A stretch of DNA of 63,365 nucleotides, the filler included, from Basidiobolus ranarum (Eukaryota): assembly GCA_040143965.1 (NCBI GenBank). It is 30 parts of 30 records of this genome, joined end to end, with 100 filler letters (N's around TTAATTAATTAA, not from the genome) between each part and the next. Parts side by side here need not be neighbours in the genome. Positions count along the whole stretch, not along the records: positions 61,359 to 63,365 come from JASJQH010010807.1; 29 more parts are not named here. The stretch is one strand, 5' to 3'. Both the position numbers and the translations under genes were made by a program. The notes beneath the pieces are model-generated. The model made no database searches. It had not been told where the DNA came from and saw only the letters and a list, made by a program, of their open reading frames with translations. Shown piece after piece: positions 1 through 63,365 of the stretch (positions within the stretch are counted from its first letter, which is position 1; every line of letters starts with the position of its first letter).

Positions 1-2
1 AT

Positions 3-680
3 GTTGGTAGTGAGATCCTGGGTATTCTCAAGCTCTTCACAAACAAGAACATGTTGCTACTCCTCCCATTGTTTGTCTCCTCCAACTGGTTTTACTCTTA
101 CCAATTCGGCGGTGTGAATGAAGTATTGTTCAACGTTCGCACTCGTTCTTTCAACAGTGCTTTCTACTGGGCCAGTCAGATGGTCGGTGCCTATGGAATG
201 GGTATTCTTTTGGATAACGTCAAACTCAATCGTCGTACTCGTGCTATCTATGGATTAGCTGTAGTAGCTGTTCTCAACACCATTACTTGGGGTGGTGGTC
301 TCGCTTCCCAGCTCAACTACACTCGCGAGAGTCATCCCAAGGATATTGACTTCCTCAATGGCCCTGGTTACGGACCTCTCTTTGTCTTGTTTCTCTGTTA
401 TGGTCTTTGTGATGCTGTTTTGCAAACATATGCCTACTGGTTGATGGGTGCCCTATCCAACGACTCTCAAGTTCTTGCTCGTTATGCTGGATTCTACAAG
501 GGAGTTCAATCAGCTGGTGCAGCCATTGCCTGGGATATTGATGCCAAGCGCAACCCATTCATGACCCAATTCATTGTTAATTGGGTGTTGTTGACTGCCT
601 CTCTTCCCTTCTCTTTCATTGTCGCCAGAGGTATCAAAGATACTTCTGAAGTAGAACATGAGAAAGGTGTCGTTGAATAA
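3..680 (+). CDS. UNC-93-like MFS membrane protein, C-terminal part (5' truncated at contig edge)
   Basis: Frame is open from base 3 (VGSEILGILKLFTNKNMLLLLPLFVSSNWFYSYQF...). Motifs FNVRTRSFN, YAYWLMGALSND and ARYAGFYKGVQSAGAAIAW are typical of fungal/plant UNC-93-like proteins. Several hydrophobic helices. Confidence 0.9.
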   Translation, partial: VGSEILGILKLFTNKNMLLLLPLFVSSNWFYSYQFGGVNEVLFNVRTRSFNSAFYWASQMVGAYGMGILLDNVKLNRRTRAIYGLAVVAVLNTITWGGGLASQLNYTRESHPKDIDFLNGPGYGPLFVLFLCYGLCDAVLQTYAYWLMGALSNDSQVLARYAGFYKGVQSAGAAIAWDIDAKRNPFMTQFIVNWVLLTASLPFSFIVARGIKDTSEVEHEKGVVE

Positions 681-1823
681 TACTATGCTTAATACTTACT
701 ATAGTATACAATTAATTACTAATGAGAAGAGCTCGCAGGACCAATTACTGCTTGGTTTCAAGATACCACTATCTTCGATGAATTTAATTTGTAAATTGAT
801 ATCTCATGACACTCTAATTCGTAATAAATCCATTCAGTTCTATCAATATATGAGTTAAGTATTGAGAACCGTTAGCACTCGCACTATGGTAACAAATTAA
901 GAGAAGATGCCTCGCTGGCACCAATATATTGACCATTAAGTGAGTCTACTATTGATACTTGCCTAGAAAACACCATCATGAACTTTAAGTTCTTCTACTG
1001 TAGTACCTGAAGTTCTTAAAAGCATCCGTAATGCTGTACAATCGTAAGTGGATATTGTGGGTTAAGTTCAATGCCATCACTTGTGGTGGAGGTTTAACTT
1101 CTCGAACTAACTATTCTTAAAACTTTCATGATTGTTTCCATTTCTTCAATAAATCCATCGTTCGCTATGTATTTAAGCTATGGCCTGTTGAAGGCATGAA
1201 TTCACTGGTGCACTATGTAATGGTCCTTGTATCACCAGATTATTCAGTCGGCCGCACGAAGCAATTCTTAGAATCTCTTGATGTACATAATGATTTGCCA
1301 AATGTAAAAGAATACAGCGGTGACATGCGCACATCCAATTACTGCGACAAGAGTAGCTAATTGAATATTTACCCAGATAATATATGATGAGCTATATATT
1401 GGATTTGGAAACTTCGCCGTGACCATGATACTTTCAGTATCCAAATCTAATTTCAAAAATCCGTTGTCATGTTCTCAAAATTCTAATGTGTAAAAATAAT
1501 ACTCGGATACGTTGGTTGTGTTTTAAGGAGGCTATGAAGCAAATGTGTTTTCGTAATTTATTTGCGGCTTTTTTAAACGACTGGGAAAACCAGTTGATTT
1601 CAATCACTCAGGTTTTCATAGCAAATAAGTGGCAGAAGTGTGCAAAATCTTGCTCAATATAATTGTCACAACGTATATTTCGTCTCTGATAAGTGTGATA
1701 CAGTAATACAAATCCATCTTCATTCCACAATATCACATTGCTATTGTCAATTAGTACATAATAGGAACAACCTTTTAACTATTGAAAAGAGGTAAAGCGC
1801 CTGCGCATAAATCGAATTTAACC

Positions 1824-1831
1824 TATAAATA
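1824..1831 (+). promoter_or_regulatory. Putative TATA box of the second UNC-93-like gene
   Basis: TATAAATA lies ~97 bp upstream of the ATG at 1921, with a pyrimidine-rich leader in between. Confidence 0.5.
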
Positions 1832-1920
1832 TCCATCACTCTATTCAACATAATAATCAGTTATCTCCGAATACCTTTCTCAATTTATTCTATTCTCTTC
1901 AATCAAGCTTTAATACTATA

Positions 1921-2024
1921 ATGCGGTTTAATTCCCCAATGGTCCAGGTTGTCCTGGTGGGCCTCGCTTGTTTCTGCTGCCCAGGTATGTACAACGTTAT
2001 TACCGCTCTCGGTGCCGGTGGTCA
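1921..2024 (+). CDS. Second UNC-93-like protein, N-terminus (3' truncated)
   Basis: Manual translation MRFNSPMVQVVLVGLACFCCPGMYNVITALGAGG matches the family N-terminal NSPxxQVxxVGxxCFCCPGMxNxxxxLGxGG motif. Absent from the ORF track. Confidence 0.85.
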
Positions 2025-2124
2025 NNNNNNNNNNNNNNNNNNNNNNNNNNNNNNNNNNNNNNNNNNNNTTAATTAATTAANNNNNNNNNNNNNNNNNNNN
2101 NNNNNNNNNNNNNNNNNNNNNNNN
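2025..2124. other. Artificial contig-joining linker (first of 29)
   Basis: N44-TTAATTAATTAA-N44, with stops in all six frames. Recurs every ~2.1 kb (4149, 6273, 8396, 10518 ... 59151, 61259). Flanking sequences are unrelated. Confidence 0.98.
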
Positions 2125-3390
2125 GCTGTTTACAAAGATTGATCTAAGAGGTGCTGACAATCTTGTAAGAGTCAAACCAGGAGACCAATGGAAAACTCTC
2201 TTTCAAACTTGCTATGGACACTTCAAATACAATATCATGCCATTTGGACTTACCAATGCCCCTGCAATCTTTCAACACATGATGAATAATATCTTCAGAG
2301 AGTATCTTGACCAATTTGTGGTAATCTACCTTAATGATATCTTGGTCTTCTCAAGCTCTCAAGAAGAACGTAATATTCATGTTTCCCAAGTCCTAGAAAA
2401 GTTGAAAACCTCTGGGCTATATGCTAAACTTGAGAAATGTGAATTTGAGCAAGCTCAAGTTGAATTACTTGGATATAACATCAGCCCATCAGGCATCTCC
2501 ATGGACCCTAAGAAGGTTGAATCTGTTCTGTCTTGGGAAATTCCAAAGAATGTGAAGGATGTCCAATCTTTCCTTGAATTTGCAAACTTTTACCAATGGT
2601 TTGTCAAGAACTCCTCCAAAATATCTGCTCTATTAACAAACCTTACAAAGAAAGAACTCCCATTTGACTGGAACTCATCTTGCCAACAAGCATTTGTAAC
2701 TCTAAAGGGTACTTTTACCACAGCACCAATCCTGGCACATCCCAAGCTAGACAAGCCATTTATTGTTGAAATTGATGCATCCAACTTTGCTCTAGGAGCA
2801 GTGTTATCACAGTTTGATGATGACAACATACTACACCCTGTTGCCTTTTACTCAAGAAAGTTCTCTGCCACAGAAATCCACTATGACATCTATGACAAGG
2901 AACTATTAGCAATGGCAACAATACTTGGATGGAGCAAGTCACAAAATTACAGTTTATTGTGATCACAAGAATCATCAGTATTTTAGTACAACCAAAGTTC
3001 TCAACCATTGTCAAGCAAGATGGTTATTATTTCTAGCCAGTTTTGATTTTGTGATCTCATATTGACCAGGTAGCCTGCAAGGAAAGCCTGATGCCTTATC
3101 ACATAGAGCAGAATATCAGCCTAAAGAAGGGGATGAGGCCTTTGGCCAACAAAATACTTCCTTACTGAAGCCCCACCAACTTCAAATTAGTGCAACTGCC
3201 CTTTCTCTGCCTAGTTCAAGCACATTCCATGAAAACATCCACAAACTTCAATCTGAAGACCCATTGGTAATATCAATCAAGAAAGCCCAGGAAACACCCA
3301 AAGACCTCTCAAGCTTGAACCTGTATCATCATTTCTCTATCATCAATGATTTCTTGTTTTATAAGAAGCAACTTTATGTTCCAGACCACA
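2125..3390 (+). mobile_element. Ty3/gypsy pol remnant (RT, RNase H, start of integrase region)
   Basis: FTKIDLRGA, MPFGLTNAPAIFQ, decayed YLDD (YLNDIL), DASNFALGAVLSQ, HPVAFYSRK, YDKELLA. Frameshifts are present. Confidence 0.95.
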
Positions 3391-4148
3391 CTTTTTTTAT
3401 CTTAATTTGGATTCCAAGATTGTATGTCAGTTCACCAAGATCAGTCATTTTGAGTTTGGCAGATAAGCTAGATTTGGATTTCTCCCAAGTTTTTCAATTC
3501 ATTGGTTGCTATAATAAGGTCATCTACATATCAGGCTAATAAAACTGGGTTTGTATTATCTGGCCTGAAGTAGATACTATTGTCAGCATTACTCTTTTGG
3601 AATTTGGGTGCTTCCAAAAAAGTGTATATCTTGCTATTCCAAGCTCTCAGAGATTGTTTCAAGCCATAGAGTGTTTTCTGGAGTCTGCAAACTTTTTTAG
3701 GGTTTTCTGGGTCAACAAATCCATCTGGTTGGTACATATAGATCTCCTCAGCAAGGTCACCATTCAAAAATGAAGCTTTAACATCCATTTGATGTATAAT
3801 AAACTGATATGTAGCTGAAATTGCTAAAATCAATCTAATTGAAGTAAACTTTGTTACAAGAGCAAAAGTTTCTTTGAAATCTATTCCTGGTGCTTGGGAA
3901 TAGCCTTTGGCTACTGGTCTAGCCTTGTATCCTTCTATATTGCCATCAGAGTTGTATTTAACTTTAAATGCCCATTGGCAGCCAATTGACTTTCCAACAT
4001 CAGGTAAGTTGATTAAAATACAAGTTTCATTATCAATCAAAGCCTGGTACTCATCAGCCATTGCAGATCTCCAAAACTTTGTGTGAGGGCCATTCAGGGC
4101 CTCTTTTACAGTCTGGGGCTCATATATTTGAGCTGTGCAGGCATAGGC
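3391..4148 (-). mobile_element. Ty1/copia RT remnant
   Basis: YKARPVAKGYSQAPGIDF, HQMDVKASFLNGDL, LYGLKQSLRAW. Abuts the gypsy piece abruptly. Confidence 0.95.
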
Positions 4149-4479
4149 NNNNNNNNNNNNNNNNNNNNNNNNNNNNNNNNNNNNNNNNNNNNTTAATTAA
4201 TTAANNNNNNNNNNNNNNNNNNNNNNNNNNNNNNNNNNNNNNNNNNNNATATCCATTGAGAGCTCTAGACTTAAGACACTATGAATAAAGCTTTCATTAT
4301 CTTTTGAATGTGCAATAATGTCTAAAAGTACTTTTCTTAAACGTACCACATAAGTAAAATAAACTGTGTCCAAAATGGTAAATAACATCAAGCTGGATAG
4401 TGCCCAATCATGCCAATTTGTGCTGGCACACTTTTTAGCTGGCCTGATCTGGCTCAATAAAATGGAACAAGTCTATGCT

Positions 4480-5171
4480 TTTGCAGCATTCTGTGACAAG
4501 GCACAGATTCTAGATCAAGCTGTGGAGTGTCCAGAATCAAAATTATGGGAAAAAGCAATATTGCTGTAGCAGTGGGACCCACCAGCCAATATCTCAAAAC
4601 TTCAGGATCTGAGTACAAAACTGCAGAAAAACAAATATTCAAGTATTTGAGAGGAACTCCAGATCTAGTTCTTGAACACTCTGCTGCTCCTGATGCCCAA
4701 AAATTTGAAGGCCATAGTGATGCAGACTGAGGAAGAAACCTTGCTCATAAAAGATCAACAACTGTATACACTATTCTCTTTGGTATTGGAGCCATAACTT
4801 GGAATAGTTAGAAGCAACCAACCATAGTACCTTCAACTACAGAAATGGAGTATATGGCTGCCTCTCCTACTACTCAAGTAGCTATGTGGTTAAGGAAGTT
4901 ACTTTCAGACTTAGGATACATGCAAAAATTTGCTTTGATTGAATTTGAAGATAATTGAATTTACATTTCATTAGCCAAAAACCCTCCATTTCATGCTAGA
5001 ACAAAAGATATAGATATCAGGCATGATTTTGTTAGATAAGCAATAGAGAATGATATAATTGAACTTCACTATTGTCCTATTGAAGAAATTATTGCTGACA
5101 TCTTCACAAAACCTTTAGCCAAAGCACAATTTGAATTTTTAAGATATCAGTTAGGTTTAAGAGGAATATAA
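4480..5171 (+). mobile_element. Ty1/copia RNase H / pol 3' end, degraded
   Basis: IFKYLRGT, GHSDAD, STTEMEYMA, RTKDIDIRHDFV, ADIFTKPL. Followed by the PPT AGTTGGGTGGGAA. Confidence 0.9.
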
Positions 5172-5191
5172 AGTAATTAGTTGGGTGGGAA

Positions 5192-5534
5192 TGTTGAAAT
5201 TAGATAAATAGCAACTCATTATTAAGTAGTTAGTTTATTCATATTCTGATTGTTTAGCACTCAATTCTGTCATTCAATAACATGTGTTTATTGCTGTAAT
5301 TGATAGAAATATCAATCAGATCACTTTGATCAACGTTAACGTTTTTCTCAAAACTTCTCCATATCATCTCGAATTTTCACCTGTGCTTGACTGGCATGTT
5401 TGTTATGATTCAAGTACATTGAATAGTCCCATTTCATGATAAACTATAAATAAGACATATCCAATTAAATAAAACTTAAGTGTCCAATTCACAAATCCAA
5501 ATCTTGTCCAAAACACTTCCAAATCCACTGAACA
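5192..5534 (+). repeat. Copia 3' LTR, family C
   Basis: Starts TGTTGAAATTAG directly after the PPT. TATA-like CTATAAAT at ~5444. Probable end GAACA at 5534, inferred by analogy with LTR-A length. Confidence 0.7.
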
Positions 5535-5920
5535 CTTTTATCAGCAGCTCTGTGCAGATTTTGAAGAGTATCCATTAATTGGCTTAAAGGTTAGTACTAA
5601 TTTTGTGAGCATCTTGAGGTCCTGAATTCCTGTGTTCTGAATATATGCTGGTGTTGATTTTGGTGATGACAATTTTCAAATTTATTGTAGCTCCACAAAT
5701 AGTTGTTCAAATCTTATGATTCTTGCATGGTTGCAAAGCTCTATTTCAGGCATTTATGATCAAAGTTAATGATGTGGTAATCAGCTAGGTACTGATGCAA
5801 CTATGAGTTATTGAATATTCTTGTCTTTTTCTTGATCTGTAAGAATATTAAATGGTAGCAATATATAATATTCTTCCTACTTACTATGTGCAAAAGGTTT
5901 TTGAAATATTTCAAGCACTA

Positions 5921-6272
5921 CAATGTATTTGGATCATTACAAACATAGCTGTTAATCATGGGTGAAAATTTGAGATGATTTGGAGAGGTTTTGAGAAAAT
6001 AGTGAAAATTGGTAAAAGTGATCTAATATTGATTTCTATCAATTAGAGCAATAAATAAGTATTTTTGAATATAAGGTTTAGGTGCTGAATAATCAGAGTA
6101 TGCATAAACCCAATACTCAATAATGAGTTGCTATTTATCTAATTTCAACATTGATATTTCCATCAATTAGAGCAATAAACACATGTTTTTGAATAACAGA
6201 ATTGAGTGCTAAATAATCAGAATATGAATAAACTAACTACTAAATAATGAGTTGCTATTTACCTAATTTCAA
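5921..6272 (-). repeat. Two truncated inverted copies of the LTR-C 5' part (5921-6150 and 6151-6272)
   Basis: Their reverse complements align by eye with 5192-5421 and 5193-~5315 respectively. Confidence 0.85.
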
Positions 6273-6372
6273 NNNNNNNNNNNNNNNNNNNNNNNNNNNN
6301 NNNNNNNNNNNNNNNNTTAATTAATTAANNNNNNNNNNNNNNNNNNNNNNNNNNNNNNNNNNNNNNNNNNNN

Positions 6373-8395
6373 GTATGTCTGATTAGTCAAGTATGTGCAT
6401 ATGTAAAGACTAAACACAATGAGATTCTTGTATATTAGACTCTCATTATGGCTGGAATACAAAGCTAAAAATATCTAAATAAAGGCATGCTTATTCATTT
6501 GAATTCCAACAGTAGTAAACCCAGTAATTTGCCATTCAAAAATTAGATTTTTGTGACAATTACCAGTAATTAAATGACCTTGAAAAGTTCCAGTTGAGGT
6601 TTGAGAGCTGTGTGTTTTATTTGCTGGTGTTTTGGCTTTATGAGAGATGCCAGATGCTGTACAAACTTCCAAATTTAGCAAGCTTCCAACTAGTGTACTT
6701 GGTTTCATGGTAAAATTAAGCCATTTTGCCAGTATATCAGCTAGTATATCTGACTCTGGAAATACAGATTGTTGTGACAGTGTGAACAATCAGGTAAGTG
6801 GCACAGCAGAGCCCAAACCCACTGGCTCTTTTGCTTTTCCCTTGAGTTTACTAACCTCCTTCTCCATGAGTACTTCTTTAGCTGCTTTTCTTTCTTTTCA
6901 AAGTCAATAATTGCATGAATTTTTGAGATTTTTCTTGAATAGGCCTCTACTAGCCAAATTGCCATTTGCTTGGAAAAACCCTGGATAAGCCACATGAATC
7001 AAGTCAAGAACCATCTGAGTCACATCTGGTCTTTGATTCTGCATTATTGGTTCAAACCGAGATGATTTTGGGCAAAATTATGCACAGTTTTCAAAATGTT
7101 AAACCACTCATCATCAGAGCAAGTGGCAGCAGCACTGATATTCAGAGTATTTTGGTTGGCTTGTTTTCCTATGACATTGGCTTACAGATTATTATGATGT
7201 TCCACCTGAGATTCCTTTGTGTAAAAAGTTCCATCCAAATTGTCAAAAAAGGGGTGTTCAATAGTTGGCAAAGCAGGCCTTTTGGAAGTTGATGGTCTTG
7301 TTGGTGTTTATCTTGAACTTTGCTCAACTATTGATTTACTGCATAATTGTGGGTTTATAGTCACTGTACTTGCACTACTGCTAGAGAGGAACACATCTGG
7401 TGGAACAATTAATGCTTCATCATTACTTGGGCTAGTGTTGGGCACATTAATGCCATCCAAAATGGACAGTAGATTGCTAGACTGCTCATCAAACAAGTCC
7501 TCTGTTCTTGTTGGTCTTTCACCTTTTGTGTCAGCAAGCTTTGGTTTGGAAGCAAATTTTGATTTATATTTTGAATACTTTGGAGAGGCAAGAATAATGT
7601 GGATAGAAATGCAACTTTAGTTGAGCCAGTATGTCCATAAAACTTTGAGGACATGCTGCTAGATGTTGACCTAGGTCATTCCAGTACTGATTGTAGTTTA
7701 TGGCAAGATGAAGCAGAAGACTCTGGTTTTATTACAGACTCTTTATCATTGGCAAGCATTAGTCCACTCATAACCCACAGTAAAGAAAGCAGCTTTGATC
7801 ATTGTGGAGTGGAGAGTTCAATCCAATCTTAGCAACCAGGCATGTATTAAAGTTTCCTACACTTTTACTCCAGTTGATTGGCAACTGTTGCTTGCCACAG
7901 ATCCAGTACCAGTGAAAAACACTTTCCAACTGTATGCCTTATAATCCTTCAGTAATTACACTACTTCATGTCCAAATAGTTGTTTGACTTTCACCAGTGA
8001 GCTGAATAACCTGAAGTCATGTACTGTTAGCAAATAACTGACAAGCACTGAATCAGGTTCATATTTTTCATATTTGGAGCACATGCCACTGATTTGACAT
8101 CATAATTTTTTGATATAATCACCCAAATATAGATTATTGATCCATTACCAAAGTATTCACCGTAAAGCTGATGGTATTACCAAGATACTTAAAACATTTC
8201 ACCATCAGAATCTGAAAAGTAAAGGTTTCTTGGAGAACACATATGATCATGCATTTGCATTGGCACTGGATGGTTTCTCACTGAACCAATATACCATTGA
8301 AAATACTTGCTGGCCAATAATTTTAATCAACTTAAATCTTCCTCCTTCTAAATGGTATAAGAGTCATAATATTTTGATACTATCCATTATATCTA
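6373..8395. mobile_element. CACTA/CMC-type DNA transposon composite: 3' piece (+), ORF2 (-, ~6580-7570), transposase N-terminus (+, ~7600-8395)
   Basis: FALALDGF...CWPIILINLNLPPSKWYKSHNILILSII is a Transposase_21/Tnp2-like motif. The layout is collinear with 52925-54933. Confidence 0.85.
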
Positions 8396-8495
8396 NNNNN
8401 NNNNNNNNNNNNNNNNNNNNNNNNNNNNNNNNNNNNNNNTTAATTAATTAANNNNNNNNNNNNNNNNNNNNNNNNNNNNNNNNNNNNNNNNNNNN

Positions 8496-8924
8496 CCACA
8501 AAGCACCCTCAGTAGTATCACACTAGAAGGAGGTACAAAAATAGTCAAAGTGCTTGAGCAGTATTTTCAAAAGTATGAAGGAAAAAATGCAGTGCAAGTA
8601 TGCAGAAAGTGGTGTCAGAAGAAGAATATTCAACTTGACATTCAGTCTGGTGTTGACCATGCAGATATCTGAGAAGAACTTTATATACAGTGGCACAATA
8701 TTGTGGGGTATCCAATAGATAGCTGGAAGAATGCTGATTCAGCAACATTGATACAATGGAGGGCTTTGATGGAGATATTGATACAAACTTTTGCTGGGTA
8801 TGAGCTAAACCTTGGGTATGAAGAACTCTATTAAAATATTCAGGAGAATATATCAAAGAGACTATGGATTTTGAAGGTGACAAATTAGTGTTCAAGTGGT
8901 AGTTGTGTAAAATTTGAGTTACAT
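8496..8924 (+). mobile_element. DNA transposon ORF2 C-terminal remnant
   Basis: Homologous to 34125-34555 and 62250-62680. One frame reads YFQKYEGKNAVQVCRKWCQKKNIQLDIQSGVDHADI. Confidence 0.75.
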
Positions 8925-9240
8925 TGCCTGAAAATGATCTTTTTCATGAAAAGCTATGTCTCTTGACTTGAGTAGACTTGAATTTCCAGTGTCATATAGC
9001 CTGTACCCCCTTTGTTCCATCATACCACCCATAAAAATATTTATCTGGTATGTTTGGTCTAGTTTTGACCTCCTCTGGCATGGAATCATTACATATGCAG
9101 TACTTTGCAAACCTCTGAGATTACCCACATCAGGTTTACTTCCAAACTAAGCTTGGTATGGTGTTGTAGCCAATAGAGATTTAGAATACTTTCTTAATAT
9201 ATATTGCATTTGCAACCATTTCAGCTCAGATCTGAGTGAA
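8925..9240 (-). mobile_element. Ty1/copia integrase C-terminal remnant
   Basis: TPYQA.FGSKPDVGNLRG...RSKLD...GYRLYD...SRDIAFHE. Confidence 0.8.
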
Positions 9241-9309
9241 TCAGGTCCAATATATGTTGCTTTCCTCATTTGGCATACTATTAAGTTTAGAGTATAGAAC
9301 TCATAATTT

Positions 9310-9620
9310 ATTCGAAAACTTGGGCTGCTTGGATGAACTTTAGAAAAGTGAAAATGTGATTAACTTGTGAGATAACTATATATTGTACAGAAATAAAGCA
9401 ATCATACCTTTTGTTGGAAATATGGTAAAATAACACTAGGGTTGTGTTCAGGTATTTTGGGTGAGTAGAAAGAGCAATCTACAGGGTAATTTGGATGGGT
9501 TTGGAATTTCCAATGTGGAATTGCCTATTTTCACATTTTACATATATAAGTAAAATACATGTTCCAATTTTCAGCTAAGGATATTTAACTAAATAATGTT
9601 AACTACCTCAAGCACAATAA
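9310..9620 (-). repeat. Copia LTR family B, diverged copy
   Basis: Aligns with the reverse complement of 25508-25885 (AACTTTAGAAAAGTG...GGGTTGTGTTCAG). Confidence 0.75.
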
Positions 9621-9823
9621 ATGAAATGATTAGATGTATCAAGTCAGAGGATACAAGTATGATGATGATAATAAACTCCAACACAGCAGAACTACCTTTA
9701 TGGCAAAGACTCTCAGGTCCTGTTTGGAACTTCAAGATATCAAGAATCTGAAAACCTCTGCCTATCATCCAAGAACCAATAGCTTAACCAGCATATCTCA
9801 TGGACTTTTTGGCAAGATGCTAT

Positions 9824-10517
9824 CCCTAACAGAAATTTGAGAACTGTTATCATAAGAAAGCCATCACAGCTTTAATCCATTTTGGATTAACCATTTACTT
9901 ACTGTCACAAAATCATCGAGTTAAATTTGATTTTAATCAATTTTTTTAGTGCAGGAGTAAAATTTTCAGATCTTTCAGAATAGTTGCACATGATTGGCTA
10001 CAAATCAGAGAACTATGGATGCACACATGTGCAAAGAATCTAACTCAAATTTTGCAAATTTACCTCTTGAATGCCAATTTGTCATCTTCAAAATCCCTGG
10101 TTTCTTTGATATTTTCACCCAAATATTTGTATACAGTTCTTTATACCCAAGGTTTAGCTCATATCCAACATGAGTTTGTATTAATATCTCCATCAAATCC
10201 TACCATTGTATTAATGTTGCAAACTCAAAATTCTTCCATCTATCTGGCAGATTCCCTGCATTATTGTGCCACTCTGTTCTAAGTTCTTCCCAGATATCTG
10301 CATGTTCAACACCAGACTGAATGTCAGTTTGAATGCTGTTATTCTGGAGCCACTTTCTGCACACTCACATTGTGTTTTCCCTTCACACTTTTGAAAATAC
10401 TCTTCAAAAACCTTTATTATTTTTATACATCTTTCAAGTGTGACACTACTAAGGGTGCTTTACAGTGTTTGTATGGCTTTTTGCTTGCCTTTGAGTTTGG
10501 GGCTAATTTCAACACTT
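9824..10517 (-). mobile_element. DNA transposon left end (TIR CCCTAACAGAAAT at 9824) with ORF2 3' end, inserted in a gypsy integrase remnant
   Basis: The gypsy motif KTSAYHPRTN (9750-9790) is cut off at the TIR. The same end occurs at 29240, 34767 and 62888. Confidence 0.85.
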
Positions 10518-10759
10518 NNNNNNNNNNNNNNNNNNNNNNNNNNNNNNNNNNNNNNNNNNNNTTAATTAATTAANNNNNNNNNNNNNNNNNNNNNNNNNNN
10601 NNNNNNNNNNNNNNNNNGAATATCTCAAACAATTGATTTACTTTTCTACTATATAAGTCACCATATACTCTTAAGAATAAACTAACTGAAACACACTATC
10701 ATAAGTTGCTTCTAATACTCAAAGCCTACCCCCATTATGTCAAGATCCTCCAACAAAAA

Positions 10760-12425
10760 CCATCAGAGAACCATCACAATATTGTTGGCTTGCATTCTGC
10801 CAGGGGTTTTGATGATGTGATGGCGGTTTCTTGACGGTATCTTGGCAGTATTCATACATGTTAACATATTGATCCTCAAATTTGGCATGTGTTATTCAAT
10901 ATCCAGCAATTTTTGCAAAAATATAATTTTTGAATGGCAAATTACTGGGTTTACTGCTGTCGGAATTTGAATTAATATGCATGCCTTTATTTAGATATTT
11001 TAGGCTTTGTATTCAAGCCATAATGAGAATCAAAAAATACAAGAATCTTGTTGTTTTTAGTCTCTACATATGCACATATTTGACTGATTAGACATAACTC
11101 AACAACATCAATATGCTTTACCAGCAAACTAACAGTAGAAAAATTCCTAAATATCTGAAATTTTGAATAGGACTGACACTTGGCATATAGCTGACTCTTG
11201 TTACCGTTCACAATGAGAATAAGCTCTTGGATTTTGGCAAATTTTTGTAAAGAATTCAGCCAATATATCCCCAACTTGCAGTCAACAAATGTCCTGCCAC
11301 AAGAAGATATGTCATTGCTTGAATAGATTACCCCATGGCTATACAAAATCTTTGCACAGTTGTTGTATCTTCCTGAGATCAGTCAATGTGCATTGATGCT
11401 GTAAGAATATATTAACAATATCCGCAAACAACTCCCAATGTTGCCAATACATATCAGGCAGAAATCTTATCAAAATTCCACTTGAATATATACAAATCCA
11501 ATACTTCCAGTCTTTGTATTTGAATAAATGCCTAGATGAGTGGATATTGATGGGAGTCCTGGTAAAATATGATGGTATCTTGATATTTTCCAGCATTTTC
11601 CCAATTGATTTAATCTTTGATTCTATCTCAAATGGCTCATTCATATTGAATTTTCCACTATATAACTGAGTAAGTAGTATAGGAATGTTGTTGAATAGTA
11701 AGTGCATAGTTCCTAATGGGAAGCTTTAGCTACAGCTGATGGCCTTTAGCAATATATTCTTAGACTTATGATTAATACCAAGTTTGATGTTGGACTGACT
11801 ATTTGGTGAATTGATATCAGTGATCATATTGAAGTCTTACTGGGACCTTGATGGTAAAATCATGAAGTTTCGTGTTATATTTGGATAGTAGTAATGCATA
11901 TGCCTGTTAGAGTAAACTCCATTCATTTGACAAAATCTACAGCAAGATAGTGCATTGTGCCTGTAAAAACCTCTACGTTTACTGAAGGCAGGAGTGTCAC
12001 CAAAACATACAAGAATATTAGCTTTAATAAAATATTCACGCATGTGAACCCCATTAGGCAACCATACAAATTCCGCAATCAAAGGCTACAAGAAGCTATC
12101 TATTAGCACTGGTGATTTAGGTCTAGATATGATGGATAGTATCAAAATATTATGACTCTTATACCATTCAGAAGGAGGGAGATTTAAGTTGATTAAAATT
12201 ATTGGCCAGCAAGCCTTTCAAATGGTATACTTCTTTAGTGAGAAGCCATCCAGAGCCAATGCAAATGCACAATCATATGCGTTCTCAAAGAAACCTTGAC
12301 TTTTCAGATTCTGGTAGTGACATCCATCAAATATATTGGTAATAACATCAGGTTTATGGTGAGTACTTTGTTATTGGATCAATGATCTATGTTTGGGAGA
12401 TTTCATCAAAACTTTAAGATGGGGA
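10760..12425 (-). mobile_element. CACTA/CMC-type transposase remnant with internal deletion
   Basis: FGDTPAFSK, CCRFCQMNG, MHLLFNNIP, FKYKDWKYWI. Confidence 0.9.
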
Positions 12426-12428
12426 ATC

Positions 12429-12638
12429 TATTGGGAAAATATGGGCTGTTTGGAGGAACTTTAGAAAAGTGGAGTTGTTAATAGCTTTGTGAGATAATTG
12501 TTTATTGACCAGAAATTAAGCATTTAAACATTTTGGTGGAAATACAGAAAACTAACACTGGGGTTGTGTTCAGAACATCTGTGGGAGTAAAATGAGCTAT
12601 CTTTGGGGCAATTTGGACGAGTTTGAAATTTCCAATAT
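12429..12638 (-). repeat. Copia LTR family B, 3' part, inserted in the transposase
   Basis: Close match to the reverse complement of 25675-25885. Confidence 0.85.
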
Positions 12639-12801
12639 NNNNNNNNNNNNNNNNNNNNNNNNNNNNNNNNNNNNNNNNNNNNTTAATTAATTAANNNNNN
12701 NNNNNNNNNNNNNNNNNNNNNNNNNNNNNNNNNNNNNNTTAATCCTCACTGATAACAGTCATCTGATCAACAGCACCAGCATCTCTTATCGTTATTTCCC
12801 C

Positions 12802-13383
12802 ATGTCTACATCTGTGCCTGTATCGCGTCCACTGTCTAACAACGCCCTCCCTAGTATACGTGAACTTTTTTCCGGGGAGGCGTGGTATTCACAGCCCTCT
12901 GAATTCCCGGACAGCACTAAACACTTTAACAACGAACATACTTTGTGCGCTGGGGAAACTAAAACTTGGAAGTTACGGAAAGTAAATGAGATTTCGAAAT
13001 ACCCGGTCTTACCAGACGACTCCATGTGCACTAGTAGGAGTCAACAATTGTATCTCCAAACCCATATATCGACCTCTATGCCCGAGTCAAAGAGTTATAA
13101 CATACTACAAGGAAACTCTACTTCTGACCGACAGAGCTCCATATCCTCTAATACCCCCAGTGAATCATCAGTTGCTGAATATATTCCAGGACAACGTAAT
13201 TATGTGGCTAAACGTCATATATGTTATATTTGCTTTAAGCGATTCCCTCGGCCAAGTTCACTGCGCATTCATCTACACACACATACAGGTGAGAAACCCT
13301 ACGAGTGTCAATATTCAGGCTGTAGGCGCAGGTTCTCCGTGCTCTCCAATCTTCGCAGACACCATAAAACTCATACAACTTAG
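12802..13383 (+). CDS. C2H2 zinc-finger transcription factor (two C-terminal fingers)
   Basis: CYICFKRFPRPSSLRIHLHTH-TGEKPY-ECQYSGCRRRFSVLSNLRRHHKTH. N-terminal LPSIREL motif. CpG is retained. Confidence 0.92.
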   Translation: MSTSVPVSRPLSNNALPSIRELFSGEAWYSQPSEFPDSTKHFNNEHTLCAGETKTWKLRKVNEISKYPVLPDDSMCTSRSQQLYLQTHISTSMPESKSYNILQGNSTSDRQSSISSNTPSESSVAEYIPGQRNYVAKRHICYICFKRFPRPSSLRIHLHTHTGEKPYECQYSGCRRRFSVLSNLRRHHKTHTT

Positions 13384-14632
13384 GATATGGTGCCAGTATA
13401 TGGCAGCATGATAAGCCCATAACCTTAGACCAACTTGCTTTGATAAGTAGTAGGACGACTGCATACCTTTTCACACCGGTTCATAGTCTCTATTCATATC
13501 ACTCACTTGCCAAGGGTAGACTACCTGGTATTTTTGGGGATATTATATAGGGATACTGTTTGCGGGCAATCCATCTACTATTCAGCCTTTCTAATTCAAG
13601 CGTAGCCTGACGAAAGAGAGAGCAATATTTCTTTGTTCCCTTTTATTGTTCATCTATTCTTTCTTTCTACTCGTTTACTTATGTGAAGTTCTGTAAATAG
13701 CACTAAAACCTGACTTCAGGTTAACTTTTAATTCTTGATCTGTAAACTTGATAAGTGCTACCAAACATTAATTGATAGCATTATAATATAGCTCTATTTC
13801 AATGTGCTTGCCTATCATCTCATTGTTGTTGCTTGCTTAAGAGAGCATTTGATTCAGTTTCCTGCACTAACATTGCAATACACCCGTTCCTCTCCTATTA
13901 AAGCCAGTAGAGAACAACAAAAAAGTCATACCTGAGGAATCAACTTCATCAAACCAACTATTACAAATATATCAATGCTAACAGCTATAGTCATGGCCAT
14001 TCCCTAGCTTCCTATCCCATTGCACCTCCCATTTGCTCATTGTTACTGCACGGATACCTTAAGAGGTGTTCTTTTCATGTGCGAACAGTAGGAAGTGGTT
14101 CAAACATAGCTGTAATAGGCGCAGACTTCATTTCGTATTTATCTCTGCTAGATATATCCACTAACATTTATGGACGACAAGAGATCTATGGAATCACAAA
14201 CAATTGCGTTCACTTCTTCAGAAAGTGTTTTGGCATTGCTTGTATTCATTTGTAATGTATCAGATCGTTTAACTATTGATTCATCAGAGAGCTGAACTCT
14301 TCTTACTATACTTGGATACCACAGTGTGCGAAACTAAAGCAGCCAACTGACAGTTGGTTATATATATTTCACAAGTGTGATGACGCTTACTCCTGCCCAA
14401 AGGAGAAGACGATGATTTTCAATAGCCTGAACTGGAGTAAACTTAAAATTTGCCTATTTAAAGCGTATTTGGTACACTCAGGACCATATTTATTCTGGAA
14501 TTAACTGACCATCTACTTTGCCATTCCGGAATAAAAATGGAACGTAGAAAATTTTTGGTGCATTAGATTTTATCAACCCGAAGCTCTCTCTGTTCTATGT
14601 TGAACTTTGATTAAACATTTTCCGTTCCAAGT

Positions 14633-14731
14633 ATGCGACAGAACTTCATTGGTATGGTGGTGGGAACTGCCATGAGAAAGACCGTTAAAGTCCGCGTGCC
14701 TCGTCATATTCCTCACCCGGTAGTCAAGAAG
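14633..14731 (+). CDS. MRPS17: Mitochondrial ribosomal protein uS17m, exon 1
   Basis: Manual translation MRQNFIGMVVGTAMRKTVKVRVPRHIPHPVVKK, followed by the donor GTAAGT at 14732. Matches the S17 N-terminus. Confidence 0.88.
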
Positions 14732-15237
14732 GTAAGTGTCTATTTCAATACTCCATTGNNNNNNNNNNNNNNNNNNNNNNNNNNNNNNNNNNNNNNNNNN
14801 NNTTAATTAATTAANNNNNNNNNNNNNNNNNNNNNNNNNNNNNNNNNNNNNNNNNNNNTCTTAGTACATGGTGAGTAAACAAGCAGCCAAACAGAGATAT
14901 TCATTAATATGTTTTCCTTTGAATAAAATATATGTACATATTCACATAGTTGTGAAAACTTGAGTTGAGCAAGTGGTCTAATTGGTGGCCTGGTTTAATA
15001 GTGGACTTGTTCTCTGTGATAGTGCCAGATTGTGCTGTATATATCATATTGGATAAATTATTCTAAAATTTATGCAGCACAATTTAACACTATCCATCAC
15101 CCTCTGGCATGATCAATTTCAATCACATTTACTCTAATATATTGAATCAAGGTCCAATAAATCCTGGCACAATGGAACAAGTCCAGTTAACATGCCATTT
15201 GTCTTCCTTATTCTTACAGATATCAGATGGCTGCCTC

Positions 15238-15641
15238 TGTTGAAGTTAGCATTGCCTATATGCCTATAAAGTAACATATAGCTTAGTGTTTAGTTTGTTC
15301 AAATTAGCAGTACCTAAGCACCTATATAGTGATATATAGCTTAGTTTTTAGTGATCCTATAATTCAATAAGATATTACCCATTATTTGGAATTGGAATTT
15401 ACTTGTATTATTTTTACTAACTTAGAAGTTCTCAGATATATGAGTTTTCAAACTTGTATTAGAAGCCTCAAGCTTTACACCCATGTTCCTGGGACCTCTC
15501 TTAGCACATTCTACACATTGGTTTATATACATCTTGACAAAATGATAAATATCAGCTCTCAACTGAAACAACCAATAGGTGACAACCATGTATTTCTAGA
15601 GTTCTCCAAATCATTGCAACAGGGTCCCAAATACTTTAACA
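15238..15641 (+). mobile_element. Solo copia LTR (family A) with 5-bp target-site duplication GCCTC
   Basis: TGTTGAAG...TACTTTAACA, flanked by GCCTC at 15233-15237 and 15642-15646. The first ~58 bp are duplicated internally. Confidence 0.9.
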
Positions 15642-16665
15642 GCCTCCAGCTTGCTATACTTGACTCAAAAAATCAGTGATAGTAATAAAAGCTAAGAGCT
15701 TGTAATAGTAATATGAAAAAGTAGTCAACTCAAAAGTTGATTTGCAAGGCAGAATATATCTAAATGAAAGGTAAACCACAGGGAGTAATGGAATCAGTTC
15801 CATACAATCAAGAATTATTCCTTGGTATCTGATACAGCTTAATACTAAATATAAGTTGATTTTTGATGTAAGCTTATAAAAAAGTGACTCAGATATAGGT
15901 TAATATTTATATCCACAACTACACCTTAAGTAGTAGCTAAGTGGGTTCCCATCCCCAAATGCCATGAGCAACCAGGAAGCCTGTGGCATCCTCTTGCGCA
16001 TGCTTCAAAGTTCCTCAAACAATAACTACTCCCAATTCACAGGTCTCACTACCATGGCTGATTATCATATTTACTGTAAAGTCAATCAATAAAGTTGGTC
16101 GAGGGTATTCAACACGTAGAAATCGTGGCCCAGTGAAGTAACACAACCCGCCTCCTCAGCATGTGTCCGATGGACCAAGAGCGATCCTGGAAGTCACCTC
16201 TGTTCGCCTTCCCATCACCACTAAATTTCGCGTTGATTGTTTATACATTTCATCCAACCCTCACATCCCACATCATTGTTGACACTCGCGTTAATTGATT
16301 TATGGATGTTCTATGCATTTATACACGTCTTTCTCAGACTGGCCGACCTATGACTCGGCTATGATCCCTGCCATATAGGAATTCACTACCATCTCATGGC
16401 ATGGCGTTACACTCTCTGGTCCCAAATCCCCCTGCAGTGGGAGTCTTCCACATGGGTCAGTTAACAGGCCATGAGTGGTCCTTTAGAGTTGTGGCTGTCT
16501 CCTCACTGTAGGCGACTTCCACTTGGCCTGAGGAATAAGTATACAATTGTGAATTGAGCGGGAAACACTTAGGGTAATTAGAGATGCACACTGAGTGCGG
16601 CTTTATTGTTGACTATCAAAAGACCCTTCAAAGGCACCTTCAGAAGGTAGAGGAAATGGGGTGGC

Positions 16666-16833
16666 TTAATATCTCTTGGGGCCAGGTAGTTCTAAACGAC
16701 GATGGATTCGCTCAAGGATCTCCAAGAAGTCGGGCTCATTGCTACTGGTGATATGCCCATGACGGATCAAAAAGTCAATGATAACTAAGGCACAGTTGGG
16801 CTTGAATTCACCGGCTTCAACATGCTTCCGAAC
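16666..16833 (-). CDS. Nudix hydrolase (YJR142W/Tnr3 N-domain-like), last exon
   Basis: Manual translation after a TAG acceptor: VRKHVEAGEFKPNCALVIIDFLIRHGHITSSNEPDFLEILERIHRRLELPGPKRY*. GEFKPNC..V..DF.IRHG is characteristic of this family. Confidence 0.85.
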   Translation of the reverse strand, partial: VRKHVEAGEFKPNCALVIIDFLIRHGHITSSNEPDFLEILERIHRRLELPGPKRY

Positions 16834-18248
16834 CTACTTTACACGTTAACATCCTATCTACTCAATAATTCAATCTANNNNNNNNNNNNNNNNNNNNNNN
16901 NNNNNNNNNNNNNNNNNNNNNTTAATTAATTAANNNNNNNNNNNNNNNNNNNNNNNNNNNNNNNNNNNNNNNNNNNNTTCGTTTTAAAATTTATACCTAT
17001 AGTAGAAAAATAATAGGGGATTGTTTTCCTAAAGTTTAGTAATGATTCGTCCAGTAGTTCTGGAGATATATGCACTTCTTTTTTGGTTTCGGTGATTGCA
17101 AGACGTGTGGGAAAGGTGTAGATATGAAACTGAGTGAAGGTCAAGGTTTGCTTATGCATTATGTGTGTACGAAATATTGAGTTGATTGAGACAATATATT
17201 ATCTCCAAAATTGCCATCACTTTGGTCTGATAATCCAATTTCGTAACACTGCGTTAGGGTTGAGTTCCTGAGGTGACAGTAATTTCCAAATTGAGTTTTT
17301 GATAAATTGACTGAATTATTTTCTCGATTTGTGCTATTTTATAGGGTGGATGAGGGGGAAATTGAGTGGCATTCCTGTCTGATTTAGGAGTGTTTGATTT
17401 TCGAAAACTTGTAAGTGTAACGAAGGGTTATTCTGATGTCTCGTAACTTTTGCTCCTGATGTTCGTTTTCTTTGAAGTATATACAATAGCCAGATAAGTG
17501 GTGTGAAAGTGTCATGTTCAAATGTTGTTTCACTTCGTCGACTAGTTGAGGAGATGTTTACACTTTTGTAACGTTTAGGATGATTTTGAGACGAGTAGGA
17601 GGTGAGAGGTGTTGAAAATTTATATATAATATTTGACTATAATACATTGATGAAAATATAATAATAGCTATGAACTTTGAACAACTTGATAGAGAGTCCC
17701 TACATGAAGGCGTGTTTGACATATTACCTCAAGTAGTAAAGGACGCAACGATTGCAGAGAAACAAAGATCATTTGAAAAGGGGCAAAATATGATTGATTA
17801 TGAGAGATTGAGAGCCGAAGAAGCTGAGCGCGTCGAGTATCGAGGGTGTCAAGCTATATGAGGTCAATAAAGGAGAAAGTAGTATTGAATAGACATATCT
17901 ATTTCCGGGTGGATACAATCTATATGTAGTATTAGACTTAGGGCTAGACTAGATGACTATCAGCTATGATATATTTTAGTAATGTGTGTCTCACTTGTCA
18001 GACAATATGATGCTTAATAACTTTAGGTATTTGTTTCAATATTCAATAAACCAATTTAATGCATTTTTCTCATTCATTAGGGGTAGCAAATGACTGGAGA
18101 AACAAACAAAAGTTTAGAAAGGATATTCGCCTTGATTCTACAGTTTTAGGCAAGAACGAGATAAGCTTCAAACAACTAGATTTAGCATAATTTGATGCAG
18201 AAAACTTTATTACAAACATAAATTTAATCAAAACGACATTCCAATACT

Positions 18249-18995
18249 CTAATCCCATTTACCCTCAGCTACCAACTTGGCTCTAGTTTCTTCAAACTTC
18301 TTCAAAGCCTCTCTAAGCTTCTCGGACTCAGGTGCATTCATTTTGGGAGTAGGCATTTCTTCTACGGCAGCAAATCCTTGATTAATACCACGATCTTCAG
18401 GAGGAAATTCAGCATAGCCACCATAACAGGATTGACATGATGGAGCTGATACCCATTGATTCTTTACATTGGTACAAGTATTACCACTCTTACAGTCTAG
18501 GTATGTAGCAGGGGTATGTCTATCAACATCGGAATCATCTCCGAAATCAATGTCAATTGTCCAGCAATAATTCCATAGAGCGTCTTGGATATTTTGTCTC
18601 CACAACAAATCATCTTCCCATTTAATCATGTTTCCAACGTTATTAACCGAGACACTGTGTATATAAGCGGATCCGATAGTAGAGAACCACATCAAACCTG
18701 GTGGTTGTGTGCTAAATGTTTTCCATCTATTGGTTATAGTAGCACAAGTGGCTACTACTTCTTGGTTAAAGCATACGCTATGGCCCTTATTAGCATAATC
18801 AGGAGCTGTTCCTACTCCTAAATCGAAACAAAAGGCGTCGATAAAGGTGGGGCCTGGAGTGTTAGCTGCCATTTGCATGTTTAACGCTTCAGCAATACTA
18901 GGATCTTGTATACCGTCATACAATCCTATTTCAGTATAGTAAGCATATCCAGGACTAACAAGGGGAGCACTATATTTTCCACTTCCTTTACTTCC
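18249..18995 (-). CDS. Uncharacterised Cys/Trp-rich protein, 5' truncated
   Basis: Frame is open to the contig edge (GSKGSGKYSAPLVSPGYAYYTEIGLYDG...), 248 aa with 8 Cys. No family recognised. Confidence 0.7.
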   Translation of the reverse strand, partial: GSKGSGKYSAPLVSPGYAYYTEIGLYDGIQDPSIAEALNMQMAANTPGPTFIDAFCFDLGVGTAPDYANKGHSVCFNQEVVATCATITNRWKTFSTQPPGLMWFSTIGSAYIHSVSVNNVGNMIKWEDDLLWRQNIQDALWNYCWTIDIDFGDDSDVDRHTPATYLDCKSGNTCTNVKNQWVSAPSCQSCYGGYAEFPPEDRGINQGFAAVEEMPTPKMNAPESEKLREALKKFEETRAKLVAEGKWD

Positions 18996-19095
18996 NNNNN
19001 NNNNNNNNNNNNNNNNNNNNNNNNNNNNNNNNNNNNNNNTTAATTAATTAANNNNNNNNNNNNNNNNNNNNNNNNNNNNNNNNNNNNNNNNNNNN

Positions 19096-20048
19096 ATCAA
19101 TGGAGTTTACTCTAACAGGCATATGCATTACTACTATCCAAATACAACACTAAACTTCATGATTTTACCATCAAGAGCCTGGTCAGATTTCAACATGATC
19201 ACTGATGTCAATTCACCAAATAGTCAGTCTAACATCAAACTTGGTATTGGCCATAAGCCTAAGATTATATTGCTAAAGAGGATCAGCTGGAGCCAGAGCT
19301 TCCATTAGACACCATGCAGTTACTATTCAATAACATTCCAATATTACTTACTCAGCTATATAGTGGAAAATTAAATATGAATGAGCCATCCAAGATAGGA
19401 TCAAAGTTTCAATTGATTGGGAAAATGCTTGAAAATATCAAGATACCATCATATTTTACCAGGACTCCCATGAATATCCACTCATCGAGGCGTTTATTTA
19501 AATGCAAAGACTGGAAGTATTGGATTTGTATATATTCAAGTGGAATTTTGAAAAAATTTCTGCCTGATAAGTATTGACAACATTGGGAGTTATTTGTTGA
19601 TATTGTTAATATATTCTTACGGCATCAACTCACATTGGCAGATCTCAGGCAGATAGGGCAACTGTGCAAAGATTTTGTAATTGGAAATGAAAAACTTTGT
19701 TACAGGTTTCAAGAAGATAGACTGAATCTATGCCGGTATTCAATACATTCCCTGCTGCATCTTTCACAATTCTTAGAGATTATAGGCCCTTGCTGTACAT
19801 TCTGGGAGTTCCCAATGGAGCACATCTGCAGTGAAATGATGCTCTGTGTGAAATTGTCAGTATTACTGTATGCTAATCTGATTAACAATGTATCAGCAAA
19901 ATCAGTGATGAATGTAATGCAATGGGTTAAGGAGACTCCAGACTATATTAACCTGCCAACAAAGGGCTCTTTTCAATGTGCTCATTGGTTTTTGCATTGT
20001 TTGAGCACAATAACAGCAACAAAGCCCAATCCATGGACACAGAGTAAG
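19096..20048 (+). mobile_element. CACTA/CMC-type transposase C-terminal remnant
   Basis: RLNLCRYSIHSLLHL...IIGPCCTFWEFPME, a DUF4218-like region carrying the probable catalytic E. Confidence 0.9.
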
Positions 20049-20396
20049 TGTTAAAGTATTTGGGAGCCTGTTAGAAGTGGTGTAGGGAATTAGAGGAATT
20101 GGTGGTTTTCACTTATTGATTTATTGAATAGAAAGTTGACATTTATAGTTTTGTCAAGACGTAAACAAACTAATGTGTAGAATGTGTTAAGGAAGGTCAC
20201 AGGAACATGTGTGCAAGGTTTGGGGCTTCTAGCACAAGTTTGAAAAATTTATATATCTGAGAACTTCTAAGTTGGTAACAATATTCCAAGTAAATTCCAA
20301 TTGAGAATAATTAAAAATATCTTAGTGAATTATAAGATAACTAAGTACTAAGCTATATATGACTATATAGGTGCTTAGGCAATGCTAATTTCAACA
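20049..20396 (-). repeat. Copia 3' LTR family A (348 bp)
   Basis: TGTTGAAATTAG...TACTTTAACA on the minus strand, directly after the PPT AGTTGAGGGAGAG. Interrupts the transposase at AGAGTAAG; the uninterrupted copy is at 45881. Confidence 0.92.
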
Positions 20397-20407
20397 CTCT
20401 CCCTCAA

Positions 20408-21113
20408 CTAAATAGTCATATAAACTAATCCTAATAAAGGTCTAAATTTCTCAAATTTCTGTCTAGCTAATGGTTTGGTTAATATATCAGCAATCATGTC
20501 TTCTGTAGAACAATAAGTTAAGTCAATAAACTTATTCTCTATAGTCTCTCTAATGAAGTGATGCTTAATATCTATGTGTTTGCTTCTATTATGAAACATG
20601 GGATTTTTAGCTAATTTGATACAACTTTGATTATCTTGAAATATTGTAGTTGGTGAATTTTGAGAATAACCCAAATCTGTTAAGAGTTTTCTTAACCATA
20701 TTGCTTCTTTTGTTGCTTCACAGGCAGCCATGTATTCAGCTTCTGTTGTTGAAAGTGCTACGGTAGGTTGTTTCTTTGAATTCCAAGAAATAGCTCCATT
20801 ACAGCAAAGAAATAAGTATCCTGTTGTAGATCTCCTGTCTTCAATATCTCTTCCCCAATTTGCATCTGAATATCCCATCAGATCAAAGTTTGATCCAGAA
20901 TATGTGTATTTTAAGCATAGATCCACAGTACCTTTCAAATATCTGAAAATCCGCTTAACTGCTATGATTTGATCAGATCCATAATTTTGAAGATATTGGC
21001 ACATAACTCCCACAGAATATGCAATATCTGGCCGTGTTCCAACCATGATATACATCAAACTACCAACCATAGATTGATAAGGAAATTTCTGGCTTTCATT
21101 TGAATCCAAGAAC
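20408..21113 (-). mobile_element. Ty1/copia RT C-terminus and RNase H, intact frame
   Basis: YQSMVGSLMY...TRPDIAYSV, GYSDANWG, VALSTTEAEYMA, RSKHIDIKHHFIRE, ADILTKPL. Confidence 0.97.
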
Positions 21114-21213
21114 NNNNNNNNNNNNNNNNNNNNNNNNNNNNNNNNNNNNNNNNNNNNTTAATTAATTAANNNNNNNNNNNNNNNNNNNNNNNNNNNNNNN
21201 NNNNNNNNNNNNN

Positions 21214-22250
21214 AGTCTGTGTAACTCTACATCATATTAAGCTTGGTGTAGAGTTAAACCTGATGTAAAGCATTTGAGGACCTTTGGGTGCATTGCTTAT
21301 GTCAAAATTATGACCAAAAGCAGTCTAAATTTGATCCAAAAAGTAAGAAATGCATACTTCTGGGTTATTGTACTCACACTAGGGCCTACAGACCCTATGA
21401 TACCAAAATTTTCAAGTTAATCAAGTCCAGGGATGTTTTGTTGAATGAAAATGAAACACTTTCACCCAAAATGACCTTAGATGAAAACAAAAACCAATTA
21501 TCTCCTAATTCAATAAATTCAAATTGATTCAGACCAAAACATTGAAAAAAATAGCATTCCTGTGGACCCTTCAACCATAATCTTGCCCACTGAAGTGCAC
21601 AATACAATGCATGAAGTTGTAGTACCTTGATCCCAAACCATGTGATCAAATTGGATCAGAAATAGCCCTGATTACTATATCAATTAGTCCCAAAATTGGG
21701 CCTATGCCTGCACAGCTCAAATATATGAACCCCAGACTGTAAAAGAGGCCCTGAAAGGCCCTCTCACAAAATTTTGGAGATCTGCAATGGCTGATGAGTA
21801 CCAGGTTTTGATTGATATTCACACTTTGATTTTAACCAACTTACCTGATGATGGAAAAGCAATTGGCTGTCAATGGGTTTATAAAGTTAAACACAACTCT
21901 GATGGCAATATAGAAAGATACAAGGCTAGACTAGTAGCCAAGGGCTATTCCCAAACACCGGGAATAGATTAAACAGAAACTTTTGCTCCTCTAGCAATAT
22001 TTAATTCAATTTGATTGATTTTAGCAATCTCAGATAAATATCAGTTTGTCATACATCAAATGGTTGTTGAAACTGCTTTTTTGAATGGTGAGCTTGCTGA
22101 GGAGATCTGTATGGACCAGCCAGATGGATTTGTGGACCAGATAACCCTACAAAAGTTTGCAGACTCTGTAACACACTATATGGCTTAAGACAATCTCTGA
22201 GAGCTTGGAATGGCAAGTTAGATGCTTTTTTGGAAATACTCCAATTCCAG
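21214..22250 (+). mobile_element. Ty1/copia integrase-RT remnant
   Basis: SKFDPKSKKCILLGY, YKARLVAKGYSQTPGID. Confidence 0.92.
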
Positions 22251-22251
22251 G

Positions 22252-23231
22252 TTAGTCTACCTTCTTTTAACCAGTAATAAAGTTTTTCACATCCAGTTAC
22301 AAAATCTTTGCACAGTCACTGTATCTACCTGAGATCTGCCAATGTGAGTTGATGCCATAAGAATTTATTAGCAATATCCACAAACAACTCCCAATGTTGC
22401 CAATACTTATCAGGCGAAATCTCCTCATGATTCCACTTGGATATATACAAATACCATACTTTCAGTCCTTGTATTTGAATAAAAGCCTAGATGAGTGGAT
22501 ATTGATGGGAGTCCTGGTAAAATATAACGGTATCTTGATGCTTTCCAGCATCTTGCCAATTGATTCAAACTTTGATCCTATCTCAAATGGCTCATTCATA
22601 TTGAATTTTCCACTATATCACTGAGTAAGTGGTATTGGAATGTCATTGAAGAGTAAGTGCATAGTGCCTAATGAGAAGCTCTGGCACCAGCTGAGCCCCT
22701 TTAGCAACATAATCTCAGGCTTATGGCTAATCCCAAGTTTGATGTTAGGTTGACTATTTGTGAATTGATATCAGTGAGCATGTTGAAATCTGACCAGGCT
22801 CTTGACAGGAGTGTCATCAACACATACAATGATATTATCTTTGATAAAATATTCACACATCTGAACCCCATTAGATAACCACTCAAACTCTGCAAGCAAA
22901 GGCTCCAAGAAGCTATCTATAAGCCTGGTGATTTAGATTTGGATATGATGGAGACTATCAAAATATTATGACTCCTATACCATTCAGAGGGAGGAAGATT
23001 TATGTTAATTAAAATTATTGACCAACAAGCCCTTCCAACCATGTATTTGTTTAGTAAGAAACCATCCAGAGCCAATGCAAATGCATAATTATATGTGTTC
23101 TCCAACAAACCTTGACTTTTCAGATTCTGATAGTGATATCCATCAAGTATATTGGTACTAACATCAGCGTTACAGTGAGTACTCTGGTATCAAATCAATG
23201 ATCCATATTTTGCTGATTTCATCAAAACTTT
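22252..23231 (-). mobile_element. CACTA/CMC-type transposase remnant
   Basis: FALALDGF...INLPPSEWYRSHNILIVSII. Collinear with other copies apart from a ~135-bp deletion at ~22808. Confidence 0.9.
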
Positions 23232-23332
23232 NNNNNNNNNNNNNNNNNNNNNNNNNNNNNNNNNNNNNNNNNNNNTTAATTAATTAANNNNNNNNNNNNN
23301 NNNNNNNNNNNNNNNNNNNNNNNNNNNNNNNA

Positions 23333-23551
23333 AACCCTGAGGGAGTAACAGAAATCCTTCCATCGTATACACCGAGTCCGGCTTTCAGTGGGTTGAGTAG
23401 GTTTGTACCTACTTTTATGAGATCGCAACCATCAATGGATGAACCACCAATTATTGAACCACCACCAGAGTATCAGTCTACCACTACAAGTCATATTCCG
23501 ACAGAAACACAAGTACAACTACCTCCACCAGTGTATCAGTTTGTGCGCTAA
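23333..23551 (+). CDS. C-terminus of a PY-motif (L/PPxY) protein
   Basis: Manual translation NPEGVTEILPSYTP...EPPPEYQ...LPPPVYQFVR*. Confidence 0.7.
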   Translation, partial: NPEGVTEILPSYTPSPAFSGLSRFVPTFMRSQPSMDEPPIIEPPPEYQSTTTSHIPTETQVQLPPPVYQFVR

Positions 23552-23975
23552 CTAGTAATATATTATAGTTAGAGATATATAGATACACGCATATCAATCA
23601 CTGTAATAATAATCATACTACAAATAATGCTATTTAATACAGCCTGTACATTATCCCAATAAAATCAATAATGTATCCATTTAAAACTTGGCCTAGAGAG
23701 AATTCAGAAGCATGAGTTTTATTCTTTAAAGGTAAAAGTGACATTTCGTAAGAGCCGAGTGGCTGGGATAAGGGGTGTCCAGTGGTTAGAATTTTAATAT
23801 TGTACAATTAAAGATGCGAGTAAAGACGATGACTAGAGTACACAATAAATTATACAATGAAGTGAGAATATATCCATTGCGATCATCAGATATACATAAA
23901 CCAAGGTAAGATATATGTGGTGGAACAGTAGCTATTTGCTTACTATTGTTGCTAAGTATGTAGTAGATAGAACGA

Positions 23976-24425
23976 TTATGAATGAGTTGAATAAGTAGGA
24001 ATAGTTACAACGGTGGCCGATATTTGCTCAACCACCTCTGCACTTATGGTTTCCGAAGGTAGTAATTCGGGGTCAGCATTGTAGGATGGTGGACTGGTTA
24101 GCCGTTGATCAGCATTGTAGGATGGTGGACTGATTGACTGTTGAACTGTAGGAACAGAATCAGTAGCAGTATAGTAATATGGTAGACTCATATGCGCTTG
24201 AAGTGTAGGATACACTCCGGATAGGTAAACGGGATTGGGAGCCGTAGGGGAGTAGTAAGATGGTGGAGACAGTCCTTCCGTTGCCGAATAGTGTTCTCGG
24301 TGACTTTGTCTGCCATTTCGTCTCGGTTCCTCCGCTGAAGAGAGTTCCTGATTCCCAAATAGTATACCACGTACTATCAACCCGAAAAAAACAACTAAGA
24401 ATATTATTAACAAGATGGGATACAT
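23976..24425 (-). CDS. Small single-pass membrane protein with multiple PPSY motifs (putative Rsp5/Nedd4 adaptor)
   Basis: N-terminal hydrophobic helix, PPSY x3 and LPYY. A 36-bp internal duplication lies at 24073/24109. The true start may be in an upstream exon. Confidence 0.75.
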   Translation of the reverse strand: MYPILLIIFLVVFFGLIVRGILFGNQELSSAEEPRRNGRQSHREHYSATEGLSPPSYYSPTAPNPVYLSGVYPTLQAHMSLPYYYTATDSVPTVQQSISPPSYNADQRLTSPPSYNADPELLPSETISAEVVEQISATVVTIPTYSTHS

Positions 24426-25448
24426 TGCAACAAAGACTGTAGCTATCAGTAAGATAAAGAATTAAATCAACGAAGGATGTTGTATGTTCACTTGACATCG
24501 GCGAATATTTATAGTGGTATCCTACCGCCACTTTAACCTTTACGGATCGTATGACAGTCTAAACATCAGTCTTGTGTATTTTGATGAGATTTCGAATTTG
24601 ACTTCAAGAACTATATATATGTGTGTGTGATAACATTTGCGGTACACTCTTTTCTCTGTCTTCTGAGGGTAGAACAAATCTACCTTATTAGGCCACACGT
24701 GCATTCTGAAATACAAGAACGATCGAACAACCACAAAAATGGGAAACCACCTGAATATGACGTATATATCCTGTCTGCAAATAGTGCACATATGTATATG
24801 GGTAACTTTATTCTATCTCCAATATAAAGATATACTTACTAAATAGTATCCGAAGCAGATGTATACTCAGTTTCCATAAAAGTGGTTAGTATATGGGTTA
24901 TTTAAACCACTTCTTAGCATTGAAATCTTCAGGATTAGTAACATAGTTGATTAGGCTGAAGTGTGACTATTAGCAGAAGAATCATTGATGACGTACTTTT
25001 GTTTAGCACACGGAAAAACCACGCTATAATTAGGCAGTACGGGATTAAATGATCAAGTGATTTTGTCATATAGAACAATTTAAAGCTAAATGTCTGACTA
25101 TAAATAAGCCAACTAATCTCCGATTCATCCAACCTCTACTTCTAAATTATATCAATGAGCTACGCTTCAGACATTAAATTCCCATTTGTTATTGGAATAG
25201 TTGTTGGACTACTTGTAGTGTTGGGTATGTTTGTAGGATTCAACTTCAACCACCACCCTAAGACAATATCGTTTGTTGTGAAGAATGAGAAGAAGGAGAG
25301 AGCTTAATATTCTCACCACTTCTCCACATACTCACTTCAGGCAATATCNNNNNNNNNNNNNNNNNNNNNNNNNNNNNNNNNNNNNNNNNNNNTTAATTAA
25401 TTAANNNNNNNNNNNNNNNNNNNNNNNNNNNNNNNNNNNNNNNNNNNN

Positions 25449-25885
25449 TTTGAAGAATTAAGATTTATGTTAGGATTAAGATATATGAATATTTAGTTGA
25501 GTGGGAGTGTTGCAGTTTATTGTCTTTATCATATTTGTTATCTCTATCTTTATACACCTGACTATTTCATATATCACATATAAGTTAGTTAACATTACCT
25601 AGTCAAATATCACTCAACTGAAAATTGGAACATATATTATATATATATGTGAATAATGTGAGAATTATCAATTCCATATTGGAAAATTTGAACTCATCAA
25701 AATTGCCCCAAAGATAGCTCATTTTACTCCCACCAATGTTCTGAACACAACCCCAGTGTTAGCTATCTGTATTTCCATTATAATGTATAAATGCTTAATT
25801 TCTGGACAATAAATAATTATCCCACAAAGCTATTCACAACTCCACTTTTCTAAAGTTACTCCAAACAGCCCATATTTTCCCAATA
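25449..25885 (+). mobile_element. Copia pol end, PPT and 3' LTR family B (25508-25885)
   Basis: FEELRFMLGLRYMNI*, PPT AGTTGAGTGGGAG, LTR TGTTGCAG...CCCAATA. Other copies at 9310, 12429 and 52714. Confidence 0.88.
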
Positions 25886-27324
25886 TGACAAGCATTGGTC
25901 AGGAGTGCACCTTCCTCACAGATTGCAAGATGTATGCTGCAAAAAGGCAGACTTTTACAGGTAAGAAGTGCTTCAAGATTACCATACTTGATTTCTTGGT
26001 CAATGCTGGCACATATATCTCCATCTGCACATATGGCTGGCCTGGCTTCTATGTGAGAGATGGCAATACCCATGTACATTGTTGCATTGATATGGCCTTT
26101 AGTGACACAATCACCATGTATATTGGTATGTATTTGCCCATAAATTGCAGGCTTGGTTTCAATACAAGACATGGAGATAGTTTGAGATGGCAATAGCAGT
26201 TCTATGTTCCAAGATCAAAGACTGTGGACTTGGCCAATAGCAGTATTTCCATGTGCACATACCACTGGTCAAATGGTAATGTACAACACTAGAATATTTG
26301 ATAATTTGGCAATTGCATTGCAGAATTGGATAGATGGGAGCTACAGTAATACTGACTTTTATCTATGGTTATAGTTGACAAAGATAATTGGTAGGCTAGA
26401 TATTGATAAATTGACAGTTTACATGCTGTAAGATGGAAGGTTGTTATATTTGGGGAAGGTAATTTTATGAACATGCAAACTTTAGAAACACTACTCTGCT
26501 CAATTTAAAGAGACTGCTTTGCTGTCATTTCATTGCAAATTTGGTCTGTATTACCTCATAGTTTATGTCAACAATGTGCATTTGCATGCTCATCACTACC
26601 CTTTGATGTTTGACACTGATTTTGCATTTGATTATAATAAATTAGTTATAAATAGATTCACCAGAATCAACTATTTACCTATCAGGCTGTCAACCACATA
26701 AGACTTACTACATATTCAGTAAATTTCACACAGTGAAGCAAACATGTGAAGATGTTTTATATCATCAGGTTTTGTTTATATTGGTACTACTATCAACAAA
26801 AATACCCACTTATCCTAGCTCTCACCCTAGCCAAATATTAACCTGCTACACAAGAATTTACCCATTAGAGAGTGTGATATAAAAACCAGTTCTCTTGTTC
26901 TATGTATTTAGTAGTATTTCACTTTGTATTTCTGAGTGCTACTTTAATAAAATTAATTGATTGAAACTGTCAGTTAAACACACAATGACAAGTTGGTGGG
27001 AACTGTTGAAACATTGAAACAATCAATCCAGTTAAATAAACATCTCCACAATATGTATATTTGTGTGCATGTACACAAATAGTTGTAAAACTCCCTCTGC
27101 ACATGCAAGTCTCTGGTCTGAAGCAGATTTTCCACTGGCAACTCTGACTTCAAGGGTTTACATTTTAGTATTTAAATATACTATTTGGATCTTTCTTCAA
27201 AGTGTGTTTCTTCTTTCCCTCAAAGTGCTTTTTTGCTATTGGTCTCAAGCTAACATGTATCTTTGATAATATTTACCAACCATGTTAAACCAGCATTTTA
27301 AGATATATATATATATACATATGA

Positions 27325-27464
27325 AATTGACTGGAGATTAATTATGCAGATGCAGACTGGGCTAACAATACAGAAGACCATAAATCCAGAACTGGATATG
27401 TGTTTAAGCTAGCAGATGGGCCAATAAGCTGGATTAGTAAGAAACAACAAACTGTCACATTATC
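27325..27464 (+). mobile_element. Copia RNase H fragment
   Basis: YADADWANNTEDHKSRTGYVFKLADGPISWISKKQQTVTLS. Confidence 0.9.
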
Positions 27465-27564
27465 NNNNNNNNNNNNNNNNNNNNNNNNNNNNNNNNNNNN
27501 NNNNNNNNTTAATTAATTAANNNNNNNNNNNNNNNNNNNNNNNNNNNNNNNNNNNNNNNNNNNN

Positions 27565-27645
27565 TTAGAGCACCTGGCTAGAGTGAAGGAGGTCCCAGGT
27601 TCAAATCCTGGCCAGACCAATATTTCTCTCTAAATAATTTCAACA
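27565..27645 (+). mobile_element. tRNA-like sequence (to 27619) plus a 26-bp LTR-type end (...TTCAACA)
   Basis: TTAGAGCA-CCTGG-CTAGAGT-GAAGG-AGGTC-CCAGG-TTCAAAT-CCTGG-CCAGACCA, giving a T-arm hairpin with a B box. A second copy is at 63275-63365. Confidence 0.8.
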
Positions 27646-29239
27646 GTATATTGATTCTGGAGCCTCCCAAAACTTCACAAATGAAAAACATTAGTTTGTG
27701 GATTATGAAGAAATCCCAATTAGCAAGGCTTTCATGGGAGATGACCATACATTGGATGCTATTGGAATGGGAACAATTCAAGTCCATTTAACTTCAGCTT
27801 CTGAAGAGAAAGTATATACTTCTCAGGATGTACTACATGTTCCAGATATTGCCAAGATTTAATATCTGTAAGCAAGGCCATCTCAGAAGGGCTAAAATTT
27901 AATTTTGATAAGTCAGGATGCACCATCACTGATGAAAATGAGAATTATTTAGCTTTGGGACAAAAGTATCAGAGCTTATAAAACTTGCAAATAGTCCAAG
28001 AGGTTTATGTGTGAATAAAAGTTATTCCAATCAAGAAACTACTCAATTATGGCATAAGAGATTGGGCCACATTGGATTTGATTATTTGAGCAAAATGAAC
28101 AAAAATTGCCTAATTTCTGGAATTCAAATTAACCCCCAAACATATTGGAAATTTGTGAGGGTTGTATATATGGAAAACAAGCCAGGCAACTGTTCAAGAG
28201 CTCAGGTTTAACAAAACCTTTCAAAAAATCGGTTTTAATTCATTCAGATTTGTGTGGACCTATGCAAAATTTATCCTTATGCAGAAAAAGATATTTAATC
28301 AGGTTTGTTGATGATTATACAGGATACACTTGAGTCTACTTTACGGAAAGAAAAGAAGAAGCTCTCTCTATCTTTAGAGATTTTAACACACTTGTAGAGA
28401 CTGAAACTGGAACTAAAATAAAGAAAATAAATACTGATAATGGTGGAGAATATACTTCAACACTATTTAAGCACTTTTGCAAAGTTCATGGAATTAAACA
28501 AGAAGCTATTGCCCCTTATTCACCTCAACAAAATGGGGTTGCCAAAAGAGCTAACAGGACTATAATAGAAATGGCAAGATCCATGATAAATGCACAAAAT
28601 TTATCTCATAACTTTTGGGTAGAATCTGTTGCTACAGCTGTATATCTGAAGAATAGAAGTTTTACTAGAAGTCTGCCTAACTCTACAACATAGCAAGCTA
28701 TATATATATATGATGCTTTTTTGGAAACACTCAAATTCCAAAAGAGTAATGCTAACTATAGTATCTACTTCAGGCCAGATAAGACAAACCTAGTTTTATT
28801 AGCCTTATATGTAGATGATCTTATTATAGCAACCAATGACTTGAAGACTTTGGAAAAAACCAAATCCAGATTATCTGCCATATTCAAAATGACTGATATT
28901 GATGAACTAATGTACTATCTTGGAATCAAGATTAAGATAGATAAAACTACCAAAACAATAACTTTTAACCGGTCTAAGTGTATACTAGATATACTAAAGA
29001 AGTTTAAAATGGAAGAATGTAATCCAGTATCTACCCAAATGGAGACAAATATTAACTTGACCAAAAATGGCTCAAATCAGACATTTTTGGATTCAGATGA
29101 AAGCCCAAAATTTCCTTATCAATCCACGGTTAGAACATGGGCAGATATTGCATATTCTGTGGGAGTTAGGTGCCAATATCTTTAAATTAAGGATCTGTTC
29201 AAAGCTTAGCAGTCAAGAGGATTTTCAGATACTTGAAAG
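27646..29239 (+). mobile_element. Ty1/copia protease-integrase-RT remnant with internal deletions
   Basis: YIDSGAS, LWHKRLGH, CEGC, IHSDLCGP, TDNGGEY, PQQNGVAKR, LYVDDLII. Confidence 0.95.
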
Positions 29240-29579
29240 CTCTAACAGAAATTTGAGGATTGTTATTATAGGAAAACCATCTCAATTTTAATCCATTTGG
29301 GATTGACTATTTACTTACTGTCACAAAACTGTCCAGTTTGATTTGATTTTAATCAATTTTTTCAGTTTCAGGAGTGAAATTTCAAGATCTAGCAAAATAG
29401 TTGCACATGATTGGCTACAATCTCAGAGAACTACGGATCAACACATGCAAAAAATGTAACTGAAATTTTACACAATTACCACTTGAATGCTAATTTGTCA
29501 CCTTTGAAATCCTTAGACTCTTTGATATATTCTACTGAATATTTTTTATAAAGTTCTTCATCCCCAAGGATTAGCTCAT
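29240..29579 (-). mobile_element. DNA transposon left end inserted in copia pol
   Basis: CTCTAACAGAAATTTGAGG (one change from the TIR), directly after copia IFRYLK. Confidence 0.85.
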
Positions 29580-29679
29580 NNNNNNNNNNNNNNNNNNNNN
29601 NNNNNNNNNNNNNNNNNNNNNNNTTAATTAATTAANNNNNNNNNNNNNNNNNNNNNNNNNNNNNNNNNNNNNNNNNNNN

Positions 29680-30420
29680 TTTGAACTAATTTGTTTGTGT
29701 GATAATCTGATGGTATTTCTAGGAAAGCTGCAAGACAGACTTCTTGGTGAGATAGATCAAGATATGCAGTATTATTGTTTTAGCCATGAGGTAATCTATT
29801 CAAGCAATGACATAACTACTTGTGGCACAAGATTTATTGACTACAAGTCAAGGATATTTTGGCTGAATTCTCTATGGAAATTTGCCAAAATCCAAGAGCT
29901 TATTCTCATTGTGAACAGTAACAAGAGTCAGCTATTTGCCAAGTGTCAGTGATATTCAAAATTTGAGATGTTTACCAACTTTTCCACCATTAGTTTGCTG
30001 GTAATGCATATTGATGTTGTTGAGTAATGTCTGATTGGTCAAGTATGTGCATATGTAGGGACTAAACATAACAGGATTCTTGTATTTTTTGATTCTCATT
30101 ATGGCTGGAATAAAAAGCCTAAAATATCTCAATAAAGGCATGCATATTTAATTGAATTCCTGCAGCAGTAAACCCAGTAATTTGCCATTTGAAAATTATA
30201 TTTTTGCAAAAATTGCCAGAAATTAATAATGCATGCCAAATATGCGGATCAATATTTTAACATGTATGAATACCATCAAAATACCATCAAGAAACCACCA
30301 TCACACCCTCAAAATCTCTGGCAGAATGCAAGCCACTAATATTGTGATAGTTCTGTGATGGTTTTGCAATCCAGAAGGGTGGATCCAATCCAGATCAAAT
30401 CAATTTTATTTTTGTTAGGG
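29680..30420 (+). mobile_element. DNA transposon transposase 3' end and right TIR (ATTTTTGTTAGGG)
   Basis: Homology with 51391-52325 ends exactly at the GGG at 30420. Confidence 0.88.
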
Positions 30421-30717
30421 ACTTGGTTATCTCATAATTCACTAAGATATTATCCATTATTCCCAATTGGATTTTACATGGAATACTTTTACCAATTTGG
30501 AAGTTCTTAGATATATAGATTTTTCAAACTTGTGCTAGAAACTCCAAACTTTGCACACATGTTTCTGGGAGCTTTCTTAACAAATTCTACATGTTATTTT
30601 GCTTACAACTTGACAAAAGTATAAATGTTAACTTTCCACTTAATAATCAATCAGTGAAAACCACCAATTCCTCTAATTCTCCAAATCACTTCTAACAGGC
30701 TCCCAAATACTTTAACA
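30421..30717 (+). repeat. LTR family A lacking its first ~50 bp (interrupted by the DNA transposon)
   Basis: Matches 20049-20396 and ends CCCAAATACTTTAACA. Confidence 0.88.
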
Positions 30718-31529
30718 GTACTTGTTTGTAAAACTTTTTGCTTCTTCATTTTGTCTTAATATGGACCACACATTTATATCCATTTATACTTGCAAGTGTT
30801 GATGCTTTCAAACTTTAGCTCAAGCTCTTAGAGGCCTCTTGGTCCTTGATCCTAAAGCCTACCTATACAGGGAACTCAGTAAACTTTTTAGTTGAAATGA
30901 ATGTGGTATATACAATTTATGATTTTCATACCACAAATCAATAATTGGATTATAATCTAAGACTTGGCGAATGTGCAAGCAGTGATTGTAGTACAAACTT
31001 GGATGGCTTTGAAGTATCAAGTTTGATTGCCAACTGTTAGTGAAGATTATATAACATGAATAAATATTCCAATTTAGTACTTAGTATGTTTATAGTTCAA
31101 GTCATAGATTTACAACAAAGAACTGCAATGGAAATCTTTGATATATCAATATGGAAAGAGAAATGATATCTTAATTGAGTTTTCCCTTTGCCATTGTGAA
31201 TAATTGTCACTTTCAATGCTATGGTCGAAATGAAAGAGTCATGACTATTGAAGTAGTCAAAATTTCTCACATCCAAGTTCTTATTGCGAGAATCATCAAT
31301 GAGACCCATTCCCGTTCAGTAATTTTAGATGCGCAAAGACGTATAAGAGTCAAGAAGTATAGTTTTGGAATGTTACTCTGATCCACGCTATAAGATAGGG
31401 GTTTCTATAAGTTGTCGGTCCATGAGATTTGCCCCAGTTATATGAACTAGCTAAGCGCACAATGAGGTCAGGATCTGAATATTTATTAGAATGAAACTTC
31501 GAAGATTTTATTGCTATGAGACCAGACCT

Positions 31530-31694
31530 TCACTCAGTGCTTGGTGAATCATCATCAAAGCATGTGATTAAACCAGGCCAGAGCTGTTCAGGCTTATAGT
31601 AACGAATAGGTTTATGTTTTCCCAGCAGGTTGACGGCGTCAAAATCCTCCTGGGGTAGGGCAAATAATTCGAAATTCGACTTGATACGATCTAC
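31530..31694 (-). CDS. Aldo-keto reductase C-terminus (probable)
   Basis: Manual translation VDRIKSNFELFALPQEDFDAVNLLGKHKPIRYYKPEQLWPGLITCFDDDSPSTE*. RIxxNF..F.L..ED is typical of the AKR C-terminus. Confidence 0.75.
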   Translation of the reverse strand, partial: VDRIKSNFELFALPQEDFDAVNLLGKHKPIRYYKPEQLWPGLITCFDDDSPSTE

Positions 31695-33738
31695 NNNNNN
31701 NNNNNNNNNNNNNNNNNNNNNNNNNNNNNNNNNNNNNNTTAATTAATTAANNNNNNNNNNNNNNNNNNNNNNNNNNNNNNNNNNNNNNNNNNNNGTATAA
31801 AGCACATCAATGCCAAAGGACTGGGAATAGTTGAGGTTAGTATTCATTTGATATGCACATGACCCTAAGTACACATTAAGCAATAATATCTTGGACAATG
31901 TAATGCAAATACTTAATATTATCTAGGGTCGGGGCGAACATTAGTACTCATAACTGATTTTTTTGTATCTCTACCTTCACTCCACGATTCGACTTGATAG
32001 TTGTCATATAGCCTAATCGAAGTTTAAACAACATTTTTTGATATTTCGAAAGTGATTCCACCACTTTTTGTGATGTGGAATATATCCGTATTCAGCACTA
32101 TCTGGTAAGCAGTTTTGAGCTCACATTTCATGAAATTACACTTTTGCTAGTAACAGTTTATGGCTGTTTCCATTATTACTGTTCATGTCAAGGATAAAAT
32201 TGACATTTTCAAATATGCGCTCGTGATGATAAAGCTAACAACATATTCTAAAATAAACTCTCATGTAGCTTGCTAATATCCATTTCAGGTAGCTGGGTGC
32301 TCTCTGTAGCTTTTTGAAGTTTGGGAAGATTATTGAAGCATTTGGCTTGTGATATAAGAAGTATTGGGTATTTGTTACTATTTTGATATATTGCCAAATG
32401 TCACACCGCAAACACTTTAACACGTACAATATATCCTTAAGTTGAAAGATATTGTTCAGTATATCTATGCATGCAATAGTTCGGTATAGAGGTTGCATTG
32501 AGCTCTGATGTGCAAGTTCAAAAGTGTAGATCACTTTAACACATGATTTAGAAATATATCCAACAATCAATAATTTTAGTGTAAAAATATGTCTAGCTCA
32601 AAACGGATTCACCAACTGTGGTGAATACAAATGTAGGTAGCATCACCAAGAGGAATGGAAGCACCTTCATAATATCACAGACTAGTATCTGGGATACAAT
32701 TATGATTATGAGGGCTGGCGTATATTGCCATCAAGTTGTTTCTTAACACTGGCCAACTAAAATCTATAGCAACTTGTGTTTATAGCTGATGTATCTCCCA
32801 AAAGCATTAAATATAGCCTCAAAACATATTGTCAAAGCTGCTCTGCAGATATATTAATGTGAAGATTGAAGAATACATACACAAGATTTCTCTTTGTGTT
32901 AAGTATTACACTTGCATCTAGTAAATAGCACTGCTCTCTTTTAATACTAGTAGCGAATGGACTACTTGTTCAGTGTAATTTAAATGTGGTATCTAAAATG
33001 CTAGAGGTAACCAGCTATCAGATAAGATGGAAGTGTTCTCATCCCAATATGCTTGTGCACTGGGTATATAAAGACCAACTTTTTGACTTCGCAGTAATGG
33101 ATGCTAGTACTTAGAATCTGACACAAGATACTTCGAGAACAGTAGGGGAAGGCCTTGATTGTGATTTTCATATCCTCTCCACCAAACTGCAGTGTTACTG
33201 TCAATTTGAGGTGTTCAACAAGGTAATGCAAATGAACAATTATAATCATAATATATCCCACTTTTGAGATCTCGATTAACGATTTAGAGTCGCAATTACG
33301 TTGCTAAGGTGAATTATAACCATATAACCCTAATCCTTAGCACTTTTTTCTGAATCCTGTTCGACTTTGAGAAATGGCAATTAGTTTTGGAGATAAAAGG
33401 TCAGACATAAGCCGCATCTTTGAGCCAATCATCACGTAGACTCTCTTTATATTCCAGACTATTGTACTGTGATAAACCAATTATAGAATTAGATAAAATA
33501 TGAGGGTAAACATTATCAGAATGCGTAGAGATATTTAAGGTTAGTTTGGATTTGTCAGCAAATATGGCGTTAGCTGTATTCCATAACATTCTATAGGAAA
33601 AGTAAGGAGGTTTGAACAGCTGAACCAGGTGGAGAATGAACGTAGAAGTTTCCTAAATATTTGTCATCCGACAGAGTATAAATAAGGTTAGTGAAGTTTA
33701 GTTGTCACCATAACTCTACTAAATAATCAATATTTACT

Positions 33739-33809
33739 ATGTCCCCAACTCTTCCTCGCAAAGCTCTCCTTGCCATCACCAGTTACAATGGTGCATTCTA
33801 TGCCGATGG
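33739..33809 (+). CDS. DJ-1/PfpI family glyoxalase III (Hsp31-like), N-terminus
   Basis: MSPTLPRKALLAITSYNGAFYADG resembles Hsp31 KKVLLALTSYNDVFYSDG. TATAAATA at 33677. Confidence 0.82.
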
Positions 33810-33944
33810 NNNNNNNNNNNNNNNNNNNNNNNNNNNNNNNNNNNNNNNNNNNNTTAATTAATTAANNNNNNNNNNNNNNNNNNNNNNNNNNNNNNNNNNN
33901 NNNNNNNNNTATGATAAAGATAATCAACTTCAACAATTTCACCA

Positions 33945-34767
33945 TGGAACCTGGTACACCAGTTGGAAGAGTGCTAAATACGGAAGTTTATCCAACACCT
34001 GGCACCTCCCAACAAGCCAAAACACCAGCAAATAAAACTCACTGCTCTCCAACCTCAACGGGAACTTTTCAAAGTGTTGAAATTGGTGCCAAACTTAAAG
34101 GCAAGGAAAAAGCTGCACAAACACCACAAAGCACCCTCAGTAGTGTCACACCACAAGGATGTACAAAAATAGTCAAAGTGCTTTAGGAGTATTTTCAAAA
34201 GTATGAAGGGAAAAATGCAGTGCAAGTATGCAGAAAGTTGCTTCAGAAGAAGATCATTCAACTTGACATTCAGTTCAGTGTTGACTATGCAGATATCTGG
34301 GAAGAACTTAATACAGAGTGGCACAATACTGCAGGGTATCTACCATATAGCTGGAAGAATATTGACTCAGCAACATTAATACAATGATGGGCTTTGATGG
34401 AGATAGTGATACAAACTCATGTTGGGTATGAGCTAAACCTTGCGTATGAAGAACTGTATAAGAATATTCAGGAGATTATATCAAAGAGACTAGGGATTTC
34501 AAAGATTTACAAATTAGCATTCAGGTGGTAATTATGTAAAATCTGGGTTACATTCTTTGCACATGTGTTGATCCATAGTTCTCTGAGATTGTGGCCAATC
34601 ATGCCCAACTATTTTGCAAGATCTTGAAATTTCACTCCTGAAATTGAAAAAATGATTAAATCAAATCTAACTTGATGATTTTATGATGGTAAGTTAATGG
34701 TCAATCCCAAATGGATTAAAATTGTGATGGTATTCCTACAATAACAATCCTCAAATTTCAGTAAGGG
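33945..34767 (+). mobile_element. DNA transposon ORF2 C-terminal half and left TIR
   Basis: EPGTPVGRVLNTEVYPTPGTSQQAKTP overlaps the 55034-55386 and 6580-6720 copies. Ends AATTTCAGTAAGGG at 34767. Confidence 0.85.
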
Positions 34768-35924
34768 TATTGTAATCAGGGCTATTTCAGATCCAATTTG
34801 ATCTCCTGGTGTGGGATAGAGGTACTACAACTTCTGGCATTGTATGGGGGACTTCAGTAGGCAAAATTTTGGTGAAGGGTCCACAGGAATACTATTTTCA
34901 TTGTTGGTTTTGTGTGAATCAATTTGAATTGTTGAATCAGGATAAAATTGATTATCAACATCATCTGAGGTCATTTTTAGTGAAAGTGTTTCATTTTCAT
35001 TGAACAAAGAATCCCTGGACTTGATTAACTTGGAAAATTTGGTATCATAGATCCTGTGGGCTTTGGTTTTGGTACAATAACCCCAAAAGATGCATTTCTT
35101 ACTTTTTGGATCAAATTTAGACCAATTTTTGGTCATAATTTTGACATGAGCAATGTATCCAAAGATCCTCAAGTGTTTTACATTAGGCTTAACTCCAAAC
35201 CAAGCTTGATATGGTGTAGAGTTAGACAGATGTCTAGTAAAACTCCTATTCTTCAGATATACAGCTGTAGCAACAGAGTCCACCCAAAAGGTATGAGATA
35301 AATTTTGTGCATTTATCATTGATCTTGCCTTTTCTATTATTGTCCTGTTGGCGCTTTCAGCACCTCCATTTTGTTGAGGTGAATAGGGGCCAGTAGTTTC
35401 TTTGGTAATTACATGAACTTTTGAAAAGTTCCTAAATAGTGTTTAAGTATATTCTCCACCATTATTAGTATGTATTTTCTCAATTTTAGTTCCAGTTTCA
35501 GTCTCCACAAGTGTTTTAAAATCTCTAAAGATAGAGAGAGCTTCTTCTTTTCTTTCTATAAAGTTGACCCAAATGTGTCTTGTATAATCATCAACAAATG
35601 TGATTAAATATCTTTTTCCACCTAAAGATAAACTTTGCATAGTTCTACACAAATCTGATTGAGTTAGATGAAATTTTTTGACAGATTTGATTAAACCAGA
35701 GCTCTTAAATGGTTGACTGGCTTGTTTTTCATATATACAGCCCTCACAAATTTCCACTTTGGGTGGGGGTTAATTTAAATTGCAGAAATTTGGCAATTTT
35801 TGATCACCTTGCTGAAATAATCAAATCTAATATGATCAAATCTCTTATGCCAAAATTGAATAGTTTCTTGATTGGAATAACTTACATTTACACATAAACC
35901 TCTTGGATTATATGTAAGTTTGTA
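34768..35924 (-). mobile_element. Ty1/copia integrase remnant
   Basis: ICEGC, TFVDDYTR, NNGGEY, FWVDSVATAVYLKNR, SKFDPKSKKCIF. Confidence 0.95.
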
Positions 35925-36024
35925 NNNNNNNNNNNNNNNNNNNNNNNNNNNNNNNNNNNNNNNNNNNNTTAATTAATTAANNNNNNNNNNNNNNNNNNNN
36001 NNNNNNNNNNNNNNNNNNNNNNNN

Positions 36025-36669
36025 CACCTGAAAAGTATAAATAGGAGCCATATCTTTTCAAATAAAAATCATCCCGGTTTTCAACTAACAATTACTACTT
36101 ATGATCACCCCTTATTTTCATCACCACTTACAAGACCTTTGAAGAGGAAGCTCAAGAGAGACTATCAGAGGCAGTTACAGCCTACTGTGTGACTAGAAAG
36201 AACTAGGCCAGCTCAAAGGAAGTACTGACAGGTAGGTGTTATATTTCTGATACTTTATATTTTTTCCCTAGCTTTGTCTGCATTGGCAAGGGAATTGTTC
36301 ATATCCTTGGATAAATCACTACTAGTGCATCCTCATTCAAGACCCTGCTGGCTGAGTTTACAGTTGCTTTTGATTGGATATACCCTTTTTATCTGATCAT
36401 TCTCAAAGGACACTGAAGCCAGTATATTTTTTTGTCAGGTGCCAGCATATTATTCAACAGAAAGCTGGACATTGCATTGTGGTTTATCAGTCCTTAGACA
36501 TTTCGAGAGGCTTGATTCCCTTTCATAAAGACCCAAGAGGCAAGAGACAGACCCATATTACAGTACATCCTAGAGTTATTCAACCGTGGTTATTGCACCC
36601 TTTGGACACCGCACAAAATCCTTAGGATATTGCAGTTATAGTTGCTGCTTACACCCTAAAACAACTACA
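36025..36669 (+). repeat. Probable long LTR, family D, 3' part (ends ACTACA)
   Basis: 36030-36173 matches 60383-60526, including TATAAATA. The end ACTACA is the inverted repeat of the (T)GTAGT start at 59958. Abuts a copia integrase. Confidence 0.65.
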
Positions 36670-37309
36670 GCAGCAGTAGTTTCTTGCTTAATTCCATGAA
36701 CTTTGGACAAGTGCTTAAATAATGTTGAAGTATCTTCTCCACCATTATCAGTTTGTATTTGCTTGATGTTGGGTCCAGTTTCAGTCTCCACAAGTGTATT
36801 AGAATCTTTAAAGGTAGTGAGTACTTCTCTTATTTTTTCCATAAAGTATAACCAAGTGTATCTTGTATAATTATCAATTATTGCAATCAAATATCTTTTT
36901 CCACCTAATGATAAATTTTGCATAAGCCCACAAAAATTTGTAAGAATTAGATCCAATTCCTTGACAGATTTGATTAAACCAGAGCTCTTGAATGGTTGCC
37001 TGGCTTGTTCTCCATAGATAAAACCCTCACAAATTTCCATTTTCATTGGGTGGTTACTTTGAAATCCAGAAATGAGGTAATTTTTGATTGTTTTGCTTAA
37101 ATAATCAAATCCAATATGGCCAAATCTCTTGTGCCATAATTGAATAGTTTCTTGATTGGAATAACCTATATTTCCACATTAGCATCTTGCATTATATGTA
37201 AGCTTGTATAAGTTCTGATCCTTTTCTTCTAAAGCTAATAATTATCATTTTGATCAGTGATGGTGGATCCCACCTTATCAAAATTGAATTTTAGCCCGTC
37301 TGAGGTGGC
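36670..37309 (-). mobile_element. Ty1/copia integrase remnant
   Basis: LWHKRFGH, ICEG, IIDNYTRYTW, TDNGGE. Confidence 0.92.
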
Positions 37310-38039
37310 TGTCACTATAAGAAACTGTACAAGGACTGGAAAAAACTACAAGAGGCTAGAAGGCCAGAGAGTACTTGGGTGTAGACCACAAGACAAGGCC
37401 AAAATGGATATGGAAGATACTTTGGCAAGAATCTTTATTGATAACTGGCATTGATCAGACTGAGGTCTAATCAAGAAACACATGGGGCTTATATAGATAT
37501 TGCACAATGAAACAGAATATACTGAATAGGGTATATACTGTGGCAAGTTCAAATGCAAGGGTGTTGGGAACTACAAGGACCAATACAAAGAGGGACGTTG
37601 TAAGGATAAAGAGGTGACCTTCCATCAAAGGTTTTGGCCAAAATACACTATGTGTGGGATGACATGATTGGTCAGGTTTCATGGAATGTTCCAAAGAACA
37701 TGACTTTCATAAATGGTAACCTGGATTAACCAACACAAGATTGCCAAGAAGGGATGACACAGCAGATATGATGTCATAATCTAATAATGGAAGAGTTCTA
37801 TTTGCAGTGGATGGGTATGCCAATATCAGAATCATGACAGTATCCCCTCCTTTATTTATGGCATCCAGACATCATAGGGCCAGGTTATTCTGGTTAGGCT
37901 GCATGAAGCTCCTGACAAAGTTCCTTAGAATTGAAAAGATTTTTTGCTGGCGCTGATGATTGATCATTTGTTGAGTAACCCTTCCAGACCACTAAATATT
38001 ACAATTTATGTAAATAAATTCTGGAATCTAGAATTTTAC
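37310..38039 (-). mobile_element. Chromovirus (gypsy) 3' end: chromodomain (37880-38039), PPT and 530-bp LTR family E (37310-37839)
   Basis: Manual translation KILDSRIYLHKL*YLVVWKGYSTNDQSSAPAKNLFNSKELCQELH is a decayed chromodomain. PPT AAAGGAGGGGATAC. LTR TGTCA...TGACA. A second LTR copy starts at 46046. Confidence 0.88.
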
Positions 38040-39135
38040 NNNNNNNNNNNNNNNNNNNNNNNNNNNNNNNNNNNNNNNNNNNNTTAATTAATTAANNNNN
38101 NNNNNNNNNNNNNNNNNNNNNNNNNNNNNNNNNNNNNNNCTAGTTTCGGAATCCATCTATCAGCTCCGATTATACTTGATAGTTGCCAACCAAGCTAGCA
38201 CTTGTTCACTATTCTAATTTCTTTTCTTTCGTCATTTGTAATGACTTCGGGTACTTGACCTTAAAGTCAACCAATATTGACTTCCATTGGCCAATACATA
38301 TGTATCGAGCTTTGGTTAATTTCGAGTGAAACGGTGAAAACCATCATCACTGCATTTGATCGAAAAAATCCATTTGAAGTTGATCCAAAATTTAATATGT
38401 TGAATTTAGATACTTTATCAGTCAACGTGATTATTATAAAAATTCCAGGATTATTCACCCATTTAATTTGCGTGTCAAAGAAAAAGTGGAATTTCTGATG
38501 AACCACACAATTCAAAAGACTCGCATTATCAGTCTTCACAATCATTACGCTATACTTCTCAGTTTGATTTGAGTGGGTTATTTACACAGTTGATATTGTT
38601 TGGTGAAGCTTATATAGACGCGTTTTCTTCGAAAAATTTCAAACTTGATATTCGAGGCGGTTAACTCTGGATCTTAGCACATATATATTGTTCCACTCAC
38701 GTTCCAGTTCAGTTGTTTGAGAAGTTTCATAAAATCATACCGAATTATCTTGATCAACGAACAGTGCTTTGACTCGGATCTTACTTTATAACTTACGTAT
38801 CGATCATTTTGTTGCTTCCACTCCATTCGTCCCTATACACACGCTTAGTCTAGATAGAAAAAGGGAAACCAGTCAAAACGGATAGATTTTCAGTTCGGTG
38901 GCCAGTTTATATATTTGAAATACTATGGGAAGTAGAAATCGAAGTGAAGTAATTGAAGTTTTAGTTAAACCTGTAGATATTCTTGGATTTGAATTTCTCT
39001 AATTTTCAAAATTTTGTTTATTTTGTACTTCCTATCGTTTCTTCCAACAATGAACACATAGTCGGAGGCTGGTAAGTCCTTGTCCGGCATAAATGATAGC
39101 CTAACCAACTCAATATACTTACTTGCTCTTTATAG

Positions 39136-40153
39136 CGAGTTTACGAAGATCTACTCGAGCTACCAGAGCGCCTACGTACCAGGATCAAGGAACTTCCGGT
39201 GATTCTGAAGAAGATATAGCAAGTTATAGATCCAGCAGATTAGCTCAAAAAAACATACATAAACGAAAGGTACTGGATATTATAAACAGTACTTGGAAAT
39301 ATTGGAGTTAACTTTTTTAACAAATCAATAGAATAGCCACTTGGACGAGCCGGATATTTATACACGTAGTAGAAGGTCTACTAGAAGTCGGTCAAATACT
39401 AGAATCTCTTCAAGATGGTCACCTAAAAGCCAGAGACACTCATCAAGGTTAGGGAATGATTCGAAGGTTAATTATTACGAGCCACCTGGGTCCCCACACT
39501 ATTCACGAAGCTCAGATGAACATGAGATAAATTCAGGAGGCCCACCACAAAGACACACTCGTACATTAACGAAAAACACCATCTATCAAAGTACAAGCGA
39601 TGAGGACAGCGATCTGACGGAGGTACGGACAGGTGACGATGAGGACGAAGAGGATGATGAGGCGGATGAACAGGATGATGATGATGGCGAAGATGCGGAG
39701 AAAGTGGAGTTGATAGATCTAGATGAGAATAAGGACGAAAGTATGACCGCCGATGTATCTAGCCAAAATAAGCACCGGGCACATTCATTTCACGGAGATT
39801 CAACGCCAGAAAAGAGTTCAGTGGAGCCTGTTGACCGTAGTGCTGAGGTGGAGATGGAACTCGCATCTGGGTCAATTGTAGATGCAGTTGGAAACAATAT
39901 GGTTAGAAGAAGTTCTCGTTTATTCTCTAAGCATACATTAATTGGTGATTTGAAGGATTCTAATAATCCTGCGCGGATGAGGGATAATTCCATGAATATA
40001 GATGACGCCGATATTAACTCCGATAACCGATCCTTTGCTGAGCCTACTGATGATGCGAGTATGTCTAGAAGACCAGGTTTGAGGCCCCGACCACGGATAC
40101 AATATGGCGGTGGTCGAGATCCGACAAAGTCGGTCGGAAACTCGCGTCCATAC
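39136..40153 (+). CDS. N-terminal low-complexity Arg/Ser-rich and acidic region of a probable nuclear protein (spliced, 3' truncated)
   Basis: Exons 39136-39269 and 39332-40153 join in frame across a GT..AG intron (39270-39331). RRSTR/RRSSR motifs and a D/E tract. No domain is reached. Confidence 0.75.
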
Positions 40154-43100
40154 NNNNNNNNNNNNNNNNNNNNNNNNNNNNNNNNNNNNNNNNNNNNTTA
40201 ATTAATTAANNNNNNNNNNNNNNNNNNNNNNNNNNNNNNNNNNNNNNNNNNNNATAGCTCATTGCTATCAATGAATTTAACATTCTCCAGACCAAAGTCA
40301 TGCTAACACCATAGAATGACCCACTGCAAAAGCAATGACTGAGTCTATAGTATTTGTAATCTATACATTCCTAAGCACTGCGGCAAGTTGGCAGCATATC
40401 TGATGATCATGAAACTGAAGTTATCAATTAGTGCTAATTCATTCTTGGTATTTTCATAAAATTGGAATTCATCTGATTATCAGGATCCTTTGATACCTGC
40501 ATTAAAGATGTACCCAAATAAACTTTGCATAACTAATCAATATGGTTATTATTCTTTTAACTTCCCAGTCAAGTTAAAAAGTTAACAAGAATTAGTCATA
40601 TTCCATACTAGCTATCTCTATTGCTGATGTACTTAATCCTTTGATAGAACCATTATTGCAGTACCTATCCAAGAATGTTGAATATATTCTCTTTGTGCTC
40701 CATGTTGATTTTTTAATATGTCAGGACTTTGTTTGAAGATTTTGGCAAATCTCTGATTTGCAAACTGAGCACACCAAATTACTAAGGAGACAGGGCACAA
40801 GTAACAATTTGCTAGATCTAAAAGACTAACTAGCTACACCAGTCCAACAGCAGCAGAGGATGGTTTTACATAAAGATAACTAATAAATGAAATTGAGTCT
40901 AGGCTGTATATGTGTGTTTGTTATGTTTGGAAAATATGCTCCTGTTCAGATTCTGAAGATACAGCCGAAAATATGGCAGGTGGCAGGCACTTACTTAGAA
41001 ATATGTATATGAATAAAGTATGGGCATTTGATAAGGCATCTCAAGTTGGATATAGTTGTGCTGCAGTTCCTGACCATCTATGTCAATCGTCACTAGGTAA
41101 TATTATGAATCATTGTAATATATTCCCTTTACCATGCCCAATCTTGCATTTATCTTGGCACCATACCTTTTGTAATCTGTCAGTACTCTGTAGCACTGCA
41201 CAAACTATGAATTTGATGTGCTGCATATAGTATGTTCTTAGGCCCATTACTATGGGCATTTGCATTTAGCATTTCCTGCTGCTTAGACCCAACCTTCAGT
41301 GTGGCATATTGCATGCTTTCTATCTTTAAACCTTTTTGGATTTGCCAATCATGTTTAAAACAGCACAGACTTAGCTTCTAGTGTTATACATACCTGTTGT
41401 TTTGCCTTCTGATGTTTTCTTGCCATCATTTACTTTTTATCATTTCCCTCACCACCTGCCTCTTGAAATAATACTCTTCATCATTTGCAAGTAGCTACTT
41501 GCACTGATCATACTCTGCTTAATGGTATGTTATCAAGTGTAAGTTTCCTGGTACTTACTATTTGCAGATATCACACTCTGACCAATTTTTAAAAAGGCCT
41601 AGGAACATGAAAACTTGGCAATCCATATTTCCAAAACATACTTTTCTGAGTACTAATCTATCTATCCCTTGGCAATATTCTTCAGCACTTAATAGACTCT
41701 TTTGGAATGTTTCCTAAATCTGCTGTTCTTTCATAAGTGTGTCCTACTTGCTTCACAACTCTCACTATCAACAAATCCCATTTTATGACTATCAGATCTT
41801 GCACAGTGAGCACTTCTCTTTATGGTGTTAACAATAGTTATCTCTTGGTTCAAATCTTATGTTGCATGTTCCCAGTTCTTGGGACTCTATTGAATATTAC
41901 TTGAGTGATACCAATGGCCATTGCTTGTAATATTCATCTCCTCATCAGTTGTAATTAGATCTTGGGTTATCCTAAGTTGGCACTCCATAGCACTTTATAG
42001 AAATGATCAAACTATTGCAATTGGCTGTTATTTTTTGTTACCTTATCTGCTCTTAAGAGATACTGCTTAAACAGTTTTCAACAATCATTAGTTTTTGTTA
42101 CCATACTATTAAGTGCTTATTGATGCTTTTTGTACTCATACTCACTGTGTTGTTTTTTTATGTTATGACCTTGGTTAATTGTGCTTCTTCTTTAGCACTT
42201 TGCCTATGCTTTTATGAGTTTTCCCCATACCCCTATTGCATAGTACTAAGTTTTTATCACTTAGTAGNNNNNNNNNNNNNNNNNNNNNNNNNNNNNNNNN
42301 NNNNNNNNNNNTTAATTAATTAANNNNNNNNNNNNNNNNNNNNNNNNNNNNNNNNNNNNNNNNNNNNGACTCAGAGGTTACAAACTTCTCATATTGTCAT
42401 GTATACAGACTAACCAATGCAGATCTCTTCATTGTCTCTAATATTGAATAATGGTTCTGGAGTCCCAAAAGAATTTCCAAATTCCTGTTAAAGCTTCACA
42501 AATGGGTGAACAAGTACTTTGCACAGCTATAATGGCCATTGACAAAAGCACCTGAAAAATAATATTCTTCTACAGCTAATATGTTCTGGAGAAAATAATA
42601 TCATATTAGGACTACTATGATTCTGCATTAATCTTCAATATGTGCCAGCCAATTTAGTAACCCAACTTAGTCTAGATGGATACTGTACTGAGTGAAACAG
42701 GAAGAGAAAATACGTATTATCAAAATGGTTAACAAAATCAGAAAGTAGCTTCAGATGTACCAATCATCTTTCTGATATACCTGAAACCTGATTTCACAAT
42801 TATTGTCAAGTTATACATGTCACCTTATTGGATAAAAACCAAGACAATGCTATAAATGATGACTGCTATTACACTAAACCAGGATCGGTGAACAAATCAC
42901 AGCTTTATGTGGGCAATTGATCAATAGAACTTGACAGTCAAACAATTTGTCCCGAGCCTTAAAAGGAACAATGGTACAAAATTAGTATGGTAATATATTT
43001 GCTAAATCAAGGCCAATACCGATAACAGACATTCTACGCAGAATTGTTGTTGATAACTCTCGAGGGATAGCCTTTACTGCGAGAGTTGAATGAATATCAA

Positions 43101-43931
43101 ACATATACTTGATCAATTGCACAACATCTTGTTAAGTTCAGAAATAAAATTGTGACACTACGAATCCTCCGTTTCCACTTCCAAGCTCTCGTATATCCGA
43201 ATCGAAGTTCAATCTGTTACGATTAGACAGTTAAAGCAGTATTTTAACATGACTCTATTCTATCAATACACCAGTAATATATTGTTTCATTAATCCTTGA
43301 TATAATACTTGTCTTTATTCTCGTTTGGAAGACATATTTGTGAATGATCATTAGATTTATGAAACTCCAAAAATGATGAAACTAATGTTGGATATATAGG
43401 CCCGCATGGTTCAAGGTCCAAGTGTAGTCATGACATAATGGTAAACGACTGAGTACAATACAACAACGCAACAGCCACAACATTAACTCTATGCCTGGCC
43501 AATCCCGACAGTTAAAAAAGTGTCTAGTTGGTAGTTTACTCAATTTGACCTTATTAAAGGAGCGGAGTCAGTTATCTATCACAGTGGTGATTAGAAAGGT
43601 CATTTACAGAATATACATTATAACTGACATGGAAATTATAGTGATCCATAATGATATTAGTGATGAACTTAAAAACAAGAGCCGATTTTGTCGCTGTAGC
43701 TTCATCTGTGATAGATCGCACTCTGTAATTTATGATACAGTTCAACAACTGAATCAGTGATTTAACACAACGTAATAGTTCAGCATATGGATCAGTGGAA
43801 AGGAAAGCAGCAGAAAGGAGCTCAGAAAATATATTCATTCAAAAGGAGAGTATAAAACGGCTGTCTGATCTGATGCTACAGACATAAACTCTGTTTTCTG
43901 TCGGTACAAACAACCATTACTACTTCCAAAA

Positions 43932-44380
43932 ATGTTAGGCAGGCATAGTATTCGCAGACCTCCCTTTGTGCTAAATCTTAGAGAGTAACTTTATCTCCTT
44001 GATCTTCTCTTAGAAATTGGTCTTTGTTAACATTAGCCATTCTGTAGAATCCTCTCTGAACCAAATTATTCGCATATGATAGCTTGGGAACGATCAGGCA
44101 CCAGCTTTATCATTAAGAATTCAGTCGAATTTGCCTCCAAAGTACTTCCCCAATATTACGAGACTAATAAATTAGCCTCATTCACTCGTCAACTCAACGT
44201 AAATCTTTGGAGATAGAAACATTCAACCATGTATTATTAATCAATTCTCTTGAATAGATCTACGGATTTGAGAGAGTTTCTGACCGACGAAGGGCACGGC
44301 AGGCTGTTGCTTCATCATCGATAATCTATTCACATCAATATTTCAAGCGAGATCAACCAGATTCCCTGCATCTTAGTACA
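43932..44380 (+). CDS. HSF-type DNA-binding-domain transcription factor, exons 43932-43984, 44048-44198, 44258-44380 (truncated)
   Basis: Spliced translation MLGRHSIRRPPFVLNLREILSEPNYSHMIAWERSGTSFIIKNSVEFASKVLPQYYETNKLASFTRQLNIYGFERV...YSHQYFKRDQPDSLHL. TATAAAA at 43851. Missed by the ORF track. Confidence 0.93.
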
Positions 44381-44480
44381 NNNNNNNNNNNNNNNNNNNN
44401 NNNNNNNNNNNNNNNNNNNNNNNNTTAATTAATTAANNNNNNNNNNNNNNNNNNNNNNNNNNNNNNNNNNNNNNNNNNNN

Positions 44481-46045
44481 CATTGATCCAATACCAAAGT
44501 ACTCGCCGTAAAGCTGATGGTATTACCAATATACTTGATGGATATCACAACCAGAATCTGAAAAGTCAACGTTTCTTTGAGAACATGTATGATCATGCAT
44601 TTGCATTGGCTCTTGATGGTTTCTCACTAAACAAATATATTGTTGGAAAGGCTTGTGGCCAATAATTTTAATCAACTTAGATCTTTCTCCTTCTGAATGG
44701 TATAAGAGTCATAATATTTTGATACTATCCATCATATCTGGAACTAAATCACCAGTGCTTATAGATAGCTTCTTGGAGCCTTTGATTGAAGAATTTGAAT
44801 GGTTATCTAATGGGGTTCAGATGGGTAAATATTTTATTAAAGCTAATATCATTCTATTTATTGGTGATACTCCTGACTTCTGTAAACTTTGAGATTTTTG
44901 TGGGCACAATACACTATATTGCTGTAGATTTTGTCAAATCAATGGAGTTTACTCTAACAGGCATATGCATTACCACTATCCACATACAATACTAAACTTC
45001 ATGATTTTACCATCAGGAGCCCGGTAAGATTTCAATGTGATCACTAATATGAATTCACCAAATAGTCAGTCTAACATCAAACTTGGTATTAGCCATAAGC
45101 CTAAGATTATATTGCTAAAGGGGATCAGCTGGAGCCAGAGCTTCCCGTTAGACACCATGAGCTTACTATTCAATAACATTCCAATACTACTTACTCAGCA
45201 ATATATTGGAAAATTTGATATGAATGAGCCATGAAAGATAGGATCAAAGTGTGAATTGATTGGAAAATGCTTGAAAACGTCAAGATACCATCATAATTTA
45301 CCAGGACCCCCATCAATTCTCACTCATCTAGGTGCTTATTCAAATGCAAAGACTGGAAGTATTAGATTTGTATATATTCAAGTGGAATTTGTAAAGATTT
45401 CTGCCTGATAATTATTGGCAACATTGGGAGTTGTTTGTTGATATTGTTAATATATTCTTATGGCATCAACTCACATTGGCAGAGCTCAGGCAGATACAGC
45501 AACTATGGGAAGATTTTGTAATTGGATATGAAAAACTTTACTACAGGTTTAAAGAAGATAGACTGAATCTATGCCGGTATTCAATACATTCCCTGCTGCA
45601 TCTTTCACAATGCATAGAGATTATAAGCCCTTGCTATACATTCTGGGAGTTCCCAATGGAGTGCACCTGTGGTAAAATGATGTTTCATGTGAAATTGTCA
45701 GTACTACCATATGCTAATCTGATTAACAATGTATCAGCATAATCAGTGATGGACGTAATGTGATGGATTAAGGAGACTCCAGAGTATATTAACCTGCCAA
45801 CAAAGGGCTCTTTTCAATGTGCTCATGGGTTTTACATTGTTTGAGCACAATAACAGCAACAAAGCCCAATCCATGGACACAGAGTAAGTACCTCTATAAT
45901 TGTACTGATTTGCTTGTGCAATAATCTGATGGTAGTTTTAGGAAAGCTGCAAGACAAACTTCTTGGTGAGATAGATGGAGATATGCAGTATTATTGTTTT
46001 GGCCATGAGGTAATCTATTCAAGCAATGACACATCTACTTGTGGC
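44481..46045 (+). mobile_element. CACTA/CMC-type transposase, longest continuous remnant
   Basis: ALDGF, IDSFLEPLIEEF, IGDTP, FPLDTM, YSIHSLLHL and FWEFPME occur in order. Confidence 0.92.
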
Positions 46046-46492
46046 TGTCATGAATCTGATCTCAGCATACTGATCCACTACAAATAGAACTCCTCTATTA
46101 TTATATCATGACATCATATCTGCTGTGCCATCTCTTCTTAGCAATCTTGTCTTAGTTTGTCCAGATTACCTTTTATAGAATTCATGTTCTTTGGAACATT
46201 CCATGAAACCTAACCAATCATGTCATCCCCCACACAGTGTATTTCCGTAAAGATCTTCCATGGAAGGTCACCTGATCATCCTTACATCATCCCTCTTTGT
46301 ATTGGTCCTTGTAGCCCCCAACACCCCAACTCTCAAACTTGCCACAGTATATCCCCTATTTGGTATATTATGTTTCACCTTGCAAGATCTATATAAGCCC
46401 TGTGTTTTCCTTGATCAGACCTCAGTCTGATCAATGCGAGTTATCAATAAAGATTCTTGCCAAAGTATCTTCCTTGTCCAATGTTGTCTTGT
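46046..46492 (+). repeat. Gypsy LTR family E inserted in the transposase
   Basis: TGTCATGAATCTGAT... matches the reverse complement of 37390-37839. Confidence 0.88.
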
Positions 46493-46596
46493 NNNNNNNN
46501 NNNNNNNNNNNNNNNNNNNNNNNNNNNNNNNNNNNNTTAATTAATTAANNNNNNNNNNNNNNNNNNNNNNNNNNNNNNNNNNNNNNNNNNNNCAGA

Positions 46597-47667
46597 AGGA
46601 TGTGTGCAAAGTTTGGGGCTTCTTTGAAAAATCTATATATCTGATAACTTCTATGTTGGTAAAGATATTCTAAGTAAATTCCTTGTGAGAATAATGGATA
46701 TAATCTTAGTGAATTATAAGATAACTAAGTACTAAGCTATATATGAGTATATAGGTGTTTAGGCAAAGCTAATTTCAACAACTTCAACAAATACTGCTAG
46801 GAGATCCTGAAGTCAGAAAATTTGCTTCCTTTATAGAACAAGCTGAGAAGCCCTCCCTTGCCTACAAGGAATACTTGGTGAACCTTTGGCAGCAATATCT
46901 TCAGAAACACACTCCTTTTATGCTTTATGTTAATCCTAGCCTCATTCCACTTGTTTCTATTGTTGACAATCCATTTTTATCTTTGTTACTCCCTCCCACT
47001 CCACTTAATAGTATCTTAGACTCTACTGACTTAACTTTTCTACTTTGCAACATTCATGCCAACACTCCAGAACTTCACACCTTAATTAAGAAACTACAAA
47101 AGTAGTTATGGCTTCTTTGTTTTGTTTGAAATAAAGATTTCACCTGTTGGTGACTGTCTCCCCCCCCCCTCTAACAGATCTTTCTTGATTGATTTAGCAA
47201 AGGAATGTGGCATACCTCTCATCACCAGTATACCAGCTCAAGGCAATTCAAATCCTGATGAAATCATGATTGATGATCATCTATCAATAGATTAACCCAC
47301 CAGATAAAATGGTATCATTATCATCACAATCGCCACTACCAAATAAAAACAGCATCAAATACCCTCTTCTTAAATACAATTAATTTGGTATGCCAAATAA
47401 CAAATCTAAAACTTAACCCTAAGGTTAAAATTTGTGATTTTGTCAAGATGTGAACAAACTAACTTGAAGAATATGTTAAGGAAGGTCCCAGGAATATATA
47501 TGCAAGGTTTGGGGCTGCTAGCATAAGTTAGAGCAATCTATATATCTGAAAACTTCCAAGTAAATTCTGATTGAGAATAGAGAGTGATATCTTGGTGATA
47601 TAGAAAATAACTAATTACTAATCTATAAGGCACTATATAGGTGTTGAATCAATGCTAATTTTCAACA
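46597..47667 (-). repeat. Two partial LTR-A copies (46597-46780 and ~47440-47667) around an unassigned CpG-poor segment
   Basis: Both end ...GCTAATTT(T)CAACA, the reverse complement of the LTR-A start. Confidence 0.8.
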
Positions 47668-48411
47668 CTATTATAACCGCCATTGCCACCGTTCTCATCA
47701 CCATTTTCCCTTTTACAGCTTTATTTGCACAAACTTCATTACCACCAACTCCAGCATTGATTTTATCTTCACCATCACCATTGCCGCTTTCAATCTCTCA
47801 AGGGTCATATGTACCAGTTTTATTGCCAATGCTACAATTAGCATATATGTAGTACTAGAGCATAGGCATCAGTTAATCTACCGCAGTGCCCTCCTTCCTC
47901 TATCCCCAGTACTACCATTAAAAAGACCTTAATGCCATGCTTCATCGCCTCTAAATTGGCTTGTTGAATGGAATTAATGGAAACTAGAAAAATGTACAAT
48001 AATTTTGGAATCCAAAATTTTAACTATGCAGAATTTTCTACTGATAATTAACACGAACACCTTTAAATCTTAGCTATATACATTGATACCCATACAACTG
48101 AAACCCCTACATTTTATCATATTGTCCCGAGTTAAAGAAAGGAACACTACTTAGGCGAGCATATTCGCAAAAAATAAGGCAGAGGACTGTTTATATATAT
48201 ATATTTTTCGATGTTGGTTGAATGGGGTTTCAGACCTTATCAGATAGTTTATGGCAAGAATCATAAATAGCATAGTTCTATTCAGCCCATAAAATCCCAA
48301 TCCACTGCAAAGTACATTCTATTGTACCGATAGCGTATTCTAAAATGCATAAATAGCAGATCTCAGAATCCACAATCTTTCGTTCTAATTTTCTCGCTAT
48401 TTTCACGACTG

Positions 48412-48603
48412 ATGTTTTCACATAGAAGCAAGTATCTTGTACTTGCAGTTTCTATAGTAGCCTGTCTGACCCTGACAGTGTGGCTATTATTACGTCATGC
48501 CAACCAAGCTACTGATTACATTGAACAGCCTAGTAATGAGAACCATTTGGAAAGCAAACCAGATGAGTTAATCTTTACATACCCTAACAGTAGTCACCCA
48601 TTC
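48412..48603 (+). CDS. N-terminus of a type II membrane or secreted protein (truncated)
   Basis: Short basic N-tail, one hydrophobic helix and a polar stem. The frame is open to the contig edge. Confidence 0.55.
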
Positions 48604-48703
48604 NNNNNNNNNNNNNNNNNNNNNNNNNNNNNNNNNNNNNNNNNNNNTTAATTAATTAANNNNNNNNNNNNNNNNNNNNNNNNNNNNNNNNNNNNNNNNN
48701 NNN

Positions 48704-49625
48704 TAGTTGGACAAGCTTATTCTCAATAGCTTCCCTAACAAAGTGAGGTTGAATGTCAATGTGCTTACTTCTAGCATGAAACTTGGGATTTTTAGCTAAA
48801 GAAACACAACTTTGATTATCCTTGAAAAATATGGTGGGCAAACTTTGAATAATGCCCAAGTCTTTGAACAGTTTCCTTAACCACATAGCCTCCTTTGTTG
48901 TATGTGATGCTACCATGTACTCTGCTTCAGTTGTTGAAAGTGCTACAGTGGGTTGTTTCTTGCTATTCCAATATATGGCTGCTTCACTATAGAGAAAGAT
49001 ATATCCAGTGATAGATCTTCTGTCCTCTATATCACATCACCAATCTGCATCACTAAACCCAATTAGATCCTTAATCTCATAAGAATATGTGTATCTTAAT
49101 CCCAGATTAATTGTCCCCTTCTAATATCTGAAAATCTGCTTAACTGCTGCACAATGCTTGAATCCTATGCTGTGCTCATGTTGGCTGACTACTCCCACTG
49201 CAAAAGAGATATCTAGCAGGATTCCAGTCATAGTATAGATCAAACTACCTACCATAGATTGATAAGCACACTCAGGGTTTTAAAATGACTTATTTTGAGC
49301 CATATTTGGTTGATTCTCATCATTTTGTATGGGATTTTTGACTAGTTTCACATCTGGATCCATGGGAGTTGCTACTGGCTTAGAGTTCTCCATTCTGTAA
49401 TATCTGAGAGTGTCTGAGATGTATTTAGATTGATTCAGAGTGATAGATTTACTCAATATTTCTGTCTGGATCTGCAGACCTAAAAAATATATAAGTTCAC
49501 CTAAATCAGTCATTTTGAAATGGACTGATATATCTCTTTTGGTGTTCCTGAGAGCTTCATCATTATTGGTAGCAATAATCAGATCATCTACATATAAGGC
49601 AAGTAGTAAGTTTCTGGCTACCTGG
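48704..49625 (-). mobile_element. Ty1/copia RT-RNase H remnant
   Basis: LYVDDLII, MTDLGEL, FHARSKHIDIQPHFVRE. Confidence 0.93.
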
Positions 49626-49629
49626 TCAA

Positions 49630-50714
49630 TATGTGATCACAATTATTAAAACTGGCAAGAAATAATGACCATCTTGCTTGACAAAGATTGAGAACTTTGG
49701 TTGTACTAAATTACTGAAGATTCTTGAAATAAAAATAAACTGTGATTTTGTGATTTGCTCCATCCAAGTACTGTTGCCATTGCTCAATTGCAGCAATAAT
49801 TGCTAATAGTTCCTTATCATAGATGTCATAGTTGATTTCTGTCCCAGAGAAGTTTCTTGAGTCAAAGGCAACAGGGTGAGTAAGTTGGCATCATCAAACT
49901 ATGATAATACTGCTCCTAGAGCAAAGTTGGATGCATCAGTGTCAACAATAAATGGCTAGTCTAGCTTGGGATGTGCCAGGATTGGTACTGAGATAAATGC
50001 ACCCTTTAAAGTAACAAATGCTTGTAGGCAAGATGAGTTCCAGTCAAATGGGAGTTCTTTCTTTGTAAGGTTTGTTAATGGAGCAGATATTTTTGTGTAG
50101 ATCTTGACAAACTGTTGGTAAAAGTTTGCAAATCCAACAAAAGATTGGACATCCTTCACATTTTTTGGAATATCCCAAGACAGAACTGATTCAACCTTCT
50201 TAGGGTCCATGGAGATGCCTGATGGGCTGATGTTATATCCAAGGAGTTCAACTTGAGCTTGATCAAATTCACATTTCTCAAATTTAGCACAGAGCCCAGA
50301 GGTTTTCAGCTTTTCTAGGACTTGGGAAACATGAACATGTTGTTCTTCTTGAGAGCTTGAGAAGACCAAGATATTGTCAAGATAGATTACCACAAATTGG
50401 TCAAGATACTCTCTGAAGATAGCATTCATCATGTGTTGAAAGACTGCAAGGGCATTGGTAAGTCCAAATGGCATGACATTGTATTCAAAGTGTCCATAGC
50501 AAGTTTGAAAGGCAGTTTTCCATTGGTCTCCTGGTTTAATTCTTACAAGATTGTTAGCACCTCTTAGATCAATCTTTGTAAACAACTTGGCTGAAGCAAT
50601 CAGATCCAAGAGTGAGTTGATAAATGGCAAGTGGTATCAATTTTTGACTGTAATGCTTTTAGGCCTTGATAATCAACACAGAGATGGGTGGATCCATCCT
50701 TTTTCTTAACAAAG
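49630..50714 (-). mobile_element. Ty3/gypsy RT-RNase H remnant (same family as 2125-3390)
   Basis: FTKIDLRGA, MPFGLTNA, YLDNIL, FANFY. Confidence 0.95.
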
Positions 50715-50814
50715 NNNNNNNNNNNNNNNNNNNNNNNNNNNNNNNNNNNNNNNNNNNNTTAATTAATTAANNNNNNNNNNNNNNNNNNNNNNNNNNNNNN
50801 NNNNNNNNNNNNNN

Positions 50815-51390
50815 CTTCTATGCCATACTGAGGAAAGCAAATTCAACCAATCTCAAGTTGAATTCTTTGGATATTACATCACCCCATCAGGCATCTCCAT
50901 GGGCCCTAAGAAGGCTGCAGCTGTTCTGTCTTGGGCTACTCCCAAGAATGTGAAGGATGTTCAATCTTTCCTTGGATTTGCAAATTTTTACCAATGGCTT
51001 GTCAAGTACTACTCCTAGATATCTGCTCCATTAACAAACCTAACCAACAAAGAAATCCCATTTAACTGGCACCCATCTTGCCAACAAGCATTTGTAACTT
51101 TAGAGAATGCTTTTACCTCAGCATCAATCCTGGCACACCCCAAACTAGACAAGCCATTTATTGTCAAAACTGATACATAGGACTTTGCTCTAGGAGCAGT
51201 ACTGTCACAGTATGGTAATGGAATAATAAGAATCTTCAGAATTTTAGTACAACTAAAGTTCTCAACTGACATCATACAAGATGGTCTTTATTTCATGCCA
51301 TTTTGGATTTTGTGATTATATATTGACCAGGTAGCCAGCAAGGAAAACCTTATGCCTTATTATGTAGAGCAGAATACCAGCCTAAAGAAG
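50815..51390 (+). mobile_element. Ty3/gypsy RT-RNase H remnant
   Basis: Collinear with 2420-3130 with an internal deletion. Cut off by the TIR at 51391. Confidence 0.9.
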
Positions 51391-52713
51391 CCCTAACAAG
51401 AATAAAAGCATTTTGATCCAGTTTGGATCCACCCTTGTGGATTGCACTACTGTCAGAGAGCCAACACAATATTGGTGGCTTGCATTCTGCCAGGAATTTT
51501 GATAGTGTCACAGTGGTTTCTTGACAGTATTTTGATGGTATTCATAAATGTTAAAATATTGATCATGTTATTTGACATGCATTATTTGATTTCTGGCAAT
51601 TTTTGCAAAAAACTAATTTTTGAATAGCAAATTAGTAGGTTTACTACTGTAAAAATTTGAATTAATATGCATGCCTTTATTTTTATATTTTGGGCTTTGT
51701 ATTCCAGCCATAATGAGAATCAAAAAATACTGAAATCTTGTTGTGTTTAGTATCTACATATGTACATACTTGACTGACCAGACATAACTCAACAACATCA
51801 GTATGCTTTGCTGGCAAATTAATGGTGGAAAAATTGCTAAACATCTGAAATTTTGAATAGCACTGATACTTGGCCAAAAGCTGACTCTTGTTACCGTTCA
51901 CAATGAGAATAAGCTCTTGGATTTTGGCAAATTTCTGTCAAGAATTCAGCCAAAATATTCCCTACTTGCAGTCAACAAATGTCCTGCCACAGGCAGCTGT
52001 GTCATTGCTTGAATAGATTACCCCATGGCTAAGACAATAATACTGCATATCTTGATCTATCTCATGAAGAAATCTGTCTTGCAGCTTTCCCAGAAATACC
52101 TTCAGATTATCACACAAACAAATTGTTCCAAATTATAGAAGTAGTTACTCTGTGTCCATGGATTGGATTTTGTTGCTGTTATTGTGCTCAAACAATGCAA
52201 AAACCCATGAGCACATTAAAAAGAGCCCTTTGTTGGAAAGTTAATATACTCTGGAGTCACCATAACCCATTGCATTACATCCATCACAGATTTTGCTGCT
52301 ACATTATTAATCAGATTAGCATATGCCCTAACAAAAATAAAATTGATTTGATCCAGACTCAAATCCACCCTTCTAAATCACAAAACCATCAGAAAACTGT
52401 ACAATATTGGTGACTTGCATTTGGCCAGGGATTTTGATGATATGACAGTGGTTTCTTGATGGTATTATAATGGTATTCATGCATGTTAAAATATTGATCC
52501 ACATATTTGGCATGCTTTATTAGTTTCTGGCAATTTTTGCATAATGTAAGTTTGGAATGGCAAATTACTGGGTTTACTGCTGTAGGAATTCAAATTAATA
52601 TGCATTCCTTAATTTAGATATTTTAGGCTTTGTATTCCAGCCATAATAAGAGTCCAAAAATATAAGAATCTTGTTGTGTTTAGTCTCTGCATATACCCAT
52701 ACTTGACTGATCA
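51391..52713 (-). mobile_element. Two nested right ends of the DNA transposon (TIRs at 51391 and 52326)
   Basis: CCCTAACAAGAAT and CCCTAACAAAAAT each begin the same subterminal sequence. The second interrupts the first copy's transposase at YANLINNV. Confidence 0.88.
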
Positions 52714-52824
52714 TGTTGAAGTTTATTGTCTTTATCATATATGTTATCCCTATCTTTATACACCTAACTATTTCATATATCACATATTAGTTAGTCAACA
52801 TTATTTAGTCAAATATCACTTAGC
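52714..52824 (+). repeat. LTR family B 5' part
   Basis: TGTTGAAGTTTATTGTCTTTATCAT matches 25508. Confidence 0.88.
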
Positions 52825-52924
52825 NNNNNNNNNNNNNNNNNNNNNNNNNNNNNNNNNNNNNNNNNNNNTTAATTAATTAANNNNNNNNNNNNNNNNNNNN
52901 NNNNNNNNNNNNNNNNNNNNNNNN

Positions 52925-54933
52925 TTTGTATTTGGATAGTAGTAATGTGTATGCCTGATTGAGTAGACTCCATTGATTTGACAAAATCTACAGCATGAGA
53001 GTGAATTGTGCCCACAAAAACCTCCAAGTTTACTAATGGCAGGAGTGTCACCAATACATACAATAATATTAGCTTTAATAAAATATTCACCCATCTGAAC
53101 CCGATTAGATAACCATTCAAATTCCACAATCAAAGGCCCCAAGAAGCTATCTATAAGCACTGGTGATTTAGGTCCAGATTTGATGGATAGTATCAAAATT
53201 TTATGAATCTTATACAATTCAGAAGAAGGAATATTTAACTTAATTTAAATTATTGGCCAGCAAGCCTTTCCAAAGGTATTTTTGCTCTGCAAGAAACCAT
53301 CCGGAACCAATGCAAATGCATGATCATATATGTTCTCAAAGAAACCTTGACTTTTCAGATTCTTGTAGTGATATCCGTCAAGTATATTGGTAATACCATC
53401 AGGTTCATGGTGAGTACTTTGGTATTGGATCAATTATCTATATTTGGGTGATTTCATCAAAACTTTAAGATGGTGAATCAATGGTATTTAAGCCAAATAT
53501 GAGCAATATTTACCTGATTCAGTGATTGCCTATGGTGTGCAGACAGTACATGACTTCAGGTTTTTTTAGATCACCGGTCAAAGACAAACAACCATTTGGA
53601 CATGAAGGTAGTTTAATTATTGATGGATTAAAAGTCATACAATTGACAGGTGTTTTCCACTTGTACCAGGCCTGTGGCAAGCAACAGCTGCTAATGAACT
53701 GAGGTAAAGCTCTAAGAAAACCAACAAACACCTGGTTGCTAAGATTGGATTGAACTCTCCACTCCTCAAAAATCAAAGCTGCTTCCTTTACTGCAAGTGT
53801 TGTGAGTATACCAATGCTTGCCGGTAACAAAGAGTCCCAAGCAAAACCATTGTCTACTTCTTCAACTTCCGATATTCTACCATCAGTACCGGAATAAGCA
53901 AGGTCAACATCTAGCAGCATGTCCTTAAAGTTGTTCTGGACTTACTGGTTTGACCAAAGTTGCATTTCTATCTACATCATTCTGGTCAAATAACTGTGCT
54001 AACTCCACTGTATCTTGACTTTTGGCATTACATCAAGTTTACCATCTGAAAATTTCAATGCCATTCAAAAAGCATTAAAAATCTAGGTCAAAATCAGCTT
54101 CCAAGCCAAAGCCTGCTGGTACAAAAGGAAAAAAAACCAGCAAGAACAGAGGACTAAATTGATGAGCAGTCTAGCAATCAACTATCCACTTTGGAAGGCA
54201 TTAACATGCCAGAAATTAAATGAAGTAATGATGAAGCATTAATGAACTTACCAGATGTGTTCCTTTCCAGCAATAGTGCAAGTAAAAAGATTCTAATTGC
54301 CTGATTATATAGTAAATCAACAGTTGAGCAAAGTTCAACCAAAACACCACCAAGACCATCAACTTCTAACATGGCTACTTTGCTCACTATTGAGCAACCC
54401 TTCACAGAAAATATGGATAGAGTTATTACAACAAGAGAATTGCAGGCCAAATACCATATTGATTTGTATGCTATTAAAAGTAAAAACTACAAAGTCACTA
54501 TACAGGCCATGATTAGTAATAATGCCACAACATTGCAATTAATGCAGGATTTGGAAGCAACTAGTCAACAGTTAGACAGTCACTCAATAATGATACAAGA
54601 CCTTTAGAATGCTGTACTTGAGCTACAGCATCATACTGCCTCCTCCATCCATTCTCATATGGGATTTCAATCAATCCTGCACCATACATATGAACATCGC
54701 TGTGACAATCTAGCAGAGCAAAATATGTGTTGGATCATTAAGCCTAAACACCAACCTGAAATTGCTTGGGCATATGAGAGTAGAAATCTCGTAGGAAAGC
54801 CGGCAAACCAAAAGACTCTGAATGTCAGAGCTGCTGTCACTTGCTCTGATGGAGAGTGGTTTAACGTTTTGGAAACTGTGCAGAATCTTGCCCAAAACCA
54901 CCTGGATTTGAGCCAATTGTGGAAAAACTAAAA
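52925..54933. mobile_element. DNA transposon centre: transposase N-terminal half (-, to ~54040) and divergent ORF2 N-terminal half (+, from ~54100)
   Basis: Minus strand: CPNGC, PDGF, GPKSP, IGDTPA, CCRFC. Plus strand: DEQSSNQLS...SDGEWFNVLETVQNLAQNHLDLSQLWKN. Same arrangement as 6580-8395. Confidence 0.88.
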
Positions 54934-55033
54934 NNNNNNNNNNNNNNNNNNNNNNNNNNNNNNNNNNNNNNNNNNNNTTAATTAATTAANNNNNNNNNNN
55001 NNNNNNNNNNNNNNNNNNNNNNNNNNNNNNNNN

Positions 55034-55386
55034 GGTTGGAGAGCCATGAGCTTTATTTGCTAGTGTTTTGGCTTGTTGAGAGGTGCCAGGTGTTTGATAA
55101 ACTTCCAAATTCAGCACTCTTCCAACTGGTGCACCAGGTTCTATGGTGAAATTAAGCTTTTTTGCCAGTATATCTGACTCTGGAAAGGCAGATCTTTGTA
55201 ATGGTGTGAAGAATTTGGCAAGCGGGACAGTAGAGCCTAAACTCACTGGCTCCTTTGCATTTCCCTTTGATTTACTAACTTCCTGCTCCTTCAGTACTTC
55301 TTTAGCTGCTTTTCTTTCTTTTCCAAGTTGATAATTGCATACATTTTTGAGATGTTTCATGAATAGGCCTATACTTGCCCAATTGA
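55034..55386 (-). mobile_element. DNA transposon ORF2 middle segment
   Basis: NWASIGLFMKHLKNVCNYQLGKERKAAKE... is collinear with 6600-6960. Confidence 0.8.
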
Positions 55387-56091
55387 ATGGCTGAGGAACT
55401 ACCACCTTACTGTGAAGATGATACTATGTTAGCACTTGAAGACAACCCTTTCATACTACAAGACTGGAGCCTTATGAAAGGACACTTGCTAGAAAACTAT
55501 GGAGAACCCTGCCATTCCTACTCAATCTATGACTTGGAAGACTTTGCCAAAACCAGCTTATCAAAGATGCCTACCAAACAATATATCCAAGAACTTGAAA
55601 GTATTGGAGCACCTTTGATCCAACAAGGTGTTATCACTGAAGTTACCCTTACTATATACTTATTGAATGCTTTACCCCAACACCTACTGACAAAAGTAGA
55701 TCAAGAAACTACCGGCCAATCAGCCTCTGATATTCCATCTCTTGCTAGTGTGAAGAAAGTCCTCCTAGCAAGTCAGGAGAACTCAGCACTCATGAAGATG
55801 CTCCAGAAGAGCAGGGAACAACAACAACCAAGACCAAAAGAACCTTTGACACAAAACAGAACAGTTGATGTTGAGGAAGAACTATCCAACATTAGCAAGA
55901 AACTTGAACATCTCACTTTGAAGATTGAGAGCAAGTCCTACCAAGGAGGAACCTATCAATTTTCCTACCCATCTAATTGTGTATGGTGTGACTCAACCAA
56001 GCATTCCAAGAAGGACTGTCCTGAATTGAATGAACTACTTGACAAAGGAGAGCTCCAATTGGACTCAGGCGGCCTTGCACACAGATATTAA
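55387..56091 (+). mobile_element. Retrotransposon (gypsy-like) Gag fragment with CCHC zinc knuckle
   Basis: CVWCDSTKHSKKDC (CX2CX4HX4C) after a helical/coiled region. CpG-poor. Confidence 0.78.
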
Positions 56092-56883
56092 ATTCTTGAC
56101 AATATCTGGAACATGTAGTACATTCTTAAAACTACACACTTTCTCTTCAGAAGCTCCAGTCAAATTGACCTGAATTGTTCCCATTCCAATGGCTTCCAAT
56201 CAGTGGTCATCACCCATAAAAACCTTTCTATTTGAGATATCTTCATATTTCACAAACCAATATTCCTCAAGTGTGCAATATTGGGAGGCTCCAGAATCAA
56301 TATACCACACCTGAGAATCCTTGTTGGTAGTCATAGATAGAGCAGATATGAACAAGTGATCTTCTGTTATAGCCATATTTCCAGATTCAGTAAGTTTTTC
56401 TGCTTTTATAATTCTTTTAACACATTCTTTGCATAAACAGCAAGTTCTTTTACATTAATCACAGAATGTATTACTTTTCTTAAAGTGCTTTTGACCTTTA
56501 TGCCAAGATTATCCATAGGCTATTAAAACATTTTCTTCATTCTTTTGGTTAGATACTAATTTGCATAAATCTTCATCCAGCAGTCTGCCAAATACATAAC
56601 TTAAGGTCAATTTTTCAGATCTTGATTCAGGAGCCATTTCAAGGCTCTGGAACTCTTATGGCAGACCATTGATGAATGTAGCTATGATATCTTGATCAGT
56701 GGTAGGTACTTCAATCCCTTCCACTTCATCCACTAAAATATTGACTCTATTGATTAGTGATTTAATGTCTTCTCCTGGCTTCATCTTTGAGTTAAAGAAT
56801 TGTTCTCTTATAAACATCATGTTGGCAACAGAGCATGTTTGGTAGGTGTCTTCCAAGGCTTTCCATACCTTCTTGGCAGTTTT
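56092..56883 (-). mobile_element. Ty1/copia gag-protease remnant
   Basis: TAKKVWKALEDTY...MKPGEDIKSLINRV...NGLP, a decayed zinc knuckle, and WYIDSGASQ. Confidence 0.9.
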
Positions 56884-57042
56884 TGTTGAAATTAGCATTG
56901 CCTAAACACCTATATAGTCATATATAGCTTGGTACTTAGTTATCTTATAATTCACTAAGATATTATCAATTATTCTCAATTGGAATTTACTTAGAATATT
57001 TTTACCAACTTAGAAGTTCTCAGATATATAGATTTTTCAAAC
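56884..57042 (+). repeat. LTR family A 5' part inserted in copia gag
   Basis: TGTTGAAATTAGCATTGCCTAA matches the LTR-A start. Confidence 0.9.
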
Positions 57043-57142
57043 NNNNNNNNNNNNNNNNNNNNNNNNNNNNNNNNNNNNNNNNNNNNTTAATTAATTAANN
57101 NNNNNNNNNNNNNNNNNNNNNNNNNNNNNNNNNNNNNNNNNN

Positions 57143-57800
57143 TTGATAAGGAAATTTCTGGCTTTCATTTGAATCCAGGAATGTCTGATTTGAGCCATTT
57201 TTGGTCAAGATAAGATTTGCCTCCATTGGGGTAGACACTGGATTACATTCTTCCATTTCAAACTTCTTTAGTATATCTAGGATGAACTTGGACTGGTTTA
57301 AAGTTATTGTTTTGTTAGTTCTTTCTATCTTAATTTGGACTCCAAGATAATATGTCAGTTCAGCAAGAGCAGTCATTTTGAATTTGGCATATAAGCAGGA
57401 TTTGGTTTTCTCCTATGTCTTCAAGTCATTGGTTGCTATAATATATTATAGATTTCCATTCAGAAAGGCAGTTTTTGTATCCATTTGATATAAATCAAGG
57501 TTATGGATGGCTGACAGTGCCAGGATTGATCTAATGCAGCCAACTTAACTGCTGGAGCAAAAGTTTGATTAAAAGCAACACCTGGAGTCAGGGTATAACC
57601 TTTTGCGACTAATCTTGCTTTGTACCTTTCTACAGTTCTATCAGCTTAGTTTTTGACTTTGTACACCCATTTGCAACCTTGTTGCATTCTTTGTGATTTC
57701 AGAGGACTTAAAACCCAAGTTTAATAGTCCTGATGTTAAGAAAACTCATCCAACATTTCTTTATCCCATAATTTCGATTCTGGACACTCCAAAGCTGGAT
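57143..57800 (-). mobile_element. Ty1/copia RT remnants (two joined pieces)
   Basis: RYKARLVAKGY, QMDTKTAFLNG, ECNPVSTPME. Confidence 0.9.
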
Positions 57801-57805
57801 ACAGA

Positions 57806-59150
57806 GTGTGTTTGAATTCCATGATCATGGGCTCCAAGAATCTACTTATAAGCACTAGTGATTTAGGCAAAGATATGAAGGATAGTATCCAAATATCATG
57901 ACTCTCAAACCATTCAGAAGGAGGAAGATTTGAGTTAATTAAAAATTGTTGGGTAGCAAGCCTTTCCAATGGTATATTTGTTTATTGGGAAACCATCCAG
58001 AGCCAATGCAAATGCTTGATCATATGTCTTCTCAAAGAAATCTTGACTTTTCCAATTCTGGTACTTATCCATCAAGTAGATTGATAATACCTATAGCTTT
58101 ATGGTGGGAACTTTAGTACCAGAACAATGATCTCTGTTTGGGTCATTTCATCAAAATTTTAACACAAGGAATCTACAAAATATGTGCTAAATATGAACAA
58201 TATATACCTAAAATAGTACATATTCAATACATTCAGTCTTTGCATATAAATAAATGCCTAGATGAGTTGATATTGATGGAAGTTCTGGTAAAATATGCAG
58301 CTATCTTGATGTTTTTAAGCTTTTTCCCAATATATTCAAACTTTGATCTTATCTTGAATGGCTCATTCAGATTCAAAGTTTCCACCTTACAGTGGAGTAA
58401 GTATTATTGAAATGTTGTCAAATAGTAAGTGGATAATGCCTAATGAGAAACTCTGGCTTCCACTGATCACCTTTGGCAATAAACTCTTAGGCTAATGGCT
58501 AATCCCAAATTTAATGCTAGACTGACTATTTGGTGAATTTGATATCAGTACTCATGTTGAAATCTGAATGGCCTTTTGACAGTATAATCATGGAGTCAAG
58601 AGTTGTATTTGGATAGTAGTAATGTGTATTATTGCTGGTGTAAATTCCATCGAATTGACAAGACCTACAGCAAGATAGTTGATTCTACCCATGAAAACTT
58701 TCAACATTACTGATGGCATGAATGTCACCAGTACAAGTAAAGGTACTAGGTTTAAATTAATATTCACCCATTTGAACCTGCTCAGTTAACCATTCAATTT
58801 GCACAATCAAAGGCTCCAAGCAGCCATCCATAAGCACTGGTGATATAGGCCTGGATATGATGCATAGTATTAAAATATTATTACTGTTATACTATTCATA
58901 GGAGTAACAACTAGGTTTATTGAAATTATTGGCCCGCAAGCCTTTCCAATGCTATATTTGTTTAGTGAGAAACCATCCATAGCCAATATAAATGCATGAT
59001 CATATGTCTTCTCAAAGCTGTTGAAAGTCTGGTGACTTGTGGTACAAGCAGTAATTCCCAAAGAGGAAAATATGAAGTATGGTGACTGCATCTGAACACA
59101 AAGCCCTAACAAAAATAAAATCGATTTGATCCGGATCGGATCCACCCTCC
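57806..59150 (-). mobile_element. Two tandem transposase remnants and a right TIR at 59104
   Basis: The ALDGF region occurs twice (~57990, ~58975). CCCTAACAAAAATAAAATCGATTTGATCCGGATCGGATCCACCC at 59104. Confidence 0.85.
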
Positions 59151-59250
59151 NNNNNNNNNNNNNNNNNNNNNNNNNNNNNNNNNNNNNNNNNNNNTTAATT
59201 AATTAANNNNNNNNNNNNNNNNNNNNNNNNNNNNNNNNNNNNNNNNNNNN

Positions 59251-59957
59251 ATGTGATGGATAGTATCCAAATATTATGACTCTTATACTGTTCAGAAGGA
59301 GGAAAGTTTAAGTTAATTTAAATGATTGGCCAGCAAGCCCTTCCAATGGTATACTTGTTTAGCAAGAAACCATCCAGAACCAATGCAAACGCAGGATCAT
59401 ATTGGTTTTCAAAGAAACCTTGACTTTTCAAATTCTGGTAGTGATGTCCATCAAGTGTATTGGTAATACCATCAGCCTTTTGGTGAGTACTTTGGTATTA
59501 AATCAATGAACTGTATTTGGGTGATTTCAGCAAAATTTTAAGACAGGGAATCAATGGTATGTAAGCCAAATATGGATGATATTTACCTCATTCAGCGATT
59601 GCCAATTATGTGCCAACAGTACATGACTGCAGGTTTTTCATATCACCGGTGAAAGCCAAACAATCATTTGGACATGAATGTAGTTGAATTACCAAAGGAT
59701 TTTAAGTCATACAATTGATAAGTGTTTTCCACTTGTACCAGGTCTGTGGCAAGCAACAGTTACCAATTAACTGTGGCAAAAGTTTAAGAAAACCAATAAA
59801 CATCTGGTTGCTAAGATCGGATTGTGCTCTCTACTCCTCAACAATCAAAGCTGCTTCCTTTAGAGTAAGTGTTGTGAGTGTATTAATGTTTGCCAATAAC
59901 AAAGAGTTAATAACAAACCACCATCTTCTTCTTCAACTACCGATATACTTCCATTGG
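59251..59957 (-). mobile_element. Transposase N-terminal remnant
   Basis: Collinear with 53180-53885. Confidence 0.88.
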
Positions 59958-60526
59958 GGTAGTGGGGCAGCATTGCTAACGACTGACAGGTTGACTTATT
60001 TCCACTCCAAGCTCATATCAATACTATTGCACAATTTCTATTTTATTATACATATTTGACTTATCCATATTTTCTAGCCAATCATATCACACCACTAGCA
60101 ACATCCTCTATTATTTCAGGTTTATCAGTATTAACCCACATTAGCCCTAGTATTTTCAGGAGAATTTTTCAATTGTCCTGAACATTTCACAAGATTGTTA
60201 CAATATTTAATGATTGATTTGGTTTTGACCAATCAAAATTGATTTTGCCGGAACATTTCATGACTTTCTGGTTTATTCAACAACATCTTGTGATTTATGG
60301 TGTTAGCATAATCCCAGATCGCCATCAACAGAAATCTCTAAAACTATCCAGAAATTCTCATTAGTAATTATTTCAACCATTAGAAAAGTATAAATAGGTG
60401 CTATATCTTTTCAAATAGAAAACATCCTGGTTTTCAACTAACAATTACTACTTGTGATCACCCCTTGTTTTCATCGCCACTTATGAGACCTTTGAAATGA
60501 AAGCTCAAGAGAGACTACTAGAGGCA
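59958..60526 (+). repeat. Probable LTR family D, 5' part
   Basis: Begins (G)GTAGTGGGG where transposase homology stops. The last ~145 bp are shared with 36030-36173. Confidence 0.6.
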
Positions 60527-61258
60527 CTTTTTTGAATGGGGACTCAGAAGAGGATGTATTCATGGATCAACCAGATGGTTTTGTGGATCCTGAGTACCCT
60601 GAGGATGTGTGTAAGCTACAAAAATCACTTTATGGACTTAAATAGTCACCCAGAGCCTGGTATACTAAGATAGACATATACTTGGAATCACTTGAATTCC
60701 AAAAGAGTATGGTGGATTTTGGGATTTACTTTAAGACAGATTAGAACAGTAATGTAATACTTGCCTTATATGTAGATGATCTGATTATAGCTACCAATAA
60801 TGATGAAGCTCTCAGGGACACCAAAGGGATCTATCAGTCCAATTTAAGATGACCAATTTAGGTGAGCTTATGTATTTTTTAGGCTTGCAGATCCATAGAG
60901 ATATATTGAGCAAATCTATCACTTTGAATCAATTAAAATACATCTCAGACATTCTCAGATATTACCGGATGGAGAATTGTAAGCCAGTAGCAACTCCCAT
61001 GGATCCAGTTCTGAAACTAGTTAAAAAATCCCATCAAAAATGAAAATTGGCTAAATATGGCTCAAAATATGTCATTTGAAAGCCCTGAGTTCCCTTATCA
61101 ATATATGGTAGGTAGTGTGATGTAGGCTATGACTGGAACATGGCCAGATATCTCATTTGCAATGGGAGTAGTCAGCCAACATGTGCAAAACACAGGATCA
61201 GAGCATTATGCAGCAGTTAAGTGGATTTTCAGATATTTGAAGGGAAGAATTGATCTAG
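60527..61258 (+). mobile_element. Ty1/copia RT remnant
   Basis: FLNGD, LYGLK*SPRAW, LYVDDLII, PVATPMDP. Confidence 0.93.
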
Positions 61259-61358
61259 NNNNNNNNNNNNNNNNNNNNNNNNNNNNNNNNNNNNNNNNNN
61301 NNTTAATTAATTAANNNNNNNNNNNNNNNNNNNNNNNNNNNNNNNNNNNNNNNNNNNN

Positions 61359-62888
61359 CTACTATATAGCTGAGTAAGTAGCATTGGAATGTTGTTGCAT
61401 AGCACATGCTTAGTGCCCAATGGGAAGCTCTAGCGCAGCTATTCCCCTTTGGCAATATAATCTTAGGCTTATGGCTAATATCAAGTTTGATGTGAGACTA
61501 ACTTTTTTGGTGAATCAATATCAGTGATCATGTTGAAATCTGACCAGGCTCTTGATGGCAGAATCATGGAGTTCAGTGCTTTACTTGGATAGTAGTAATG
61601 CATATGCCTGATTGAGTAGACTCCATTGAATTGACAAAATCTGCAGCAAGATAGTACATTGTGCCCACAAAAACCTCTAACTTTACTGCTAGTAGGAGTG
61701 TCAGCTATACATACAATGATATTAGCTTTAATAAAATATTCACCCATCTGAACCCCATTGGATAACCATTCAAATTCCGCAATCAAAGGCTCCAAGAAGC
61801 TATCTATATGTACTGGTGATTTGGGTCCACATATGATGGATGGAATCAAAATAATACAACTCTTAAACCATTCAGAAGGAGGAATATTTAAGTAAATTCA
61901 AATTATTGGCCAGCAAGCCTTTCCAACAGTATATTTGTTTAGTGAGAAATCTTCCAGAGCCAATGAAAATGCATGATTATACATGTTCTCAAAGAGACTT
62001 GACTTCTGAGATTCTGGTAGTGATACAGGTCAAGTATATTGGTAATACCATCAGCTTAATGGTGAGTACTTTGGTATTGGATCAATGATCAATATTTGGG
62101 TTATTTCATCAAAACTTTAAGACAGGGAATCAACAATATGTAAGCCAAATATGAATATATTTACCTGATTCAGTGATTGCAAATTGTGTGCAAACAGTCA
62201 ACACCTGATCGCTCAGATTGGATTAAAAAAAGCCACACAAGCACCTTAAAGCACCCTCAGTAGAGTTGCATTAAAAGGATGTACAAGAATAGTCAAAGTG
62301 CTTGAGTAACATTTTCAAAAGTATGAAGGGGAAAATGCAATGCAAGTATGAACAAAGTGGTTGCAGAAGAAGAATATTGAACTTGGCATCCAGTCTGGTG
62401 TTGATCATGCCAATATCTGGGAAGAACTTAATACAGAGTGGTGCAATATCACAGGGTATCCACCAGATTGCTGGAACAAAGTTGATTCAGAAATGTTAAT
62501 ACAACAGTGGGCTATGATGTAGATAGTGATACAAACTAGTGCTGAATATGAGCTAAACCCTGGGTATGAAGAACTCTGTAAAAACAATCAGAAGAATATA
62601 TCAAAGAAACTAGGGATTTCAGAGGTGACAAATCAGCATTGAAGTGGTAAATGTGTAAAATTTGAGTCAAATTTTTTGCACATTTGTTGATCCATAGTTC
62701 TCTGAGATTGTAGCCAACCATTTGCAACTATTTTGCAAGATCTTGAAATTTCACTCCTGAAACCAAAATAATTGATTAAAATCAAGTTTAACTGGAAATT
62801 TTTATGACAGTTAGTCAATAGCCAATTCCAAATGGATTAAAATTGTGATGGTTTTGTTACAATAACAATCATCAAATTTCTGTTGGGG
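61359..62888. mobile_element. DNA transposon pieces: transposase (-, to ~62200), ORF2 3' end (+) and left TIR ending at 62888
   Basis: GPKSPVHIDSFLEPL, CCRFC. The end AATTTCTGTTGGGG is the TIR with one change. Confidence 0.85.
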
Positions 62889-63240
62889 GTTTGATTCAGG
62901 AGTTGCAGGTTTACTGGGTGGAGTTGGGTTCTGCACTTTAGTAAAAGAAGCACCAAAGTCTAGAATTTCTTGTTGAAGCTGAGCAAGGGCTAGCATGATA
63001 TTTTCCATTGTAGGAGATGTTATTGATATAATACCTACTATGTTGGGGGAGGGGGCAGTTTTAAACCACAAGTTTCTCCAGGAATGATAAATGCAATGCA
63101 ATGTCTGACTTTCTGCTGAAGTAATGATTGGTTCCTTGACAAAAGAATATGTTGGTATCAATGTCCTTTGATTTTGACCAAATACCAAAGCTTCTTTGAT
63201 CAAAAACAACTGAAAACTCAACCAGTGGTGTCTTGACAAG
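62889..63240 (-). mobile_element. Probable gypsy leader and gag start, interrupted by the DNA transposon
   Basis: MENIMLALAQLQQEILD...QNPTPPSKPATPESNP: a coiled segment plus Pro-rich linker, as at the start of gypsy Gag. CpG-free. Confidence 0.5.
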
Positions 63241-63274
63241 GATACACCTACTACAATTATTCAAAGGTGGAGGG

Positions 63275-63365
63275 TGTTAAAGTTATTTAGGGAGAAATAT
63301 TGGTCTGGCCAGGATTTGAACCTGGGACCTCCTTTACTCTAGCAAGGTGCCCTAATCACTGAGCT
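63275..63365 (-). mobile_element. tRNA-like sequence (63301-63365) plus a 26-bp LTR-type end (...TTTAACA)
   Basis: Reverse complement AGCTCAGTGATTAGGGCA-CCTTG-CTAGAGT-AAAGG-AGGTC-CCAGG-TTCAAAT-CCTGG-CCAGACCA-ATATTTCTCCCTAAATAACTTTAACA. Contains A- and B-box-like motifs. Confidence 0.82.

Follow-up and report, generated by a model that had tools for sequence, protein, structure and literature searches.

The divergent gene pair and its transposase

The contig at 52925-54933 carries the starts of two divergently oriented genes. On the minus strand lies a decayed transposase gene, of which the first ~330 codons are found at 52925..53920, with the ATG at 53920-53918. This part encodes an N-terminal Cys/His-rich region and the start of the Transposase_21 domain, as indicated by the ORF pieces and by a match to PF02992 (E 8.3e-07, 28.8 bits on 52925-53244). 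On the plus strand lies a second gene, named ORF2 here, whose first 242 codons share one frame, between a candidate ATG at 54206 and the end of the contig at 54933. The two start codons are separated by a spacer of 285 bp (53921..54205), delimited by pairwise alignment, and this spacer is presumed to be a two-way promoter region.

The window, which is the whole stretch of 63,365 nucleotides analysed, filler included, consists of 30 joined contigs of ~2 kb each from a CpG-poor eukaryote (CpG o/e 0.26). Pieces of the same transposon family of at least 100 bp are present in 15 of these 30 contigs, and the window contains no intact copy. The flagged stretch represents the central part of a cut-and-paste transposon, dead and very abundant, in a fungus of the Basidiobolus type, and the length of the element, assembled from overlapping contig pieces, is ~4.8 kb. 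That CMC-EnSpm elements have undergone a 'huge expansion' in the genomes of Basidiobolus was noted by Muszewska 2017 (PMC5751038).

An earlier note on this DNA had described the transposase and a second decayed ORF as divergent in two contigs, and the pairwise alignment agreed with this description. The contigs 52925-54933 and 6373-8395 are two diverged copies (77-84% identical), which are collinear through the transposase start, the spacer and the ORF2 start; the aligned blocks are 53176-53983 = 8394-7591, 54069-54471 = 7581-7180 and 54785-54917 = 7178-7046. In the second copy, the transposase start is found on the plus strand at 7653..8395 (PF02992 E 4.6e-06 on 8119-8394) and diverges from the ORF2 copy at 6577-7616. 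The distance of roughly 100 bp given before is right for the gap between the open frames but not for that between the starts, which is 285 bp from ATG to ATG in the 52925 copy; it is about 76 bp less in the 6373 copy, where a 76-bp stretch of the spacer (about 53995-54070) is missing. Transposase and ORF2 parts in divergent orientation are found in three contigs, namely 52925, 6373 and 61359. The contig 61359 is an internally deleted copy, in which a transposase piece on the minus strand (61361-62198) is fused to the 3' part of ORF2 on the plus strand (62227..62888), ending in the ORF2-side terminus at 62888, and the divergent orientation is kept.

The transposase part of the flagged contig is collinear with nine other contigs. 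The best-kept transposase core in the window, a one-frame read-through of 363 codons on the minus strand at 11342..12431, matched PF02992 with an E value of 4.3e-14 and 52.6 bits against a cut-off of 28.6 (11342-12430), which bears out the Tnp2/CMC-type assignment made in the earlier note. The same read-through matched DUF1258 (PF06869), the profile of a C. elegans transposase group that would mark Mirage elements, with 39.9 bits (cut-off 33.1), below the score of Transposase_21. Of the two profiles proposed earlier for checking the transposase, PF02992 was found and DUF4218 was absent from the read-throughs at E <= 0.01. This core carries the aspartates of LDGF and GDTPA as well as CCRFC. A frameshifted copy of the core and the region beyond it (44481..46045, plus strand; PF02992 37.6 bits on 44482-46044) carries IHSLLH and FPME, the latter presumed to hold the catalytic Glu, and the C-terminal part of the transposase is found at 29680..30420 on the plus strand together with the subterminal region and the transposase-side terminus (...TTTTTGTTAGGG at 30420).

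The order of the motifs is LDGF, GDTPA, CCRFC, IHSLLH and FPME. Kojima 2025 described the order of the CMCT clade as D, D, C(2)C, H(3-4)H, E (PMC12730594), and our motifs fit this order, the assignment being provisional as the residues were picked by eye from the translations. Judged from its profile matches and motifs, the transposase, of at least 800 residues, is of the Tnp2/Transposase_21 DDE type. Taken together, it is very probable that the family is a Tnp2/CMC-type element with two divergent genes.

Termini and subterminal motif

Eight ends of the element were found in the window, four on the transposase side and four on the ORF2 side, all with TTAGGG-type endings and with eight unrelated flanks. 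Both termini read 5'-CCCTAACA, in the extended form 5'-CCCTAACA(G/A)AAAT, and make a short imperfect inverted repeat. Both ends finish in ...TGTTAGGG and have 12 of the last 15 bases in common. The pattern 5'-CCCTAACA...TGTTAGGG-3' was present in all eight ends, some of which are decayed by single changes. The element had been called a CACTA/CMC-type transposon; its ends do not read CACTA (or 5'-CAC...GTG-3'), as those of CACTA/EnSpm proper do.

On the transposase side, besides the terminus at 30420, two further ends are found in 51391..52713 on the minus strand, with termini at 51391 and 52326. The terminus at 52326 abuts an inner transposase position, and this copy is therefore nested or rearranged. 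The fourth transposase-side terminus (59104..59148, minus strand) is located at a contig edge. On the ORF2 side, the subterminal region and terminus at 34532..34767 (plus strand) are of the ...TGTTAGGG type, decayed to ...CAGTAAGGG, and the motif TGTGATGGTTTT is found 33 bp from this end. The other ORF2-side termini are those at 62888, at 9824 (ORF2 3' part, 9824..10517, minus strand) and at 29240 (ORF2 3' end, 29240..29579, minus strand).

When two mismatches or fewer were allowed, TGTGATGGTTTT was found 33 bp from the end in all four ORF2-side ends, and 55-56 bp from the end in two of the three transposase-side ends that are readable that far. Additional sites on the transposase side, seen in few copies, are direct at 66 bp from the end and inverted at 115 and 140 bp. 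In the window as a whole there were 27 matches, compared with 8.8 in shuffled sequences.

Structure and relatives of ORF2

ORF2 was assembled from overlapping pieces to a total of ~545 codons. The piece at 54206..54933 has an acidic beginning rich in Ser/Thr/Pro, encodes a coiled-coil-like segment as well as the first half of a helical block, and has in-frame stops at 4 of its 242 codons (54221, 54302, 54605 and 54929). It is 72% identical to the B. ranarum protein KAK9674757 (P0010), which has the same starting Met. The start of ORF2 is nevertheless uncertain, because in the 6373 copy the candidate Met codon is GTG and the frame is open further upstream. This second copy (6577..7616, minus strand) encodes the N-part, the helical block and the basic linker, lacks 313 bp that are present in the 52925 copy as 54472-54784, and ends abruptly at 6577. 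The middle part at 55034..55386 (minus strand, 117 codons, no stops) extends from the end of the helical block through the basic linker into a Ser/Thr/Pro linker and is interrupted at 55386 by a retroelement gag-like ORF. The last ~205 codons, at 33911..34531 on the plus strand, comprise a linker with YPTPxTSQ, a conserved C-terminal domain and the stop at 34529-34531; another copy of this domain is found at 8496..8925 on the plus strand.

The assembly proposed earlier from 54100-54933, 6580-7570, 55034-55386 and 33945-34520 stands, as the contig overlaps agree and the joins are spanned by B. ranarum proteins: P0015 has the helical block unbroken, and P0010 has both the N-part and the C-terminal domain. 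The placement of ORF2 as a second gene inside the element was also upheld, since it is bordered by the transposase on one side and, on the other, by a terminus that is the inverted-repeat partner of the one on the transposase side.

In the ORF2 frame, 19 of 1217 codons are stops compared with 350 of 6085 in the other five frames, a difference that is biased upward as coding evidence because the pieces were chosen for being open. At positions where Trp is kept in other copies, the in-frame stops of ORF2 are TGA. The differences among the window copies, summed pairwise, were 181, 159 and 163 at codon positions 1, 2 and 3; this lack of a position bias indicates that these copies show neutral decay only. 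Such a result is expected of copies that decayed once inserted, and it speaks neither for nor against coding. The frame and its relatives show ORF2 to be a real, decayed protein-coding gene.

The C-terminal ~110 residues of ORF2 form a conserved, unnamed and mostly helical domain with the signature DIWEElNxxWHxxxGYPPDxW...LxxWWxLxE. An exhaustive profile search of 1.84 billion protein representatives with the C-terminal part gave eight matches at E <= 0.001, four of them hypothetical proteins of Basidiobolus ranarum and four distant small proteins. P0006 (E 6e-16), P0007, P0009 and P0011 are 24-38% identical, and their E, W, W and L columns are invariant. The distant relatives have 112-238 residues and cover only the last third of ORF2. 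In P0012 the YPTPxTSQ motif is likewise found upstream, together with a Ser/Thr/Pro-rich region of basic character. P0013 is an intact ORF of 189 residues from a 72%-identical subfamily and starts at the Met of 'MEPxTPV'; its intactness in a diverged subfamily suggests that the gene was kept during the diversification of the family. Scanning of JGI metagenome contigs with the ORF2 domain alignments gave 57 and 143 pattern matches, none of which was confirmed.

The size of these relatives could mean that the ORF2 arm consists of two genes on the same strand, one with the N-part and the helical block and a separate one of ~190 codons with the C-terminal domain. P0013 is complete at that size, all distant relatives belong to its size class, and no protein of 367-2000 residues that contains the C-terminal half was found. 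However, the supposed boundary is crossed by the stop-free frame of contig 55034 and, again without a stop, in contigs 6373 and 33910, and in P0004 and P0010, both models from B. ranarum, the C-terminal domain is continuous with upstream parts. We therefore regard a split into two genes as very improbable and treat ORF2 as one gene.

As the distant relatives are short and match the last third only, ORF2 looks composite, and it may be a passenger, that is a host gene or fused pieces of host genes taken up by an ancestor of the family and without a role in transposition. Gene capture in either orientation is known for fungal DNA transposons (PMC12730594), and no resemblance of ORF2 to TnpA or to another known transposon protein could be detected. 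On the other hand, the ORF2 arm was found in all window copies that extend into this region, the gene stays intact in the 72%-identical subfamily, and its relatives are very rare, unlike those of a conserved host gene. The pair P0011 and P0012, moreover, resembles multiple slightly different copies. Such a passenger origin appears unlikely to us.

Possible role of ORF2 and comparison with known systems

The earlier note had proposed that ORF2 is a DNA-binding protein, and our searches gave no backing to this claim. In Pfam, all ORF2 pieces and relatives gave chance-level rows only, with no TnpA-type or DNA-binding family, and PF03004 (Transposase_24, TnpA-type) matched none of them. The pI of the conserved C-terminal domain, 4.9-6.9, places it in the neutral to acidic range, and it is not basic. 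AlphaFold2 predicted from two ORF2 alignments an all-helical, low-confidence fold of five helices (pLDDT 45.9 and 54.0); Foldseek of these models gave no match in the PDB at E <= 0.001, and a wide VIA-align search gave generic helical rows with a best Z of 6.0. When two copies of the domain, taken from P0006, were modelled as a homodimer, the score was 0.00 with 'no answer', which is uninformative. The only hint of a helix-turn-helix comes from a low-confidence structural neighbour of the helical block in the ESM Atlas.

The neutral to acidic, helical character of the conserved domain would also suit a regulator or counter-defence protein that acts through protein contacts and not on the element ends, for example in anti-silencing or in recruiting host factors. 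The long disordered Ser/Thr/Pro-rich linkers with the conserved YPTPxTSQ resemble docking sites, the low CpG ratio suggests that methylation-type silencing is probably active, and anti-silencing genes are carried by other fungal transposons (PMC12730594). A weak lead in the same direction is the match of a profile of the C-terminal domain, searched against PDB chains, to dynein light chain LC8, a dimeric hub protein (E 0.0096, 18.6 bits). This match, however, covers 46 ungapped residues, none of 13 ORF2 domain members matched Dynein_light (PF01221) at E <= 10, and the predicted helices do not fit the sheet of LC8, which has a two-helix and beta-sheet fold. ORF2 also matched no known silencing-related family. 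We judge this role to be less probable still than that of a passenger.

The best explanation as a whole, which we hold to be rather likely, is a dead, high-copy and autonomous two-gene transposon family of the CMC group (CACTA/EnSpm-Mirage-Chapaev) with ORF2 as its own accessory protein. For ORF2 taken by itself, the chances that it is the accessory protein of the element are about even, and it is doubtful that it directly binds DNA in a sequence-specific manner. In this accessory role, ORF2 would play the part of TnpA of En/Spm. It would be expressed from the shared two-way promoter, the basic linker may serve for nuclear entry, and the coiled-coil-like N-part may allow self-association. ORF2 could then aid the transposase in finding or pairing the element ends, perhaps by contact of the helical block or the C-terminal domain with the subterminal TGTGATGGTTTT motifs.

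A further and tentative suggestion is that ORF2 represents a new transposon-accessory family of a CCC-terminated fungal CMC branch, in which TnpA is replaced by the 'WH-GYPP' domain, perhaps together with a helical block of HTH-like type. Other fungi might have relatives of it among their multi-copy hypothetical proteins without a name, as is hinted by Basidiomycota neighbours in the ESM Atlas (scores 0.91-0.96). If this is true, CMC elements with two divergent genes would form a wider and so far undescribed class.

Much of the inflation of Basidiobolus genomes by repeats is due to CMC/EnSpm elements, one of the main groups (PMC5751038), and the anatomy of this family, with its termini, subterminal motif and two divergent genes, would allow its annotation. 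ORF2, with its new conserved domain, is a candidate for a counterpart of TnpA outside plants. If it is needed for transposition, it would be a second, independent case bearing on why this superfamily so often requires a helper; as a passenger or a counter-defence gene, it would be one more gene carried by fungal DNA transposons. Either way, the gain for transposon biology is incremental and holds no surprise.

PIF/Harbinger and MuDR elements have, besides a DDE transposase, an accessory gene that is separate, is driven by a promoter of its own and is not necessarily on the same strand. They belong to other transposase superfamilies, and their accessory proteins are Myb-like and MURB, respectively. 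As two-gene DNA transposons they resemble the Basidiobolus element and offer a working model for its operation, but ORF2 is unrelated to the Myb-like and MURB proteins as far as Pfam sees.

The DDE core is shared with fungal CMC elements, including CNIRT6 and CNEST of Cryptococcus (bioRxiv 10.1101/2025.05.19.654958). The relevant passages of the fungal CMC reports (PMC5751038; bioRxiv 10.1101/2025.05.19.654958) describe the transposase only and mention neither a divergent second gene nor the ORF2 domain. No published divergent second gene in CACTA/EnSpm elements was found in a literature search whose scope excluded Repbase entries and most subscription journals, and the association of ORF2 with a Tnp2 transposase is that of one transposon family.

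Like En/Spm and the plant CACTA elements, the Basidiobolus element combines a Tnp2/Transposase_21 DDE transposase with a second, non-catalytic protein. In its short terminal inverted repeats it also resembles the plant CACTA elements, in which such repeats are accompanied by repeated subterminal motifs in direct and inverted orientation (PMC8978399); the few TGTGATGGTTTT-like sites are candidates for motifs of this kind. In contrast, its termini are CCCTAACA and not CACTA, it is small, and ORF2 has no Transposase_24/TnpA likeness. In maize En/Spm, TnpA to TnpD are made from one transcription unit by alternative splicing (PMC1636069), whereas ORF2 has a start of its own, on the strand opposite to the transposase. 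The earlier note was right in setting these two layouts against each other, with the transposase on the minus and ORF2 on the plus strand of the flagged contig.

DeMarco 2006 described the TRC elements, SmTRC1 of Schistosoma and others in Tribolium and Aedes, which have a 2-bp target duplication (PMC1636069). The extra proteins of SmTRC1 are made by alternative splicing from one unit (PMC1636069), whereas the second gene of the Basidiobolus element is on the opposite strand. In other respects the TRC elements are similar to ours, as they have Transposase_21, termini starting with CCC (Tribolium CCCTAGTAGC...), a length of ~4.7-5.2 kb, and a second protein, the fast-evolving SmTRC-PrA, which was proposed as a stand-in for TnpA (PMC1636069).

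A decayed Tnp2 family with two genes back to back

The 63,365 bases of the window consist of 30 contigs, each 2,007–2,024 bp long and separated by N/TTAATTAATTAA spacers, with a G+C content between 31 and 39%. Over the whole window, the observed/expected ratio of CpG was 0.26, with TG and CA at 1.29. This strong CpG depletion, together with the contig composition, indicates a fragmented eukaryotic assembly and past cytosine methylation in its source. Many of the in-frame stops in the window are TGA or TAG in place of Trp; such stops, the CpG loss, and the TG/CA excess are what deamination of methylated cytosines would be expected to leave in old repeats. The all-against-all comparison revealed that most of the 30 contigs are mosaics of old repeats, and stretches of 100 bp or more of the Tnp2/ORF2 transposon family, ORF2 being its second gene, are present in 15 of them.

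The best-kept transposase copy (11342–12430, minus strand) could be read through in one frame for 363 codons, and it matched the Pfam families Transposase_21 (Tnp2) at 52.6 bits (cut-off 28.6) and DUF1258, of the C. elegans group, at 39.9 bits (cut-off 33.1). The contig at 52925–54933 itself scored 28.8 bits with Transposase_21. The 52.6-bit match upholds the assignment to the CMC superfamily made in the earlier note, which had also named DUF4218; this second family was not recovered, as no further Pfam family, DUF4218 included, matched the transposase read-throughs at E ≤ 0.01. The translated motifs follow each other as LDGF, GDTPA, CCRFC, IHSLLH, and FPME, assigned by eye and without alignment to references. 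Kojima gave the pattern D, D, C(2)C, H(3–4)H, E for the EnSpm-Mirage-Chapaev-Transib clade (PMC12730594), which the motif order, as read by eye, appears to fit.

The contigs 52925–54933 and 6373–8395 hold two copies, 77–84% identical and collinear from the transposase start across the spacer into the start of the second frame on the opposite strand. By frame reading of the former, the transposase runs leftward (minus strand) from an ATG at 53920–53918 and ORF2 rightward (plus strand) from a candidate ATG at 54206, a distance of 285 bp from ATG to ATG; from 54206 to the contig end, ORF2 keeps a single frame with 4 stops in 242 codons. The copy in 6373–8395 lacks 76 bp of the spacer and 313 bp within ORF2. 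Contig 61359 is a copy with an internal deletion, in which a transposase piece (minus) is fused, with nothing in between, to the ORF2 3′ part (plus), followed by the element terminus. The two collinear contigs and this deleted copy, three independent copies in all, therefore demonstrate that the head-to-head layout proposed earlier is real.

A second open frame lies over the spacer and ORF2 start in both collinear copies (54087–54242, plus; 7409–7675, minus), containing MSSLAI... and ending in ...VMMKH*; it could represent a short upstream ORF or have arisen by chance. Contig 6373–8395 also bears a transposase C-terminal fragment at 6375–6573 (equal to 30027–30226, in the same orientation), joined at 6577 to the truncated 3′ side of ORF2; this join reflects a rearrangement, the loss of sequence between neighbouring copies, or a chimeric assembly.

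Reconstruction of the element and its termini

Both arms were walked outward via contig overlaps from the all-against-all comparison. The transposase arm (53920→52925, 11875→11342, 45520→46045, 29826→30420) measured about 2.65 kb and the ORF2 arm (54206→54933, 7032→6577, also covered by 55386→55034, and 34075→34767) about 1.87 kb. Each arm ends at a sharp boundary with unrelated sequence beyond, found in four instances per side (30420, 52326, 51391, and 59104 on the transposase side; 34767, 62888, 29240, and 9824 on the ORF2 side). Read outward, both ends close in ...TGTTAGGG, with 12 of the last 15 bases in common. It follows that the element is bounded by a short, imperfect inverted repeat, 5'-CCCTAACA(G/A)AAAT, and measures about 4.8 kb in full. 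ORF2 is flanked by the element boundaries on the rebuilt arms and is therefore inside the element, not a neighbour of it. The CACTA termini implied by the earlier classification did not hold, as all 4 + 4 ends are of the CCCTAACA type, some of them altered by single changes.

The 12-base motif TGTGATGGTTTT is found 33 bp in from the ORF2-side ends (4/4). Of the three transposase-side ends that are readable, two have it 55–56 bp in, with related copies at 66 bp in direct orientation and at 115 and 140 bp in inverted orientation. Allowing at most two mismatches, the motif occurs 27 times in the window versus 8.8 in shuffles. This arrangement is similar to that of subterminal repeats in CACTA elements (PMC8978399), though few copies are present here.

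The outermost six bases are CCCTAA/TTAGGG (30415–30420, 34762–34767, 62883–62888, 9824–9829, 52326–52331, 51391–51396, and 59104–59109). Many fungi and animals have this hexamer as their telomere repeat; only one unit is present per element end, and the likeness may be a coincidence. At 51391–52713, two copies of the last ~390 bp of the transposase arm are present, both in the same orientation, and the terminus of the second copy (52326) adjoins an inner transposase position (equal to 45708); either nesting of one copy within another or a tandem rearrangement accounts for this. A solo-LTR-like repeat of ~300–350 bp was observed in five contigs (30421–30718, 20049–20396, 15296–15641, 46600–46781, and 56883–57042). 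Its copy at 30421 adjoins the transposase-side terminus 30420 and lacks ~50 bp of the unit, as though the transposon had inserted into it.

ORF2 as a gene and its possible role

Over eight pieces from six contigs, the ORF2 frame holds 19 stops in 1,217 codons versus 350 in 6,085 in the other five frames, a contrast somewhat inflated since the pieces were picked for looking open. ORF2 is thus a gene, as the earlier note had held. At several of its in-frame stops (TGA), sister copies retain Trp, and in contig 55034 the frame is open for 117 codons (0 stops) where the helical block passes into the linker. This piece is interrupted at 55386, where a retroelement gag-like ORF starts (MAEELPPYCEDD...; 55387–56050, plus) with a CX2CX4HX4C zinc knuckle, for which Pfam gave a weak CCHC row (E 0.045). 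Differences among the ORF2 copies of the window are evenly spread over codon positions 1, 2, and 3 (181, 159, and 163); the copies therefore decayed neutrally after insertion, and any sign of past selection must be sought beyond the window.

Among all 1.84 billion cluster representatives, eight proteins matched a profile built on the C-terminal part at E ≤ 0.001. Four are B. ranarum "hypothetical proteins" (KAK9753544, KAK9752637, KAK9687624, and KAK9674757) and are fragments of the same transposon family. The others, P0006 (6e-16), P0007, P0009, and P0011, are distant unnamed proteins of 112–128 residues that come from ENA or Logan assemblies. A 238-residue sister, P0012, has a basic Ser/Thr/Pro-rich region and a YPTPxTSQ motif upstream of the domain, in which E, W, W, and L columns are invariant (signature DIWEElNxxWHxxxGYPPDxW...LxxWWxLxE). 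KAK9674757 (P0010) links the N-part with the C-terminal domain, and a fifth B. ranarum protein, P0015, has an unbroken helical block; together they confirm the assembly of ORF2 in the earlier note. A word-indexed search found P0013, an intact ORF of 189 residues, 72% identical to the family, versus 1–5 stops per 98–209 codons in the window's own copies, apart from one 117-codon piece without stops. It suggests that ORF2 was maintained during diversification of the family.

ORF2 begins with an acidic, Ser/Thr/Pro-rich part and a coiled-coil-like stretch (pI 4.7 in the P0010 N-part; weak CCDC28 rows), followed by the helical block, a basic linker (pI ~9.9), and the C-terminal domain (pI 4.9–6.9). 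No Pfam family was matched by any ORF2 piece or relative. AlphaFold2 predicted five helices in the C-terminal domain with pLDDT of only 46 and 54, and Foldseek and VIA-align found no meaningful neighbour for these models. In the ESM Atlas, this domain and the helical block adjoin unnamed multi-copy Basidiomycota clusters (scores 0.91–0.96), and the helical block lies near HTH-type domains by low-confidence structure (TM 0.48–0.63); we regard these neighbours as leads only. A profile search of PDB sequences gave a marginal match to dynein light chain LC8 (46 ungapped residues, E 0.0096), a weak lead that Pfam does not support (0/13 members) and with which the predicted helices are at odds.

ORF2 is most economically read as the element's own helper protein, a counterpart of TnpA, which would be expressed from a two-way promoter shared with the transposase. 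DNA binding, put forward in the earlier note, is a possible property of this putative helper. The rival readings, each less probable, are a passenger gene captured by the element, a regulator or counter-defence protein acting via protein contacts, and two genes in place of one.

Comparison with known elements

In the literature covered, which takes in neither Repbase nor Dfam and only part of the journals, no account of a divergent second gene in a CMC element was found, and a prior description is possible. A "huge expansion" of CMC elements in Basidiobolus (PMC5751038) and the Cryptococcus elements CNIRT6 and CNEST (bioRxiv 10.1101/2025.05.19.654958) have been reported, in the passages covered with the transposase as the sole protein described. 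Additional genes, in either orientation, are known from fungal DNA transposons (PMC12730594). Maize En/Spm yields TnpA to TnpD from a single transcription unit, and the animal SmTRC1 obtains extra proteins via alternative splicing (PMC1636069). DeMarco (2006) noted CCC-starting termini in animal members of the group, including a Tribolium element that begins CCCTAGTAGC (PMC1636069); the termini here are likewise not CACTA but start with CCC. The initial observation is thus confirmed and widened to the full element anatomy, which is useful for annotation and of mild interest to transposon biology: the element is a variant of a known transposon kind with an uncharacterised accessory gene.

Follow-up and report, generated by a model that had tools for sequence, protein, structure and literature searches.

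Two truncated copies of a mobile tRNA-bearing unit in Basidiobolus ranarum, possibly the 3′ end of a Helenus-like LTR

The closest described systems are the Helenus elements (TRIMp3 of the tRNA type), the LTRs of which contain tRNA-derived sequence with boxes A and B and have the termini TG...CA (Kojima 2024). Full-length elements measure 311–1263 bp and have two direct LTRs on either side of a short non-coding stretch that contains the PBS and PPT, while the fungal families have LTRs of 116–274 bp and 5-bp TSDs and are thought to be moved by copia elements (Kojima 2024). The fungal hosts given in Table S1 of the same source belong to Basidiomycota only, being Pucciniales and three Agaricomycetes (Kojima 2024). 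Disagreement between anticodon and isotype is common to many Helenus families, and, among elements of this sort, Pol III transcripts have been demonstrated for Cassandra only, as stated in the discussion section of that work (Kojima 2024). Moreover, the LTRs of LTR-1_PTrit and Copia-9_PGr were reported there to be not similar, and long shared LTR stretches were argued to be unlikely (Kojima 2024).

Cassandra, a plant TRIM, and Ajax, found in nemerteans, follow the same principle as the unit described here, with a small-RNA-gene module carried in the LTR of a non-autonomous LTR element; their module is 5S-derived and their hosts are plants or nemerteans, whereas the module considered below is tRNA-derived and located in a fungus. 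An earlier note on this DNA had suggested a Pol III-promoter-containing LTR of a non-autonomous element mobilised by the resident copia family, and had named Helenus TRIMs as carriers of tRNA-like sequence, which is correct (Kojima 2024).

The window, that is, the whole stretch of Basidiobolus ranarum DNA that was analysed (63,365 nucleotides, assembly GCA_040143965.1), is made up of 30 unplaced contigs of 2024 down to 2007 bp, ordered by falling length and linked by the N-run pattern N44-TTAATTAATTAA-N44. Since the window consists of joined unplaced contigs, adjacent pieces are not neighbours in the genome, and features spanning a linker are not real adjacencies. Fragments of repeats, copia and gypsy elements among them, account for most of the pieces. 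Both copies of the tRNA-bearing unit were found where they had first been noticed, copy 1 as the first 81 bases of contig 14 (27565–27645, plus strand) and copy 2 as the closing 91 bases of contig 30, where the window also ends (63275–63365, minus strand). Each copy is indeed cut by a contig edge: the contigs end inside the tRNA-like part, and the 5′ portion lies beyond both ends. The features of the two copies and of the comparator LTR are collected in Table 1.

Table 1 Position and basis of the features of the tRNA-bearing unit, its flanks and the resident copia LTR (window coordinates)
Feature	Position	Strand	Basis or remark
Copy 2, tRNA-like part	63301..63365	-	Rfam RF00005 and sequence reading
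Copy 2, 26-nt tail ATATTTCTCCCTAAATAACTTTAACA	63275..63300	-	Final 20 nt similar to the 3′ terminus of copia LTR-A; ends CA
Copy 2, flank AAAGGTGGAGGG	63263..63274	+	11/12 purines, directly before TGTT; polypurine-tract-like
Copy 1, tRNA-like part	27565..27619	+	BLASTN/alignment with copy 2; starts 10 nt further in, at base 1 of contig 14
Copy 1, 26-nt tail ATATTTCTCTCTAAATAATTTCAACA	27620..27645	+	Alignment; ends CA
Copy 1, target, copia protease coding (..W YIDSGAS..)	27646..27669	+	Alignment with window 56180-56420, minus strand
LTR-A, 3′ end CTCCCAAATACTTTAACA	30700..30717	+	Comparator for the tail
LTR-A, further copy ends	20049 and 15641	- and +, respectively	Sequence searches

In a BLASTN comparison, bases 1–81 of contig 14 matched bases 1997–1917 of contig 30 with 92.6% identity (E 7e-29), and alignment of the copies together with their flanks gave 75 identical and 6 differing bases out of 81. 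The 22-mer covering the T-arm and acceptor occurred exactly twice in the window, against an expectation of 0.00, while the 5′ 20-mer of copy 2 matched only itself there, and none of the other contig ends of the window carried a portion of the tRNA-bearing unit. An exact search with the 20-mer spanning the junction of the tRNA-like part and the tail returned 0 matches in viral contigs and 0 in prokaryote genome contigs; four matching loci in metagenome contigs had no tRNA-like sequence upstream and were set aside as chance.

The tRNA fold that had been proposed for both copies (A box, anticodon arm, AGGTC variable loop, B box/T-arm and ...GACCA) was supported by an Rfam match of copy 2 to the tRNA family RF00005, which scored 35 bits against a gathering threshold of 29 (E 0.0013), covered model positions 9–71 of 71 and was cut on the 5′ side; this was the sole Rfam match at gathering level in the window. 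In copy 2, a D-arm is present, the anticodon arm has the loop CTAGAGT with the anticodon AGA and one non-standard stem pair, the T-arm is perfect (CCAGG-TTCAAAT-CCTGG), and the 3′ strand of the acceptor is represented by CCAGACC plus A, the 5′ strand being cut off by the end of the contig and window. In copy 1 the tRNA-like part is reduced to 55 nt, and Rfam did not call it; the anticodon stem of this copy contains, by eye, more non-standard pairs than that of copy 2. The AGA anticodon, which corresponds to Ser, is accompanied by a variable loop of 5 nt (AGGTC in copy 2), so that the long variable arm of Ser tRNAs is missing here, as had been remarked earlier. ARAGORN made zero tRNA calls in the window, as expected for a truncated, degenerate copy.

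As regards the internal promoter, the A box of copy 2 is partly visible, with AGCTC present and AGTGA at the place where the motif of Kojima (2024) has YGG. The B box, GGTTCAAATCC, is intact in copy 2. The general B-box consensus allows A at the relevant position of TTCAAAT. The earlier suggestion that a B-box CpG had decayed to give this sequence was not upheld, as TTCAAAT is an ordinary T-loop that is also present in published Helenus consensus sequences, and decay need not be assumed. A functional tRNA gene was considered as well and rejected in view of the zero ARAGORN calls, the non-standard anticodon-stem pairs, the combination of AGA with a 5-nt variable loop and the 6 differences between the copies over 81 positions.

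In copy 2, ...GACCA runs directly into the tail and the CCA is not encoded, which means that the source of the module was a gene or primary transcript and not a mature primer tRNA. The tRNA-like part, ending ...CCAGACCA without CCA like a gene-derived Pol III module, is thus not derived from a mature tRNA, and a read-through copy of a primer tRNA was ruled out for the same reason.

The alignment bore out the claim that the same 26-nt tail follows the tRNA-like part in both copies and stops at an identical AACA boundary, with unrelated flanks beyond. The junction of copy 1 with the copia protease (W/YIDSGAS) also proved to be correctly described. Contig 27, the single comparator that spans the insertion site, carries an uninterrupted copia protease region there (...GGTGTGGTATATTGATTCTGGAGCC, translated as V W Y I D S G A), and the homology between contigs 14 and 27 begins at GTATATTG, directly 3′ of the AACA of copy 1. 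Because the copia sequence of contig 27 is uninterrupted, copy 1 has either been inserted into a copia gene or abuts one exactly. The pentanucleotide GTATA follows the AACA of copy 1 and, for a TSD of 5 bp, would be the candidate target duplication. With one exact terminus, two unrelated flanks and one copia-gene insertion, the shared tRNA-bearing unit is mobile. Note that the copia element hosting copy 1 (27646–29235, plus strand) is itself decayed by frameshifts, and its integrase is joined almost directly to the YVDD region of the reverse transcriptase, which indicates an internal deletion.

A wholly non-mobile origin, in which the copies would belong to a tRNA pseudogene family whose 3′ flank is conserved, stem from read-through of a primer tRNA or be chimeras created by the assembly where contigs end, might be suggested by the fragmented assembly, by the position of both copies at contig ends and by the small number of copies seen, only two. 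We regard such an origin as most improbable: two contigs whose flanks are unrelated share the same exact boundary, the interruption of a copia gene by copy 1 is precise, the missing CCA before the tail speaks against a copy of a mature primer tRNA, and the tail is LTR-like. Helitron ends carry CTRR; no CTRR end was present at the unit, and a Helitron end was therefore rejected.

The likeness of the tail to the end of a resident copia LTR had been pointed out before, and for copy 2 it proved to be real and not a matter of chance. The name LTR-A is given here to this LTR, represented by the 3′ LTR of the copia element in contig 10 (window 20049–20396, minus strand); it begins with TGTTGAAATT immediately after the purine run GTTGAGGGAGAG and terminates in CTCCCAAATACTTTAACA. 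The whole window was scanned on both strands by edit distance to this terminal 18-mer, and four sites lay within two edits of it, three of them being LTR-A ends (15641, 30717 and 20049) and the fourth the end of copy 2. In 25 simulated windows, the mean number of sites within two edits was 0.04 per window of about 120,000 positions. The match of copy 2 falls on the tRNA-sense strand, with its last 20 nt within two edits: the last 18 nt of LTR-A, CTCCCAAATACTTTAACA, correspond to CTCCCTAAATAACTTTAACA in copy 2, with 18 bases matching over 20. In the same scan, the end of copy 1 was not within three edits of the LTR-A end, this copy being more decayed. LTR-A itself has no tRNA-like part, and upstream of CTCCC no likeness between LTR-A and copy 2 was evident by eye. 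Judged by this comparison, the unit has an LTR-type terminus which, read on the tRNA-sense strand, is similar to the 3′ terminus of the resident copia LTR. The unit as a whole looks like a tRNA-derived module to which, a few bases downstream, the terminal 20 nt of a copia-type LTR are joined, the whole having moved as one piece at least twice.

The structure of the tail also bears on the comparison with tRNA-derived SINEs (SINE2), which similarly have a tRNA-like head with internal Pol III boxes and occur as dispersed copies. A SINE-like retroposon of about 100 bp, consisting of a tRNA-like head plus the 26-nt tail and mobilised by a LINE that recognises this tail, would account for the head with its Pol III boxes and for dispersed copies sharing one sharp 3′ end, and its length would be compatible with a 5′ end situated beyond the contigs. 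However, SINE2 elements end in A-rich sequence, simple repeats or a LINE-derived tail, whereas the unit ends in copia-type ...AACA at 26 nt past the tRNA-like part. Neither copy has an A-rich or simple-repeat end; the tail closes in CA and matches the terminus of a copia LTR, a feature that a LINE-dependent element has no reason to possess. The break of both contigs inside the unit is weak evidence for a repeat longer than about 100 bp. We find a SINE-like retroposon quite unlikely.

Very unlikely, in our estimate, is an origin from a DNA transposon or MITE with a tRNA-like stretch in its terminal inverted repeat, the two copies being opposite ends or the ends of different copies. One kind of end only was seen, once per strand, and the TGTT...AACA terminus is symmetric, both of which would suit such a repeat, but the match to the 3′ end of the copia LTR extends past the short inverted core, and the architecture agrees with that of the published Helenus LTRs.

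The latter agreement can be followed in several details, although the consensus sequences were compared by eye only, without a computed alignment, and likeness in the tRNA part also reflects the conservation of tRNAs. In the fungal Helenus LTR consensus sequences examined, a TGT(T) start and a sense tRNA-like part near the 3′ end are followed by a short CA-ending tail, estimated by eye at about 14–65 nt, and the same order of a sense tRNA-like part and then a CA tail is observed here. By eye, the tRNA-like part of Helenus-1_AmAr is very similar to the one described here, the tail of Helenus-2C_CGi starts with cattatttctccc against CAATATTTCTCCC in the present unit, and Helenus-2_PTrit ends in aatttcaaca, which is identical to the last ten bases of copy 1. 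The disagreement between isotype and anticodon recorded for Helenus families recurs in the form of AGA with a short variable loop. A link with copia, as proposed for the fungal Helenus families, may exist here as well, the terminal 20 nt of copy 2 lying within two edits of the LTR-A 3′ end (the end of copy 1 not being within three).

At the same time, three differences have to be taken into account. The element is known here only from the last 81–91 nt of the LTR. The fungal families of Table S1 (Kojima 2024) are from Basidiomycota, whereas the present host is Basidiobolus. Finally, the LTR terminus resembles that of a resident copia LTR, in contrast to the LTRs of LTR-1_PTrit and Copia-9_PGr, which are described as not similar (Kojima 2024).

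Taking these data together, we favour, with confidence slightly above even, the explanation that the copies represent the 3′ end of a Helenus-like LTR that carries tRNA-derived sequence and is mobilised by copia; the surrounding sequence is called an LTR because its terminus resembles a copia LTR end. Both copies would then be LTR 3′ ends of a single retrotransposon family, whether from solo LTRs or from 3′ LTRs. The LTR of this family would hold a sense tRNA-derived module 26 nt from its 3′ terminus, and the integrase recognition end, ...CTTTAACA, would have been copied from, or be common to, that of the resident copia. If Helenus and Cassandra are taken as models, RNA polymerase III could be recruited in the 5′ LTR by boxes A and B of the tRNA-like part, and the resulting transcript would traverse a short internal region with the PBS and PPT. 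An autonomous copia element would presumably supply the reverse transcriptase and integrase, leading, as proposed for the same two systems, to copying, integration and 5-bp target duplications. Several observations sit less well with this explanation: only two copies were seen in the window, both truncated and each with one side of its insertion visible, and they show no 5′ end, second LTR, PBS, PPT or TSD; the homology linking the copy 2 flank to the paralogous sequence of contig 18 fades, by eye, about 7 nt before the boundary and not at the boundary itself; the end of copy 1 does not come close to that of LTR-A; a run of four or more T, as a possible Pol III terminator, is absent from both tails; and the visible A box departs from the YGG motif. 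The frequency in the window of two PBS motifs taken from Kojima (2024) was also no higher than chance.

A more specific version of events can be offered tentatively, as a possibility that we would sooner doubt than accept. A separately born, Helenus-like TRIM of the Pol III type might have arisen in Basidiobolus when a bare tRNA module was grafted near the last 20 nt of a copia LTR, in which case the integrase end would be visibly borrowed from the autonomous partner.

The earlier proposal of a Pol III-promoter LTR mobilised by copia therefore stood in part: the unit is mobile, its terminus is of a copia-like LTR type and its architecture is Helenus-like, but a purine run in contig 30 fits the opposite orientation. 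In that orientation, the boundary would be the 5′ start of an LTR (TGTT...), lying on the plus strand of contig 30 after its own polypurine tract, and the tRNA-like part would be placed antisense, 26 nt inside U3, as a passenger rather than a promoter. Several features agree with this arrangement. At 63263–63282, AAAGGTGGAGGG is followed by TGTTAAAG, so that 11 of 12 bases before TGTT are purines, a level reached by 487 of the 120,326 12-mers of the window (0.40%; 0.09% when at least six G are also present). The junction in contig 30 resembles the junction between the copia-A PPT and LTR (GTTGAGGGAGAG followed by TGTTGAAATT), and the reverse complement of copy 1 starts with TGTTGAAATTA, matching the first 11 nt of LTR-A at 11 of 11 positions by eye.

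Against this stands, above all, the longer match, 18 bases over 20, which is to the 3′ end of LTR-A in the tRNA sense and, with 0.04 such sites expected per window, would have to be a coincidence in the opposite orientation. No copia pol C-terminus was recovered from the flank of copy 2: with a profile HMM built from 121 sequences, the best frame scored −2.2 bits (E 1.5) against 161 bits for the positive control, and tblastn found nothing for the same region. The flank was accordingly rejected as a decayed copia 3′ end. Moreover, no LTR comes after the contig 18 paralogue of this flank, and no antisense tRNA-like part occurs among the Helenus LTRs examined (Kojima 2024). Purine-rich sequence followed by TGTT[AG]A[AG] was found at three sites in the window, one of which is the true copia-A PPT–LTR junction. 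Another of the three sits in a genic contig and looks like chance, which also weakens the argument from the purine run; it lies at 17598–17616 on the plus strand, where GGAGGTGAGAGG followed by TGTTGAAAA is PPT–LTR-like within an otherwise genic contig without repeat context, and is probably fortuitous.

The sense orientation is preferred because a chance purine run is far likelier than a chance match of 18 over 20 to LTR-A, and because the published architecture fits it. The opposite orientation is, in our judgement, unlikely, and the purine run before TGTT is unexplained when the tRNA-like part is read in the sense direction.

The flank of copy 2 had been described as a probable gypsy leader, and this assignment was not supported: none of three ORFs in the flank could be placed in a Pfam family, and a Transposase_21 fragment and another repeat family lie farther along the contig. 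The flank belongs to an unclassified repeat, of which contig 18 has a paralogue with 74.5% similarity. When 119 ORFs of the window were compared with the flank by tblastn, only its own ORFs and weak cross-matches of the contig 18 paralogue were obtained (best E 1.7e-4). One 24-residue tblastn match (E 5.7e-6) lies in the shared X repeat, which does not adjoin the tRNA-bearing unit. The Transposase_21 (tnp2) fragment is located at 61484–61897 on the minus strand (Pfam E 1.6e-10), and its repeat family recurs in at least eight further contigs of the window. An unclassified mobile repeat of about 680–700 bp, with the sharp end ...TCTGTTAGGG and unrelated flanks, was also observed in four contigs (62227–62900, 34072–34780, 9824–10517 and 29236–29579).

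As for the significance of the tRNA-bearing unit, the evidence is fragmentary and the class has already been described, so it is modest. The unit probably represents a new host lineage for the Helenus class reported in 2024; among the titles and abstracts listed in literature searches on Helenus-type elements and on Basidiobolus retroelements, none reported such an element for the Basidiobolus lineage. If full copies confirm the assignment, tRNA-bearing LTR elements would extend from Basidiomycota to an early-diverging fungal lineage, and such an extension would support repeated independent births of these elements. If the sharing of an LTR terminus between a non-autonomous element and its copia partner is true, it would provide a handle on recognition in trans; in the case of a grafted module, there would be a direct link to the partner at the level of the LTR, which Kojima (2024) did not find for Helenus. 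From the practical point of view, copies of this kind inflate counts of tRNA pseudogenes and break short-read assemblies, both contigs here ending inside the unit.

With respect to the host, a copia RNase H ORF matched thousands of proteins, nearly all without a name, and was uninformative, while a second cellular ORF, compared with longer proteins only, had no match. The one cellular ORF with named relatives is part of a gene for a UNC93-type MFS transporter in contig 1 (window 3–680, plus strand); it shares 77% identity with a protein of Basidiobolus meristosporus, and the ten best matches all come from Basidiobolus.
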